Shown here: piece after piece, positions 1-64,000 of the stretch
How positions within the stretch are numbered: position 1 is the first letter of the stretch
How the letters are laid out: each line of letters begins with the position of its first letter
IMG/VR virus record: IMGVR_UViG_3300024269_004845
Source of the DNA: a virus
Taxonomy: Duplodnaviria; Caudoviricetes
Length of the DNA: 64,000 nucleotides
Direction: 5' to 3' (one strand)
Translations under genes and position numbers: made by a program
The notes under the pieces: generated by a model
Told to the model about the DNA's origin: nothing
The model's database searches: none
The model's input: the letters and a program-made list of their open reading frames with translations, nothing else

Positions 1-35
1 TTGGAAGACCAACATATTGCTGATTCTTAAAAAAA

Positions 36-69
36 ATAATGGCTAGTCGATATTCGACTAGCCATTTTC
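36..69. terminator. Bidirectional intrinsic terminator between a partial upstream + gene and ORF 72..698
   Basis: AATGGCTAGTCG-ATATT-CGACTAGCCATT inverted repeat flanked by A and T tracts. Confidence 0.75.
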
Positions 70-71
70 TA

Positions 72-698
72 TTATTCAATAATTAAAACTGACTTATTAT
101 CAGGGATATAAACATACTTATATCCACAGCTCTTGTATATTAATCTGTCGGTTGTTTTATATCTTTTACCATTAATTAAATATTCAATATCTCCATTATA
201 AACTCTTTCTGTGGCCTTACAACCAATAGCATTCACAACTTTAACTATTTCTTTTCTAAAAATTTTCTGGAGTTTTGAGATAAGAACATTTACATCTTTG
301 TCTAAGTCAATCATGATGCTTTTTTCTTGAGTATAAACAGAATACCCAGAAATAATAGAAAGATAATTATAGTGTGGCATTTCTAAAACAACTAAATTGT
401 TTTCAATGGTCTTTGCCTGTAAGAAATCAGTACTGTTTAAAATTTCTTCTTTTGTTTTTGTAGTCTTCATTCCATTTTTATACGTGATAGCATAATAGGA
501 TAAGTCTTCTCCAATATATACAATTTCTTTAATATTATTATCAGATACTAAAATATTAGCAACATATTCACCCATGTCTACATTTCTCATAAAATATTGC
601 TTTTTGTAATGTTTTGATATCTGTTCTATAAAATCAAAATTTCTAATAACGTATTTGGTAGATTTATACTTAAAATTTATCTTCACAAAAGGGTCCAT
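72..698 (-). CDS. Hypothetical protein (208 aa)
   Basis: Full ORF ending at a terminator; no recognisable motif. Confidence 0.7.
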   Translation of the reverse strand: MDPFVKINFKYKSTKYVIRNFDFIEQISKHYKKQYFMRNVDMGEYVANILVSDNNIKEIVYIGEDLSYYAITYKNGMKTTKTKEEILNSTDFLQAKTIENNLVVLEMPHYNYLSIISGYSVYTQEKSIMIDLDKDVNVLISKLQKIFRKEIVKVVNAIGCKATERVYNGDIEYLINGKRYKTTDRLIYKSCGYKYVYIPDNKSVLIIE

Positions 699-839
699 CC
701 TTTCTTGGGTATTTCAACTACTATATATAGTGCATTATATTCTATTAATTGTATAATACCACATTTTTTCTAAAAAATCAAGGGGGTAGAGAAATTTTTT
801 CGTTAAAACAGGGAGATTCTTTAAGAATCTCCCTTATGT

Positions 840-2762
840 TTATATTTTTTCGGTATATTTCTTCTGTTTGAAGTAACTGTTCTTTGTATCATAAACAGGG
901 TTTCTGTTGTGGGCGATAATAAGAACCTTTTCTTCATCCATTCTACGAACTTCGTCTGGGGTAATTAACTCTCTTCGAGTACCAGATTTTTGTACGCTTT
1001 GGCCAGCAAAAATACTTGTAGCAATATCTTGGCCTGCTTGATTTTGTGTTGAGTAACTTTTTGTTTCAATTGTTGTTACACCTGCAAGGTCACTAACATA
1101 CTGCGCAGAGCTTCCAGTAAGACCAGAATAAATCATCTTGGTTTTTAAGTTATTCATAATATCATTTGCGTTTTCTTCGCCATAATTTCTCTTAAGCTGT
1201 TCTACGCCCTGAATACCAACGCTGATACCTATCTTACGGCTACGAGCAGTAGCAGTAACCGTAGCAATAGAAGGAATAACTCCAATGTTTGCAAATTCGT
1301 CGAGCATATATAGGATAGGCTGTCCTTCTTTATGTTCCATTGTCATTTCTAATAATTGAGTAAAGAAAACGGACATTAAAGGCATCATCATTGTGGCTTT
1401 AGATTCGGGAACACATACAAATAACGCAGTAGGTTTTTTTCTTAAAATTACTGGGTCAAATAATCTTTCAGTGTCTGGTACTTTTTCACCATCTTCGTTA
1501 TAAACGAGAGGTGGGGTAACAAATTTTGCAACTTTGGGGTCAGTAAATAACTGAACATTAGTTGTTAATACTGATTTAATAGAAGAAATAGTTTTTTCAC
1601 TTTCGCCAGCAGACTTAAAGATTAAGAATAACTTATAGGCATCTGGACACTGTTTAAACATAGCATCCATACTCTTTAACGTACCATTAAGAATGATATC
1701 AATAGCTTCAGGTATGCTTTGTGTTTTGCCATGATGTTTTACATATACGAAAGCAGCAGCTAGCAAAGGAATAGACATGTTAATCCATTCTGCACCACTA
1801 CTTGAACTGCCAGTAGAAAGTTCAACCGCTTTGTTACCGTTGGTAAGAATCAACTGTGCAATATTTCTTAGTTCTGTTGCATCATCAATAACTGCTAATG
1901 GGTTATAGAAAAATTCATTTCTTTCGGGTCTTAAAGGTTCAAGCTTTACAATATTATATCCTAAACTTTCAAGATATGGGCTGGTTAAATCATGCATTTC
2001 TCCTTTCGGGTCAGTTACAACTACAGAGTGCTTTCCATCTATGTCCAATAAATTAGGGATAAAGAAACTGGAAGATTTACCAGCACCAGTAGGACCTAAT
2101 ACCATTACGTGTTCGTATGATTTAGCTGCGCTTAATCTTACATTTTTAGAAATTGTAAAACCATCATCTCCCGTTAAGCCATTTAAATCTCTTACGGTAC
2201 CTTCTTTTGCTGTACCTTGGTCACCATATTTGGTTTTGCTTCTTTTAAATTTAGAACCTCTACCAGAGCCTCCACCAGAACCTATGCCTGCGAATACGCC
2301 GCCCAATGAGCTTCCAATATCTCCAAGCATATCATTCTTTGCAAGAATAACGACTGGTATAATCAATAGCATTATAAATATTAATCCTTGGAAAGCGGCT
2401 AAACCAGGGGTAAACTTAGATTCTCCCTCTGTATAATACAGCTCAACTCTTGCCATATTACCATTAACATCTTTTACGAGACCTCTAACTGCGCCATCTA
2501 CTTTTTTATGCGACACGATAGGTCTGTCTCCAACGCCTGTTGAAACATATATTTTATCTCCAATATCTACTTTCTTATCTGCCTGGGATATATCAATATC
2601 TTTATTAATAATTGCTGCGGTTTGCCCAGAAGATAAAACCATCTCTACATTTCCCTTACCTAAAGAAAGGATGTTTGGCAAGGCAAAAGTTATTAAAAGA
2701 GCTAATATTATATATCCAACAATCATTGCGAGCGTGCCATATTTTTTGAAATTATCACCCAT
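840..2762 (-). CDS. virD4: VirD4/TraG-family type IV coupling protein, membrane anchored
   Basis: Two N-terminal TM helices; Walker A GPTGAGKS; VVTDPKGE; Walker B LDEFANIG; ARSRKI and RELITPDEVRRM motifs typical of VirD4/TraG. Confidence 0.9.
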   Translation of the reverse strand: MGDNFKKYGTLAMIVGYIILALLITFALPNILSLGKGNVEMVLSSGQTAAIINKDIDISQADKKVDIGDKIYVSTGVGDRPIVSHKKVDGAVRGLVKDVNGNMARVELYYTEGESKFTPGLAAFQGLIFIMLLIIPVVILAKNDMLGDIGSSLGGVFAGIGSGGGSGRGSKFKRSKTKYGDQGTAKEGTVRDLNGLTGDDGFTISKNVRLSAAKSYEHVMVLGPTGAGKSSSFFIPNLLDIDGKHSVVVTDPKGEMHDLTSPYLESLGYNIVKLEPLRPERNEFFYNPLAVIDDATELRNIAQLILTNGNKAVELSTGSSSSGAEWINMSIPLLAAAFVYVKHHGKTQSIPEAIDIILNGTLKSMDAMFKQCPDAYKLFLIFKSAGESEKTISSIKSVLTTNVQLFTDPKVAKFVTPPLVYNEDGEKVPDTERLFDPVILRKKPTALFVCVPESKATMMMPLMSVFFTQLLEMTMEHKEGQPILYMLDEFANIGVIPSIATVTATARSRKIGISVGIQGVEQLKRNYGEENANDIMNNLKTKMIYSGLTGSSAQYVSDLAGVTTIETKSYSTQNQAGQDIATSIFAGQSVQKSGTRRELITPDEVRRMDEEKVLIIAHNRNPVYDTKNSYFKQKKYTEKI

Positions 2763-2943
2763 AGATATCCTCCTTTTTTGTCAATTTTAAATAAAAAATA
2801 AATCAAATAGTAGATATAATATCATATATAATTATCTCTCAAATTATTATAAATAAAAGATTTAAGATAAAAACAAAGCTCTTGTTTATTTAAGACAAGA
2901 ACTTTTATGTGTAAAAAAATATATTATAAAAAAACAAAAAAAG

Positions 2944-3170
2944 AGGTTGCAAGCGTTAACCTGCAACCAAAATTGATTTCTGTCTCCAAATTACGATTTA
3001 CGATATATATTTACACGGGTTAATACACTTCCTTATTGTCCCATGGAAGCGGAGCTGGCCAACCCTATTAGGCTTCAGCTCGAAATTAACAGGATGCTCC
3101 AGTCGGTAATCCTGATTATCTTTGGAGTGAAATGGTAAGAAACGGAAAATCAAAATCCTAGCCATTTCTT
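2944..3170 (-). ncRNA. Candidate structured ncRNA (multi-stem junction) ending in an intrinsic terminator
   Basis: ORF-free, GC-richer island. Closing helices 2973-2983/3142-3153 and 2984-2990/3121-3127; hairpins 3028-3049, 3052-3081, 3090-3114; hairpin 2945-2968 followed by a U-tract on the minus strand. Confidence 0.55.
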
Positions 3171-3280
3171 GTATAGATAATATATATTATGTTTTTTATA
3201 TTCGGAATATTCCATTTTAGACAAAAATTTTTATTAAAAATAAAAAAACATGGTCGAACAAAAGTCCAACCATGTTTCTG

Positions 3281-5071
3281 TTAGCTTTTATAATATTTAT
3301 TGCCAAGTACTCCAGACTTTTTGACAATTACATTATCATCTGCTAGCTTTTCTAATTCTATAATTAGCTCTGAAGGCTTATAAATATGGCCTAACATCGC
3401 TCGTACTTTATCAACTACTTCATCTATCTTTACTTCATCAACTGGCAAAGTTCTAATTAAAGCCTTTTGCAAAGAGGTTAATTCAATAACTGATAGTTCG
3501 TCAAATGGGTTTGATTTTGCTTTGACATCTGTTACATTATATCTAATTAACACACTTAGAGTTTTCCCATAGATACTACTAGAAATGAATGATTCACCAG
3601 AATTGATATATGGCAAGCGTTCGATTTCTTCCTGTGATAAGTCAGTTTCTTTTTGAATAGACAACAAATCTTCTTTTATGCTAAGTTTAAAAATAAACTT
3701 CGTTGACATTTGAGCAACCACTGTTTCGTCTAGTAATGATGGACGTTGAGTTGCCATAATCTCAAATACCCCATATTTTCTACCTTCTTGAGCAATTGTT
3801 CTTAGTATAGTTTTTATTGGGGATTTGCTTTCATTTTTTGGACAGAAGATATGTGCTTCATCCATGGCAATGACAAACGGCAAAAAAGGTTCTCTCATTA
3901 TTCCAGAATCTTTTGAATCTATATAGTCTTTTCTTAAAAGATATAGTTTAGAAATTAAATAAGAGCCAACAATGTTAAGAGATTTCATTTCTCCTCTTAA
4001 AACACATGTTTGCTTTCTCGATAAAGCATTTTTTAAATCGGTTATATCTTTATTAAAAATCCCAGTTGAATTAATAGCATTAATTCTCCAAGAAATACCA
4101 ATTAAAGTTGTAGATGTTGGGATTATATTTTTATACTTATCCCAAAGGTCTTTTTCTGTGGGGGACATTGATTTGTCATCTAATGTTCCTTGTTCTAGTT
4201 GGCTTTTAAAATCAATCAGTGTTTTTATATTATTTGTTAAATTAACATATGTAGTTCCTTTTCTATGTAACTCTCGTAACAAATTTTCCATTGGTCCAGA
4301 AAGTTCACCCGAAAATCCCATAATTTTAATTAGTTCATCAGTGGTTAGCTCTGAAAAATCTATACCAACATTGTTACCAATTGTAAAAATTTGGAACTTT
4401 TTAGAATAATCTTTTTGGAGCTCTTTGGGGATATCGGTACGAGGAGTTGAAAAATTCATCTCCATATGTGGGTCGAATAAGATTGTTGGGATATTTTTGT
4501 TCATCATTTCCTCTGCAATAACTTTTAGTGCAAAAGTTTTGCCCGAGCCAGAACCTCCAAATAACCCAATATGAGGAGCTTCGCTCATTTTTTTATAATC
4601 AAATAATAATGGTACAGACGTTTGATTTAGCATTTGGTTGTTTTTTCTAACCATGAAAAGATTTTTATGGTTGTCTGGTACCGTATTCATAAATATATCT
4701 GTGCCATTGATTTCTCCTAATACAAAGCTATCTTCGATATTTTGTTTTACTAGGAATGGCTTTATTTTTTCAAACGTGGGTAATTTAACTAACGACCCAG
4801 ATTTGACTGGTTTTTTTATATAGTTTTCTACTTTTGCAGTTGCTATATAGATATTTTTTTCGTCTTTGAAGAAAAATTCTATATCTGGATATAAATCTCT
4901 CTCGGTCGCTTTTACGGTATCTATAGATAAATTTTCACTCTTAATAATTCTACAAACAGGGTTGTTATTGTCTGCATCCTCTATTTCGTAAAAATTATCT
5001 ATTTGAAATGGTTCATCCGTAGTTGCAAGTGTTACTATAAATGGGTTTGTTTTACCAACTATTCTTATCAA
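3281..5071 (-). CDS. herA: HerA/FtsK-family ATPase (N-terminal barrel plus DUF87-like P-loop domain)
   Basis: GGSGSGKT Walker A, LFDPHME, MDEAH Walker B, EGRKYG and ATQRPS motifs; in an operon with Mre11/Rad50 genes. Confidence 0.85.
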   Translation of the reverse strand: MIRIVGKTNPFIVTLATTDEPFQIDNFYEIEDADNNNPVCRIIKSENLSIDTVKATERDLYPDIEFFFKDEKNIYIATAKVENYIKKPVKSGSLVKLPTFEKIKPFLVKQNIEDSFVLGEINGTDIFMNTVPDNHKNLFMVRKNNQMLNQTSVPLLFDYKKMSEAPHIGLFGGSGSGKTFALKVIAEEMMNKNIPTILFDPHMEMNFSTPRTDIPKELQKDYSKKFQIFTIGNNVGIDFSELTTDELIKIMGFSGELSGPMENLLRELHRKGTTYVNLTNNIKTLIDFKSQLEQGTLDDKSMSPTEKDLWDKYKNIIPTSTTLIGISWRINAINSTGIFNKDITDLKNALSRKQTCVLRGEMKSLNIVGSYLISKLYLLRKDYIDSKDSGIMREPFLPFVIAMDEAHIFCPKNESKSPIKTILRTIAQEGRKYGVFEIMATQRPSLLDETVVAQMSTKFIFKLSIKEDLLSIQKETDLSQEEIERLPYINSGESFISSSIYGKTLSVLIRYNVTDVKAKSNPFDELSVIELTSLQKALIRTLPVDEVKIDEVVDKVRAMLGHIYKPSELIIELEKLADDNVIVKKSGVLGNKYYKS

Positions 5072-5712
5072 TCTTGAACTACCTCCTCTACTACGGATTT
5101 TCCTGAATCGTCTAATGCAACATTAAATACTGCATCTGCAGAATATTGCGTTTCTTTTGCGTGTGTGACCATAATAATTTGCTTATCATATTCTTCTGAA
5201 ATATCTTTGATAAACTTTGCTACAGCACTTGCATATCCTGCAGAAACAAATTTTGTTGGCTCATCAAGAAATAATGGAGCCGTATTTTTATTTCCGTATA
5301 AAATATTCATACAAATGAACGCAGAAAGAGAAATAATATCTGCTACACCACCACCATCAGAATCTGTTGGGTTAGTAAATGTTTCGTATCCATCATATTT
5401 AGTTCTGACCATAAAGTTTGCAGTGGGAACTGAATTTTTTTCGCTTGCAACAATTTCAACAGAAATATCTTTTCCAAATATTTGTTGCAATCCCATTGTG
5501 GCAATTGTTGCGAATCTATCATAAGACGTTTTTCTGGCCGTGTCACAAGCTTCTTGAAGGAGAAATTTCTTCTTTAAATTGGTGTTGTAAGTTTCTTCAT
5601 ATTTGGTATTCTCGTTTCTTCTACGAGTTATAAAATCTGTTTTTTCTTTTATTTGGCCATTCTTTTCTGATATAGCTAAATTGGTTTCGTTAAGTAATGA
5701 TTCTATACTCAA
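5068..5712 (-). CDS. Rad50/SbcC C-terminal ABC-ATPase half (split Rad50)
   Basis: Coiled coil, then signature-like SDGGG, Walker B/D-loop LFLDEP and H-loop MVTH; no Walker A. Confidence 0.85.
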   Translation of the reverse strand: MSIESLLNETNLAISEKNGQIKEKTDFITRRRNENTKYEETYNTNLKKKFLLQEACDTARKTSYDRFATIATMGLQQIFGKDISVEIVASEKNSVPTANFMVRTKYDGYETFTNPTDSDGGGVADIISLSAFICMNILYGNKNTAPLFLDEPTKFVSAGYASAVAKFIKDISEEYDKQIIMVTHAKETQYSADAVFNVALDDSGKSVVEEVVQD

Positions 5713-6095
5713 AGCAGAACACCTCCTAAAATAGATAATATATTATAGACTAACATTTCAATCGTGAAATACAGTAAGAATTTGGTTGCACCCTCGTCTA
5801 CGATTTTAAATTTCATGCTTTTTTTTCGTCTTAAAAATTCTAAAATTGTACCGATAACGACAAATTCGATAATAGATTTTGTGGAATAAATCATATCATA
5901 GATTTCTTCGTTTGGGGTATCTGCAACCTCAGTCAATACTTCGGATAACTCAGGATTTATTGTTAGCCCAACAATAATAATAGGAGTGAACACTACAAAA
6001 AATAATGCAGCTAAGAGAAGAGTATACATTGTTATATTCCACTCCACACTTCTATTGTCATTTATTAATTTTTTGAACACGTGCTCACCCCCCAT
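5709..6095 (-). CDS. Small membrane protein (about 3 TM); likely GTG start near 6080
   Basis: Hydrophobic segments; GGGGGTGA RBS before GTG; overlaps the downstream gene. Confidence 0.7.
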   Translation of the reverse strand: MGGEHVFKKLINDNRSVEWNITMYTLLLAALFFVVFTPIIIVGLTINPELSEVLTEVADTPNEEIYDMIYSTKSIIEFVVIGTILEFLRRKKSMKFKIVDEGATKFLLYFTIEMLVYNILSILGGVLL

Positions 6096-6099
6096 AAAG

Positions 6100-6366
6100 T
6101 TAAATTCTTTTTAATTCTCGAAGGATATCCATTGGGATACTATCTCCCAATTCATTTAAGAGTTTTTCAATATCTGCATCGATTTTTGCCAACTCGGATT
6201 CAGCTGTTTCAGGAGTTACCCCATGCTTTTGAAGGATTTCTAAGCTGGCGTCAAGCTTTGTTTGGCTAGCAGTTTTTGCGACAATTGCGTCATCTCTAGT
6301 CTTTTTCGTGATTTCAATCAATCTTTCGTATTCTTCTATCTTTTTAGTTACTTCTTCTCTATTCAT
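6100..6366 (-). CDS. Small coiled-coil protein, probable linker piece of the split Rad50
   Basis: 88-aa heptad-rich ORF overlapping the Mre11-Rad50N gene, with AGGAGG RBS. Confidence 0.75.
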   Translation of the reverse strand: MNREEVTKKIEEYERLIEITKKTRDDAIVAKTASQTKLDASLEILQKHGVTPETAESELAKIDADIEKLLNELGDSIPMDILRELKRI

Positions 6367-8788
6367 GAGAGCATCCTCCTAAAATATTATTGGTAACGCT
6401 ATCTGTTATAAGTTGGGAACAGATAGGACATATTTTTGCATCTTTTAAAACTTTAGCTTTTTCTTTCAAATATTCGGCTTCTTGTTTTGCTAAAGAATCT
6501 ATTTTTTTATTACTAGCTGTTACTTCTGCCTTATACTTTTCGCAATTTTTAATTTCTAAAGATATAGCTGATTTAGACTCTAATAATTTGTTCAATTGGG
6601 AAATTGTTTTATCGGCCGTTAATACTCCATTAGAAGCAGCAATTAATCTGTCAGCTGCTTGCATTGTTCTGCAATGCTTTCTGTATGCGATAGTAGAGTC
6701 TTTAATGGAAGACCCTTTATCTAGTAAAACCCTTATTTCTGGGATTAATTTTTCTTTACAGCCACTTAGTCCCACTAACATCTTTGAAATTTGTCTTTGA
6801 CGCTTTGTTTCTCTTGTGTATATGCTTAGATTATCTTCTATCAAAATGTGCTTTTCTAAGAGATTGCGAATGCTATTTACCTTCATAGCATTTCTAATAA
6901 CATCATCACAAGATTTTATTTTGCTTGTTGCGTTTAAAATATTTTTTCTTTCTGTTGAAGCTTTTTGTGTTTCCGCAGAAATTATATCCATTTTTTCTTT
7001 TAGTTGTTTTATTTTAATAAGATAGTTGTCTTGAAGTATTTTATTATAAATATCAACTAAATAATCTGCTTGTTTAGCTTTGGATTCGTGTTCTGTCTTA
7101 AGGGTTAAATAGGTGGTTATTTTTTCTTTTAATAACATTTTTTCTAGCAATTCTCTAACTTTTTCCATATGCTCTCTTTCGGCTGTTAATTTTGCAACAT
7201 CTTCAAGAGTTTTGTCAATTTGTGATAAGTTGCTTTTTATGCTAGATGTTATTTGAGAGTTTTCCTTATCTAAATCCTTAACTATCGAGTCTGCAGACTG
7301 TGTATTTTGTAAAGAACCTAATATTCTGGCTCTTTCTGTAGAACTTATATTATCATCAATTAAATACCATCCTTGTCCTTGGCGTAGAAAATTGATTGGC
7401 ATTGAAAGGTTATTAGTAATTTGCATATCGTTAAATCCACAAATGGATTGTACTAATCCTACCATATGCGTATTGCCTTCTTGTACAGTTCCGTCTGGAA
7501 AAATTACTTTATACCCATTTTCTTTTTTACTAATAAAACGAGTTATATAAGTGCCATTTACCAATTTTATTGTTACTGAGCATTTATCGGTTCCATGTCT
7601 AACCATTGAAGTACCCGCAGGTTTATTTTCAAGTACCCATCTAAACGCTCTTAGAAGAGATGTTTTTCCTTGACGACTTTCGCCCAACAAAACATTAAAT
7701 CCATCGGATAGATTAACTGTAGTGTTTTCATGTGATTGGAAGTTTTCTAAAGTTATGGATTCAAAACAAACATCTGTTGGAACCTTTAAAAATGAATTAT
7801 TTTGAAGTTCTTTTTCTGCTATGCGTTTTCTCAAATCATCCATTACAACTTCTGGGACTTCTTCTTTTTTGAAAACATCTTCGAGGATTTCAGAAAAGCG
7901 AGAATTTTGAGTTATTTCTAGACTTTTGATTTCTGATTTCATTTTTTCCGCAGCAGCTTCTTTTAGCTTTTTCTGTTCCACAACTTCTCTGCTCAACACG
8001 ATAGATGCATCGAGTGCAGATTTGAGAGGAACTTCCTCTAAAGAAATTCCAGAATCATCTATTGTTAAAATGATAACTTTTACTACCCTCGACAATTCTT
8101 TTACATCGTTCTTAAGACGAACAATTGCTCCTGGATTTACAAAATATTTATTATTGTAAATAACTGTATCGAATCCAATATGGTCATGGCCACAGAATGT
8201 AACATCTGCTTTAGTATCCTTAATTGCGTCAATTGTTGTATGACGAATAATTTTGCCAAGATTTTTGGGGGATAACATACCGTGCACAATATGAATATGG
8301 TAATCTCCCAATTTGTTGTCGATAATATAATCATCAACATATTCTGGCTTGTCCATATTTATGTGATAGTTTGACCCCGTTATAGCAACTGTTTTTCCAT
8401 TTTCTAGAGTGAAAATAACAGGGTTATCTTTCGTTACTAACTTTTGATACCCAAGAGCTGCAGTTAAACCAAGTGTGGTATTTGGCAGAGAACGAATATT
8501 TCCGCCAATCAAATCATGATTGCCAGCGATTCCAATCATTGGGATTGATTCTTTTGGGTTAAGTGGGTCTGTCCAACGTTTAATAATTTCTGGGATGAAA
8601 TCGTTTCTAATCTTATAATCACTGTCTGTCCAAAAATCTCCAGCTTGAATAATTGCAGATACATTATATTTTTTAGCTATTGATAAAATTTCTTCATCTT
8701 TTGCTTTTTGAGTTTCGTAAAAATCATCTATTCTACTTTGAGGTTTTTGCTCTGAATTGTGTCGGTCACCCATTAATAAAAATTTCAA
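6359..8788 (-). CDS. Mre11/SbcD metallophosphoesterase fused to the Rad50/SbcC N-terminal half (Walker A, coiled coil, zinc hook)
   Basis: GDRH, AGDFW, AGNHD, HGM and GHDH phosphoesterase motifs; then LENFQSH, GESRQGKT Walker A, a long coil and terminal CPIC hook. Confidence 0.9.
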   Translation of the reverse strand: MKFLLMGDRHNSEQKPQSRIDDFYETQKAKDEEILSIAKKYNVSAIIQAGDFWTDSDYKIRNDFIPEIIKRWTDPLNPKESIPMIGIAGNHDLIGGNIRSLPNTTLGLTAALGYQKLVTKDNPVIFTLENGKTVAITGSNYHINMDKPEYVDDYIIDNKLGDYHIHIVHGMLSPKNLGKIIRHTTIDAIKDTKADVTFCGHDHIGFDTVIYNNKYFVNPGAIVRLKNDVKELSRVVKVIILTIDDSGISLEEVPLKSALDASIVLSREVVEQKKLKEAAAEKMKSEIKSLEITQNSRFSEILEDVFKKEEVPEVVMDDLRKRIAEKELQNNSFLKVPTDVCFESITLENFQSHENTTVNLSDGFNVLLGESRQGKTSLLRAFRWVLENKPAGTSMVRHGTDKCSVTIKLVNGTYITRFISKKENGYKVIFPDGTVQEGNTHMVGLVQSICGFNDMQITNNLSMPINFLRQGQGWYLIDDNISSTERARILGSLQNTQSADSIVKDLDKENSQITSSIKSNLSQIDKTLEDVAKLTAEREHMEKVRELLEKMLLKEKITTYLTLKTEHESKAKQADYLVDIYNKILQDNYLIKIKQLKEKMDIISAETQKASTERKNILNATSKIKSCDDVIRNAMKVNSIRNLLEKHILIEDNLSIYTRETKRQRQISKMLVGLSGCKEKLIPEIRVLLDKGSSIKDSTIAYRKHCRTMQAADRLIAASNGVLTADKTISQLNKLLESKSAISLEIKNCEKYKAEVTASNKKIDSLAKQEAEYLKEKAKVLKDAKICPICSQLITDSVTNNILGGCSHE

Positions 8789-8909
8789 GATGGCGCACCT
8801 CCTTTACTATACATTATAGCATAAAATGTTTGAAAAATCAAGAGTTATAAAAAAAAGACTATCCGTCTGAGACGGATAGTCTAATTAGCATTTTAATATC
8901 TGCTATTAA

Positions 8910-9095
8910 TTACTTCAAGTTACCAACCTGCATGCTGTTAACAGAGGACTGAGCAGAACCAATCCAGCCAACAATCATACGGCCGAAAGCGATAAGGGCA
9001 ACACCCATGATAAGAGCAACAGCGATACCGATGATAGTTTCAACGGAAGGACCTCCGCACTCACCCATAATAGCAGTCTTCATATTCTTAAACAT
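8910..9095 (-). CDS. Flp/Fap-type (type IVc) prepilin
   Basis: 61 aa; short leader ending ECG, Glu at +5 (G|GPSVE) then a hydrophobic helix; strong AGGAGG RBS and own terminator; Tad genes elsewhere in the window. Confidence 0.7.
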   Translation of the reverse strand: MFKNMKTAIMGECGGPSVETIIGIAVALIMGVALIAFGRMIVGWIGSAQSSVNSMQVGNLK

Positions 9096-9615
9096 TTCGA
9101 ATAACCTCCTTTTAAAAATTTTTGATATTGTTTTTATATTGTAATATCTGTCAAATTGAGATATTACATAATTTGGTTTTATAGGAGATTATCCGAAAAA
9201 CTTAAAATCTCCAAAAATCAAATTATATAATATGATATTAATCATTTTTTAATTTTATAACTAAAATGTGCTTACTAGAACATTATTGTTATATTTTTTT
9301 TAGAATCAATTTCAATCATCATTTTCATATTTAATTTCATTTGGTTTGAAACAAATATTACAATTGACAATTTCTCATTGTCTTATATATCATATTTTAA
9401 TCTTTCTTTAATTTATTATCAAAAAGTGTTTTACAGAATAAAAAATGTTTTTACATTTTTTTCTAACGTCTGAAATCTTTTATTGGTGTCCTTTTCCTTA
9501 TATTTATATAAATAAAAACATATTATTTAATATGTTTTGTAAGTTCCAATTATCGCTTATATCACAGGATACACGTCCTAAAAGAAAAGGAGGTGTCCCG
9601 TTAACGGGAACTAAT

Positions 9616-11688
9616 ATGCAAATTAACGAAATTAGAGAAAAAATTATTGATACTCTTTATACATCGCAGCCTACTGCGATGAAATCTTTGGCTAGAAAAA
9701 TTGAGCTTACTAAAGAAGATTATAAACCATTTCGTATTGTTCTAAATAATTTGGAGAAAACAAATTTGGTGGATAACACTAACGGTAAATATGCTTTTCC
9801 TTCAAATTTTAACATTGGATACTTACAAACATTTAAGAAAAGCGAAAATTATATCTTCTTTAAGAATAAAAAATATCAAGTGGTTGAAGATGTTACTAAT
9901 AGTGCCATTCATGGCGATAAAGTGATTTTTGAAGTTGTTGATAGATATTTACAGACTGTAAGAATTATATCTACAATAAAAAGAAAAAGCACAAAGGTTG
10001 CTGGAATCTATGTTGAATATAATGGTATCGGCTTCGTAGTTCCTGACAATGATAGGTTGAATGTTGATATATATGTGCAAAGAAATAATATTAAGCCAAA
10101 TCTTTATGATAGGGTATTGGTTAAAATCGATGAATATAAAGTTTTCGGCAAGCCTGAAGGGGTTATCGAAAAAAAACTATTTGAAGATTTAAATAAAGAA
10201 GAATCGGCTCTTGAACGTGTTTTATCAAAATATGATATTCCAGCAGAATTTCCAAATGATGTTGTGAAAAAAGCAATCTTGTTAAATGTTCCAGTTAAGA
10301 ATAACATGATAACAGAAAGAGTTGATTTAAGAGATGAAAACATCTTTACTATTGATGGTAAAGACGCTCGTGACTTTGACGATGCTATTTCTATAAAAAA
10401 GACAGAATTCGGATATGAACTTGGTGTTTATATTGCTGATGTATCTTATTATGTACAAGAAAATAGTGTTATAGATAAGTGTGCATTTGAAAGAGGCACT
10501 AGTTATTATTTAGATGATTATGTCGTCCCAATGCTCCCAGTTGCACTATCTAATGGCGTGTGCAGTTTAAATGAGGGAGAAGATAAATTAGTAATTGGTT
10601 TAAAAATAATTTTTGACAATTATGGAAAGATTTTGAATCATGAATTGTTTGAAGCGGTTATATGTTCTAAAAAACGCTTTACATATGAAGAAATAAATGA
10701 CTATCTTAATGGCAAAAATCCAAGATTTAAAGATGATAATCGCTTATTATTCGACGATTTAATGGCTGGTTTTGAATTGGCAGAATTATTAAATAAAAAG
10801 CGTAGTAATAATGGATGTATTGATTTTGAATTTGGTGAGCTTACTTTTAAAAGAAATGATGACAAAAAAATCATTGATTTTGGGACATATGAAAGGGGTC
10901 CAGCAAATGATTTAATTGAAGAGTTTATGATAGTTGCTAATGAAACTATTGCTGAAATATTTGCTGGGTTGGGGCATCCATTTATATATAGAACTCATGG
11001 GGTTCCGTTCAGCGAAAAACTGCAAAATTTTGTTGATATTTGCAAAGAAAACAATATTGATTGCTCAATGCTCGATATAAATAATCCTACTTCTAAACAA
11101 TTGAAAGAACTAATATCCAACATTGAAGATTCTAATCTAAAAAAGAGTATTAATATGAACTTAATTACTACTATGAAACAAGCTCGTTATACAAATGAGT
11201 TTGATGGGCATTTTGGGTTAGCATCTCAATATTACTGTCACTTCACGTCTCCCATTCGTAGATATCCTGACTTATTTATTCATAGGCTAGTTAAAAAATA
11301 CATCCGTAAAAAACTTAACAATGATGTTACTAAAGAGCTTTATGAAAAAATGAGTGAAAAGGTCGCTAAACATTGTTGTTATACCGAGCGTAATGCAGAT
11401 AGAGCAGAAGAGGAATTGAATAGAATTCAGGCTATGCAATATATGGCTGATAATCCTGAAAGAGAATATGAAGCTTTAATATATGGGATTAACAGAAATG
11501 GGTTATTGATTCTCGTCAATGATGTTGTTTCTGGATTTATTCGTGCTAAAAATGATAATGAAGATGGATTAGCATCATCCATCATTATAAATGATATCAC
11601 TTATAAGATTGGCGATAAAATTAATGTTTCTTTTAAAGAGTATGATGTTAAAAACTCGAAATTAATTTTTGACCCATTGGAGGGATAA
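9616..11688 (+). CDS. rnr: Ribonuclease R (RNB family); ORF open from 9445, likely start ATG 9616
   Basis: FTIDGKDARDFDDAIS, IADVS, LIEEFMIVAN and HFTSPIRRYPDL motifs; N-terminal HTH/cold-shock and C-terminal S1-like regions. Confidence 0.93.
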   Translation: MQINEIREKIIDTLYTSQPTAMKSLARKIELTKEDYKPFRIVLNNLEKTNLVDNTNGKYAFPSNFNIGYLQTFKKSENYIFFKNKKYQVVEDVTNSAIHGDKVIFEVVDRYLQTVRIISTIKRKSTKVAGIYVEYNGIGFVVPDNDRLNVDIYVQRNNIKPNLYDRVLVKIDEYKVFGKPEGVIEKKLFEDLNKEESALERVLSKYDIPAEFPNDVVKKAILLNVPVKNNMITERVDLRDENIFTIDGKDARDFDDAISIKKTEFGYELGVYIADVSYYVQENSVIDKCAFERGTSYYLDDYVVPMLPVALSNGVCSLNEGEDKLVIGLKIIFDNYGKILNHELFEAVICSKKRFTYEEINDYLNGKNPRFKDDNRLLFDDLMAGFELAELLNKKRSNNGCIDFEFGELTFKRNDDKKIIDFGTYERGPANDLIEEFMIVANETIAEIFAGLGHPFIYRTHGVPFSEKLQNFVDICKENNIDCSMLDINNPTSKQLKELISNIEDSNLKKSINMNLITTMKQARYTNEFDGHFGLASQYYCHFTSPIRRYPDLFIHRLVKKYIRKKLNNDVTKELYEKMSEKVAKHCCYTERNADRAEEELNRIQAMQYMADNPEREYEALIYGINRNGLLILVNDVVSGFIRAKNDNEDGLASSIIINDITYKIGDKINVSFKEYDVKNSKLIFDPLEG

Positions 11689-11691
11689 ATA

Positions 11692-11838
11692 ATGAAACTA
11701 AAAACAATTACCATTTGTATGTGCTTAATAATTCTAATGTTTGGGATAATGTTCAAATATGCTACTTGGAGAGACACTGAATTTTTAACTCAAGAAGAAG
11801 TTGTTGAAAGAACTAAAACATTTGAAGAAATAAAATAA
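11692..11838 (+). CDS. Small single-TM protein (48 aa, MKLKTITICMCLIILMFGIMF...)
   Basis: GGAGGG RBS at the end of rnr; ORF below the ORF-track size cut-off. Confidence 0.6.
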   Translation: MKLKTITICMCLIILMFGIMFKYATWRDTEFLTQEEVVERTKTFEEIK

Positions 11839-11864
11839 TAAAAAGTGAGCTAATGGATTTTTCA

Positions 11865-12491
11865 TTAGCTCACTTTTTTTGTATCCCACCAATCCAAAGA
11901 TTCTAAATATTTTTGAGATAGTGGAAAATCTTCTTTTTTGTAATTAAACCAAAAATCGTTAAACTGTAACATATAAACATCCGCAAAAAACTCGCTAGAA
12001 TCTTTTTGAGCATATTCTCTAATTTTTGATTTTTCTTTTTTATAAATATTTTCGAATATTTCTGACTCGTCTGGGTCGCCATTTATTTTGCTTAGCGCAT
12101 GAGCTACTTCATGTAGTAAATTTGCGCCAACCTGGTCGGTAACGGGATAAAGATATATTCGTTTATCAGCGTAAACTGTAAGTCCTGCAAAAAATCTATA
12201 ATATTCCTTGCTATAAGAAATAATTTTTTCTTTATTAATTTCTATTTTATAGCCTGCGTCTCTCAATATCTCTAGGTGGTTTCTTGGTATAGATAATAAG
12301 TTTTTCATAGACATAATATTGGCAAAAGAATAGTGTTTGTCTTGGACAAGAAGTTCATCTGCTAAATTATAATTGGGATGGTATTTCATTCCGTTTATAT
12401 AACTACAAATAAAAAATATTATAAAAATAATAAGCATAACAAATGTTACTAATACCATTTTTGAAATTTTGAGAATACAATTTTTAAGCAT
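11865..12491 (-). CDS. Membrane-anchored zinc metallopeptidase, anthrax lethal factor/Pro-Pro endopeptidase-like fold
   Basis: N-terminal TM; LLHEVAHAL (HExxH) and YAQKDSSEFFADVY motifs. Confidence 0.7.
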   Translation of the reverse strand: MLKNCILKISKMVLVTFVMLIIFIIFFICSYINGMKYHPNYNLADELLVQDKHYSFANIMSMKNLLSIPRNHLEILRDAGYKIEINKEKIISYSKEYYRFFAGLTVYADKRIYLYPVTDQVGANLLHEVAHALSKINGDPDESEIFENIYKKEKSKIREYAQKDSSEFFADVYMLQFNDFWFNYKKEDFPLSQKYLESLDWWDTKKVS

Positions 12492-13386
12492 GATATTTTT
12501 CTCCTAATATATATCTAACGATATTAAAATCATACGGGAAACCTGCAGCCATTTCATGTCCTCCACCACCATATTTTTCAGCAATTTTAGAAACGTTGAT
12601 GGTTCCAAAACTTCTTAATGAAATCGAATTTGGCATACTAATAAACATAAATAGCTTTATTTCGGGGTATGAGGTGTGTATATCTGTTAAAATTTTACTT
12701 ATATATAATGATTCTTCTAAAAAGAAAACCCCTGTTTTATAGCCTTCAAAATCAACGAAAAACAATTCTTTTTGTTTTTGTTTTGAATACATATCTATTT
12801 TATTTTTCATATTTGTCGTGACATCTATATCTGAATAAGAAAGTATATATCCTTTTTTTAAATTAGGAAGAATGTGTCTCCAATAATTTCTAAAATAAAT
12901 AAAAAATAAAATGCTTAGTTCATTGGGGCAATATTTAGAATTATATTTATTTCTCATATATTCTCCCGTATCAAAAAGCCTGACGGTTTCTACATAGTCA
13001 GATATTATATCAACTTTATCTATTTCGCCATTATCTGATAAGTAATTATAAAATAATTGTGTTGCGCAGGTAGGTTTTCCTTTATATGTAGTCTTAATGC
13101 GTGCCCAAGAATATTTATTCAAAAATTCACCTGTTTCGTGATGGTCGATAAGTATGAAATTATCAATGTTGTTGTTAATATATTCTGCTACTTCAGCTGA
13201 TGGATATACATCACACAAAAAGATTTTTTTATACTTATGCATATCTGGGCTATTGAAAAAGTTCATTAATTCTTGGTCTACTAATTTGTTGTTTATATTT
13301 TTTATATCTACTTTTAAATTATAATAACGAGCTACTACGTTAATAGAATATCCATCTAAATCATTATGAGAGAATATTTTATACAT
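12484..13386 (-). CDS. DHH/DHHA1 phosphoesterase (NrnA/NrnB-like oligoribonuclease)
   Basis: SHNDLDG, LIDHHET, SLRS and GGGGHEMAAG motifs. Confidence 0.88.
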   Translation of the reverse strand: MYKIFSHNDLDGYSINVVARYYNLKVDIKNINNKLVDQELMNFFNSPDMHKYKKIFLCDVYPSAEVAEYINNNIDNFILIDHHETGEFLNKYSWARIKTTYKGKPTCATQLFYNYLSDNGEIDKVDIISDYVETVRLFDTGEYMRNKYNSKYCPNELSILFFIYFRNYWRHILPNLKKGYILSYSDIDVTTNMKNKIDMYSKQKQKELFFVDFEGYKTGVFFLEESLYISKILTDIHTSYPEIKLFMFISMPNSISLRSFGTINVSKIAEKYGGGGHEMAAGFPYDFNIVRYILGEKYHA

Positions 13387-13491
13387 AACGTGGCACTTCC
13401 TTTCTTGTACGTAATGCGGTTGTTTATTATATTTCGCGTTTTATATTATATCATATTATTAGTGAAATAACAATGATGGAGGTGTTTTATT

Positions 13492-14481
13492 TTGAAGATT
13501 TTAGTTACTGGAGGAACTGGATATATAGGTTCTCATACGGTTGTTGAATTAATTGATAGGGGTTACGAAGTAGTAATCGTTGATAATTTGTCTAATTCTG
13601 AGCTGAATATTTTAAATAAAATTAAAGAAATTACAGGAGTAAGTCCTGAATTTTATTCTTACGATTTAAGAGATAAAGAAAGACTTGAATGGGTTTTTAA
13701 AAAGCATTCATTTAATGCTGTGATACATTTTGCAGGTTTGAAATCCGTTGGGGAATCAATGATTAATCCACTGGAATATTACAATAACAATTTAATATCA
13801 ACAATTTATTTATTGGAGTTAATGAATAAATACAATGTTAATAATATAGTATTTTCTTCTTCTGCTACGGTTTATGGGTTGGCAAATTATGAAATGTTGG
13901 TAGAAGAAAATATTTCTAGTCCCGTTAATACATATGCTGCAACCAAGGCAAATATCGAAAATTTATTATATTTTACTTCTCTTGCAAATAAGAATCTTAC
14001 AGTATCGATTTTGAGATATTTTAATCCTATTGGAGCTCATAAAAGTGGGTTGATTGGTGATGCCCCTACTGGATTTCCTAATAATTTATTACCGTATATT
14101 GGTGATGTCGCCACTAAGAAAAGAGAAAAATTATATGTTTATGGGAATGATTATGATACTCCTGATGGGACTGGAGTAAGAGATTATATACATGTTGTAG
14201 ATTTGGCATTGGCACACATTAAAGCAATTGAAGCTAATATAATGGGATATAATGTTTTTAATATTGGTACGGGGTCTGGGACTAGTGTCCTAGAAATTAT
14301 TACTGCTTTCGAAAAAGCTACTGGTATAAAAATTCCATATGAAATAACTGATAGGAGACCTGGAGATGTTCCAGTTTATATAGCAGACCCTAAAAAGGCA
14401 AATAAAGTTTTGGATTGGCATGCGCAATATACAATTGAAGATATGTGCGCAGATTATTGGAATTATAAAAAGAATAATTAA
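13492..14481 (+). CDS. galE: UDP-glucose 4-epimerase
   Basis: GGTGYIGSH, HFAGLKSVGES, YAATK, LRYFNPIGAH and DGTGVRDYIHVVDLA motifs. Confidence 0.95.
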   Translation: MKILVTGGTGYIGSHTVVELIDRGYEVVIVDNLSNSELNILNKIKEITGVSPEFYSYDLRDKERLEWVFKKHSFNAVIHFAGLKSVGESMINPLEYYNNNLISTIYLLELMNKYNVNNIVFSSSATVYGLANYEMLVEENISSPVNTYAATKANIENLLYFTSLANKNLTVSILRYFNPIGAHKSGLIGDAPTGFPNNLLPYIGDVATKKREKLYVYGNDYDTPDGTGVRDYIHVVDLALAHIKAIEANIMGYNVFNIGTGSGTSVLEIITAFEKATGIKIPYEITDRRPGDVPVYIADPKKANKVLDWHAQYTIEDMCADYWNYKKNN

Positions 14482-14494
14482 GGAGTTTTTAGAT

Positions 14495-14947
14495 GTGTTA
14501 ATAAAAATATTAACAGTGCTATTAATAGCAATGACCCCTGTTATGGAATTGCGAGCGGCTATTCCTGTTGGGGTTGCCAGCGGTTTAGATTTGAAATTGT
14601 CTATTTTGATTTCTATCATTGGGAATATAATTCCTGTTCCATTTATTGTCCTATTTATTGAAAAGATTTTTCAATGGATGAAGAGATATGATTTTTTTAA
14701 AAGAATAGTTGAAAAAATGGAAAATAAAGTAGATAAAAAAAGAGATGTTGTAGATAAATATGGTTATTGGGGGCTGTTTTTGTTCGTAGCTATTCCATTA
14801 CCTGGAACAGGTGCTTGGACGGGAAGTTTGGTTGCTGCTTTACTCAAAATGAAGATAAAAAAATCATTTATATTTATTGGGTTGGGGGTAATAAGCGCAG
14901 CAATAATAGTGTCCTTAATTACATATGGAGCAACAATAATTATATAA
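14495..14947 (+). CDS. COG2426-like small multidrug-export family membrane protein (GTG start 14495; ORF open from 14420)
   Basis: PVMELRAAIP and IPLPGTGAWTG motifs; AAGGAG RBS. Confidence 0.85.
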   Translation: MLIKILTVLLIAMTPVMELRAAIPVGVASGLDLKLSILISIIGNIIPVPFIVLFIEKIFQWMKRYDFFKRIVEKMENKVDKKRDVVDKYGYWGLFLFVAIPLPGTGAWTGSLVAALLKMKIKKSFIFIGLGVISAAIIVSLITYGATIII

Positions 14948-14987
14948 AAAAGAAAAGAGCTCGTAAGAGCTCTTTTTTGCTATGTAA

Positions 14988-15191
14988 TCAGTTCCAATCG
15001 TCATCCCAGTCATCGGTTCGACGATTTTTCTTTCCGCTCTTCTTGCCGCCATTTCGATGGGCTTCCTGCTTGGATTCCCAGCGGGCCTTGCGACGATTTT
15101 TTTCGTCATCGTGCGCGGCAAACAGTGCTTCTAGCTTGGCCTCCTCGACGGAATCGACATCATAGTTGGCCTGAACGAACTTCTTAGACAT
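14988..15191 (-). CDS. Small highly charged hypothetical protein (67 aa)
   Basis: AAGGGG RBS; convergent terminator near 14950-14978; coding-like codon usage. Confidence 0.65.
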   Translation of the reverse strand: MSKKFVQANYDVDSVEEAKLEALFAAHDDEKNRRKARWESKQEAHRNGGKKSGKKNRRTDDWDDDWN

Positions 15192-15240
15192 AATTTTTAC
15201 CCCTTTTATTTTTTTTGTGATAATATATTATAGATTTTTG

Positions 15241-17796
15241 TTATTCGATATATTCTATAAGTTTATCTTTTAATCCAGTATTTCTGTATATGCTTTTTTG
15301 GTTTTGGATACATTTATTTAATGTATATGTATCAGTCAGTGTTGCAATAAATTCCTTTGCGCGAGTATATCCAGTATATAAAAGGTTTCTGTCAAGCATC
15401 ATTGTATTTGCTTGTGTCATTAATAATAAAACTGCTTTCCACTCAGAACCCTGAGATTTATGGATGGTTAACGCATATGAGTGTTCAATATCTGAAAAAT
15501 CATTTTCATAAATAATATATTTATCTTCATACTGGACGATGATTTGTTGGTTATATTCATTGTAATCAGTTTTTGTTTCTATTAATTTAACAATTGTTCC
15601 TACTTCACCGTTTGTGATTCCTGCATTTTCACCATCTAATACTAACATACCATTTTGATTTTTATACCAGGGGATAGTGTAATTATTTCTCATATTTATA
15701 ACCCTATCTCCTCTTTTAAAGTACAAGTCAAAATATAGATTTTTACCATCGATATTAATTCCAATTGTTTTATTAAGGAATCTTATATCATTGTTTTCTG
15801 GGTTGAGTTTTTCTTGTAATAAAAAATTTAAATAATTAGTTCCACATACGCCTGTTTTTTGAGGGCATAGAACTTGTATTTCTCCCAGTTCGTATTTTTG
15901 TAATAAAGAATTAAACAACTTGAAAAGTTTTTCATGCGCTTTGTCATATGTATCACAAGCATATATAAGTGCGTCCATATTTTCTTTTTGGGATGTTATC
16001 ATGTTTCCATCTATAATATTTCGAGCGTTTTTAATTATTCCTGAATCCACTCCCTGACGTTTTACAACATTTAGGGTTACATTGTGAATTTTCCCACATT
16101 CTATTAAGTCTCTTAAAACATTTCCTGCTCCGATAGATGGCAACTGTTTTGTGTCTCCCATAATAATGACTTTTGTATATGGGGCTACTGCTGAGAACAA
16201 TCTATAAGATAATTCAGTATCCAACATAGAAGCTTCGTCTATTACTATACAGTCATATGGTAACATGTTGTTTGCATTAAATTCATATCCTAAATGTGGA
16301 TGGTATTTTAACGCTCTATGTACTGTAAAAGCAGGAATTCCAGTAGCTTTTTGTGCGACTTTAGATGCTTTACCAGTAGGGGCTATTATTATTTTTTCAA
16401 AATAACCTGATTTGTAGGCATATATTTTTTCTATTATTGCTAGCGCGATTTTCATGGTAAATGTTTTACCGCAACCTGCACTACCATTTATGACGATTAC
16501 CCCACCTTGTTCGCTGGCAATTGTTTTTACAGCTTCTCTTTGCTTTTCTTCTAAAGAAATGCCTGTTTGTTCTAAATACATATCAATCATTTTGTCAATA
16601 TCTATATCGTTATTAGGTTTTGCTGATTTGATAATTTGGCTTAAGCTATTTGCTATTTGTTGTTCTTGTCTATAAACTTCGTGTTTATAGACTTTATTTT
16701 CGTCTATTATTAGTCGTTCTTCTAGAATCAGTATATTGATTGCTTCTAATAATTTTTCTTGAGATATTTCAAAAACTAATAACTTGGCATCATCTTTTTC
16801 TTTTTGATATCTTGCATTTGAATATCTTTCCATTGCGTCAAATAACTTTTGTTGAGGTATTTCAAAAGAAATTTGGCCATATTTATAAATAACAGGGCCG
16901 TTACCTTTTATTGACTTATATAGTCTTTTCATCTCTAAAATGCCAATTCTTATGCTAAGTTCTTTTTGCATGTAGTTACAAAAATAATTATAATCAAAGT
17001 AGGTGTCTCCATTTACATTTAGGGAATTCATTTTATACATAATTCCTTCACAAAGTCTCTGGGTATTTTCTGGATGGATGCCTATTTTTTGTGCCATTTC
17101 ATCACATTTTAAAAAACTATAACCTTTTGCATCTCTCGCTAAGAAATATGGGTTTTCGCTTAACTTAATAAAAATTGTATCTCCATATACATCATATAGT
17201 TCTTTTGCTTGATATGACTTAAGTCCTAGATTCATTAAACGAATCATATAATCATAGTCATCTTTTAATTCTTCTATTTGTCGTTTCCAATCGAGTACTT
17301 TTTCTTCATATAATGTAGGAGAAAGCTTAATTAATTCTAGTGGATTATTTTTAATTACGTTTAAAGACTCTTCTCCATATTCTTCATATATGACATCTGC
17401 TAAAAAACCAATACCATTTAGAGATTTTAAAAAGGAAATAATACCTCTTTGATTATGTGGCATTACTTTTTTAATGTCATTTACTTTAAATTGTTTTGTG
17501 CCTCTATAAGTAGATATTATACCATTGGATTCATAGGTTTGGCCTAGGTCAAGATTTCGGACAAAAACGCCTGTTATATTAAATGTTTCTACATGTTCGC
17601 CTTCTACTTGTTCTAATTCACATAAATATGCACCAAAACCATTGCTTTGTTTATATGATATTTCTTTAATGGGAACGAAACGAATAGTTATTTCTTCTCC
17701 ATCTACATATTTTTCCATTGCTAAACCTTCAACGCTGGAATCTCTAATCTTTTCTAAAAACATTCCTTCTTGGAAAATATCGCTCAAATAGGCCAC
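15241..17796 (-). CDS. recD2: RecD2-like SF1B helicase
   Basis: N-terminal OB/HhH region, ENPY, GSAGCGKT, VIDEASM, GDTKQLPSIGAG, YALTIHKSQGSE and YTRAK motifs. Confidence 0.93.
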   Translation of the reverse strand: MAYLSDIFQEGMFLEKIRDSSVEGLAMEKYVDGEEITIRFVPIKEISYKQSNGFGAYLCELEQVEGEHVETFNITGVFVRNLDLGQTYESNGIISTYRGTKQFKVNDIKKVMPHNQRGIISFLKSLNGIGFLADVIYEEYGEESLNVIKNNPLELIKLSPTLYEEKVLDWKRQIEELKDDYDYMIRLMNLGLKSYQAKELYDVYGDTIFIKLSENPYFLARDAKGYSFLKCDEMAQKIGIHPENTQRLCEGIMYKMNSLNVNGDTYFDYNYFCNYMQKELSIRIGILEMKRLYKSIKGNGPVIYKYGQISFEIPQQKLFDAMERYSNARYQKEKDDAKLLVFEISQEKLLEAINILILEERLIIDENKVYKHEVYRQEQQIANSLSQIIKSAKPNNDIDIDKMIDMYLEQTGISLEEKQREAVKTIASEQGGVIVINGSAGCGKTFTMKIALAIIEKIYAYKSGYFEKIIIAPTGKASKVAQKATGIPAFTVHRALKYHPHLGYEFNANNMLPYDCIVIDEASMLDTELSYRLFSAVAPYTKVIIMGDTKQLPSIGAGNVLRDLIECGKIHNVTLNVVKRQGVDSGIIKNARNIIDGNMITSQKENMDALIYACDTYDKAHEKLFKLFNSLLQKYELGEIQVLCPQKTGVCGTNYLNFLLQEKLNPENNDIRFLNKTIGINIDGKNLYFDLYFKRGDRVINMRNNYTIPWYKNQNGMLVLDGENAGITNGEVGTIVKLIETKTDYNEYNQQIIVQYEDKYIIYENDFSDIEHSYALTIHKSQGSEWKAVLLLMTQANTMMLDRNLLYTGYTRAKEFIATLTDTYTLNKCIQNQKSIYRNTGLKDKLIEYIE

Positions 17797-17898
17797 CTCC
17801 TTTTCTGTTTTTATATTCTATTATAATTTTACATTAATAACCACTCAAAAGTATATGAAAAGAAGCTTTGATAAAATCAAAGCTTCTTATAATTATTA

Positions 17899-18948
17899 TT
17901 AATTTTCTGTATCTATTGTGCTATTTGCATTAGTTAGTGTCCCAGTCGCTTCTGTTTTTACTTCGTCTCCTACCTTATTGTTTTCGTGTTTTGTCAGAGC
18001 TGAAAAATCTACTACAGATAAGGCTTCAAACGTATCTTCTGGGCTAATCGAAGAATCTAGATTTTTTAAATATTCGGAAAAACTGATTTTTAGGTTGTAA
18101 TCTGATATACCATCATTATATATAACATCAAAATCATAAATAATAGTTTCGACCATTTCGCTATTTGCAACAATTCCTACTGTTAAATCTTTAATTGAAG
18201 AATTTGTTCTAATATTATAAAGCAAATCTATCATGCTTTTTGTATTATTTTCTCTTCCTAATTTCTTTTGAATGTCGTCGTCAGATTTAAAAAATTCTAA
18301 AAACTCTTTAGAGTTCCAAATACTATCATAAACATCGTTAAATATATCAGTCGACATTGATTCATCAAATTTCAAAGTGTAATGCAATTTTACCTTTTCT
18401 GAAAAGCTTTCACCCGAAAAATTAACTTTTATTTTTTTATCTTCATAATTATTTGAATCGAAAAAAATATTGGCATTTTTAATTGAATATTTTAAAAGCA
18501 TATCTGTTAAATTAGATTTGTTTGTGGGATAACTATGAGAGTAATTTTCATTATAATTTTCAAACTTTATATATCTTGTATCATAAGGAGTTTTGATAAA
18601 TGCCGTATCAAATTTAAAAAATCTATCCCAATCAAAAATATTTTCTCCAGAGTTCAGAGAGACATGCTGCAAAGATTCGCTCATGTCGGTATTAAGCGTT
18701 TCGTTAATAACTACTTGCAATTCAGAAAATGACGGGGTAACGCTTTGGTCAGTAATTGAAAATATGTAGTCTCTGCTATATGCTGGAGACATATTACCTT
18801 TATTTATTATATATAAAGTATTATGTGGGTTTATGTTGAAAAAATTTAAAGAATAAAATACTATTGCTATAAAAACGAAAGATAAAATAGTTAATATTAT
18901 AAATCGACGGTCTTTTTTCTTTTCATAATATATATTTTCATTATCCAT
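17899..18948 (-). CDS. Membrane-anchored hypothetical protein
   Basis: N-terminal TM, AGGAGG RBS, downstream hairpin. Confidence 0.75.
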   Translation of the reverse strand: MDNENIYYEKKKDRRFIILTILSFVFIAIVFYSLNFFNINPHNTLYIINKGNMSPAYSRDYIFSITDQSVTPSFSELQVVINETLNTDMSESLQHVSLNSGENIFDWDRFFKFDTAFIKTPYDTRYIKFENYNENYSHSYPTNKSNLTDMLLKYSIKNANIFFDSNNYEDKKIKVNFSGESFSEKVKLHYTLKFDESMSTDIFNDVYDSIWNSKEFLEFFKSDDDIQKKLGRENNTKSMIDLLYNIRTNSSIKDLTVGIVANSEMVETIIYDFDVIYNDGISDYNLKISFSEYLKNLDSSISPEDTFEALSVVDFSALTKHENNKVGDEVKTEATGTLTNANSTIDTEN

Positions 18949-19151
18949 AAAGGGTTCCTCCTAAATTATACTTGCTTATAATATACCATTCAACCTGTTT
19001 AAAGTAAAGAGTAAAAATGTATTAGTAAAAAATATCTGTATGTGATAATGAAAAGGTTTTAAATATATAATAATAGTAACCACAATAAAAAGGAATAAGA
19101 ACATTCCTGGTAAAGAAAATATGGCTAAAAGCCAACAAGGAGGAAAATAAT

Positions 19152-20141
19152 ATGGAAAACAAGACTAATCTCAAGGCATGTGTGTTCGTGGGTGTTTCTA
19201 CTCGTGGTGGCACTCGAGTAATTTCTCTGGCGAATCGTGGCGTTCGTCACAACAACTCTGTGGTCATCTACAAGGATGCTACCGTATATGAGAGCAAGAA
19301 AAATCTGGAAGATGCTCTCTACAAGCTGTCTCGTCAGGCAACTCAGGGTTGTCCTTTTCCTGGCGTTTACGCCATCCCCGAAGAAAGCATTCCGCTGCTT
19401 ACCAAGATGATTGACAATGCAGAGGCTGCTTTCGATGCAGGTATGAAGGAAATTGAGGACAACTATGATGCTCTTAAGAAGGCTAACTGGACAGAAGTTG
19501 AAAGTGCAATTTCCAAGATGGGCAAGACTGAACAGGCTGAAGTCACGAAGATGTTTAATTCTCACTATCCCGATGTGAATGAGATTAAGCGTACTCGCAA
19601 GATGCATGTGACCATTCTCACCAGTCCTTTCGGTATGCCTTCGAACATTGACCTGCTTTCTGAGCGTATCGCTGATACTGCGCAGGAACTGTTCAAGAAG
19701 GCCGTATTCGCAGAGCTCGTACCCGTTTACTCCGCTCTTGCAACATACTATACCAAATTGAGCAACGGACAGGAAGTCGGTATGAAGTCTCAGAATCACT
19801 TCCGCGATAAGGTTGTTCCTGAGCTTTCCGAAACGAATACTATTCGTCGTGATGGGTTCACCGACAAGGTTATTCAGGCCGTCAAGTACAATCTGGATAG
19901 CGTTTTCGAAGACCCTATGATTTGCTACAATATCCTTCTGAATATCTATGAGGAGGCCAAACAGAACGGTATGGAAGATGAACTTCCCGACCTGGCCGCT
20001 CTCGAAGTTCAGAAGCTCAAGGGCGTTACTACTCCTGCATATCTTCTGACTCTCGAAATGATTGAGGAAGATGTACCTAATCGCACTCCCATTGATGACA
20101 TGGTGGGTCGTGTAGATGTATCTGCATTGGAGGTGATGTAA
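19152..20141 (+). CDS. Hypothetical protein, weakly DUF3150-like
   Basis: AAGGAGG RBS; segment FPGVYAIP...F...YD...W resembles DUF3150 proteins of ICEs and plasmids (from memory, not searched). Confidence 0.6.
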   Translation: MENKTNLKACVFVGVSTRGGTRVISLANRGVRHNNSVVIYKDATVYESKKNLEDALYKLSRQATQGCPFPGVYAIPEESIPLLTKMIDNAEAAFDAGMKEIEDNYDALKKANWTEVESAISKMGKTEQAEVTKMFNSHYPDVNEIKRTRKMHVTILTSPFGMPSNIDLLSERIADTAQELFKKAVFAELVPVYSALATYYTKLSNGQEVGMKSQNHFRDKVVPELSETNTIRRDGFTDKVIQAVKYNLDSVFEDPMICYNILLNIYEEAKQNGMEDELPDLAALEVQKLKGVTTPAYLLTLEMIEEDVPNRTPIDDMVGRVDVSALEVM

Positions 20142-20779
20142 TGGATATTTTCGGATTCGTAGGACCATCAGGCAGTGGTAAAACATTGCTGACAAGAGCA
20201 ATCGAAGCGTTTTTCAAAACGAAGGCGATGGGTATGATTCCTAATGGTTATGAACCTATTATCATTGAGGCCGTAAAAGCCAACATGCATAAAGAGGTTA
20301 AGCCTATCGGGGATAAAGTCGTTACAAAGGAAGTAATCAGCCATACTACAAGAAATCCTCGTAAAGGGGAAATCAATGGCATTCATTATCACTTTGTAAG
20401 TGTAGAAGAGTTTAAGGCTCTCGAGAAATACGAGGAAACCATTTATAACGGTGACCATTATGGCTTGACTGTAAATGCTGTAAATGAGGTTTTGCGTTTC
20501 GCAGAATTTGCTATTGCAGTTGTTGACCAGAAGGGTATCGAAAATATTCGTCGTATAACTCCTGATATCCGTGCTATCTTCATCAAGACTACGTTGGAGG
20601 TCATGGAGGAACATATGAGAGCTCGAGGCGATTCTGAAGAAAACATCGCTAAGAGGCTGAACAATGCGGTTGCGAACAATGAGTTGGAATTTCCTGGTGC
20701 CGATTATGTAATCGATAATACTGGGGAACTTTCTAAAACTCTTGGAGAGGCAATCGATATTATCGAATCTTTCCGATAA
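20141..20779 (+). CDS. gmk: Guanylate kinase-like protein with an insertion after the P-loop
   Basis: GPSGSGKT, SHTTRNPRKGEINGIHYHFVS, YNGDHYG and RGDSEENIAKRL motifs. Confidence 0.85.
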   Translation: MDIFGFVGPSGSGKTLLTRAIEAFFKTKAMGMIPNGYEPIIIEAVKANMHKEVKPIGDKVVTKEVISHTTRNPRKGEINGIHYHFVSVEEFKALEKYEETIYNGDHYGLTVNAVNEVLRFAEFAIAVVDQKGIENIRRITPDIRAIFIKTTLEVMEEHMRARGDSEENIAKRLNNAVANNELEFPGADYVIDNTGELSKTLGEAIDIIESFR

Positions 20780-20819
20780 AAATAAAACCAGGAACCGTAA
20801 GGCTCCTGGTTTTATTTTT

Positions 20820-21905
20820 TTATAATAAATCTTTGTCAGAAACATCAAACTCTATTTCAATATCCTCAAAAGAATCCGTTTTCTTTTTTTCGTCTTTTTT
20901 ATCTTTTTGCTGATTTTTAGGGTCTTGTTTTTGACCTGAATTATCAGTTTTGGTTTCGACAACTTCTGGTAATTGATATATGGATGTATTCTTTTTAGGA
21001 ATTGGGTTATCTCCATCTTCTACTAAAGTTGAAGGTTTTGTTTCAATAATCAAATCTTCTTTTGCGGGTTGTTTTTTGGGCTCATTTTTCTTGTTTTGAG
21101 CCTTTTCTACGACGTTTTTAACGGGCTGAATAGGTGTTTGTTTTACAACTGGTTTTTGTGAATCGCCCATTTTAAGAGTATTTACATTATTTTGCGGCTC
21201 ATTAAAATAACTGTTACCTAATTTTGTATGAAATTTTTTATCAATTATTCTGTCTAGGTCCCTAATTTTATTGATTAGGTCTTTCATTTTCTTTTCGTCG
21301 GCTGCAATATCTACGTTTATATAGAATTTATAGTCAATAGAAAAGCTTTGAGTTTTTTTATTATAATAGACTAAAGAATATCCATGGTCTATATCTTCTG
21401 GCATTTTCATCTCTCCATAAATTTCTTTAAGTACTTGGTTTAATCTTAAAACTGCAAATTTTTCAACAAAGCCTCGTCTTTTCATGAGTGGTATAATTTC
21501 TGTTTGATTTACGCCAAAAGATGACATTATGTAATTTCTGTTCAAATCAAATTGATGAATTATTATTATTTTATTAATATCTAATGAATTTTTTGTATTC
21601 ATAGATGTAGTAAAACCGATATCAATCATGTACTCATTTATTTTTTTTCTCACTAAATCAAACTCATAATTTAGCTCGCTTGTATTTTTTGTAAATTCTT
21701 TTCTTTTTGAAAGCATTATTTCAAAGTCTTCATCTGAAATATTTTCATTCAATATATTTCTAAAGATTTTTTCATCAATTTTCTTTTCATTATATAATAT
21801 ATTGACAGCTTCTTTTAGTGATTCGTCTATAGAATCCGAATAATGTTTCTTAAATTCGGAGCGATATTCTAAAAGTGTTCTGCCTGATTTATTCAATCTT
21901 TCCAT
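20820..21905 (-). CDS. Hypothetical protein with a low-complexity K/Q/P-rich C-terminal tail
   Basis: 361-aa ORF with AAGGAG RBS, in an operon with lepB. Confidence 0.75.
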   Translation of the reverse strand: MERLNKSGRTLLEYRSEFKKHYSDSIDESLKEAVNILYNEKKIDEKIFRNILNENISDEDFEIMLSKRKEFTKNTSELNYEFDLVRKKINEYMIDIGFTTSMNTKNSLDINKIIIIHQFDLNRNYIMSSFGVNQTEIIPLMKRRGFVEKFAVLRLNQVLKEIYGEMKMPEDIDHGYSLVYYNKKTQSFSIDYKFYINVDIAADEKKMKDLINKIRDLDRIIDKKFHTKLGNSYFNEPQNNVNTLKMGDSQKPVVKQTPIQPVKNVVEKAQNKKNEPKKQPAKEDLIIETKPSTLVEDGDNPIPKKNTSIYQLPEVVETKTDNSGQKQDPKNQQKDKKDEKKKTDSFEDIEIEFDVSDKDLL

Positions 21906-21921
21906 TACTCGAACTCCTTTC

Positions 21922-22452
21922 TTATTTTATTATTTGTGGCTTTGGGAATACCTCCAAAATAACTTTTCCCATTATTTGTTCATGGGGGACTAAACCTACC
22001 AACTCGAATCGGCTATCTAGACTATTTTGTCGATTGTCACCCATTAAAAAGTAGTTCCCATCAGTTACTCTTACTTCTAGGTTTTCTAGTGGTGGGTTAT
22101 TGATATATGGCTCATCTATTTTTTCGCCATTTACAAAAACTTCACCGTTTTCGATTTTTATTGTGTCTCCAGGGATAGCGATAACTCTTTTAATTAATGC
22201 CTTGCCAAGGGTGGGAGAATCAAAAACAACTACATCTCCATGACTATATTCTTCTGTGAAATAGTATCTAGAAGCAAATAAAAAATTTCCGTGTGTAAAT
22301 GTTGGGTTCATTGAACTACCATCTACTTTTACTGAAAAAACAAAAATAGACATAAATAAATATATAAATATAGCGAATATGATTGTCATCGTCCAATCCT
22401 TCAATTCTTTTTTTTGCTTGTCTGTAAAAAACATTATAGCACCTCTCATCAT
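21922..22452 (-). CDS. lepB: Signal peptidase I (likely start ATG 22434)
   Basis: VDGSSMNPT (catalytic Ser), LIKRVIAIPGD (Lys) and MGDNRQNSLDSR motifs. Confidence 0.93.
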   Translation of the reverse strand: MMRGAIMFFTDKQKKELKDWTMTIIFAIFIYLFMSIFVFSVKVDGSSMNPTFTHGNFLFASRYYFTEEYSHGDVVVFDSPTLGKALIKRVIAIPGDTIKIENGEVFVNGEKIDEPYINNPPLENLEVRVTDGNYFLMGDNRQNSLDSRFELVGLVPHEQIMGKVILEVFPKPQIIK

Positions 22453-22602
22453 TTTCTTATTTTACATTATATATTATTTTAAAATAAAAAACAATATTTA
22501 AATGTTTTTAGCTATGGGATTTTCTGGCTTTCTATTTATTTTTTATCTGTAAATATGTTATAATATAGATATAGGATAAAACAAAAGAAAAGAGGGCGGA
22601 AT

Positions 22603-23250
22603 ATGAAGAATTATTTACAGTTCGAAAATTTTCTGAATCATCCCAAGGTTGCAGAAAAGAACTCAAAAGTTTTGGAAGCTGCTATGAAAAAACATCGTTT
22701 GCGCTTTCCTCAAGAAAGGGATACTGAGGTCGAAAACCATCGTTTCACACCATTCGTATATACATTCTACGATATGGTTGAGAAAAGTGGATGGGTACCA
22801 TTCCAAGATTCTTTCGCTAATGAGTACATAAAGCAACATAGCGAAGAATTTGGAGACCTGTATAACAGAAAGAAAAGTGCTATTGATGCTCGTCTGCGTA
22901 GATGTCATCCTTCCTATGCCAGAGACCTTCATTTTGCAATGAAATGTAAGGAATCAGGGTTGTTTGATGATGTGATTTACAACGTAGACCTCGACGTGAA
23001 ACAGGGTATCGACTTACTTATTCTTAAAAACGCTCATTTTTATGGTATTCATTGCTTTACCAGAACTTCTCGTGGGCAGTTTTTCAGAGATAGGAAAGAT
23101 AATCGTCATGAAGATAAAAACAACTTCGTTACGGAATTGGATTTTACCGTTTATAAAGAAGATGGTTATTCTTGTGGTGATTATTTTCTCTTTGGAGATA
23201 AACAGGTCAAGGCGTTAGCAGAACTTATCCAAAACGCAAGCATTTCATAA
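22603..23250 (+). CDS. Putative PD-(D/E)xK restriction-endonuclease-like protein
   Basis: DLDVKQGIDLLI motif preceded by an ARLRR helix, reminiscent of TaqI-like endonucleases; monocistronic with own promoter and terminator. Confidence 0.45.
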   Translation: MKNYLQFENFLNHPKVAEKNSKVLEAAMKKHRLRFPQERDTEVENHRFTPFVYTFYDMVEKSGWVPFQDSFANEYIKQHSEEFGDLYNRKKSAIDARLRRCHPSYARDLHFAMKCKESGLFDDVIYNVDLDVKQGIDLLILKNAHFYGIHCFTRTSRGQFFRDRKDNRHEDKNNFVTELDFTVYKEDGYSCGDYFLFGDKQVKALAELIQNASIS

Positions 23251-23288
23251 CAAAAAGCCGAATCTTTCGATTCGGCTTTTCTTTTTTT

Positions 23289-25649
23289 TTATTTTTTGGT
23301 TTCAAAAATAAAATCTAATTTCGAAAAATCATCAGAATACTTCAGTTTCGCGTACCAAGGCTTTCCATTTTTAAAGAACTTTTTGGTGGCAGTAGTCTTT
23401 CCTGATAGTAAATCTTTTACATCTTTGTCTGTTAGATTCGAATTACAGATTGTTTTACTTAGGAAAAAGCTACATTCCTCGTTATCACATTTGCAAATTT
23501 TGCCTTTATCAATGATTTCGCCACCGCATTTAGGGCATTTTGCAACTGCTTTTTCTTGTGCAAAAGAATACTTAACAGTTTTAGTTTCGTCATCAATAAT
23601 TAAGCTAGCTTCAAATGTTTTTCCTGTGGTTTTACTTTTGAATTTCATGACTTTAGTTGCATTTCCGTTAAGAAGTTTTTTGATTTCTCCATCTGGGATA
23701 TCTTTTCCACCGATGTTTCTTGCAATAACGAAATCACAAGGGTCAACTTCTCCCTTATAATTTCTACAAATAGCATATTTGTTTCCGAGAACAACATCTT
23801 TTCCGCACTTTGGGCACTTGCCAATAGCTTCCTTGGTTGCATTTCCACCAAAATTGGTGTTTATTGTATTAATAAAATCTTTTGTTTCTTTTTCTGTGTA
23901 TGCTCGCATTTCCTTCATAAAATTATCCATACTTAAATCGGATTCTTCCATTTTGCGAAGTTTTTCTTCCCATTGAGCAGTCATATCAGGAAGAATTACG
24001 TCCTTACCAGTTAAAACTTCAATCACAGATTTCCCTAGGTCTGTCGCTCTAATGGTTTTACCTTTTCTGGTAAGAAGATTTTTCTCAATCAATCTCTCAA
24101 TTATACCAGCTCTTGTGGCAGCTGTGCCAAGGCCCTTGGTTTCAACTAGGATTTCTTTTAGTGATTCATCCTCAAGGAATTTACCAGCTTGCTGCATGGC
24201 TGCGAGGAGAGAGCTGTCTGTATAAGGCTTAGGAGGCTGTGTCTGTTTTGCGTTTAATTTATAATCTTTTACGTCGTATTCCTCTCCTTGCTTTACAGGT
24301 GGCAGTTCAACATCTTCACTTGGTTTCTTATAAATCTCTTTATATCCTAACTGAATGACTACACTGCCTGTGGTTTTAAATTTTTCGCCGTTTGTATCTG
24401 TAATAATTACAGTTTTATTTGTAATACATGGGTCCATAAATATAGATATGGTCTTTTTGATTACTAGCATATATAACTTTTTCTCTTTATCAGTTAATGC
24501 TGAAAGATTCGGCTTTTGTTTTGTGAAAATAATGGCATGGTGGTCCGTAACTTTTTTGTTGTCTACATATTTTTTGTTTGCCATTGTTCTTGAAATTCTA
24601 GTAGGGTCAGCGAGAATTGCTTTAACATGTTTTTCTACTTCGGGAACATCTTTAATTGCTTCCAGATGCTTAACAATTTCTTTTGAAAGATTTGTAGATA
24701 ATGCTCTGGATTCAGTTCTTGGATATGATAAAATCTTGTGTTTTTCGTATAAGGCTTGTGCAATATCCAATGTTTCATTTGCCGTAAATCCATAAACTCT
24801 GTTAGCTTCTTTCTGAAGCTCAGCCAAAGAAAACAGAGCAGGAGCAAATTCTGTAACTTTGTTTTCTTCAACCGATTCAATTTTCCCTTTTTTACCAAGT
24901 CTTGAAATTAGCTTTTTTGCATCTTCTTCTGTTTTAAAAGAATTTTCGTTAGTGTCGGGATTAAACCAAAGACCTTTGTACTTTCCAAAATCAGCTTCAA
25001 TTTCATAGTAATTTTCAGGCTTAAAGTTTTCGATTGCTAAATCACGTTGAACAACAATATTTAAGGTTGGAGTCTGCACTCTGCCAACAGGGATTAATTT
25101 ATTTGTCTTTAATGTTGCGGCTCGGCTAAGGTTCATACCAATTAACCAGTCAGAATACATTCTACAGAGAGAAGAATCTCTTAAAGCATTCAAATACTTA
25201 TCAGAACTATATTCTAGCAAGTTATCTAATGCTAGAGAAAGAGTTTCTGTGGTTGTATCCGATGCCCATAAGCGTTTAACAGGCAACTTACAACCTGTCT
25301 TCATATAAAATGTCCAAAAGATTGCTTCGCCTTCTCGACCCGCGTCGCATGCATTTACTACGAAGTCATAAACTCCGCTATTTAATGCGTCTTTGATGTT
25401 TTTATATTCTTTTGAACAATCGCTTTTTACGTTGAAAGTAAATTTTTCGGGTATCATTGGGAGGACGTCTAAGTTCCATGGTTTACCCCATTTAGATTCA
25501 TAATCATCTGGCTGACTTAATTCCATGAAATGCCCTCTAAACGACATAAAATCTGCATCATAACTTCTTGATGCAGTACCAAAAGAACTTTTTATATCTC
25601 TCATCAATGATGGTTTTTCTGCAAGAATTAGTGCTCTCAAATTAAACAA
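23289..25649 (-). CDS. topB: Type IA DNA topoisomerase III with C-terminal zinc-ribbon repeats
   Basis: LAEKPS, NACDAGREGE, GRVQTPTL, LSYPRTES (catalytic Tyr), GLGTAATRA motifs; CPKCG repeats. Confidence 0.93.
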   Translation of the reverse strand: MFNLRALILAEKPSLMRDIKSSFGTASRSYDADFMSFRGHFMELSQPDDYESKWGKPWNLDVLPMIPEKFTFNVKSDCSKEYKNIKDALNSGVYDFVVNACDAGREGEAIFWTFYMKTGCKLPVKRLWASDTTTETLSLALDNLLEYSSDKYLNALRDSSLCRMYSDWLIGMNLSRAATLKTNKLIPVGRVQTPTLNIVVQRDLAIENFKPENYYEIEADFGKYKGLWFNPDTNENSFKTEEDAKKLISRLGKKGKIESVEENKVTEFAPALFSLAELQKEANRVYGFTANETLDIAQALYEKHKILSYPRTESRALSTNLSKEIVKHLEAIKDVPEVEKHVKAILADPTRISRTMANKKYVDNKKVTDHHAIIFTKQKPNLSALTDKEKKLYMLVIKKTISIFMDPCITNKTVIITDTNGEKFKTTGSVVIQLGYKEIYKKPSEDVELPPVKQGEEYDVKDYKLNAKQTQPPKPYTDSSLLAAMQQAGKFLEDESLKEILVETKGLGTAATRAGIIERLIEKNLLTRKGKTIRATDLGKSVIEVLTGKDVILPDMTAQWEEKLRKMEESDLSMDNFMKEMRAYTEKETKDFINTINTNFGGNATKEAIGKCPKCGKDVVLGNKYAICRNYKGEVDPCDFVIARNIGGKDIPDGEIKKLLNGNATKVMKFKSKTTGKTFEASLIIDDETKTVKYSFAQEKAVAKCPKCGGEIIDKGKICKCDNEECSFFLSKTICNSNLTDKDVKDLLSGKTTATKKFFKNGKPWYAKLKYSDDFSKLDFIFETKK

Positions 25650-25843
25650 ACCTCATTTCTTTTTGGATTTTATAAAATAATTATAACGCATTTTTCAAAA
25701 AAAATCAATAGGGAAGGGATGGAATTGAAGGAATTTTTAAAAATCTTTATCGTTCAATATATTAATATTTTGTAGTTATATATATTGCATTCTTTATTAT
25801 ATCTTTATTATTCAATTAATTTCATTTGTCTGTTAGTTATCTA

Positions 25844-25874
25844 GTTGAATAAAATTAGTCTAATTTTATTCAAC
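25844..25874. repeat. Perfect 15-bp inverted repeat in a 450-bp AT-rich divergent intergenic region
   Basis: GTTGAATAAAATTAG-T-CTAATTTTATTCAAC. Confidence 0.85.
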
Positions 25875-26099
25875 GTTATGATTATTATTTGTAATTGTAT
25901 TTTTCTACTACGTAATAAAATTAAGAAAGAAAAAAGAGTTTAAGAAATATATAATATTGAATGGGAGAATATATTGTTATGTGATTTAACGTCTTTGTTT
26001 TTATATTTAAGAAAAAACTTAAGTATAATTATAAAAACGATTAGATATTACTTGGATTTTTCTTTTTGTCCGTGAAATATACTAGATGGGGGTGTCAAC

Positions 26100-27167
26100 A
26101 TGTTTAAAAATCTAAGAAAAGAACGAATCATTTGTATATTACTTATGATTGTTTCGATTTTTGCTTTTGTTACATTTTTAAATACTGAATCTGTTTTTGC
26201 TGATAGAACAAGTGCTCTTAATGACGGTGCTCAATTGTGGGGTGCTGGCACTACTTGTTCTTGTGCTCCAACTTATGCAGTAATCGAAAGGAGTAATGAA
26301 GCAGATGGTAGTGTAAAGGGCACTACAGTAAATTATGCTAATCCTACTGTTGAAACTAAAAATTCGGCAAAAGTTTGTAGATACACTAGAGATGATGGTG
26401 GTACTATTAAAACATTAGATGTACAATGTAATAAACCAAACGGTAGTGTCTATATGCAAAAATACATAGATGCTGGCATATTTGAAGATGATAATGACGC
26501 CAATAAATTTTATAATGATGCATATGCTTATGCGGGATATGTTCAGCAAGGATTATCTACAAAAACCCAAAGTGGTGTAACTATTGGTATTTCTAATATT
26601 CAAACTGATATTACTGGTAGTGGATGGTCTGATATGGGTAATGGACAATTTCAGAGAGCAATGTTTGAATTTAATAATAATGCACATTATGTATATTCTT
26701 TCTTGATTGGATTTGCTTTTGTTACAGCAATGTTAGTATTTATACTCATTTTTATGAAAATAACTTGGTTGCCTGACCACCCTATTAAGAGAAGAGAAGC
26801 TATGGAAGACATCGTAACCAGCGGCGTTTCTGTTATTCTTACTGGTGGTATTTGGGTTGTTATTAGTTTATTCCAATCTATATTCGACCGTTTTTGGTCC
26901 TCTTATGCAGTTTATTCGAAAGATTGGAGAAGCGTTGCAAATATGTTCTTATATGAATATAAGGGATTAGTTATTGGGATACTTGGTGTTGCTGCTTTAA
27001 CTGCTCTTTTAATGTTAATTAAAAATTTCGTCGGTTTGTCCTTTAGTGGGGACAACCCAGGAGCAAGAAAACAAAAAATCATTTCAATTCTATTCTGTGG
27101 AATCGCAACTGCTGGTCTAGGTGGATTAGCAATTGTTATGGGATTCTTCTGGAACATGCTTGGATAA
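26100..27167 (+). CDS. Exported/membrane protein with two tandem VirB2/TrbC-like pilin modules
   Basis: Signal peptide ending VFA; Cys-containing extracellular region; two helix-loop-helix repeats with loops DHPIKRREA and GDNPGARKQK. Confidence 0.55.
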   Translation: MFKNLRKERIICILLMIVSIFAFVTFLNTESVFADRTSALNDGAQLWGAGTTCSCAPTYAVIERSNEADGSVKGTTVNYANPTVETKNSAKVCRYTRDDGGTIKTLDVQCNKPNGSVYMQKYIDAGIFEDDNDANKFYNDAYAYAGYVQQGLSTKTQSGVTIGISNIQTDITGSGWSDMGNGQFQRAMFEFNNNAHYVYSFLIGFAFVTAMLVFILIFMKITWLPDHPIKRREAMEDIVTSGVSVILTGGIWVVISLFQSIFDRFWSSYAVYSKDWRSVANMFLYEYKGLVIGILGVAALTALLMLIKNFVGLSFSGDNPGARKQKIISILFCGIATAGLGGLAIVMGFFWNMLG

Positions 27168-27213
27168 ATATACAAAAATTAAAAGAAGCTGCTTTCAAGC
27201 AGCTTCTTTTTTA

Positions 27214-27717
27214 TTAATATATTGGTTTGTCATTTTCGAATTTACCTGCGTAATTAAATAACACTTCTCCAGTTTGTTTATCTTGTATTTTTATAAATCC
27301 TGTGCCATCAAGTTTATTGTCTATAAAAAATCCAGATTTTGTTATTATTTTGTCTTCCGTAATGATGGTTATATCTCCTTCTTGTAGGTTGAAATTGTTA
27401 AAAGAGCCTTCAAGATAATATTCAACATTTTTATTTATTAAAGATATATTTCCTTCTTTAAAAACGCCATCCTTAAAAGTTCCTGTCAATTTAAAATCGT
27501 TATTTTCACTTTCTATAACTGTATATCCATTTAATTTATCATCGAGTAATTCACCTGATATCTTTAAAGTTGGATAAAATGTGCTATTAATATCATATGT
27601 TGTATCATCAGAAGATGGTTTCAGTAATGAAGTACAAATAATAATGGCTGTAATTATTGATACAATTAACAATCCAATAATTATATAAACTTTATTTTTT
27701 TGTATAAATTCCATCAA
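27214..27717 (-). CDS. Membrane-anchored protein with MORN-like beta repeats
   Basis: N-terminal TM; repeated GxFxxxxxxG motifs (GTFKDGVFKEG, GFFIDNKLDGTG, YAGKFEND). Confidence 0.65.
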   Translation of the reverse strand: MMEFIQKNKVYIIIGLLIVSIITAIIICTSLLKPSSDDTTYDINSTFYPTLKISGELLDDKLNGYTVIESENNDFKLTGTFKDGVFKEGNISLINKNVEYYLEGSFNNFNLQEGDITIITEDKIITKSGFFIDNKLDGTGFIKIQDKQTGEVLFNYAGKFENDKPIY

Positions 27718-27793
27718 TGCAACCTCCTTTTAGACTTTTTTAAAATTATATTCAGGGGGTTTTTAAAATATAGTTAATAAAAGAATTACAAGA

Positions 27794-28897
27794 ATGAAAA
27801 TATATTTGTGGAGGCAAAAAATAATGAAAAAAATACAGGAGTATTTTAAAGAATCTCCAGAGGTTCTAAATTTTATTCTATTTGTCGTTGGGGCCGTTTG
27901 TTTAGTATTCTTTACAAACCATTTAAGTGGTATATTTGCGCCCTTTTTAATTGCTTATATCGTCACAATGATAACTAGACCATTAATGGATAAACTAACA
28001 AATAAATTGCGAGTCCCTAGGTTATTGGCAACTATTATTTGTATGTTATTGATAGTTGTTGTCGGAGGGGTTGTGATTTGGTTCTTTATCCATAATATCG
28101 TAGATGGTATAACTTATGTAATTAATCTAATTAGTGACAAATTTACAACACAGAATATTCTTTCTTATGTGAATTTAATAGAAGAAAAATTAGATGCGTT
28201 TAATAAATTTGGGGAATTTGAAATAGATATAGTAACAATAACTAATGAATTTTACAGCTTAATTAAGGGATTAATTAGTTCTTTGTCTGCTATGAGTATT
28301 AACATTGCTATGGGAATTCCTGCTTTTCTTGTGGCTTTCATTATTGGCTGTATTGCATCTTTTTATATGCTATATGATTATCCTAGGATTTCTGGGTTTT
28401 TATCAAAGCAGTTTTCCGACAAAACGGCGAAAATAGTAAACGTATTTAATACGAATGTATTATTTTCTTTGATGAAAATGATATTTTCATATGCAATACT
28501 TTCAGTAGTTTGTTTCTGCGAACTAGCTATTGGTTTTTTTGTACTTGGTATAAAAGATGCTTGGTTTGTTGCGTTTATAATTGCCATTATTGATGTTTTC
28601 CCTATTCTAGGAAGTGGCGGTATATTAGTTCCTTGGTCAATTCTTAGTTTCTTAACTGGGAAGCCGATAATTGGTATTGGGCTGATTGTGTTGTGGGGAG
28701 TCATTATTGTTGTAAGACAGATATTAGAACCCAAAGTAGTAGGCGCACAAATAGGATTACATCCTTTACTGACTATCATGACCTTATTTATAGGGCTGAA
28801 AACTATGGGCGGATTAGGGTTGTTAATGGGACCACTATATGTCATAGTTTGTAAAAAGCTTACCGAATCTGGTATAATTAGCTTGTATAAAGAATAA
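27794..28897 (+). CDS. ytvI: YtvI-like AI-2E family membrane protein (likely start 27824)
   Basis: APFLIAY, DVFPILGSG and RQILEPKVVGAQIGLHPL motifs. Confidence 0.88.
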   Translation: MKIYLWRQKIMKKIQEYFKESPEVLNFILFVVGAVCLVFFTNHLSGIFAPFLIAYIVTMITRPLMDKLTNKLRVPRLLATIICMLLIVVVGGVVIWFFIHNIVDGITYVINLISDKFTTQNILSYVNLIEEKLDAFNKFGEFEIDIVTITNEFYSLIKGLISSLSAMSINIAMGIPAFLVAFIIGCIASFYMLYDYPRISGFLSKQFSDKTAKIVNVFNTNVLFSLMKMIFSYAILSVVCFCELAIGFFVLGIKDAWFVAFIIAIIDVFPILGSGGILVPWSILSFLTGKPIIGIGLIVLWGVIIVVRQILEPKVVGAQIGLHPLLTIMTLFIGLKTMGGLGLLMGPLYVIVCKKLTESGIISLYKE

Positions 28898-28998
28898 TAA
28901 CGCAGTATATAAGCATAATTATTAATTATTTATTATAATATAAAAGATGAAGAGTCGTTTATTATGACTATTTGAAATAATTGAAAGGAGTTGTTTTC

Positions 28999-29277
28999 AT
29001 GAACAAGGCACAACTTATTAAGGCTATTAGCGAGGAGAGTGGTCTTTCTCAGAAGGACACTGCACTTTTCTTAGATTCTTTCGTTAATGTCGTTACCGAA
29101 GCAGTAGTTAATGATGATAAAGTCAAAATTGTTGATTTCGGTACTTTCTATTCTAAGGAAAGAGCTCCTAAGTTAGGAGTTAATCCTAAGAATCCTAGCG
29201 AAAAGATTCAAATTCCTGCTAAAGTCGTTCCTACATTTAGTGCTGGAAAGGGATTTAAGAATAAATTCGAAAAGTAA
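28999..29277 (+). CDS. hup: HU family DNA-binding protein
   Basis: MNKAQLI, DFGTF, GVNPK and IPAKVVPTFSAGK motifs. Confidence 0.93.
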   Translation: MNKAQLIKAISEESGLSQKDTALFLDSFVNVVTEAVVNDDKVKIVDFGTFYSKERAPKLGVNPKNPSEKIQIPAKVVPTFSAGKGFKNKFEK

Positions 29278-29314
29278 TTAATTTTAGTTTTTTGAAAGAG
29301 GTGGCGAATTAAAA

Positions 29315-29692
29315 ATGTATATAGTGTATAGTATAGGTATCATGTTTATTATGTTTTGTATTGTCGATTTGGTATACATGGGGTATAAAAAATATTTGGA
29401 ATTCGTTTCAAAAAAAAGTGGACAAAAGAGAGATGAAAATGTATCATTACTATATCCATCCGTATTTTTAGTTGGTTGCCTAATAAGAATTCTATTCTAC
29501 GAAAAAAACGTCGCTTTTTTAATATTGTTTAAAGAGACCTTTTTATGGGGACTTTTAGCACTATTAATAATTTTTAATATTATCGTCATAAAAAACCGTA
29601 TCAGTTCTGCGAAGAAAGATATTTCGATATTTAAGAATATAGAAAAAAGCGATGGCGAAAAATTGTTTAAAAAGAGAAATAATAAGAAATGA
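29315..29692 (+). CDS. Small membrane protein (3 TM)
   Basis: GAGGTG RBS; hydrophobic segments. Confidence 0.7.
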   Translation: MYIVYSIGIMFIMFCIVDLVYMGYKKYLEFVSKKSGQKRDENVSLLYPSVFLVGCLIRILFYEKNVAFLILFKETFLWGLLALLIIFNIIVIKNRISSAKKDISIFKNIEKSDGEKLFKKRNNKK

Positions 29693-29747
29693 TTTACATA
29701 ATAATAGGGTTGGCAAAAGCCAACCCTATTATTGTTTTTATATTTTG

Positions 29748-30635
29748 TTAAAGCGGGAATTTGCTTATTATTTCTACTTTTTTGTTGTATTCATTTATTT
29801 TTTGTTGCGCGGTTTCTTCCATTTCTAGTATCATAGAATTTGCCATTTGTTTTTTGGATTGCCAATTCTCTCCTGTGATTTTGTATTTAAGGATTGCTTC
29901 TTTTATTACCCCAACTGTTGCAAGTTCTGTTTCTGCAGACTCTCTTTTTGCGTTCAGGTCTGCAAGCAACTTCTCCTTTGTGGAGTTAAAAGAAATATCT
30001 TTTTCGAAAAATTCATCACATGTCTTTATTATGGAAGTTCTTAACTCTGATGGGTTTTTAGAGATTAAATCTTCTTTATTTTCTACATAATTAGATAAAA
30101 TTTCATCTATTGAAGAAAGAAATTTTGACTTGTTTTCTTCCATGTTGTCTTTTGTTCTATATTTATTTTCTGTAAAAAAACGAATTTTTTCCTTTAAAGA
30201 AAACTTATCTATTAATGCCTCTGATAAAAATAAATTTTGATTGATTGCTAGAAAATTGTTCGTTAGGTCGTTCTTATATTGAACATTATTCATTATACTT
30301 AAAATGGTATTAACATCTAATGTTGACTCCATAATAAGATTGTTAATGTTCCCTGCATGTCCTAAATATTCTAATAAACATTCATTGCTAACATCTGAAC
30401 TTTTAGTTAGGTCAAATGGAATAGAAATGATTTCATATGGCTCAAATACCGTGCCATTATTTTTGATTGCTAGCTGTCTAGAAGGCTTTGAGTCTGCCTT
30501 TTGTTGCATCTTTGTTAATTTTTTACTATAAACTGCTTCAATTTCTTCAATTACAAATACTGCTCCATCTTTGGCATATAGCATTCCTATTGGAGTTGTT
30601 GATACTTTATTTTTTGAAAAAGAATCTAAAAACAT
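29748..30635 (-). CDS. Hypothetical protein with coiled-coil C-terminus
   Basis: GGGAGG RBS; 295-aa ORF; terminator near 29700-29734. Confidence 0.75.
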   Translation of the reverse strand: MFLDSFSKNKVSTTPIGMLYAKDGAVFVIEEIEAVYSKKLTKMQQKADSKPSRQLAIKNNGTVFEPYEIISIPFDLTKSSDVSNECLLEYLGHAGNINNLIMESTLDVNTILSIMNNVQYKNDLTNNFLAINQNLFLSEALIDKFSLKEKIRFFTENKYRTKDNMEENKSKFLSSIDEILSNYVENKEDLISKNPSELRTSIIKTCDEFFEKDISFNSTKEKLLADLNAKRESAETELATVGVIKEAILKYKITGENWQSKKQMANSMILEMEETAQQKINEYNKKVEIISKFPL

Positions 30636-30809
30636 AATAGAACCTCCCGATAAAACTTTTAAAATAAATTATTTAGACTATATTATTATATAATAATATT
30701 GTATAAATAATTGCTGTAATCGTTTTGACAAAAGATTTTGGGTTTTACTCTTGATTTTTTTGTTTGGATGTGTTATGATAAATACAAAATATTTTTGGAG
30801 GGTTGAGAG

Positions 30810-31217
30810 ATGAAAAAAATAGTAACTTTGATTTTAGTCATCTGTATGGCTGTTGGGGTTATGTCTTTAACTGGCTGTTCTAAAAATGAATCCAATTCTG
30901 ATATTAGAATAGCCGTTTATAATACTAGATACAATGGTGATTTGCAGAATGACTACCCAGATTATATTCTTACAAGTGATAAAGTGTTAGAAATGATTGA
31001 TTCTGGTACTGGTGATGGTCCTCTTGAAGAGTATAGTGAGGTTAGAGTACTTCATAAATTGGTTTATTATAATGAATCAGGAGAAGAGATAACTGTTATC
31101 ATTCAGAATATTGGTAAGGTTACATATATGCGTATCGGGCTTCCTCAAGCCGTGCATTATTTGACAGACGCTGAACTTCATGAATTGTTGCTAGAAATAA
31201 CTGGGGCTAATAAGTAA
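30810..31217 (+). CDS. Lipoprotein
   Basis: Lipobox LTGC after a signal peptide. Confidence 0.8.
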   Translation: MKKIVTLILVICMAVGVMSLTGCSKNESNSDIRIAVYNTRYNGDLQNDYPDYILTSDKVLEMIDSGTGDGPLEEYSEVRVLHKLVYYNESGEEITVIIQNIGKVTYMRIGLPQAVHYLTDAELHELLLEITGANK

Positions 31218-31261
31218 GTAAAAGGGCCCAAATAATGGGCCCTTTTATAATTATTATCATT

Positions 31262-31915
31262 TTATGCGTGTTTCTTCTCTCTGGGCTTTCTAGAATAATT
31301 GGGGTCAATGGAAATTTTAATATTCTCGAGATTGTAGCCCAATTCAACCAGTGCCTTTTTTAAGAAATACATATTGTTAATTGCAAGCTTTGCGACATCC
31401 ACATAAACAGCGTTGCGACCAGAGCCAATCATTGCGGGGTCAGACATATCCTGGTTTGTTTTTGCAAAATAAAGATGTCGGTCTCCATTAACATTGGGGT
31501 TATCACAGAGTGTCATGAATTTGGAAGCATCTTTATTGTATGCCATTCTGCAGGCCGTTTCGGTTAGAGAACGGAAACTATTTACGAGTTCAGTTTTTCC
31601 GTCCATTTCGATGGATACAGGTCTTTTGTTGGTTAAGTTTTCCGTAATGGCAACAGTGGTAGTTTCCACATCTGTAATGGGGTTGCTTTGAGAATTGTTT
31701 TCGTTTTTTGAACTATTTTTATTTTTCTTCTTGGGCTTAGGTTCATTTGCGTAGGAATCATTTAAGATGGAATCTACATTGTTAATCATTTGAATTTCTT
31801 TGGAAAGTTCTTCGATTTTCTTTGTGTCTGCATTTACTGCGGCAGAAAAAAGTTCTTTAGAAGCGATGTCCTTTTCGATGTTGATAATTTCTTTGATTTT
31901 GTTAATGTGAGTCAT
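31262..31915 (-). CDS. Hypothetical protein with a SeqA C-terminal-like domain
   Basis: GDRHLYFAK...P..I....VYV...LKKALVELGY pattern recalls the SeqA-C fold (not searched). Confidence 0.5.
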   Translation of the reverse strand: MTHINKIKEIINIEKDIASKELFSAAVNADTKKIEELSKEIQMINNVDSILNDSYANEPKPKKKNKNSSKNENNSQSNPITDVETTTVAITENLTNKRPVSIEMDGKTELVNSFRSLTETACRMAYNKDASKFMTLCDNPNVNGDRHLYFAKTNQDMSDPAMIGSGRNAVYVDVAKLAINNMYFLKKALVELGYNLENIKISIDPNYSRKPREKKHA

Positions 31916-31994
31916 TTTAAAAGCTCCTTTTTAAAAATTTGAGGTTTCTAATTTGATTATTACCTAATTTAATCATTTTATTCATGGAGGAGGT

Positions 31995-32465
31995 TTGTTT
32001 TTGATGAAAAAAATAAGACTTTTTTCGGCAATATTCATTATTGCTTTCTCCTTAATTATCGGTGGGATATTTTATTTCAATTCTGAGAGTAGTTCTGCTG
32101 AAGAATCAACTGATGATAGTATTCTGTACAATAAATTCTACGAATATACATCAGAGGAGATAAAATTTTTTATAAAAGAACGTGGATATGATTTTATTGA
32201 AGAATATGGTGATTCTGATATCAGACTTTTAAAGAAAGAATTAATGGTTGCTTTAAAAGCGAGTAATATAGAAGACGGGTATCTTTATTATGAGATTTAT
32301 CAATCTGATGCTATGATGATTCGTGGGATTCTATATCCTCAAGACGAATACTATTATTCTAATATAATGATAGATAAAATGGCAGAATTTGAAAATCAGC
32401 TAATTGTAAAGATTTTAGATAGCGAGAATTCTGAATTGTATATTTTTGACGTGAAGGAGGGTTAA
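31995..32465 (+). CDS. Membrane-anchored hypothetical protein
   Basis: GGAGGAGG RBS; N-terminal TM. Confidence 0.75.
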   Translation: MFLMKKIRLFSAIFIIAFSLIIGGIFYFNSESSSAEESTDDSILYNKFYEYTSEEIKFFIKERGYDFIEEYGDSDIRLLKKELMVALKASNIEDGYLYYEIYQSDAMMIRGILYPQDEYYYSNIMIDKMAEFENQLIVKILDSENSELYIFDVKEG

Positions 32466-32466
32466 T

Positions 32467-33057
32467 GTGCGATATAGCTTTAAAAGAATGTTCATTTGCT
32501 CGGTCTTCGCAGCAATTACATTGTCGGTAATTGCTATAGTTAATTTGGAACATGCAATTGACAATTGGTCTGGGCCATTGATTAGTAGTCTTTTTTCTAA
32601 AGATGACTATGAATATTCGATATCTATTCCTGATTATTGGGAGAGATATTATCCTTCGGATACTAGTGACTTAATAGATTCTACCCTTGAAGATAAAATT
32701 ATATACAGTGGTAACAATTCAGAATATTTGATTTTGAGTGTTTCTGAATATCCTGCTGTCTATGACCCTGAATTGTACAAAACATATATGGCAATGGAAG
32801 TATATGGAGAATATGGAATAGAATCAGAAACTGAATACTTGAAGCATAATAATAAAAACATTTATTATATCCATTTTGAACTTTCGGGGATTAACTATGT
32901 AATTGGATTTGTGGAAAACAAAGGGTTTATCATAGATTTTGAATATAAAAGGCCTTCGACTAATAATATAAATGAAGGATTATATACTATAATAAGTAGT
33001 ATAGAAAGGTTTAAAGTGAAGGAGGTAGACATAAATGGGCAAGTTAATGCAGAATAA
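32467..33057 (+). CDS. Membrane-anchored protein, possibly PsbP/DcrB-like fold
   Basis: N-terminal TM; YSISIPDYW strand motif and C-terminal IISSI. Confidence 0.6.
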   Translation: MRYSFKRMFICSVFAAITLSVIAIVNLEHAIDNWSGPLISSLFSKDDYEYSISIPDYWERYYPSDTSDLIDSTLEDKIIYSGNNSEYLILSVSEYPAVYDPELYKTYMAMEVYGEYGIESETEYLKHNNKNIYYIHFELSGINYVIGFVENKGFIIDFEYKRPSTNNINEGLYTIISSIERFKVKEVDINGQVNAE

Positions 33058-33694
33058 AAAAATTATCGCATTGATTTTGTTGGTATTGTTGCTTGGAATC
33101 GTATTAATAGCATATAAATTTGTTGGAACGGGAAGCACACCTAACAATCCAGTTGAAGATAATGGACCAGTTATTGAAAATCCCGAAGTAATAGATGATA
33201 TATATATTAGAGATGAAGAGGGCAATATCAAGGATGTCTTAATTATTGATACTGAAGAATATCATCTAAGTATGGATTTACTGGGAACTTGGAAAGAATA
33301 TTTATTGCCAATTGACCAGAGAGATAAGTATCAGGCCTTTATGATTCCTGACAAAACAAGTGATGCTATTCCTTATTTTTACATACTAATCGAAGAGTCT
33401 CCTAAGATAACTAATGAAACGGTTATAGAGGAAGAAATTATTTATTCTTTAAAAGACGAATATGACTCTTTCGAACTAGAACAGATATTGAAAAAAAATG
33501 GTTCTGATTATACTAAATATAGTATTACCTACAAAACTATTAAAGACAGAGCTGAAAACAAAAACTACTTAACAATCATTTATCAGGATGGTTATAAGAT
33601 ATCATTTACCTATTCAGCTTTAAGCATTGCTTACGCTGGGGAAAAAGGATATATTGATGACATGATTGATACATTTGAATTTTTTAAGAAATAA
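33035..33694 (+). CDS. Membrane-anchored protein, possibly PsbP/DcrB-like fold
   Basis: N-terminal TM; C-terminal ISFTYSA...DDMIDTFEF. Confidence 0.6.
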   Translation: MGKLMQNKKIIALILLVLLLGIVLIAYKFVGTGSTPNNPVEDNGPVIENPEVIDDIYIRDEEGNIKDVLIIDTEEYHLSMDLLGTWKEYLLPIDQRDKYQAFMIPDKTSDAIPYFYILIEESPKITNETVIEEEIIYSLKDEYDSFELEQILKKNGSDYTKYSITYKTIKDRAENKNYLTIIYQDGYKISFTYSALSIAYAGEKGYIDDMIDTFEFFKK

Positions 33695-33810
33695 AAATAA
33701 AACTCCCAAATTTTTATTGGGAGTTTTTTCTATGTGTGATTGATGTATAAAAGAGCAAAAAAGTCATTGTATTATACAATGACTTTTTGTAGTTCTCTTA
33801 TATATATAAT

Positions 33811-33900
33811 TTAGATGACAAACACCTTAATAACTAATGCAATTACAATAGGGATAAGAAGAGCTAACATTTCTTTATTCTTAACTAGATTTTTTAACAT
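33811..33900 (-). CDS. 29-aa hydrophobic peptide MLKNLVKNKEMLALLIPIVIALVIKVFVI
   Basis: AAGGAG RBS; TTGACT-17-CATAAT promoter (34003-33975, minus strand); hairpin terminator near 33757-33788. Confidence 0.7.
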   Translation of the reverse strand: MLKNLVKNKEMLALLIPIVIALVIKVFVI

Positions 33901-34120
33901 ATCAGTCACTCCTTTTTTGACGATTTTTGGACAACTATATGTAGTATTATATTACATTTGTGACCTCTATATACATTATGACACATTTTTTCAAAAAAGT
34001 CAAGTCTTTTTTGAAAAAATGTGTAAAAAAAATAAAAAAATTTTTGTACAGTTTGCCAATTGACTTAATATGTAAAAAAAAATACGGGGAATCCCCCGTA
34101 TTTTTTTGTTGTTCTCCTGC

Positions 34121-37100
34121 TTACATACCATTAGCAGCTTCAATTGGGTCGGCAGCTTCGACAACTTTACTATCAGAAGATGCATCTGCCTCAGCGTCAT
34201 TTGGATTATTTGTTAATTCTTCTGCTTTAGGCTTAACTTCTGCAGTAACAGCTGTTTGTTGTCCGTTATCATTCTCAATAACTTCCTCAATTGCTTCAAC
34301 GGTTTTGTTTACTGCTTTGTTTGGCATATCTGCAGTGGTTTCGAGAGTTTCATTCTTAAATACTTCTCTGTATTCATGAGATGCTTCATGATTGTGTACA
34401 TAATTTCTGAAAACTTCTGGGATTTCAGGAACTATGATTGGTTCTTCTCTATCAAAAGTTGTTCCTGCGCCTTTGCCGTGTAGTTTATTAAGGAACTCTT
34501 CCGTTTTAACGGCTTCAGCAGTATAAACAGGAAGTTCCATGCTCACTGCTCTGCCATCTGTGCTTAGACTTTGTTGATGTGCTATTAAGGCTTCATTATA
34601 GGCAGTTGCTGCACTTGCGAAGGAAGCATGAGCATCCGTAACAAGCTTAATTGACTCAAGATTAACTTTTCGTTCGTGTTCAGAACCAGATGTGGAAAGC
34701 ACAGTCTCTGTATGATGTCTAAGTTCTGTTAATTGTGTATAAGCTCTTTCTGCTTCTCTTGCAGCATTACGAAGATTTTCTAGTTCCGTATTAGCTTCGT
34801 TTGCAGAAACTCTTTCTCCAATGCTTTGGTGGTTTACCTGAGTAACTTCATGGTGTGTTAATCCATGTTCTTGACGTGTTTCTTGGACGCTTTCTAAAGC
34901 ATTTTTCATACTTGTAAGAGCTTTGCATTCTGTATATGCTCTTGCTGTTTCAACATCTTGGTCAAGTTGTTTCTCAAAAGCTTTTCTAATTAGTGGATGG
35001 TCAAATTCCTGTGCAGACACAAATAGAGCTCTGTCATCTTTTGTCCATGTGGCTAATGGTTTAGATGCTAAATCGGCTAAGGCTTCTTTATCCATCGTTT
35101 GCCATTTTTGGAAGAATGCTTTATCTTCTTTTGTCCAGTCTTCAAGTGATTTACTACCGAGTTCTTGTAGTCTGCTATCAATTCTTTCTACTGTTGATTC
35201 TACGGCCCCAGAATATTTTACTTCTAGTTTATCTATCTGCAGCTTAAAGTCTTCTTTGATTCTAATCTCATTGGAAAGATGTGTTGCGAATTCTTCATTG
35301 GACCTGTCTTGCATTCCATATTTTTCTTTTAGGTCTTTTATAACGCCCTCTACTTTAGCAATTTCTCCATCAATTCGTTTTTGTTCTGGAGAGTTTTTCT
35401 TGAGTTGAGGGTCTTCGTTTTCTTTTCCATGGTTGAAGTAATTTGCCCATCTTTCTTTCCAAGATGCCTTTTCGTGAGAGTGGGACGCTGCAGCCTCTTT
35501 TTCTTCTTGAAGGCTTTTTAGTTCTTTCATTTTGCTTTCTAAGGTTTCTAAATCTTTCTGCATCCCTGCTAATTCAACCGTTTGTGCCACTAGTTTTGTA
35601 TATTGGATGTTTGTAATTTCTTTATCCATTTCAAAAATAGTTTTGGCCGTAGATGTTTCAGAGTGCATCATTTCTTGTAGGTTCATTGAACCAAATTTGG
35701 ATGTTCCTACAGATTGCAATTCTTGTTGAGAACTTTCAAATCCGTAATTTAGCTTATTTTTTGATTCTAAAATCCCGATTGCTGCGGTCAAGTCTTGGCT
35801 TGGATTTTCAATTTGTTTAAGTTTTTCAAGTTCTGCCGTTATGCCATCGTGGTCTTTTAGTATTTCAGGGGTAGTTGTTATTTTGCTATCTTTATCAAAT
35901 AAATGTTCAAGCTCTTTGCAACCTTTTAATGTTTTTAGCTCATCTACAGAATATTTTATTTCTCCATCTTTTAATATTTCCTTGATTTGTTCTGCGGCAG
36001 AAGCTTTCACTTCTTCTCTGACTTTTAATATTTCTTCGGCAGAGATTTTATCGTATGCGGAAAAATCTACTTTTTCTGCAAGTCTCCAGTGTGACTTACC
36101 GTTTTCATCGGTGTATAACATATCAGAAAATATTTCTGCTTTTATTTTTGTTGCTAAGCCTTCTTGGAATTCATCAATTCTTCTTATATCTACTCCAGGA
36201 TTTTCTCTACAAGCTTGCAATATATTTTCTCTAAAAATGTCTTGTTGTATAGACTTATCGGCCAATCTAGTGATTTCTGCCATATCGTCTTTAAACAACA
36301 TTGCTACTTGTGGATTTTGAACCTCATATGCTGAAGTGGCAGCACTAAGAAGTACTGGAGTGGATTTCTCTACTGTGAAAGAAGGGTTAGTTTCTGTAAA
36401 TGACGTATAAGTGTGAATTTCTCTCCAAGAGATTCCTTCCGCTTTTTCTAAGAAGGCTTCAAATTTAGGGTCTTTAAAAATTGGGGATTCTGGATTTTGC
36501 TTTTCATAAGCTTTTATTATTTCTGAGAAATTAGCTTCTTTATTTTCAAAATTAATTGCATATTTGATGAAATCTTCTTTTTGCGCCATAAACTCTTCAA
36601 CTTTTCCAATGGCTGTTTTTTGTTCTGCTGTAGGATGATATTCTATAGCGCGAATACCACCTTCTGCAGTTTTATCTTTAACCACAGGGTGTAATTTAGA
36701 GTCTAAAAGGGATTTTGCTTCCGACATTTCTACTCGTACTTCGGAGAATTTGGCGATTGCCTCTCTCATTTCTTCGGGAGTCTGATATTTAATGCTATCG
36801 GGAGATAAGTTTCCAGCTTTTAATGCATCGCTTATAATTGTTATATCCTTAGTTCCAACTTCTAATTTTTTATTTTCACTGATTTTTCCTTCTAATAAAT
36901 CAATAGCTGATTTGATTGCCTTGTCTCTCTCGCTAAGAGATTGAGACTCTAAATATACTCCATACGCAGTACTCAAATCATTTGATTTAGATATCTGATG
37001 ATTATTTGCTAAAACAGTTTGCTCTTCTCTCGTATATCTAATGTTTTGCAATATTTGTGGATTATATTCATATTCCATTGTCTGAGCTTTTAATTGCTCT

Positions 37101-39772
37101 AAATTATTGCCTACAGCATGTTGAACCATAGTATTTCTAATAGACTCAAATACACTTAATCTGCCATCATCTGCAAAAGTTGTTGCGCCTTTATCACCGA
37201 CTGGTCTTAGGCCTTTCATTTCTGCGATTTCATCATCTAAGCGCAAGATAAATTGTTTTACGTCTGCTGGATTTTCTAATTGACTTAAATCTTTAATTCC
37301 ACAAACTTCACTAAATGTTCTAAATGTTGTTCCTGGTGGTACCCCATCGGTAGAAACTTTTATGAATGTTTCGGAACGTAAGAAATCGGATTGCATTAAT
37401 GTATTAGATTCGTTTGTTACTTGGCGTAAGCGGTGCATTTCATCTGGTGGAATGTTACAGTTAATTGCTAGATGTCTTTCTATTCTATCTAATGTTTCCT
37501 CTGTACTTAATCCTGCACCTCTTGCATCATTTCTTATTTTTTGTATTTCATCTAAGTGTTCTGCGGCATATTTTAAAACTATGGTTTTATTATCTTCATT
37601 AATAATATTTCTCACTAACTCTGGATTAAATGCATAATCTTGAGAATGAGAATGTTGGTCTAGAATTTCAACTGCTAATTTAGCCCTTATTGCGGTTTCA
37701 AGAATGATAGTTTTGCTTTTATCTGTTTCTTCGAAATCGGCCGCAAGTTTAGAAGAGGCCTTTTTAATATCTTCGTCCGTAATTCTAGAAAAATCAATTT
37801 TAAGTTCTTTAGATGATTCATCTACAGTTATATATTCTTTAAAATATTTTTGAACATCGATGGATTCTACTAGCGTTTGGTACGTTTCCAATTTTGAAAT
37901 TCTACCATCTTTATGATACGCAACTCTTAGTTCTTCATCGATATATTTTTGAAGAGCATCTCTTGCTGCTTCGCAAGATTCTTTTGAGGCTAAGGTTTCG
38001 TATGTGATATTCCTTAACGCAGGAATATTTATTCCTTCTTTAAGTTTTGATATGCTATCCATTGTTTGTACATCAACAGTTAGTCTATCATGTACTCCGT
38101 ATTCGTATAGATTTTTTGTATCTACTGCAAAATTTTCTGGATGTGTTTCCTGCAATTTTGCTAATATCTCTAGTAATTGCTTGATGTTTTCTGCTTTATT
38201 TGCTACAGCTTCATTTTCTTCAATACCTCTTGTCATATCAGCACTTGCGGGAGCTATCTTACAAGCTTCTCTTGTTACATTTTCTATTTGGATGTTTAAA
38301 TCATCAAGAGATAAAGAGTCTATTTTTTCAGGAGCTGAAAATCCACATTCTTTGAGTATTTCGTATCTATCATCAATATTATTATCGTTTTTGTCTTTAA
38401 CGTATAACCAAACTGCCTCATGGAATGTAGCAAGAGTTTGTATATATTCTTGATTCCTTTTTTCTTTTTCGAGTCTTTCTTTTATATCAAACTCTACAGC
38501 TGGAGCTAATAACGCTTTGGAAGAACCTGCTTTATCAAGAGCTAATTCCAGCTCTTCAATTTTGTGGTTTGAAAAGCTTTCTCTAAACTCTGACATGAGG
38601 GGAGCAATTCTTCTTTGAAAATCAGCGCCCTCAATTACTTGGTCAGTGATTTGTATTGTGCTTTGTTTTACATCTGCAATAATTTTGGGGTCAGGTTCTC
38701 TATAATTGTCCATGTTTTTTATAGTTAGTTCTTTAGAGATAGAATATTCTTGCATCATTCTATCAGCTAACTGTTTTAATTCTTCAAATGAATCACTATG
38801 ATGGTCTCTTAGATAACCCATTTTATCGACAAATTGAGTTCCAGGGTTGTTTAATACTGCGCTGTCTCCGTATAACTGTTTAGCAGCTAATAAAATAACT
38901 TTTTCTTGTTCATATGCAGATATTTTCGCAAATTGCGAATTTATATACTGGAGATTTTGACCATTCTCTGCCATGTAAGCAGAAAATTCCTGAATGTTAT
39001 AGGCGTTATAAAATCTATAAACCTCTAGAGATTGTGGGCTGATTTCATATGGGCCGCCTGAAACATTTTTAAGGAATCCTTTTCCTCTTGTTGTGGCCAT
39101 ATCGGTTTCTTTGTTTGTGTCATCTGAATTTATAACAATCATTGCTTTTTCAGATGGTGTTCTTACATATTTATCTCCGATAATTGCTTTTTCAATATGA
39201 ACAGAACTAATTGAACCATAGGATAGTCCCATACCTCCTGGGTACAATTCTCGATTATTATAGTTATCCATATCTGTTATTTCTAGACTTTTACTGCCCA
39301 TTAATTCTGGGGATAATATTGATTTACCTTTTAGATGTTCGAACTTTTTTTCAAATTCTTCTCTATTCCCAGAAATTCCAATTTGCAAATTTTCTAAATG
39401 GGGGTTTAAGTCACTATCTACAGATGTTTGAATCATCCACTTTATTCTTCCAGCATATTCTAAGGTTTCGTCATTTTGTTTTAACCCATACGCTTCGGGA
39501 GAAAGCGTTGATATCATTAACATATCTGGTTTTCTACTTATACCATATGTTAGATTTTGAGCTGCTGTATATTGTGCTTGGCCCAAATCCAAAGTTAAAC
39601 TATATGTTTGAGAACCTCTTCTAGCTCTTTGGCTGGCATTATCAATAGCTTTAGCTTTTTCAGTCTGTGAGCTGCTTCCAGTTTGAGAGGGTCTATAAGG
39701 AGTCTGTCTATTCATTTGACCGTTACCTGCCATTTTAATCACCTCTTTTAAAATATTTTTAACGACTATCAA
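34121..39772 (-). CDS. Giant acidic, helical/coiled-coil hypothetical protein (about 1870 aa; likely start 39733)
   Basis: Uninterrupted 5.6-kb ORF; GAGGTG RBS before MAGNGQ; terminator near 34075-34107; no TM or catalytic motif seen. Confidence 0.85.
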   Translation of the reverse strand: MIVVKNILKEVIKMAGNGQMNRQTPYRPSQTGSSSQTEKAKAIDNASQRARRGSQTYSLTLDLGQAQYTAAQNLTYGISRKPDMLMISTLSPEAYGLKQNDETLEYAGRIKWMIQTSVDSDLNPHLENLQIGISGNREEFEKKFEHLKGKSILSPELMGSKSLEITDMDNYNNRELYPGGMGLSYGSISSVHIEKAIIGDKYVRTPSEKAMIVINSDDTNKETDMATTRGKGFLKNVSGGPYEISPQSLEVYRFYNAYNIQEFSAYMAENGQNLQYINSQFAKISAYEQEKVILLAAKQLYGDSAVLNNPGTQFVDKMGYLRDHHSDSFEELKQLADRMMQEYSISKELTIKNMDNYREPDPKIIADVKQSTIQITDQVIEGADFQRRIAPLMSEFRESFSNHKIEELELALDKAGSSKALLAPAVEFDIKERLEKEKRNQEYIQTLATFHEAVWLYVKDKNDNNIDDRYEILKECGFSAPEKIDSLSLDDLNIQIENVTREACKIAPASADMTRGIEENEAVANKAENIKQLLEILAKLQETHPENFAVDTKNLYEYGVHDRLTVDVQTMDSISKLKEGINIPALRNITYETLASKESCEAARDALQKYIDEELRVAYHKDGRISKLETYQTLVESIDVQKYFKEYITVDESSKELKIDFSRITDEDIKKASSKLAADFEETDKSKTIILETAIRAKLAVEILDQHSHSQDYAFNPELVRNIINEDNKTIVLKYAAEHLDEIQKIRNDARGAGLSTEETLDRIERHLAINCNIPPDEMHRLRQVTNESNTLMQSDFLRSETFIKVSTDGVPPGTTFRTFSEVCGIKDLSQLENPADVKQFILRLDDEIAEMKGLRPVGDKGATTFADDGRLSVFESIRNTMVQHAVGNNLEQLKAQTMEYEYNPQILQNIRYTREEQTVLANNHQISKSNDLSTAYGVYLESQSLSERDKAIKSAIDLLEGKISENKKLEVGTKDITIISDALKAGNLSPDSIKYQTPEEMREAIAKFSEVRVEMSEAKSLLDSKLHPVVKDKTAEGGIRAIEYHPTAEQKTAIGKVEEFMAQKEDFIKYAINFENKEANFSEIIKAYEKQNPESPIFKDPKFEAFLEKAEGISWREIHTYTSFTETNPSFTVEKSTPVLLSAATSAYEVQNPQVAMLFKDDMAEITRLADKSIQQDIFRENILQACRENPGVDIRRIDEFQEGLATKIKAEIFSDMLYTDENGKSHWRLAEKVDFSAYDKISAEEILKVREEVKASAAEQIKEILKDGEIKYSVDELKTLKGCKELEHLFDKDSKITTTPEILKDHDGITAELEKLKQIENPSQDLTAAIGILESKNKLNYGFESSQQELQSVGTSKFGSMNLQEMMHSETSTAKTIFEMDKEITNIQYTKLVAQTVELAGMQKDLETLESKMKELKSLQEEKEAAASHSHEKASWKERWANYFNHGKENEDPQLKKNSPEQKRIDGEIAKVEGVIKDLKEKYGMQDRSNEEFATHLSNEIRIKEDFKLQIDKLEVKYSGAVESTVERIDSRLQELGSKSLEDWTKEDKAFFQKWQTMDKEALADLASKPLATWTKDDRALFVSAQEFDHPLIRKAFEKQLDQDVETARAYTECKALTSMKNALESVQETRQEHGLTHHEVTQVNHQSIGERVSANEANTELENLRNAAREAERAYTQLTELRHHTETVLSTSGSEHERKVNLESIKLVTDAHASFASAATAYNEALIAHQQSLSTDGRAVSMELPVYTAEAVKTEEFLNKLHGKGAGTTFDREEPIIVPEIPEVFRNYVHNHEASHEYREVFKNETLETTADMPNKAVNKTVEAIEEVIENDNGQQTAVTAEVKPKAEELTNNPNDAEADASSDSKVVEAADPIEAANGM

Positions 39773-39827
39773 TCATATGTGTCTTATTTATTATATTTTA
39801 GAATTTATTCCAATATCAAACTTTACC

Positions 39828-40118
39828 TTATTTTCTTATTAAATTTATAATCGAAAATAGTATCCAAATAAGAATACTTGTTATACATATTATAACACAG
39901 GTTCCAATTAATAATAATGAAACGAAACCTCCTAGTATTGATGCTAGAAATCCAGTTGTTTTATATAGGAATATAAATAACAAAATAACTGCTACTAATC
40001 CAAAAGGGATTAATTTAAAAACAAATTTTGCTAATTTAACACATAAATAAATCTGGAAGGCAGCAACTAAAAGGAAAGGAAAAATATAAAACAAAAATAG
40101 CACTAATGGGCTTAACAT
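39828..40118 (-). CDS. Small membrane protein (3 TM)
   Basis: AAGGGG RBS; hydrophobic throughout. Confidence 0.7.
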   Translation of the reverse strand: MLSPLVLFLFYIFPFLLVAAFQIYLCVKLAKFVFKLIPFGLVAVILLFIFLYKTTGFLASILGGFVSLLLIGTCVIICITSILIWILFSIINLIRK

Positions 40119-40243
40119 GAGTAATTCCCCCTTTTTAAAATTTTGTTAATTAGTTATATATTGTAAATTGGTAAAATATAATATAGAAAAATCTAGTCCA
40201 TTTATATATTATATATAGCTAATGGGAAAAATAAAAAGGAGGA

Positions 40244-41155
40244 TTGAAAATAATGTCATTTTTGAAAAGCACTTTACAAACAAACGTCCAAGACTATGAA
40301 CAAAGTAGAGATGAAATGGTTAAACGTTTTAATGAGGGAATGGACTATCTCCAAGATTTTGAAAATGATTTGGGCCTTGCCGATAAGGTAGAAGATGATT
40401 GTTTATCTTTTGATTTTTTGTCTAAACTTGAAAATTTGGATTCTGTAGCTTTCATTCAAATAGATGTCGCAGAAAAAAATCATTCGAATCAATTATTTGG
40501 CGAAATTACTAAAGCTGTATCGGATGCGATAGATTCTGAAGTTGATGATGTATTGAATACAAACGAAAATAATGTATCCGCTCAAGCAACGCCAAATATC
40601 TTAAGAAATAATTATTCTATTAAAAAGAAGAGAATTATTGACGAAACATTATTAAATGTAAATGGCGATTCTTTCGAACAAAATATGATGACTATCAGAT
40701 GTATGGATATATATTCCGAAATGGCACAAACGACTGATGCGATATCTGAAAGAACTAGGAAAAAGATGAAAGAGCATGAACAGATACTCCTTTTTATAGG
40801 AGTAACTCCAAAACCAAATCCAGAATTGTCAGAAGCACAATTAACGGAAGTTGTATCGTATACAATTGCAGTTGTCTCGAATATTAAAGATGGTACCGTT
40901 CCAGATATTAATAAATACAAAGATAAAGTAGTAGAACTTATAAATAATAGTACTAATAAGGTAATAGAGAGTACAGATGTAAATGCTACACTTAAGAGTT
41001 TTTCTGAGGTGGCAGATACTCTTTCCAGTTGTAAAGAACAAATTGCTGATAATCCTAAAGGAAGAAACTTTGTAAATGCAATCAGTGCAATTGAAAATAT
41101 TTGTCAAAATCAACAAGAGAAAATTAATAATTTGTATAGTGAATTTGATAAATAA
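40244..41155 (+). CDS. Hypothetical helical protein
   Basis: AGGAGG RBS; terminator near 41159-41192. Confidence 0.75.
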   Translation: MKIMSFLKSTLQTNVQDYEQSRDEMVKRFNEGMDYLQDFENDLGLADKVEDDCLSFDFLSKLENLDSVAFIQIDVAEKNHSNQLFGEITKAVSDAIDSEVDDVLNTNENNVSAQATPNILRNNYSIKKKRIIDETLLNVNGDSFEQNMMTIRCMDIYSEMAQTTDAISERTRKKMKEHEQILLFIGVTPKPNPELSEAQLTEVVSYTIAVVSNIKDGTVPDINKYKDKVVELINNSTNKVIESTDVNATLKSFSEVADTLSSCKEQIADNPKGRNFVNAISAIENICQNQQEKINNLYSEFDK

Positions 41156-41281
41156 TATTAACGGAGAAACCAGTTTGGTTTCTCCGTTTTTTTGTTAAAT
41201 CTTTTTGTTGTGATGTTTTTATTTATTATGTTTTTGTTACTAGTATATAATTTTGTATAATTCTTTTTTGAAGAAAGGAGT

Positions 41282-41638
41282 GTGACTTTTTTGGAATTGA
41301 AAGATATCTTAAACAAAGATGATAAATTTGATACTCAAGATATTCTTTATATAGGGAATATAAATACAAAACAAGATTATGTTTTGATGAATTTTTTAGA
41401 GAAAAAAATGATTGAAATACAGGGCCAAGATTTTGTGAAAAAGTCACATCCCAAAATACAGTATATCATGAGTTTGTTATTGGATGACAACGTAGATGGG
41501 TTGTTTGATTTTTATAGTGGTTCTTTTGATGAATACATGAAAATCTGTAACAACAACTATAGCCAAATAGGCAGTTTTAACATCACTTTTGCTGTGTTAA
41601 TACATTTGGCTTCTAAGATTATAAGAAGATATTCGTAA
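41282..41638 (+). CDS. Hypothetical protein
   Basis: ORF directly upstream of the second coupling ATPase. Confidence 0.6.
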   Translation: MTFLELKDILNKDDKFDTQDILYIGNINTKQDYVLMNFLEKKMIEIQGQDFVKKSHPKIQYIMSLLLDDNVDGLFDFYSGSFDEYMKICNNNYSQIGSFNITFAVLIHLASKIIRRYS

Positions 41639-41651
41639 AGGGAGGTTTATT

Positions 41652-43001
41652 ATGTACGAAGAAGAAGAATTTTCTCCGTGTGATGTAGTATTATGCTATG
41701 ATAGAGAAACTTTACAACCAGTTGTAATTCCTGAAGATGATAGATTTTTGAATATGCTTATAATGGGACCTACAGGTACTGGTAAATCATCTCAGGTTTT
41801 TACTCCATTAATATATCAGGATTTAATAAATGGGTCTTGTGGGATTACCGTAATAGACCCAAAAGAAGACTTGGCGGAAGCGATTTACGAAGTTGCAAAA
41901 CAGTTCGACCGCCATGTTTTATATGTTGACCCAGCAGACGAAAATTGTCCTAGATTAAATCCTTTCGAGGGGACAGAAGAAATTGTTACAAAAAACATGC
42001 TGAAAATATTCTCTCCTTCTTTTAGAATTACGTCTAATGAAGAGAAAAGAGATATGGACGTTTGTCGTAATTTAATCACTAAATCCATTAAGTTATTAAA
42101 AGAGTATCCCGATATTTGTGGTAACAATTTAAATATTGTTACATATGCAAATTTTATTTGTAATAAATATAATGAAAGTCGTTTAAAAATTAGTAAAACC
42201 CTCGAACAATTGAGAGTTAATAGATTGAGTTTGGAACTTACGGAAATTTGCGAATGGTTCCTATATGATTATTTTGAACCAACAAAAGATGTTTACGATA
42301 GGTGTGCAACTGTAAGAATTAAGGTCGACGAACTGGCATCGAATAAATATCTCAAAAGAGTCATGACGCCAAGTAATAACAGCACTGTTGAGAAAATTGA
42401 TTTTAATAAGCATTTACTTAACAGAGATATTGTTATTATGAATACTAAAAATACCATTCTTGGACCGCTGGGTAAAACTTTTGGTGAATTTATTATGCTT
42501 GAATTCTTGAATGCGACTTTTAGAAGAAAACATTATGCGAAGGAGATGGGGTATGAAGGACCCGTTCCTCCTCATTTCTTATATATAGATGAATTTGCTA
42601 CTTATTCTCCCGTTTTAACGGAAATGTTTACTCAGGGACGTTCGTTTAGGGTCGGAACTCATATTGCTGTTCAGAATAGGGCATTATTACAGATGTGTGG
42701 TGACGAATTAACTGAAGCCCAATCTTTGCTCATCGAATCTAATGCTCGTAACCTGGTTCTGTTCCCAGGTTTGAATGGTGAAGATGCTAGATATTATTCT
42801 GCTCAATTTTACAATTTAAAACCTGAGGAAATTTGTTATCGTCCATTTGGGCAGATATGTTATCGTGTAGTTGCAAATAAGAGTATTTCTCGTCCAGGGG
42901 TTGGATTAGTATTCTTTATAGACCAAAAACCGAACACGGACTCTATTAAACTTGAAGAGATGTATAAATCTAACAGACGAAATTATAAAAAAATAACGTA
43001 A
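41652..43001 (+). CDS. VirD4/TraD-like coupling ATPase without transmembrane anchor
   Basis: DRFLNMLIMGPTGTGKS, VIDPKED, LNPFEG, LYIDEF and QGRSF motifs. Confidence 0.8.
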   Translation: MYEEEEFSPCDVVLCYDRETLQPVVIPEDDRFLNMLIMGPTGTGKSSQVFTPLIYQDLINGSCGITVIDPKEDLAEAIYEVAKQFDRHVLYVDPADENCPRLNPFEGTEEIVTKNMLKIFSPSFRITSNEEKRDMDVCRNLITKSIKLLKEYPDICGNNLNIVTYANFICNKYNESRLKISKTLEQLRVNRLSLELTEICEWFLYDYFEPTKDVYDRCATVRIKVDELASNKYLKRVMTPSNNSTVEKIDFNKHLLNRDIVIMNTKNTILGPLGKTFGEFIMLEFLNATFRRKHYAKEMGYEGPVPPHFLYIDEFATYSPVLTEMFTQGRSFRVGTHIAVQNRALLQMCGDELTEAQSLLIESNARNLVLFPGLNGEDARYYSAQFYNLKPEEICYRPFGQICYRVVANKSISRPGVGLVFFIDQKPNTDSIKLEEMYKSNRRNYKKIT

Positions 43002-43235
43002 AACTAATATATTACAAAAAGACCTACTTTGTCAAGCAGGTCTTTTTTAATTTTTATTTTTGGCAAAATATAAAATGTAAATGGTGCAAAAAATAATTAT
43101 TTTGTTATTTGTCTTTTTTATAGAATACTTTAAGCATAATTATTTCATTAATAATTGAATAAAATAATATGATATAAAAAGATTTGTATATTCGCTGAAA
43201 GGAGGTACGCGACACACTTCCGTGTCTATTGGAGT

Positions 43236-44996
43236 ATGAAATATAAAGTATTGTTAGCTATAGATAATCAGATGGCCGAAACTGCATTTAAGGATAGACT
43301 CTCTAAATTGAATCCTGAGTATGAAATTGTTGCATGTGTGGTTCATAAAGATTCTGTATTAGATTATTTAGAGGGTAATAGCGTTGATGTTGTTGTCTTA
43401 ATCGAAGGTTTAAAGGGTGAGACTGACGATTTTAAATTTGCCATTGATTTAAAAATGAAATACCCTGAATTAAGAATTGTGTTTATTGCTGGTGCAAGAG
43501 CGCCTGGCGACAAACAATTAGCAAAGCTTGTTTCTTATCAGATTTTTGATATTTTAGCGGGTAACAGAGTTTCTATTAATGATATGGTAAATAGAACGAT
43601 TAAGCCTGCAACATGGAAAGAGGCCTCCATTTATTTACCAAATGGTGGAAATGATATATTCTCAGAAAAAGAATTACAAGAAATTAATTCTTCTGGGGTT
43701 GCGGATGTTGAAAATGTTGATTCAACTGTCACTGAGATTTTGTCTGATGAAAATGAACATAATCAAATAGGTGGCATGTCTTTAAAAGATAGATTTAATA
43801 ATAAGAGAAATTCTAGTAAATTATCTGATGATGGGCTAATGTCTTCTCCCGTAACAAACCAAAATCCAAAGTTGAATGACGATGGGCTAGTTCAGGAAAA
43901 GAAGTCTAAATTAAGCAATCCTATTGCTCAACGGGTTGCTCCAGCCGCTCCTGCGGCAGCTGCTGCAGCTGGGGTTGCCGCTGTTTCTTCTGCTGAGGTT
44001 GCTGAATTAAAGAAAAGGCTCGAAGTTGCTGAGAAAAAAGCTCAAAAAGCAGAAGCTGAAAGGTTAAAGGCTCTTAATCAAAACAAACAAATGGCTGATG
44101 AATATGATAAGTTAGAACAAGAATTAAGAGACCTTGATAAAAGTAGAAATGTAACTTCTAAACAAAAAGTTATTACATTTTACGGAACAGTTCCTGGTGT
44201 TGGATGTACTACTTGTGCTTTGAATACTGCGGTATATCTTGCTATGAAGGGACAAAAAGTGGTCTATATCGAATTTAATGATGTATTACCTACTCTTAGC
44301 TATTGGTTCGATTTAGATTCTATAACAAACGGATTAGAAAAGGCATTCTTTGGAATTGAAACTAGAAACTATCAAGATATTGATAAATGTATAGTTACAA
44401 AAGAAGATATTCTAGCATTGAAATCAGATATGAATGACAAACATGCTAAGTATCCAGAAAACTTGCATTACATGTTTTTTTCTGCTGGGTATATTAAATC
44501 TGGTGAGATTATTCAAACAAACCCAAATACTTTAAAAGATTTACTATTGTTCTTGCTATACAAAGAGGGATATGATTACATAATTCTCGATGTATATTCA
44601 CATTCTGATTTCCATATTTTGGAGACGGCTTCGATTTTCTCGTCCGTGAACGTATTTGTAATGACTCAGGATGTTGTAACTATTGGTGCTTCTTTAAAAA
44701 TGTTTGCTGCTCTGAAGAGTAATGGTGTAGAGTTCGAATTTTTGAAAGACGCAACAGTAAAAGGTTTGTCTAGTGTTAATTATAAAAATATTTATCTAAT
44801 AAATAAATATAATAATAATATTCTTCTGAATAAACCTAAAATAAAGAATTGGCTAGAGGCTGAAAAGGTTGCCACTATCCCAGAAAACTCTGCGGATATA
44901 ATAAATGGTTCTTTTAAAGCTTTGCCCGCAATTCTTGTTTCTAAAAATAGAGACTACATGATGTCAATTCAGAAATTAACAGAAATGTTTAAGTAA
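43236..44996 (+). CDS. CpaE/TadZ-like pilus protein (receiver-like domain, coiled coil, ParA/MinD-like domain)
   Basis: N-terminal receiver-like fold (YPELRIVFIAG); deviant P-loop GTVPGVGCTT; YDYIILD. Confidence 0.75.
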   Translation: MKYKVLLAIDNQMAETAFKDRLSKLNPEYEIVACVVHKDSVLDYLEGNSVDVVVLIEGLKGETDDFKFAIDLKMKYPELRIVFIAGARAPGDKQLAKLVSYQIFDILAGNRVSINDMVNRTIKPATWKEASIYLPNGGNDIFSEKELQEINSSGVADVENVDSTVTEILSDENEHNQIGGMSLKDRFNNKRNSSKLSDDGLMSSPVTNQNPKLNDDGLVQEKKSKLSNPIAQRVAPAAPAAAAAAGVAAVSSAEVAELKKRLEVAEKKAQKAEAERLKALNQNKQMADEYDKLEQELRDLDKSRNVTSKQKVITFYGTVPGVGCTTCALNTAVYLAMKGQKVVYIEFNDVLPTLSYWFDLDSITNGLEKAFFGIETRNYQDIDKCIVTKEDILALKSDMNDKHAKYPENLHYMFFSAGYIKSGEIIQTNPNTLKDLLLFLLYKEGYDYIILDVYSHSDFHILETASIFSSVNVFVMTQDVVTIGASLKMFAALKSNGVEFEFLKDATVKGLSSVNYKNIYLINKYNNNILLNKPKIKNWLEAEKVATIPENSADIINGSFKALPAILVSKNRDYMMSIQKLTEMFK

Positions 44997-45011
44997 GGAG
45001 GCAATTAATAT

Positions 45012-45911
45012 ATGAAAAGTAAAAAGAAATTAATTGTTTTGTTGCTTCAAATTGTATTAATTATAGCGTTTGTATTTACTTACAAGCAATATGTTGAATT
45101 CAGTTTGCAGCCAACCGAGGTTTACATGTATGCAAGAAATCTTGATGTAGGTGTAAAAATTACAGAGAGAGATTTGACTGCTACACCTCTGTCTCAAATG
45201 ACTCTACAAAACAATATGATTATGGTTGGAAATAAAAACGAAGTTGTTGGTAAATATACTATTACTAAAGCTATTAAAAACACTATCGTTTACAGAGAAC
45301 AATTGGGCGATATTACAAGTGTCGATAAATTTGCTTCTCTGGACCTTTCTAATAGCCGTGTTATTGCGTTGCCAATGAGTTATTCAACGGGTGTCGCAGG
45401 TGATTTAGAACGTGGTGATAGAATTGATTTGATGTTTACTGCTAGCGCTTCTGCCGAAAACGGTGATGAAAGTGCAAGTTTCTCTTATAGTAAAATTTTT
45501 ATGCAGAATGTACCTATTTACCAAATAAATACTGGTAGTGGTTTTAAATTTACTGCGCATGCTCATGAAGATGCATATGTTACTACTGAGGATGGTTCAA
45601 CTGTTGCACAGTCTTATGAAGCTCCTGCTTCTATCAGTTTAATCGTAACACCTGAACAAGCAGAAGAAATTCATACCAGATTATTAGTTGGTGAAATTAT
45701 ATTTGTTAAAAGATTTGAGGAATCCGAAACCCATGAAACTCTAGGCTTTGTAATTGGTGAATATGGTAAGATATTTGCTGGTAATGCAAACGCAGAAACT
45801 GGTAATATTCAAGTTTCTGATGCGTTCTTGAATTCTGGAGCATTAACTGAAAGTGATGATGGAATAACAGATTCCAATTCCATGGGGACAGGAAATATGG
45901 AGATAGAATAA
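45012..45911 (+). CDS. cpaB: Flp pilus assembly protein CpaB/RcpC (SAF domain)
   Basis: N-terminal TM; ARNLDVGVKITERDL SAF motif; GDLERGDRIDL; SLIVTPEQAEEI. Confidence 0.85.
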   Translation: MKSKKKLIVLLLQIVLIIAFVFTYKQYVEFSLQPTEVYMYARNLDVGVKITERDLTATPLSQMTLQNNMIMVGNKNEVVGKYTITKAIKNTIVYREQLGDITSVDKFASLDLSNSRVIALPMSYSTGVAGDLERGDRIDLMFTASASAENGDESASFSYSKIFMQNVPIYQINTGSGFKFTAHAHEDAYVTTEDGSTVAQSYEAPASISLIVTPEQAEEIHTRLLVGEIIFVKRFEESETHETLGFVIGEYGKIFAGNANAETGNIQVSDAFLNSGALTESDDGITDSNSMGTGNMEIE

Positions 45912-45957
45912 TCTCCATATTTCCTCTCTCTAAAAATACTAGAAGGAGGATATCGTT

Positions 45958-48021
45958 TTGAGTAGATTAAGTGATTTTTTTGTTAAAAACGCCATGTCGC
46001 TATGTGAAAAATATGATGCTAACGTAAACATTATATCTTTCGAAAATGAAAGAGACGCATATCTTGCCATGGTAGAGGCTGGTATTGACCAGGACGAAAT
46101 TATATCGTTCTTTGAATCGGCCATAAATCTTACTTTCGTTGATGTTCGTGAAAAGACGTTTTGTGTGAGCGCAGTTAAGGAAGGAAAACTTGACGAATTA
46201 GTAAATTACGTTAAAGTATATCCTTTTGAAGATGGTAACATGCTAAAGGTTGCTATCGCAAATCCAGAGCAGATGGAATATACTGAAAATATTATGTCTG
46301 CGACAAACTATTCTTATGTATTTTCTTTCCAATTTTTAATTGATGAAAAATTAGAAGAAATTGACTTGGATGAAGATATTGAAAGAGGTCTGGACCATGC
46401 TGAAAAATCTCTATCTAAAGTTGATACTAATAGAAAAAGAATCATTCTTGCAAGTGGCCAAGACGAAATTGACGAGATTATTGAACAATCCGATATGTTT
46501 AGTGATTCATATATTACAATTGCTAAAGTTCAAAACAGAGGATTGTTATATGAGTATTGTGAAAATGATACTCCCGATATTTTGCTCGTTGGTGATAATA
46601 TCGGCGGAAATAGTTCTTTGACGGAATTGTTGTTGAGATTACATACATCCTTCCCAGAAATGAGAATTATTTATCTTTCTGGCGAAGTAGACCCTAAGGA
46701 TACTGTTAAAAAGATGATGCTCGGTTCTTTGGCATCTGCTGGTATATATGACTTGATTACTAAGAATGATATCAGCATTGTGTTACTAAAGAATATTTTA
46801 GATGTTCCTTATGAGGAAAAGGACATTAAAGAATGGCTTGAGTACATGAAAGATAGTGCTGTTAAGAAGAAAAATAATATTACTATTTTTGTTCCTGACG
46901 TAGTAGAAACGGATGATTCCGTCACTATTTATCCTAACTTATTTACATTTACTTCAGCCAAAGGCGGTGTCGGCAAATCGTTTATTGTTGAGCAGATTGC
47001 AGTAGCTGTCGCTACTTGTGGTGTTCAAAGACTTAATGGCTCTAAGCCTAGAGTTGGAATTATAGATATGGATTTTCAGGGATTTGGTGCAAGTAAATTC
47101 TTTAATACGCTTCATGAAAAGGAAAATATTTTCCAAGCTATTGAAGCTGCTAGAAGAGTTATTGATGACCTTGGTGAGAATACTAACCCAGGAATTGAAG
47201 TTGAAAGAGAAGTTAATGAACTAATTCATAAAGCTTTTAAACCTGCGTCCAAATATCCTAATATTCGTGTATTAGGTGGTACAGACAGACTTTATCACAG
47301 TGGTGATAAAGATATTCTTAACAAATATATCCTTACTTATATTGTGGAAACTGTTATTGATGATTTCGATGTTTTAATTATTGATGGTAATACAGACATG
47401 GATGCAAAAACTATTTATCCTTTGTATAGTTTGTCTAACTACACATACTACATCTTAGATATGGACTGGAATACATTCCACAATAATAAGAGGTTTAGAA
47501 TGTATCTTGAAGAAGAAGAGTTGTTTATTCCTACTCAGAGTAAATTCATTCTTAATAAAGCAATTGCTGATGACGATTTATTTGTTGGTATCAAAGATAT
47601 AGAAGCTGGTTTAGATGTTGGGTTTACGAATATCATCCCATTCATTAAGCCTTCCACACTATTTAATTTAGCGTCAAAGTCTGAAGATGTTATTCAGGCA
47701 CAGGATGATTCATTAACTGAAGCTAAATATTATTTTTTAAAGCTTGCTAACGATTTATATCCAATTATTAACTTTAATATTATTTCCGCTCAGTTTGAGC
47801 AAAAGGCTACTTTTAAGATTTCTAAGAAAGCTATTAAAGAAGCCGAAAAGCAAAAGAAAAAGAGAGATGGTATCAAAGAAGAAAATGATGCTGGAGATGG
47901 CAAGAAAAAGAAAAAAGAGAAAGTCTCTATTAGTGATAGCTTTAAGAAAGTTTTGGACGGATTTAAATTCAAAAAAGAATCCGATATTATTGATGAGGAT
48001 GTTGCAAACATTGATGACTAA
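45958..48021 (+). CDS. CpaE-like ParA/MinD ATPase with receiver-like domain and an N-terminal T2SSE_N-like domain
   Basis: SAKGGVGKS Walker A, IIDMD, FDVLIID; N-terminal VYPFEDGNMLKVAIANP resembles the PilB/GspE N-domain. Confidence 0.75.
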   Translation: MSRLSDFFVKNAMSLCEKYDANVNIISFENERDAYLAMVEAGIDQDEIISFFESAINLTFVDVREKTFCVSAVKEGKLDELVNYVKVYPFEDGNMLKVAIANPEQMEYTENIMSATNYSYVFSFQFLIDEKLEEIDLDEDIERGLDHAEKSLSKVDTNRKRIILASGQDEIDEIIEQSDMFSDSYITIAKVQNRGLLYEYCENDTPDILLVGDNIGGNSSLTELLLRLHTSFPEMRIIYLSGEVDPKDTVKKMMLGSLASAGIYDLITKNDISIVLLKNILDVPYEEKDIKEWLEYMKDSAVKKKNNITIFVPDVVETDDSVTIYPNLFTFTSAKGGVGKSFIVEQIAVAVATCGVQRLNGSKPRVGIIDMDFQGFGASKFFNTLHEKENIFQAIEAARRVIDDLGENTNPGIEVEREVNELIHKAFKPASKYPNIRVLGGTDRLYHSGDKDILNKYILTYIVETVIDDFDVLIIDGNTDMDAKTIYPLYSLSNYTYYILDMDWNTFHNNKRFRMYLEEEELFIPTQSKFILNKAIADDDLFVGIKDIEAGLDVGFTNIIPFIKPSTLFNLASKSEDVIQAQDDSLTEAKYYFLKLANDLYPIINFNIISAQFEQKATFKISKKAIKEAEKQKKKRDGIKEENDAGDGKKKKKEKVSISDSFKKVLDGFKFKKESDIIDEDVANIDD

Positions 48022-48117
48022 AATAAAACAAATAAAAATAATATGCGCCACTAGTTGGCGCATATTATATTATAAGTGTTTTTTTAATGTTGTTTTTGAA
48101 AAGGAGTTGATTTATAG

Positions 48118-49746
48118 ATGGCTGGGAAACACGATTTAGTTTCTTACAAGAAAAATATAAATACTACTCTTGGTAAGAGAAACGATGGTAAGCTATTAGA
48201 TTATGATGAAGCTGAGAAAGTTGTCGTTCAGTATATTACCAATAAGAGGCTTGAAGAAATTAATAACGAAAAATCTAAAAAAGCAGTCAAGACAAAAGAA
48301 GATTTAAGATATGAAATGATGAAAGTCAGAAAATATGTTACTGACTGTATTCTTGAGAATAATATCAGTATTCGTAATCACCAAGGGGAAAAAGTTGAAA
48401 AATTCATTGAAGATATGGTTCAGGAATATGCTGGATACTCTGTGCTAGATGATGCGTTTGCTGACGATGAAATATCCGATATTTATTGTATCGCTTGGGA
48501 TACAATTTTCGTAGAAAAAGCGGGTAAAAACGTTCGTTACTGGAAAACTTTTAGGAGTAAAGAACATTATAAAAATGTTGTTGAAAGATTTATACGTACT
48601 AGTGGTAAAGAAATTAACAACGGCGAAAATAAAATCGTTGACTTTGAATTGTATCAGGACCGTGGATGCGCTACTTGTCCCGTAGTTTCTCCTAGAGACT
48701 ATACCATGACAATGCGTAAGCACGCTGAAGACCATATTATTTTGGACCAGCTGCTCGAATGGCAAACAATGAGTGAAGAAATGTCGGAGTTCTTTGGTAA
48801 CTTATTAATTGACGGAGAAGCTAACTGGATTTATGCTGGGTTGACTGGTTCTGGTAAAACTACTACAATGCGTGCTTTGCTTGACGAATATGTTACTCGT
48901 AATAAGAGGCGTATGCTTATTTGTGAAGATACTCAGGAATTATTCCCTAAAAACGAACATACTCTTGAATTAGTGTCTGTTAAAGGTGATAAAAAAGAAA
49001 CTTCAGTTTCTCTATCTGCCCTAATCGTTACTGCTCTACGTCTAAAGCCGAAATATATTATCGTTGGTGAGGTTCGTGCTGAAGAAGCGATGGCTGCCGT
49101 TGAAGGTATGGAAACGGGACACAGTACCGCATTCTCCATGCACGGTGGTATTCCTATGAATATTGTTAACCGTTTGGTTACTAAATATTTACAGGCTATG
49201 CCTTCCTTAGGTATCGAAGTTGTTGAACGTATTGTTGGTTGTTCTATTGACTATATCGCAATCCAGGACAATATCCCTGGCATTGGTCGTAAATGTTCAA
49301 TGATTCATGAAGTAGAATATGACTTTGATAAGAGAACGGTTCATTTGACACCTATTTTCGAATTTGATTTTGAATATAGAGATTTTGTTCTAAAGAATCG
49401 AATTAGCCCTGAAAAGGCTAATAAAATGATGCGTCGTGGTGTTGACCAAGAATATATTAAAAAGTGGGTTAATACTGGTGACCCAGAAATTGAAAAAGAA
49501 GCTGTAAAGGCTTTTAATGATAAATATTTTGCTGAAAAGCCTGCTCGTGTCGAAATGTATAAGAAAAGAAAAGAAGAGCGTGAGGCTAAAAAACATGAAA
49601 AGGCAGCTAATATTACTCCTGATAAGGCTGAAAATAAGAAGATGATTCAAAAAGTTCTTTTGAATGAAAGCCAGAAAGAGCAGGATAAAGAAAAAATGCT
49701 TGAACAAGCAAATAAGCTAGCTGGTAATCAACCAGAAGAAAAATAA
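48118..49746 (+). CDS. cpaF: CpaF/TadA (VirB11-family) pilus assembly ATPase
   Basis: GLTGSGKTT, EDTQEL, ALRLKPKYIIVGEVR and ETGH motifs. Confidence 0.9.
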   Translation: MAGKHDLVSYKKNINTTLGKRNDGKLLDYDEAEKVVVQYITNKRLEEINNEKSKKAVKTKEDLRYEMMKVRKYVTDCILENNISIRNHQGEKVEKFIEDMVQEYAGYSVLDDAFADDEISDIYCIAWDTIFVEKAGKNVRYWKTFRSKEHYKNVVERFIRTSGKEINNGENKIVDFELYQDRGCATCPVVSPRDYTMTMRKHAEDHIILDQLLEWQTMSEEMSEFFGNLLIDGEANWIYAGLTGSGKTTTMRALLDEYVTRNKRRMLICEDTQELFPKNEHTLELVSVKGDKKETSVSLSALIVTALRLKPKYIIVGEVRAEEAMAAVEGMETGHSTAFSMHGGIPMNIVNRLVTKYLQAMPSLGIEVVERIVGCSIDYIAIQDNIPGIGRKCSMIHEVEYDFDKRTVHLTPIFEFDFEYRDFVLKNRISPEKANKMMRRGVDQEYIKKWVNTGDPEIEKEAVKAFNDKYFAEKPARVEMYKKRKEEREAKKHEKAANITPDKAENKKMIQKVLLNESQKEQDKEKMLEQANKLAGNQPEEK

Positions 49747-49762
49747 TTAAGGAGGAGATTTT

Positions 49763-50176
49763 ATGCAACCAATTTTGACATATGGAGTAAATATTATAGC
49801 TATTATATTGATTGTCATTAGCATGTATTTTAATGCTAAAAGATATAATAATATCTTTTCTCTTCCTACAAGTGTTATTAATAAAAAAGTAAAGGCCGAC
49901 AATCTTAAAAAATTATCTAATAATAGATATGTTTTTTATGTGTTAGGTGCACTATGTTTATTAAATTTATTTCTACCAGATGGCTTGTTGAAATTCGTTG
50001 TTCCTGGTATTTCAATAATTATTGTAACAAATATCTTACTCTCATTATTTGAAGAAATTGACCAATTTAATGTGACTGCAAATGAAGTTAATGCAATTCA
50101 GGATTTCAGAGAAAAGAGAAGAGAAGATGTTATGAATAGGTCTAAAGCTAGAGAAGAACAAAATCAAAAGAAATAA
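49763..50176 (+). CDS. Membrane protein at the end of the Tad cluster
   Basis: AAGGAGG RBS; 3 TM; terminator near 50185-50222. Confidence 0.75.
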   Translation: MQPILTYGVNIIAIILIVISMYFNAKRYNNIFSLPTSVINKKVKADNLKKLSNNRYVFYVLGALCLLNLFLPDGLLKFVVPGISIIIVTNILLSLFEEIDQFNVTANEVNAIQDFREKRREDVMNRSKAREEQNQKK

Positions 50177-50276
50177 AAAAATATAAAACAAGACGGAAAA
50201 TAACTTTTCCGTCTTGTTTTTTTCTTTGAAATGTGTTATAATACCTATGAAATAATAAGCTTAAAGAGGTGATAAT

Positions 50277-51242
50277 TTGTACGAGTATAGTTTGGAAGAG
50301 TTGATAGAAAATATTTTATCTAAGGCTTATTCGTTAACTGGAGAAATGTTGCGGGAATATCTTGTTAAGAGATATATGTTATTAAATAAAATAAGCAATG
50401 TTCGAGAAATTAAGATTGATGATTTTTCAAAGTTTATATGCGATATTTTATACATAGATGCTATCAATGGGAAAATAAAATATTACGATTGTTGGGTATC
50501 TGTTAATTCGTATGTAGACGATTCAATATCTAATATTGTAGAGAATTGGAATATTTTTACTCGAGTTCATCATGTATTTGCTTCGACACCTAATGAAAAA
50601 TCAACGGTGTCACAAATTGAAGCTTTTTGTAAAGATGTTATTGCTAGGGGTAAGAGAAGAGCTTCTAAAATAAAAGGAATATATAAAAAGTATTATTATG
50701 ATAATTACGTGCTTACGGAATTGAATTCATCATATAGTATATCTCCTAGTTTTCCTGAAATATATAATTTAGGGCCAATAAAAGACAAAGCCATGTCTCA
50801 GCGAACATACGAAGATGTATGTGTGGCATACGTATCTGCAATGTTTTTTGATTCTAGTGACAACTCTTTATTAGTCGAAAAAGATATTGAGAATTATATA
50901 TATAGAAACCATAAAGAGTATTTCCCGAATATGAAATTTGGTGGGAAGCAAAGAGAAATCGGTTCTGGGTATATAGCAGATATTATATTGTCTTCGGAAG
51001 ATGCTGACTATATATTGGAGATAAAGAACAAAAAAGATGATAGACTTTATTGGCAAGTAACAAATTATTATAATATATATAAACAAAAAACAAATAAAAA
51101 AATAAAGATAATAACAATTGCTCCTGAATATTCGAGCGAAATGTTAGAATCTTTGAAAAAGTTGCCATATGTGGAGGTTAAAAGATTTAAGTTGAAAATC
51201 GAAAGTGGCAAAATATCGGAGTTGGTTATGGAGGATTTGTGA
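50277..51242 (+). CDS. Protein with a C-terminal NucS/EndoMS-like PD-(D/E)xK nuclease domain
   Basis: EKDIENYI...QREIGSGYIADII...ILEIK...WQVTNY...ITIAP pattern. Confidence 0.65.
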   Translation: MYEYSLEELIENILSKAYSLTGEMLREYLVKRYMLLNKISNVREIKIDDFSKFICDILYIDAINGKIKYYDCWVSVNSYVDDSISNIVENWNIFTRVHHVFASTPNEKSTVSQIEAFCKDVIARGKRRASKIKGIYKKYYYDNYVLTELNSSYSISPSFPEIYNLGPIKDKAMSQRTYEDVCVAYVSAMFFDSSDNSLLVEKDIENYIYRNHKEYFPNMKFGGKQREIGSGYIADIILSSEDADYILEIKNKKDDRLYWQVTNYYNIYKQKTNKKIKIITIAPEYSSEMLESLKKLPYVEVKRFKLKIESGKISELVMEDL

Positions 51243-51309
51243 TATAATCCTCCATAAATTTTGTTGATGAATAAAAGATATTTGTATAAAATATAATAAA
51301 CAAGATTAT

Positions 51310-61097: not shown

Positions 61098-61233
61098 TCG
61101 AAGACATGTTGTATGTCAAACTAAACAACTTCAAGTTATCGCAGAGTTCTTATAGAAGAATGGGCCCAAATAATAAATTAGTAGTGGCAAGCGAAAGTTT
61201 ATGGGTTGAAGCGGATTAAAGAAGTTTTTAAAT

Positions 61234-61376
61234 GGTCCCATCGACAAGTGGTCTAAGTCGTCGCCCTTTCGTTGGATTAGTTTAAGTAAAACATTACTGC
61301 GGTAAAGATTTGAGTGCAAGTCTCATGTTCAGCACCAAAGGCGGAGTCACGGGTTCGAATCCCGTTGGGACTACCA
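61234..61376 (+). tRNA. tRNA-Glu(TTC) interrupted after the anticodon by a 67-nt tRNA-like insert (halves 61234-61270 and 61338-61376)
   Basis: Joining the halves gives a canonical 76-nt cloverleaf with TCGCC-CT-TTC-AA-GGCGG and CCA. Confidence 0.85.
61271..61337 (+). ncRNA. Nested mini-tRNA-like element ending in CCA
   Basis: Acceptor GTTGGAT/GTTCAGC; D-arm GTTT-AAGTA-AAAC; short arm TTAC-TGCG-GTAA; T-arm TGAG-TGCAAGT-CTCA; then ACCA. Confidence 0.75.
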
Positions 61377-61386
61377 TTTTAAACAT

Positions 61387-61463
61387 GCTCCCATCCTCTA
61401 ACGGGCCTAGGAGTCATCCCTTTCAAGGATGCAATGCGAGTTCGAGCCTCGCTGGGAGTACCA
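61387..61463 (+). tRNA. tRNA-Glu(TTC)
   Basis: CATCC-CT-TTC-AA-GGATG; CCA. Confidence 0.92.
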
Positions 61464-61469
61464 CTATAT

Positions 61470-61545
61470 TCCTCGTTAGTCTAGTTGGTAAAACGGCGGA
61501 CTGTTAATCCGTATAGCGCTGGTTCGAGCCCAGCACGAGGAGCCA
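61470..61545 (+). tRNA. tRNA-Asn(GTT)
   Basis: GCGGA-CT-GTT-AA-TCCGT; CCA. Confidence 0.93.
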
Positions 61546-61633
61546 CGCTGCTGTGGAATGCGGAACCCTTAATCACCACAGGTGGGTACGGTTGGTAAAC
61601 CGCTAAGGTAATCTTAGAAAAGCTTCCTTATAC

Positions 61634-61707
61634 GCTGGCATAGTTTAAAGGTAAAACAAGGACCTTGTAAGTCTTAGTTCCCAGTTCGATTCTGGGTGCC
61701 AGCTCCA
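61634..61707 (+). tRNA. tRNA-Thr(TGT)
   Basis: AGGAC-CT-TGT-AA-GTCTT; CCA. Confidence 0.93.
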
Positions 61708-61713
61708 TATGTC

Positions 61714-61742
61714 TTTACTTCTTGTTAAAAAATGTATATAAT
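61714..61742 (+). promoter_or_regulatory. Internal sigmaA-like promoter ahead of the VIT1/CCC1 gene
   Basis: TTTACT, 17-bp spacer, TATAAT. Confidence 0.55.
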
Positions 61743-61771
61743 AGATATATATTAATTATGGAGGTAATATT

Positions 61772-62650
61772 TTGAAAAATATATCCGAAAAAAGTTTGTC
61801 TATTATAAGAAAGATGCAACAAAATGAATTAACTGAAAGCGTTATATATCGTGAAATTGCTAAATTTGCAAAAGGTGAAGATAATAAATCTACTCTAAAT
61901 CGTTTAGCAGACGAAGAATTTAAGCACTATGAAATCTGGAAGAAATATACCAATGAAGAAATGAAACCAGAAAAGCGAAAGGTGTTTAAATACAAATGGA
62001 TTGCTCGTATATTTGGTTTTACATTTGCTGTTAAGCTTATGGAAAACGGAGAAATGGATGCTCAAAAAGAGTATGAACAATTAAAAGACGAAGTTCCTGA
62101 AAGCATAGGAGTTAGGAAGCAGGAAGAAGAGCACGAGGAAGCATTATTAAATATGCTGGATGAAGAACGACTTCAATATATAGGGAGTATGGTTCTTGGG
62201 ATGAATGATGCTCTTGTAGAATTAACGGGTTCTCTTGCTGGGTTTACATTTGCTATGCAAAATACCAAGCTAATTGCGCTTGCAGGATTAATTATTGGCA
62301 TTTCAGCAACTTTTTCGATGGCTTCCAGTGAATTTTTATCTGCTAAAAGCGAAGGGAGAACAGATGCACTAAAATCCTGTTCTTATACTGGGATTGCTTA
62401 TTTAATGACAGTTATTTTATTAATATTACCGTATTTATTGTTGGGTAGTACTCAATATATATTGGCTTTAGTATTTATGATGTTAACTGTTATAGCAATC
62501 ATAGCAGTATTTACATATTATATATCTGTAGCTCAAGGAGAAAATTTTAAATCCAGATTTTCTGAAATGGCGCTGATAAGTGTTAGTGTTGCAGTATTAT
62601 CTTTTGTTGTTGGGATACTTGCTAAACAGTTTCTTGGAGTAGAAATTTAA
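61772..62650 (+). CDS. Rubrerythrin-like domain plus VIT1/CCC1 iron transporter family protein
   Basis: ExxH di-iron motifs (DEEFKH, EEEHE), then VLGMNDALVE, SMASSEFLS and several TM helices. Confidence 0.88.
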   Translation: MKNISEKSLSIIRKMQQNELTESVIYREIAKFAKGEDNKSTLNRLADEEFKHYEIWKKYTNEEMKPEKRKVFKYKWIARIFGFTFAVKLMENGEMDAQKEYEQLKDEVPESIGVRKQEEEHEEALLNMLDEERLQYIGSMVLGMNDALVELTGSLAGFTFAMQNTKLIALAGLIIGISATFSMASSEFLSAKSEGRTDALKSCSYTGIAYLMTVILLILPYLLLGSTQYILALVFMMLTVIAIIAVFTYYISVAQGENFKSRFSEMALISVSVAVLSFVVGILAKQFLGVEI

Positions 62651-62659
62651 CTTTGGTAA

Positions 62660-62876
62660 AAACAAATATCGATGGCAGTAGTTCAAGTGTTTAGATTATG
62701 CCTTTTCTAAATAGGACTGTCGAGAAATGTGAAAGTAACGACCACTAAGGTTATTTTAAAAGTTCTCTAACAAGGGTGTGTAGGCTGCACTACGAGTCAA
62801 ATAATCTTCGTATTGGTTGTTCTAATGTACATGATGCCAAAAACTGGACACATTGTAAACTTGAACATATTTGTTT
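62660..62876 (+). ncRNA. Candidate structured ncRNA (about 220 nt)
   Basis: Closing helices AAACAAATAT/ATATTTGTTT and GTTCAAGT/ACTTGAAC; several internal helices; no ORF. Confidence 0.6.
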
Positions 62877-62886
62877 CTACATATAT

Positions 62887-63138
62887 TGGTGACCTCTACC
62901 AACCGTTCTAAATGGGAGATACCTCAAAAGCACACCCGTGTGAGAGTGAGATAAGTGAGATAGCTTATAATTCAGAAGACGAATATAGGGTTATAAGTGA
63001 TGCCTGGTGACAAAAGGGGCTTGAATAATGCGTCGGTTCGTGAGTTTGTGTAGCTTAAAGTTGAAGTAACACAGAGAATACCATTGGTGAGAGTAGAACG
63101 TCATGGGTAGTTACTACGGGTTATTCACAAAACTTTTT
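62887..63138 (+). ncRNA. Unclassified structured ncRNA, copy 1
   Basis: Shares ordered sequence blocks and covarying stems with 63745-64000. Confidence 0.7.
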
Positions 63139-63152
63139 ATTTAAACTTATCT

Positions 63153-63227
63153 GCTGGTGTGGCTCAATGGCAGAGCAGCGGTATCGTAAACCGCAGGTTG
63201 CAAGTTCGACTCTTGTCACCAGCTCCA
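63153..63227 (+). tRNA. tRNA-Thr(CGT)
   Basis: GCGGT-AT-CGT-AA-ACCGC; CCA. Confidence 0.93.
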
Positions 63228-63249
63228 ACAAAAACAAGGAGCGTGATTT

Positions 63250-63549
63250 ATGATGGATAGTCAGTTAAAGATTTGTCCTAAATGTGGGAAAGTAGTTTCT
63301 TATAAATATCATTTTCACAGATATGTTTGTGATGAATGCGGATGGGAGGAAGAGATTCCTGAAGTAAGCGATGAAGAAACACCAGAAGATAAAAGATTAA
63401 GAGAGCTCTTTTTAGATAAGATTTGTAGAAAATATCCTTGTGGTTCTCAAAGATGTGATGGTGGTCCCGAATGGATTACTGGATGTTCATTATATAAAGA
63501 ATTCATAAAAGGTGTGGATACCTTGTCTGAACAATTATTAAACAAATAA
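63250..63549 (+). CDS. Small Cys-rich zinc-ribbon protein
   Basis: AAGGAG RBS; CPKCG...CDECG plus a second Cys cluster. Confidence 0.7.
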   Translation: MMDSQLKICPKCGKVVSYKYHFHRYVCDECGWEEEIPEVSDEETPEDKRLRELFLDKICRKYPCGSQRCDGGPEWITGCSLYKEFIKGVDTLSEQLLNK

Positions 63550-63572
63550 TTAATTGCTCGAACAAAAAAAAG

Positions 63573-63601
63573 TAGACTTTTATTAATATTTATGTTATAA
63601 T
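63573..63601 (+). promoter_or_regulatory. sigmaA-like promoter for tRNA-Asp and the downstream ncRNA
   Basis: TAGACT, 17-bp spacer, extended -10 TGtTATAAT. Confidence 0.65.
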
Positions 63602-63667
63602 ATATAATAGTTTGGTTGATTGTGGCGTATTAGCACAAAACAATACGTAATTCCAAACTTTCTATAT

Positions 63668-63744
63668 GGCTCGGTAGTTCAGATGGTTAGAACGCCGCCC
63701 TGTCACGGCGGAGGTCGAGGGTTCGAGTCCCTTCCGAGTCGCCA
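63668..63744 (+). tRNA. tRNA-Asp(GTC), canonical
   Basis: CCGCC-CT-GTC-AC-GGCGG; G73; CCA. Confidence 0.96.
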
Positions 63745-64000
63745 TGGAGAACTCTGCCTACCACTCCTAATGGGGGATAGCCTTATTATCATTCATTTTA
63801 GAATGTGCGGGTGAAACAAGTGAGATAGTCTGTAGGTTGATGCGGTCAGAGATTTACAGATGATAGCTGGAGACCAATGGGCTTTGAAGAAATTGGTCGG
63901 ACACGGATATGTCGTAACTTTTAGGGTTGCAAGGAATGACATATTTGTGCTTGCGCTGCCTATGCGCAAAACCCTTTTAAAACGTGGGGTCGTTGCCCAC
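63745..64000 (+). ncRNA. Unclassified structured ncRNA, copy 2 (truncated by the window end)
   Basis: Starts directly after the tRNA-Asp CCA; homologous to 62887-63138; several hairpins. Confidence 0.7.

What the first reader, a model, noticed from the sequence alone, without database searches (positions are those of the whole stretch)
61234..61376. A tRNA inside a tRNA: CCA-ended mini-tRNA inserted right after the anticodon of tRNA-Glu(TTC)
Seen: removing 61271-61337 (67 nt) restores an intact 76-nt tRNA-Glu. The insert is itself a cloverleaf running from acceptor base 1 to CCA with no flanking bases: 7-bp acceptor GTTGGAT/GTTCAGC, D-arm GTTT-AAGTA-AAAC (close to the D-arm of tRNA-Thr at 61634), an anticodon arm shrunk to 4 bp plus TGCG, and T-loop TGCAAGT. 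It is far too short for a group I or II intron and shows no bulge-helix-bulge. Inference, three options: (a) a new intron type excised by RNase P and 3' processing, then religated by an RtcB-like ligase; (b) a fossil of RNA-level ligation of a mature tRNA-like RNA into an anticodon-nicked tRNA, later copied to DNA; (c) a two-headed tRNA decoy for anticodon nucleases. The undegraded outer halves suggest selection or a recent event.
Basis: partly seen in the sequence, partly recalled or inferred. Interest (0 to 1): 0.9.

Follow-up and report, generated by a model that had tools for sequence, protein, structure and literature searches.

The report
tRNA-shaped intron in plasmid tRNA-Glu
A glutamate tRNA gene on a giant conjugative plasmid-like element is split in its anticodon loop by a conserved 67-base insert that is itself tRNA-shaped, which suggests, without proving, that ordinary tRNA-trimming enzymes plus an RNA ligase splice it out.

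Summary
Observation confirmed. Window 61234-61376 is a tRNA-Glu(UUC) gene split between nt 36 and 37 by a 67-nt insert (61271-61337). The Rfam tRNA model aligns the insert end to end (29-32 bits), and it ends in ACCA. Removing it gives a clean 76-nt tRNA-Glu. The gene lies in a tRNA operon of a >=297-kb, 32% GC conjugative plasmid-like replicon; no phage genes were seen.

The split gene recurs in five independent metagenome assemblies, four from a lineage about 12% diverged. Exons are 75-76/76 identical (P~5e-4). The insert's acceptor/D/T core is 53-54/55 identical. Its stub arm changed at 5 of 12 positions, with one compensatory pair. It is therefore neither an artefact nor a decaying pseudogene. 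The insert most resembles tRNA-Thr.

Best reading (~50%): an intron cut by RNase P at its 5' end and by an endonuclease after its CCA, then sealed by a 3'-OH/5'-P RNA ligase, not RtcB. No step is shown. No ligase lies in the window, and two intact tRNA-Glu(UUC) genes share the operon. Rivals: an unspliced tRNA mimic, or the mini-tRNA as the product.

This scan reported the same class repeatedly in huge phages. The nearest published case is the Lak megaphage 'enigmatic' tRNA introns. New here: a plasmid-like host replicon, evidence of selection and a tRNA-Thr origin.

The parts
61234..61270 (+). 5' exon of tRNA-Glu(UUC): acceptor 5' strand, D arm, anticodon stem 5' strand and loop bases C32-C36
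   Evidence: ARAGORN -i. The spliced sequence is called tRNA-Glu(ttc), 76 nt. 36-37 of 37 bases are identical in the ~12% diverged variants.
61271..61337 (+). 67-nt tRNA-shaped insert (candidate intron), from G+1 to the 3' ACCA
   Evidence: Rfam RF00005 aligns it end to end at 29.2 bits, and at 31.7 bits in L007. The MFE fold is a cloverleaf. It is present in five independent assemblies.
61271..61277 (+). Insert acceptor stem, 5' strand (GTTGGAT); pairs with 61327-61333
   Evidence: Invariant in all variants.
61280..61292 (+). Insert D arm (GTTT-AAGTA-AAAC), preceded by U8; A14 and A21 are kept and the GG is reduced to one G
   Evidence: alignment. One variant (L006) has C22>G, which breaks one pair.
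61294..61305 (+). Stub arm replacing the anticodon arm: 4-bp stem TTAC/GTAA with tetraloop TGCG
   Evidence: In the variants it reads TTGC-TTTT-GCAA. That is one compensatory A-U>G-C pair and three loop changes. 5 of 12 positions changed.
61310..61326 (+). Insert T arm (TTGAG-TGCAAGT-CTCAT); keeps G53-C61, U54, C56, A57 and A58, with G at position 55. A 7-bp hairpin at 61306-61323 is an alternative fold
   Evidence: Two variant changes keep pairing only in the alternative hairpin.
61327..61337 (+). Insert acceptor 3' strand (GTTCAGC), discriminator A and CCA
   Evidence: Invariant in all variants.
61338..61376 (+). 3' exon of tRNA-Glu(UUC): A37, A38, anticodon stem 3' strand, variable loop, T arm, acceptor 3' strand, ACCA
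   Evidence: 39 of 39 bases are identical in all variants.
60185..60213 (+). Promoter-like site of the tRNA operon that holds the split gene
   Evidence: 11 of 12 consensus matches plus an extended -10 TG.
60446..60486 (+). Terminator-like hairpin with T tract between the promoter/leader ORF and the first tRNA. No further + strand terminator-like site before 63459, far beyond the last tRNA of this block (61707)
61634..61707 (+). tRNA-Thr(UGU), the closest relative of the insert in the array
   Evidence: 47 of 67 bases identical, score 53 against a shuffled best of 35 +/- 3.3. Best non-self hit of the insert model R1, 34.4 bits.

Best explanation
The 143-nt gene encodes a precursor tRNA-Glu(UUC). 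Its anticodon loop carries a tRNA-shaped intron derived from a tRNA-Thr-like gene that has lost its anticodon loop.

Proposed route (every step is inferred, none is shown):
1. The operon transcript folds into two nested cloverleaves.
2. RNase P recognises the inner acceptor/T-arm stack with its G1-C72 pair and ACCA tail. It cuts between C36 of the outer tRNA and G+1 of the insert (61270/61271). This leaves a 3'-OH on the 5' exon.
3. A 3'-end endonuclease cuts directly after the insert's CCA (61337/61338). This could be an RNase Z acting after CCA, as in Thermotoga maritima. It leaves a 5'-phosphate on A37.
4. The two exons stay held together by the outer acceptor and anticodon stems. The nick, with 3'-OH and 5'-phosphate ends in the anticodon loop, is sealed by an ATP-dependent RNA ligase of the Rnl1, Rnl2 or Pnkp type, supplied by the replicon or the host.
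5. The free 67-nt mini-tRNA is a by-product, or has a role of its own.
For: - **Exact boundaries.** The Rfam tRNA alignment starts at the first base of the insert, and the insert ends in ACCA with no flanking bases. Removing it restores a 76-nt tRNA-Glu(ttc).
- **tRNA core kept.** The insert keeps the features that tRNA end-processing enzymes read: 7-bp acceptor stem with G1-C72, A73-CCA, U8, A14, A21, G53-C61, U54, C56 and A58. It lacks any anticodon loop.
- **Selection.** Against variants with 87.5% background identity, the exons differ at 0-1 of 76 positions (P=4.6e-4). The insert outside the stub arm differs at 1-2 of 55 (1 of 55 in L007, P=0.006). The stub arm differs at 5 of 12, with an A-U to G-C compensatory pair.
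- **Real junctions.** They occur in five independent assemblies.
- **No other splicing signal.** No ribozyme or group I match was found in or around the insert at E<=1, and the fold shows no bulge-helix-bulge.
- **Zero-spacer architecture.** The array already uses CCA|+1 junctions that RNase P alone can resolve. These are Met|Met at L001 11988/11989, and tRNA-Asn CCA directly abutting G1 of this gene in the variants.
- **Co-transcription.** The gene lies in one promoter-driven block with eight intact tRNAs.
- **Unverified leads.** First-stage notes on the same replicon report a second CCA-ended mini-tRNA inside tRNA-Thr(UGU), an RNase Z-like gene and an HD-type CCA enzyme outside my window.
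Against: - No RNA evidence of any kind.
- No RNA ligase or RtcB gene among the ORFs of at least 137 aa in the 64-kb window. The rest of the >=297-kb replicon could not be read.
- A precise endonucleolytic cut after an encoded CCA is unusual. In Bacillus subtilis, CCA inhibits RNase Z, and CCA-bearing precursors are trimmed by exonucleases, which would destroy the 3' exon (own knowledge).
- Two intact tRNA-Glu(UUC) genes (60761, 61387) sit in the same operon, so a spliced product is not obviously needed.
- Covariation rests on 4 distinct sequences and one compensatory pair, and is not significant on its own.
- The insert as a whole (6-7 of 67 changes) is not clearly slower than background (P=0.25).
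- No intron-less allele and no second copy were found in the DNA I could read.
Confidence: 0.5

Rival explanations
1. Unspliced, stable tRNA mimic. The 143-nt RNA is the final product. It would be a tRNA-Glu body whose anticodon arm is extended into a three-hairpin 'knob'. It would act as a decoy or sponge for a protein that binds tRNA-Glu, such as an anticodon nuclease, a toxin or a modification enzyme, or in regulation of the operon.
For: - The full-length MFE fold stacks the outer anticodon stem, a UUU/AAA helix and the insert's acceptor stem into one long arm.
- The same array holds other conserved non-canonical tRNA-like RNAs, for example 60845-61015, which is 95% identical in the variants.
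- Two intact tRNA-Glu(UUC) genes make a third decoder redundant.
Against: - The insert runs exactly from tRNA position +1 to CCA.
- Its removal restores a perfect 7-nt loop CUUUCAA. A decoy has no need for either feature.
- A G1-C72/ACCA tRNA-like domain inside a transcript is expected to be cut by RNase P (own knowledge: mascRNA, tRNA punctuation).
Confidence: 0.2
2. The mini-tRNA is the product. The outer tRNA-Glu serves only as a folding and processing scaffold that is cut and discarded. A 67-nt CCA-ended, anticodon-less tRNA-like RNA is released with a role of its own, for example as a substrate or decoy for CCA-adding or repair enzymes, a primer, or an amino-acid carrier outside translation.
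For: - The insert's acceptor/D/T core is under purifying selection (1 of 55 changes, P=0.006).
- It keeps the conserved tRNA core nucleotides.
- tRNA-like units are a known way to release RNAs through RNase P and RNase Z (own knowledge).
Against: - A scaffold would not need 100% conserved exons with an intact split anticodon loop.
- The array could encode such an RNA as a free-standing gene, as it does for its other odd RNAs.
Confidence: 0.15
3. Inactive relic. A one-off insertion of a tRNA-derived sequence, at RNA or DNA level, killed a redundant tRNA-Glu copy, which is now drifting.
For: - Redundant intact tRNA-Glu(UUC) copies sit in the operon.
- Only one lineage carries the insert, and no mobile copies were found elsewhere.
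- The insert's overall divergence (about 10%) is close to background.
Against: - The exons differ at 0-1 of 76 positions against an expected ~9.5 (P=4.6e-4).
- Changes in the insert are concentrated in the stub arm (Fisher P=4e-4) and include a compensatory pair.
- The boundaries are invariant.
Confidence: 0.1
4. Assembly artefact: a chimeric join of two tRNA genes.
For: tRNA arrays break short-read assemblies. Contigs L003-L005 stop before the array, and L010 is a likely chimera with its breakpoint inside the insert.
Against: The junctions are identical in L001, L006, L007, L009 and L011, from five samples. These include a SPAdes-style NODE contig, k141-named contigs and a JGI assembly, and span two lineages about 12% apart.
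Confidence: 0.01

Closest known systems
'Enigmatic' tRNA introns of Lak megaphages (Devoto et al. 2019, Nat Microbiol, PMC6784885; main text, Fig. 4 legend, Table S6)
   Same: Short inserts in the anticodon loop of tRNA genes on a very large, low-GC mobile replicon from gut communities. They are too short for group I introns. At least one 'may itself encode a tRNA', and they are highly conserved between samples. The removal mechanism is unknown there too.
   Different: The Lak introns are 79-114 nt. As printed in Table S6 they start with a shared leader (taca...aaattaaac) before the tRNA-like part, and they end in ...ca or ...cta rather than ACCA. Here the tRNA-like unit fills the insert exactly from +1 to CCA, has lost its anticodon loop, and sits on a conjugative plasmid-like replicon rather than a phage. 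No sequence similarity was found.
tRNA-shaped mini-introns reported earlier by this scan in huge phages (e.g. e1-5665240, e1-3634531, e1-5369829; AI notes, not publications)
   Same: CCA-ended tRNA-like or minihelix inserts of 44-117 nt in or beside the anticodon. Two examples, of 67 and 68 nt, have a full cloverleaf. The inferred route is the same: tRNA-trimming enzymes plus a ligase.
   Different: All of those are in phage genomes. This one is on a replicon with T4SS coupling proteins, a VirB4-like ATPase and Tad-type pilus genes, with no phage structural hits. No shared sequence words with them were found.
Group I introns in bacterial tRNA anticodon loops (e.g. cyanobacterial tRNA-Leu(UAA); own knowledge)
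   Same: They interrupt the anticodon loop of a bacterial-type tRNA gene.
   Different: Those are self-splicing ribozymes of more than 200 nt with a P1-P9 core. This insert is 67 nt, is tRNA-shaped, and gives no Rfam intron or ribozyme hit at E<=1.
tRNA-like processing signals: mitochondrial tRNA punctuation and the MALAT1 mascRNA (own knowledge)
   Same: A tRNA-shaped module inside a longer transcript directs RNase P (5') and RNase Z (3') cuts that release flanking RNAs. This is the cutting logic proposed here.
   Different: There the flanks are not rejoined. Here the flanks are the two halves of another tRNA and would need ligation.
Phage T4 anticodon-loop repair, PrrC / Pnkp / Rnl1 (own knowledge)
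   Same: An ATP-dependent RNA ligase seals a nick in a tRNA anticodon loop held together by the tRNA body. This is the sealing step proposed here.
   Different: In T4 the nick comes from a host anticodon nuclease and needs end healing. Here the ends left by RNase P and RNase Z would already be 3'-OH and 5'-P. No ligase gene has been identified on this replicon.
Archaeal and eukaryal bulge-helix-bulge tRNA introns, and the split or permuted tRNAs of Nanoarchaeum and Cyanidioschyzon (own knowledge)
   Same: Protein-dependent tRNA splicing of short introns near the anticodon.
   Different: Those need a BHB motif and the EndA/Sen endonuclease, and give 2',3'-cyclic phosphate and 5'-OH ends joined by RtcB. 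The fold here has no BHB, the site is 36/37 rather than 37/38, and the setting is bacterial.

Membership tests
tRNA-like ('enigmatic') introns of huge phages (Lak type) | Insert lies in the anticodon loop of an otherwise intact tRNA gene | tested here: met
   ARAGORN -i. The spliced sequence is tRNA-Glu(ttc), 76 nt.
tRNA-like ('enigmatic') introns of huge phages (Lak type) | Insert contains a tRNA-like cloverleaf and is too short for a group I or II intron | tested here: met
   RF00005 scores 29.2 and 31.7 bits end to end; the insert is 67 nt.
tRNA-like ('enigmatic') introns of huge phages (Lak type) | Carried by a phage genome | tested here: not met
   The window holds T4SS coupling proteins, a VirB4-like ATPase, Tad-type pilus genes, TopoIII and RecD2. 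PHROGs gave no structural hits. Only 64 kb of >=297 kb were read.
tRNA-like ('enigmatic') introns of huge phages (Lak type) | Shared intron sequence or architecture (5' leader hairpin plus tRNA-like part, no CCA) | tested here: not met
   By reading Table S6, the Lak introns have a leader and end in ca or cta. Here the insert is exactly +1..ACCA. No hit in viral contigs or phages.
tRNA-like ('enigmatic') introns of huge phages (Lak type) | Insert is removed from the RNA (a true intron) | not testable with these tools
Canonical tRNA (Rfam RF00005), applied to the insert | Cloverleaf with acceptor, D and T arms, reaching the family's gathering score | tested here: met
   29.2 bits against GA 29 (window) and 31.7 bits (L007). 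This is borderline.
Canonical tRNA (Rfam RF00005), applied to the insert | 5-bp anticodon stem with a 7-nt loop presenting an anticodon | tested here: not met
   The arm is a 4-bp stem with a 4-nt loop, TGCG or TTTT. ARAGORN does not call the insert alone.
Group I intron in a tRNA anticodon loop | Ribozyme core of more than 200 nt (P1-P9), matching Rfam Intron_gpI | tested here: not met
   The insert is 67 nt. No Rfam hit other than tRNA at E<=1.
Small self-cleaving ribozyme introns (hammerhead, twister, HDV-like and others) | Match to a ribozyme family within or flanking the insert | tested here: not met
   No such Rfam match in 60000-64000 at E<=1.
Bulge-helix-bulge (archaeal/eukaryal) tRNA intron | Two 3-nt bulges separated by a 4-bp helix at the splice sites | tested here: not met
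   The MFE and centroid folds show a 1x3 internal loop between a 3-bp UUU/AAA helix and the insert's acceptor stem, with no BHB.
Bulge-helix-bulge (archaeal/eukaryal) tRNA intron | EndA/Sen-type splicing endonuclease available | not tested
   None seen among the Pfam-scanned ORFs of the window. The host and the rest of the replicon are unknown.

The most novel reading that the evidence does not exclude
Bacterial mobile elements beyond phages use a protein-only tRNA splicing pathway. In it the intron is a tRNA look-alike, so the universal tRNA end-processing enzymes (RNase P and an RNase Z-type endonuclease acting after CCA) excise it, and a 3'-OH/5'-P RNA ligase reseals the anticodon loop. The excised anticodon-less mini-tRNA may be a second functional product. 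The intron family would spread between tRNA genes; a second copy in tRNA-Thr is reported, unverified, elsewhere on this replicon.
Probability: 0.4. Interest if true: 0.85.

Novelty: new member of a known kind. Interest (0 to 1): 0.68.

Why it matters
If the insert is spliced out as proposed, it would be a third kind of tRNA intron, alongside self-splicing group I introns and bulge-helix-bulge introns. It would need no dedicated splicing endonuclease, because the intron mimics the substrate of RNase P and the 3'-end enzymes.

Published evidence is limited to a short remark on Lak megaphages. This case shows that the design is not confined to phages: it sits on a conjugative plasmid-like replicon.

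It also supplies what the anecdotes lacked. There is comparative evidence that both the split tRNA and the tRNA-like core of the insert are under selection. There is a concrete 143-nt substrate with defined cut sites (61270/61271 and 61337/61338) for in vitro tests.

It also bears on how tRNA arrays of giant mobile elements evolve, and on natural precedents for tRNA-based RNA processing cassettes used in synthetic biology.

Tried and rejected
**Exact-word scans**
- The insert's 37-mer and its conserved 21-mer gave nothing in viral contigs, metagenome contigs and genome contigs.
- The spliced-junction 42-mer in genome contigs found no intron-less homologue.

**BLAST**
- Megablast of the array against phages and plasmids hit only generic tRNAs or nothing.
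- Distant blastn of the insert against phages gave only chance 19-26-nt matches.

**Flanking proteins and genome searches**
- Flanking proteins found no relatives in viral contigs.
- No whole genome is held for the window, and the loci's records are not held.
- A search of 201 genomes of the order of G001, the genome with a 36% homologue of the neighbouring protein, gave only two 23-nt T-arm matches.

**Related replicons**
- Contigs anchored on the ParC/GyrA-like gene share synteny but end before the array.
- More distant loci anchored on the VIT gene (L012-L016) are other tRNA-array elements without this gene.

**Other checks**
- Rfam on the other 60 kb of the window found no further tRNA-like or ribozyme element.
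- The insert model R1 found no second copy in any held DNA.
- Covariation tests on 4 distinct sequences are not significant.
- Hodor gut megaplasmids (PMC12934698) were considered as the replicon family and set aside. They are 44-47% GC and the paper does not mention tRNAs.
- I could not find a published demonstration of splicing of such introns.

Full report
**1. What is in the sequence**

Plain ARAGORN skips the stretch. With introns allowed it calls one tRNA over exactly 61234-61376 with a 67-nt intron.

ARAGORN chose a register 2 nt to the left, giving anticodon TCA. Any 67-nt excision gives a 7-nt loop. Only the excision of 61271-61337 restores CTTTCAA, the loop of both intact tRNA-Glu(UUC) genes of the window's array. 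That product is called tRNA-Glu(ttc), 76 nt. So the insert lies between C36 and A37.

The Rfam tRNA model aligns the insert from model position 1 to 71 over 61271-61334. It scores 29.2 bits against a gathering score of 29, with E 7e-5 on the local stretch. The variant in L007 scores 31.7 bits. CCA follows at 61335-61337, and the exon resumes at once.

The insert keeps the following tRNA features:
- U8, A14 and A21;
- the G53-C61 pair;
- U54, C56, A57 and A58;
- a G1-C72 pair and discriminator A.

In place of an anticodon arm it has a 4-bp stem with a tetraloop. No other Rfam family matches in or around it at E<=1: no group I intron, hammerhead, twister or HDV-like ribozyme. The predicted fold has no bulge-helix-bulge.

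**2. Where it lies**

The window is 32% GC. It encodes the following:
- T4SS coupling proteins and a VirB4-like ATPase;
- Tad-type pilus genes (CpaF-like ATPase, RcpC);
- TopoIII, RecD2 and a GyrB/ParC-like pair;
- an RNase R/II-like protein and a DHH/DHHA1 protein.

PHROGs gave no phage structural hits. The neighbouring 414-aa protein is seen on at least 24 contigs, the longest 297 kb. I read the replicon as a giant conjugative plasmid-like element, as a first-stage note also did. The closest cellular homologues of its ParC-like and VIT genes are from Lachnospiraceae.

The split gene is the fifth of nine tRNA genes in one block. The block runs Glu-CUC, Thr-GGU, Glu-UUC, Asn, the split gene, Glu-UUC, Asn, Thr-UGU. 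It follows a near-consensus promoter and a terminator-like attenuator, and no + strand terminator-like site follows until 63459, well past the block's last tRNA at 61707. The array continues past the window.

**3. Is it real, and is it conserved?**

L001, from JGI sample 3300018493, is identical to the window over 11 kb. Using the VIT gene inside the array as an anchor, I reached a second lineage with about 88% DNA identity. It is represented in four further samples: L006, L007, L009 and L011. L010 is a probable chimera.

All of them carry the same split gene with the same boundaries. An assembly artefact is therefore excluded.

Non-tRNA sequence around the gene is 87.5% identical between the lineages. 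Against that background:

| Region | Differences | Test |
|---|---|---|
| Exons | 0-1 of 76 | P=4.6e-4 |
| Insert outside the stub arm | 1-2 of 55 (1 in L007) | P=0.006 |
| Stub arm | 5 of 12 | Fisher against the rest of the insert, P=4e-4 |

The stub stem changed from TTAC/GTAA to TTGC/GCAA, which is a compensatory A-U to G-C change. The loop changed from TGCG to TTTT. Two further changes keep pairing in an alternative 7-bp hairpin. One variant (L006) breaks a D-stem pair. With four distinct sequences, the covariation statistics alone are not significant.

The pattern is what one expects if two things hold. First, the outer tRNA must stay functional. Second, the insert must keep the tRNA top half, D arm and ends, while its third arm is only a spacer that must pair.

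The other tRNAs of the array fall into two classes. A conserved class is at least 98.7% identical: Asn-61470, Thr-CGU, Asp and the split Glu. A replaced class is 67-87% identical and still folds as tRNAs.

**4. Origin of the insert**

Among all tRNAs in the held loci, the insert is closest to the array's own tRNA-Thr(UGU) at 61634-61707. It shares 47 of 67 bases, with score 53 against 35 +/- 3.3 for shuffled inserts.

A covariance model of the insert finds only tRNA-Thr genes apart from the inserts themselves, at 34.4, 28.5, 25.8 and 20.5 bits. The insert is therefore a tRNA-Thr derivative that has lost its anticodon loop.

I found no second copy and no intron-less allele in any DNA I could read, nor in three public collections by exact words.

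First-stage notes on the same replicon report several further items, all outside my window:
- a 66-nt CCA-ended mini-tRNA inside tRNA-Thr(UGU);
- an interrupted tRNA-Tyr;
- an RNase Z-like gene;
- an HD-type CCA enzyme.

I could not verify any of these.

**5. How it most likely works**

The exact +1-to-CCA boundaries and the selective retention of what RNase P and 3'-end enzymes read point to one route. RNase P cuts at 61270/61271. An endonuclease cuts after CCA at 61337/61338. The nick in the anticodon loop is then ligated.

By established enzymology, RNase P and RNase Z leave 3'-OH and 5'-phosphate ends. The matching ligase is therefore of the ATP-dependent Rnl or Pnkp type, as in T4 anticodon-loop repair.

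The array already uses zero-spacer CCA|+1 junctions that RNase P alone resolves.

The weak points are these:
- no step is shown;
- no ligase lies in the window;
- in Bacillus, CCA inhibits RNase Z (own knowledge);
- two intact tRNA-Glu(UUC) genes make the spliced product redundant.

I give this route about 50%. The rivals are:
- an unspliced tRNA mimic, about 20%. The long continuous arm and the other odd tRNA-like RNAs in the array speak for it. The perfect restoration of a 7-nt loop speaks against it.
- the mini-tRNA as the real product, about 15%;
- a drifting relic, about 10%, disfavoured by the selection tests.

**6. Comparison with what is known**

The nearest published case is the 'enigmatic' tRNA introns of Lak megaphages. 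One of them 'may itself encode a tRNA'. Their sequences in Table S6 show a shared 5' leader followed by a tRNA-like part, with no terminal CCA, and lengths of 79-114 nt. The architecture therefore differs.

I found no paper that demonstrates how such introns are removed.

This scan has reported CCA-ended tRNA-shaped inserts many times in huge phages.

I file this as a new member of a barely described kind. It is notable for the replicon type, the full cloverleaf bounded exactly by +1 and CCA, the tRNA-Thr ancestry and the evidence of selection.

Noticed in passing
window 60839-61021 (tRNA-like core about 60845-61015): A 171-nt tRNA-like RNA lies between tRNA-Glu(UUC) and tRNA-Asn, with an acceptor-like stem, an ACCA tail and a long internal arm. 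It is 95% identical in the ~12% diverged lineage, more conserved than the coding genes.
   Followed up: partly
window 60493-61707 and 63153-63744, against L006, L007 and L011: The array's tRNA genes fall into two classes between lineages. One class is nearly invariant (>=98.7%): the split Glu, Asn-61470, Thr-CGU and Asp. The other is 67-87% identical, still folds as tRNA with the same anticodon, and has many paired stem changes or whole-arm replacements: Glu-CUC, Thr-GGU, both intact Glu-UUC, Asn-61022 and Thr-UGU. These genes diverge faster than the spacers. This suggests cassette replacement or diversifying pressure.
   Followed up: partly
window 61098-61233: This 136-nt AT-rich spacer exists only in the window's lineage. 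In the other lineage the CCA of tRNA-Asn directly abuts G1 of the split tRNA-Glu. Its fold is no better than shuffled sequence (z -0.33).
   Followed up: partly
window 62651-63152; L016 1562-1717: A ~500-nt ORF-free stretch between the VIT gene and tRNA-Thr(CGU) is 91-92% conserved between lineages. Part of it (62886-63037) has a 73% identical counterpart in L016, the tRNA array of a different element. It is a candidate large structured RNA with no Rfam match.
   Followed up: no
L001 12061-12121 (about 900 nt beyond the window's end): A weak HDV-like ribozyme match (RF02682, 23 bits, E 0.2) starts right after a CCA-less tRNA-Met (L001 11989-12060). This agrees with a first-stage note of a theta-type ribozyme there.
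   Followed up: partly
window 61772-62650; L012, L014, L016: A VIT1/CCC1-family transporter gene is embedded in tRNA arrays in at least three different large elements. One is on a 343-kb contig with GIY-YIG endonucleases and HU. The gene is 77-84% identical to Lachnospiraceae homologues.
   Followed up: partly
L012 9749-9930; L014 9917-9999: Over-long class I tRNAs occur in another element's array: tRNA-Ile(UAU) of 86 nt and tRNA-Gln(UUG) of 82-83 nt. They may carry small internal insertions.
   Followed up: no
window 9445-11688 and 12484-13386: The replicon encodes an RNase R/II-like exoribonuclease (RNB domain, E 3e-101) and a DHH/DHHA1 protein (NrnA/RecJ-like). This is an RNA-turnover toolkit unusual for a plasmid.
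   Followed up: no
L010 1-205: Contig L010 joins GC-rich unrelated sequence to the array exactly inside the insert's stub-arm loop (GCTTTTGC). It is probably an assembly chimera and was not used as evidence.
   Followed up: partly
window 60185-60490: A near-consensus promoter, a 29-codon leader ORF (per a first-stage note and the gene calls of L001 and L006) and a 14-bp terminator hairpin precede the array. The leader region is about 91% conserved between lineages.
   Followed up: partly

Follow-up and report, generated by a model that had tools for sequence, protein, structure and literature searches.

GOLLD is about 800 nt long with a conserved 3' half, and ROOL (Rfam RF03087) is about 580 nt. 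The T4 RNAs RNAC and RNAD, of 119-139 nt, are excised by the tRNA-processing machinery, and theta/HDV-like ribozymes, pseudoknotted RNAs of about 50-70 nt with a double-pseudoknot core, are located at tRNA ends in phage arrays. GOLLD is a structured RNA of phages and prophages that often lies near tRNA islands, as does ROOL, an ornate phage and prophage RNA that contains multiple pseudoknots and for which no protein partner is known (PMC12286853). RNAC and RNAD (species 1 and 2) are non-tRNA small RNAs that come from the T4 tRNA region and have unknown roles (PMC3014915). The 64,000-nt stretch of DNA that we analysed (the window) ends in a tRNA array, in which the original prediction had recognized an unclassified structured RNA in two paralogous copies whose stems covary; covariation analysis and model matches agree with that description. 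The conserved unit, here called the module, shares with GOLLD its location in mobile elements in or near tRNA arrays, but it is only about 240 nt, and the GOLLD model matches neither of the copies nor the structured extension that follows copy 2. The tRNA-array setting of ROOL is similar, whereas the ROOL Rfam model gave no match at E values up to 10; the proposed analogy of genomic context to these two RNAs holds. RNAC and RNAD are about half the size of the module, whose arrangement may be comparable to theirs, given its position on the tRNA strand, its abutment of tRNAs, and the promoter-like site upstream of tRNA-Asp. The theta/HDV-like ribozymes and the module are both placed at tRNA ends and pseudoknotted, but no HDV-family match overlaps the module.

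The copies had not been assignable to a named family by eye, and searches of window positions 60000-64000 with Rfam 15, at gathering thresholds and at E ≤ 10, likewise placed no family over either of them. Only tRNAs and unrelated RNAs were found in six related loci (E ≤ 0.1-1). With the GOLLD model (RF02032), window 60000-64000 gave no match at E ≤ 10, and neither did positions 7000-12600 of contig L002 (whose coordinates plus 53249 equal those of the window) at E ≤ 1, a span that covers the copy 2 region in full; the ROOL model had none in the Rfam searches of the window or related loci. HDV-like/theta, twister, hatchet, and other self-cleaving ribozymes and RNase P were also sought, and none overlapped the copies (E ≤ 10) or their homologues. 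When four modules were compared by blastn (word size 11) with 50,697 GenBank phage records, a collection that perhaps lacks T4, only tRNA matches or nothing were returned, and in sequence the module would be unlike the T4 RNAs. A GOLLD match (113.5 bits, E 9e-30) was obtained in a related viral contig, L127, in the same 19-tRNA array and about 2 kb from the new RNA; its score lies below the gathering score of 150 and came from the same method as the negative module searches. This separate GOLLD locus beside the module indicates that the two RNAs are distinct and can coexist. The module is not GOLLD.

Two diverged copies in the tRNA array of a mobile element

The final 4 kb of the window form a plus-strand tRNA array with nine tRNAs (ARAGORN); features of the array and of the module are collected in Table 1. 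The element has a low GC content (about 32%) and encodes type IV coupling proteins, gyrase A/B, topoisomerase III, RecD2, SbcCD-like and HerA-like ATPases, and an RNB exoribonuclease, a set that indicates a conjugative megaplasmid-like element. Proteins identical to those of this element were found on contigs of up to about 300 kb. The VIT1 protein showed 78-83% identity to many proteins, at least one of which is attributed by its source to a Lachnospiraceae metagenome-assembled genome (MAG), and the assignment of habitat and host drew solely on one MAG label and one protein name. The 99-aa ORF was present on 22 contigs, and two of these (L002 and L003) were used with 10 kb on each side. No homologue of this zinc-ribbon ORF, considered as a shared protein partner of the module, was found in five viral records.

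Both segments were matched over their full length by a covariance model, R1, that was built from eight sequences. Copies 1 and 2 are 56% identical, with 16 pairs changed on both sides. By blastn of copy 1 against the whole window, copy 2 was recovered at E 4e-8 (63% over 158 nt), and the next best match was at E 0.86. The ordered blocks of the two copies align (MAFFT), and the block matches listed in the original prediction were confirmed for the AAGTGAGATAG block, the GAT..CTGG.GAC block, and the GGGCTT/TTGAA block. The compensatory replacement of hairpin GCTTATAA/TTATAAGT by GTCTGTAG/TTACAGAT was also reproduced, and the small variable hairpin, CACAC/GUGUG in one copy and CAUUC/GAAUG in the other, had been read correctly. 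Copies 1 and 2 are diverged paralogues of one structured RNA with covarying stems. The plus strand of copy 1 contains no ORF of 40 aa or more, and its 3' tail is U-rich. The close placement of both copies to tRNAs stands as described: the start of copy 2, at 63745, is the base directly after the tRNA-Asp CCA, and the last paired base of copy 1, at about 63135, is located 17 nt upstream of tRNA-Thr.

Table 1. Positions of array and module features in window coordinates; the equivalent positions of copy 2 are in parentheses.
Feature	Position	Strand	Remarks
Promoter-like site	60185-60213		At array start
Promoter-like site	61714-61742		Before VIT1
VIT1-family ORF	61772-62650		Interrupts tRNA array
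Conserved non-coding domain, ~236 nt	62651-62882	+	VIT1 stop codon to copy 1
Copy 1	62883-63144	+	Full covariance-model match, R1 287.5 bits; 47/49 model pairs canonical
Conserved 5' motif GGUGAcCUCUACCAAC	62888-62903 (63746-63761)	+	GG.GA..CUCU.CC.AC invariant in two alignments
Invariant junction AAGUGAGAUAG	62953-62963 (63818-63828)	+	AAGUGAGA invariant in 8/8 lineages
Central 11-bp hairpin	62963-62998 (63828-63861)	+	Conserved loop CAGAAGAC...
Short hairpin GCCU/GGGC	63002-63020 (63865-63883)	+	Conserved 11-nt loop GGUGACAAAAG, then conserved UUGAAUAAU
Long 3' hairpin	63044-63077 (63902-63949)	+	Loop holds pseudoknot 5' strand
Pseudoknot, copy 1	63058-63062 with 63131-63135	+	AAGUU with AACUU
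GUGA/UCAC helix	63087-63090 with 63125-63128	+	Encloses variable hairpin in copy 1
tRNA-Thr(CGU)	63153-63227	+	ARAGORN and Rfam
Zinc-ribbon-like ORF, 99 aa	63250-63549		Interrupts tRNA array, between the two module copies
Promoter-like site	63573-63601 (L002 10324-10352)		Before tRNA-Asp; TAGACT-17-TATAAT, upstream TG
tRNA-Asp(GUC)	63668-63744	+	ARAGORN and Rfam; CCA abuts copy 2
Copy 2	63741-63983	+	Full covariance-model match, R1 184.4 bits; 46/48 pairs canonical
Pseudoknot, copy 2	63923-63928 with 63970-63975	+	AGGGUU with AACCCU
Copy 2 equivalent of GUGA/UCAC helix	63951-63956 with 63964-63969		UUGCGC with GCGCAA; no insert
Separate 556-nt structured extension	63984 to past window end (L002 10735-11290)	+	Runs to tRNA-Asn

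Downstream of its last tRNA, the array has a strong terminator-like site. The promoter-like and terminator-like sites suggest that copy 1 would be transcribed together with VIT1, the domain upstream of the copy, tRNA-Thr, and the 99-aa ORF, and that the transcript of copy 2 would also include tRNA-Asp, the 556-nt extension, and five more tRNAs. In the strain variant L065, another tRNA follows tRNA-Asp and both copy 2 and the extension are missing, which indicates that the arrays evolve by gain and loss of cassettes.

A covarying fold with a loop-tail pseudoknot

From 5' to 3', the fold comprises the conserved 5' motif, two small hairpins, a junction, the long 3' hairpin, the GGYRA/UYRC helix, and a pseudoknot. 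For the refined structure in the 15-sequence model alignment, 94.5% of the cells pair and 30 of the 49 pairs change on both sides. The covariation score was 0.548, as compared to 0.231 in shuffles (0 of 500 reached the score) and 0.06-0.14 in slid controls with partners shifted by 1-3 columns, the alignments behind these statistics being both fitted to and produced by the model. Three lineages that did not go into building the model (L120, L096, and L127) keep 47/49, 39/47, and 43/48 pairs, respectively, and each has 10-13 pairs changed on both sides. The coding strand is fixed by invariant G-U pairs.

The junction is built of the invariant strands AAGUGAGAUAG, UGAU, and UUGAAUAAU and carries the 11-bp hairpin and the short hairpin. 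Seven of the 11 pairs in the central hairpin change on both sides, and 97% of its cells pair; two of the four pairs in the short hairpin covary (GC/AU and CG/GC), and all nine pairs of the long 3' hairpin change on both sides somewhere in the family. The GGYRA/UYRC helix pairs in 100% of cells, with all four pairs covarying among the variants GUGA/UCAC, GCGA/UCGC, GCAA/UUGC, GCAG/CUGC, and CUUG/CAAG. The hairpin of the 5' motif (helix 1) showed no covariation, is broken in copy 2, and is weakly supported. Conservation without a demonstrated pairing partner marks the stretches GG.GA..CUCU.CC.AC, AAGUGAGA.AG, UGAU, and UUGAA.AAU, as well as the loops CAGAAG... and G.GAC.AA.

An all-against-all search for stacked covarying columns detected the pseudoknot, which joins the loop of the long hairpin to the 3' tail; 100% of its cells pair and three to four pairs covary. 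Seven sequence variants occur across the lineages and all of them pair. Besides those of the two copies (Table 1), they include AAGGUUU/AAACCUU in L055, UUGUGAUU/AAUCACAA in L001, UAAAGUUU/AAACUUUA in L120, UUGCU/AGCAA in L096, and GCUGUU/AACAGC in L127. A helix given by RNAalifold, between the 3' tail and the GAG that follows the second hairpin, was rejected, as the same tail bases covary far better as the pseudoknot. A possible CCA-binding UGG in the conserved loops was also discarded, being missing from L120, L096, and L127, as was an RNase P-like P4 pairing (AAG/CUU), whose bases are nearly invariant and for which the RNase P models gave no match.

The pairing that had been proposed for copy 1, a long-range helix or pseudoknot between TGAATAA (63022-63028) and TTATTCA (63121-63127), did not withstand this analysis: it has zero double-sided changes and was equalled by all 500 shuffles. 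Changes in its TTATTCA partner are uncompensated in L055, L001, L082, and copy 2, because these bases belong to the GGYRA/UYRC helix. A TTCTTCA-like complement to TGAAGAA had been expected just beyond position 64000, and none was found within one mismatch on the plus strand from TGAAGAA to the next tRNA (L002 10643-11290). The homologous module of copy 2 is complete inside the window and ends near 63983. The loop-tail pseudoknot, the covarying GGUGA/UCAC helix, and the arrangement of a complete copy 2 plus a distinct 556-nt RNA had all been missed.

Relatives, boundaries, and flanking sequence

The module was found in eight known lineages, several of them closely related, in or beside tRNA arrays carried by large mobile elements, always on the same strand as the tRNAs. 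The lineages comprise the window's element with its strain variants, one Clostridia MAG contig, and four viral lineages from IMG/VR (109-206 kb), with exactly one module copy per viral record. Exact-pattern scans from blocks common to both copies first provided three true homologues: a 206-kb IMG/VR contig (L001; L048 and L049 contain the same sequence), where tRNA-Thr and tRNA-Glu flank the module, an orthologous contig of 1.4 kb (L050), and the 3.2-kb contig of the Clostridia MAG (L055), which has seven tRNAs. Strain variants of the window's element (L063, L064, L065, L067, L076-L078, and L082) were reached through homologues of the 99-aa ORF and VIT1. The first homologues, both copies, and the strain variants scored 184-290 bits with R1, and the partial L067 scored 62.6 bits; R1 E-values came from a short calibration and are rough. 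Two later pattern scans with an R1 filter added three IMG/VR lineages, none of which was used in building the model: L120/L108/L118 (181 bits), with the module directly after tRNA-Glu; the 116-kb contig L096 (103 bits), with the module upstream of tRNA-Thr; and the 119-kb contig L127 (85 bits), with the module inside the 19-tRNA array. Part of a conserved loop motif is lost in L082, so some module copies may be decaying.

An R1 search of 300 Clostridia genomes gave no match beyond the MAG carrying L055, and no copy was present in the neighborhoods of VIT1 homologues (79-83% identity) in other giant elements (L070-L075). Likewise, blastn of PLSDB plasmids yielded no module match, and R2, a core model of 97 positions, added no member to the family from the loci examined. 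Looser DNA pattern scans returned mostly chance matches (43 of 44 and 10 of 11 in two scans), and the candidate L130 turned out to be a tRNA acceptor end plus a ribosome-binding site. The copies make up one family with one fold, encoded on the tRNA strand and restricted to the tRNA arrays of large mobile elements.

Module boundaries relative to tRNAs vary. Copy 2 and L120 start 0-8 nt after a tRNA. At the other end, the model match extends about 9 unpaired nt beyond the last pair, and in copy 1, L077, and L001 it stops 1-8 nt short of a tRNA. The distance to the nearest tRNA ranges from 0 to about 280 nt, with 45 nt in L055, about 280 nt in L096, and overlap with an ORF in L127; tRNA processing therefore cannot set both ends everywhere. 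A hairpin and U-run, terminator-like though not called by the consensus scan, follow the module in L055 and L127, and a promoter match of 11/12 comes after them. In these two lineages the module would close a transcription unit and stand alone.

Within the window's element, 795 nt separate tRNA-Asp from the next tRNA (Asn). The 556-nt extension that occupies most of this gap after the module has 15 compensatory pairs among four close orthologues and is matched by neither R1 nor Rfam. Rather than being an elongated form of copy 1, copy 2 consists of the entire module, after which comes a different structured RNA. The domain upstream of copy 1 is 92-94% identical in orthologues with a few compensatory pairs, and no counterpart precedes the module in L055, L120, or copy 2; the domain may be another RNA or a 5' extension of the copy 1 transcript. 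With conserved sequence on these flanks and no intervening tRNA or terminator, the mature RNAs of this element may be larger than the module. The module could then be the shared domain of larger ornate RNAs, about 490 nt long where copy 1 joins its upstream domain and about 800 nt where copy 2 joins its extension, on the scale of ROOL and GOLLD. The compensatory changes within the conserved 236-nt and 556-nt flanks, the failure to detect a promoter as well as a tRNA or terminator between flanks and modules, and the 250-280 nt of non-coding flank in L001 and L096 are consistent with such RNAs. We nevertheless regard this explanation as unlikely. The module occurs alone in L055, L120, and L127, between a tRNA or ORF on one side and a terminator-like hairpin, promoter, or ORF on the other; the flanks are unlike between lineages; all module helices, including the pseudoknot with the module's own tail, close within the module; and the Rfam GOLLD and ROOL models have no match.

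Possible roles of the module RNA

The two segments are probably genes of one new family of compact non-coding RNA, of about 240 nt, that is freed from tRNA-array transcripts and acts in trans. According to this proposal, the module would be transcribed within tRNA-array precursor transcripts and released by nucleases acting on the flanking tRNAs, with RNase P cutting at the downstream tRNA and 3'-end processing of the upstream tRNA freeing the other side; a terminator-like hairpin could provide an alternative 3' end. Release by tRNA processing had been suggested in the original prediction and appears plausible, since both copies are in the array and are bounded by tRNA ends. The released RNA would act in trans for the element, with the invariant unpaired nucleotides serving as a binding or active surface. 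By analogy with T4 RNAC/RNAD, GOLLD, and ROOL, it is most likely a stable trans-acting RNA.

It is rather improbable that the family instead represents a new functional class, whether a ribozyme or tRNA-directed RNA that matures or protects the element's tRNAs, or an RNA that multimerizes in trans through its loop and tail like ROOL and GOLLD. If that were true, the junction strands AAGUGAGAUAG, UGAU, and UUGAAUAAU would form the active or binding site. The notion of a catalytic RNA, self-cleaving or acting on neighboring tRNA precursors as theta/HDV-like ribozymes trim phage tRNAs, could account for the highly conserved unpaired nucleotides around a multi-helix junction with a pseudoknot and for the several copies that exactly abut tRNA ends, and a weak HDV-like match elsewhere in the same array (L002 11730-11790) suggests that ribozyme-assisted processing may occur there. 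We consider it very unlikely, as the module resembles no Rfam 15 ribozyme family, RNase P included, at E up to 10, exceeds the known small self-cleavers in size, lacks a definable cleavage-site signature, and is inconstant in its adjacency to tRNAs, as noted above for L055, L096, and L127. Also very unlikely is a cis-regulator (a riboswitch or attenuator) governing the stability of a downstream tRNA or gene or the read-through into it: the aptamer-like junction with its invariant strands, the U-rich tail of copy 1, and the hairpin and U-run after the module in L055 and L127 would suit one, but the downstream neighbor differs in each lineage (tRNA-Thr, the 556-nt RNA, tRNA-Glu, a terminator plus new promoter, or an ORF), no conserved expression platform is present, and the modules of copy 2 and L120 follow, rather than precede, their adjacent tRNA.

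Large phages and giant plasmids hold in their tRNA arrays an emerging reservoir of structured RNAs of unknown function, including T4 RNAC/RNAD, GOLLD, and ROOL. To these the new family adds a pseudoknotted fold supported by covariation, present as two diverged copies in one element. At about 240 nt, the RNA is small enough for structure probing, cryo-EM, and crystallography, and the covariance models together with the eight lineages offer a starting point for searching metagenomes in full and for experiments. The confinement of the module to mobile elements and its absence from the approximately 300 Clostridia genomes suggest that the RNA serves the mobile element itself, for example in translation takeover, in tRNA supply or protection, or in counter-defence, rather than host housekeeping.

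Non-coding segments flanking the two module copies

The segment between the module of copy 2 and tRNA-Asn, which continues past the window in the extending contig L002, is highly structured as well: comparison of four orthologues (85–93% identical) shows 15 compensatory pairs in it. Neither Rfam nor R1, the covariance model of the module built from eight sequences, gave a match in this 556-nt segment, and it probably comprises one or more additional new RNAs. Upstream of copy 1, orthologues of the 236-nt domain are 92–94% identical and show a few compensatory pairs. Insertions split this domain in contigs L079 and L081, and an ORF that follows one of these insertions was judged by eye only to resemble IscB with a HEARO-like RNA upstream.

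Features of the module-bearing tRNA arrays and of the window's element
Feature	Location	Strand	Score	Context
Conserved non-coding domain, 236 nt	window 62651-62886			between stop codon of the VIT1-family ORF and copy 1
ORF-free segment, 556 nt	L002:10735-11290 (starts within window at 63984-64000)			between module of copy 2 and tRNA-Asn
RNB-domain exoribonuclease, RNase II/R family, 747 aa	window 9445-11688	+	E 3e-101	
HDV-F-prausnitzii ribozyme match, weak	L002:11730-11790		23 bits, E 0.44	about 907 nt past window end
GOLLD match	L127:4602-5052	-	113.5 bits, E 9e-30; gathering score 150 not reached	
HEARO RNA	L049:5502-5720		106 bits	tRNA array of 206-kb viral contig
DUF3800-I RNA	L049:11634-11779 (= L001:2287-2432, - strand)		57 bits, exceeds own gathering score	tRNA array of 206-kb viral contig
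abiF RNA match	L120:2307-2343		36.8 bits, marginally below gathering score 37	

Strain variants of the element

The variant L065 lacks both copy 2 and the 556-nt extension; there, another tRNA comes ∼30 nt after tRNA-Asp (L065:1320-1605). A second variant, L082, carries a diverged orthologue of copy 1 (L082:1213-1471) in which the conserved loop CUGGUGACAAAAGGGGCUUGAAU is replaced by CUAUGGGCAAAUUGGUUUUA; this sequence rests on a single Logan contig, and the copy may be decaying or else reflect an assembly error.

Other RNAs in viral arrays and possible processing factors

The GOLLD match shares a 19-tRNA array with the new RNA on a 119-kb IMG/VR contig (L127), and in viral contig L120, where the module is preceded by tRNA-Glu, the abiF match is found 45 nt upstream of this tRNA. 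The 206-kb viral contig (L049/L001) also contains a GIY-YIG-like ORF after tRNA-Glu. In the window's element, the weak HDV-F-prausnitzii match is directly 3′ of tRNA-Met, which ends at L002 position 11729. The element-encoded RNB-domain exoribonuclease possibly has a role in processing the many array RNAs of the element.
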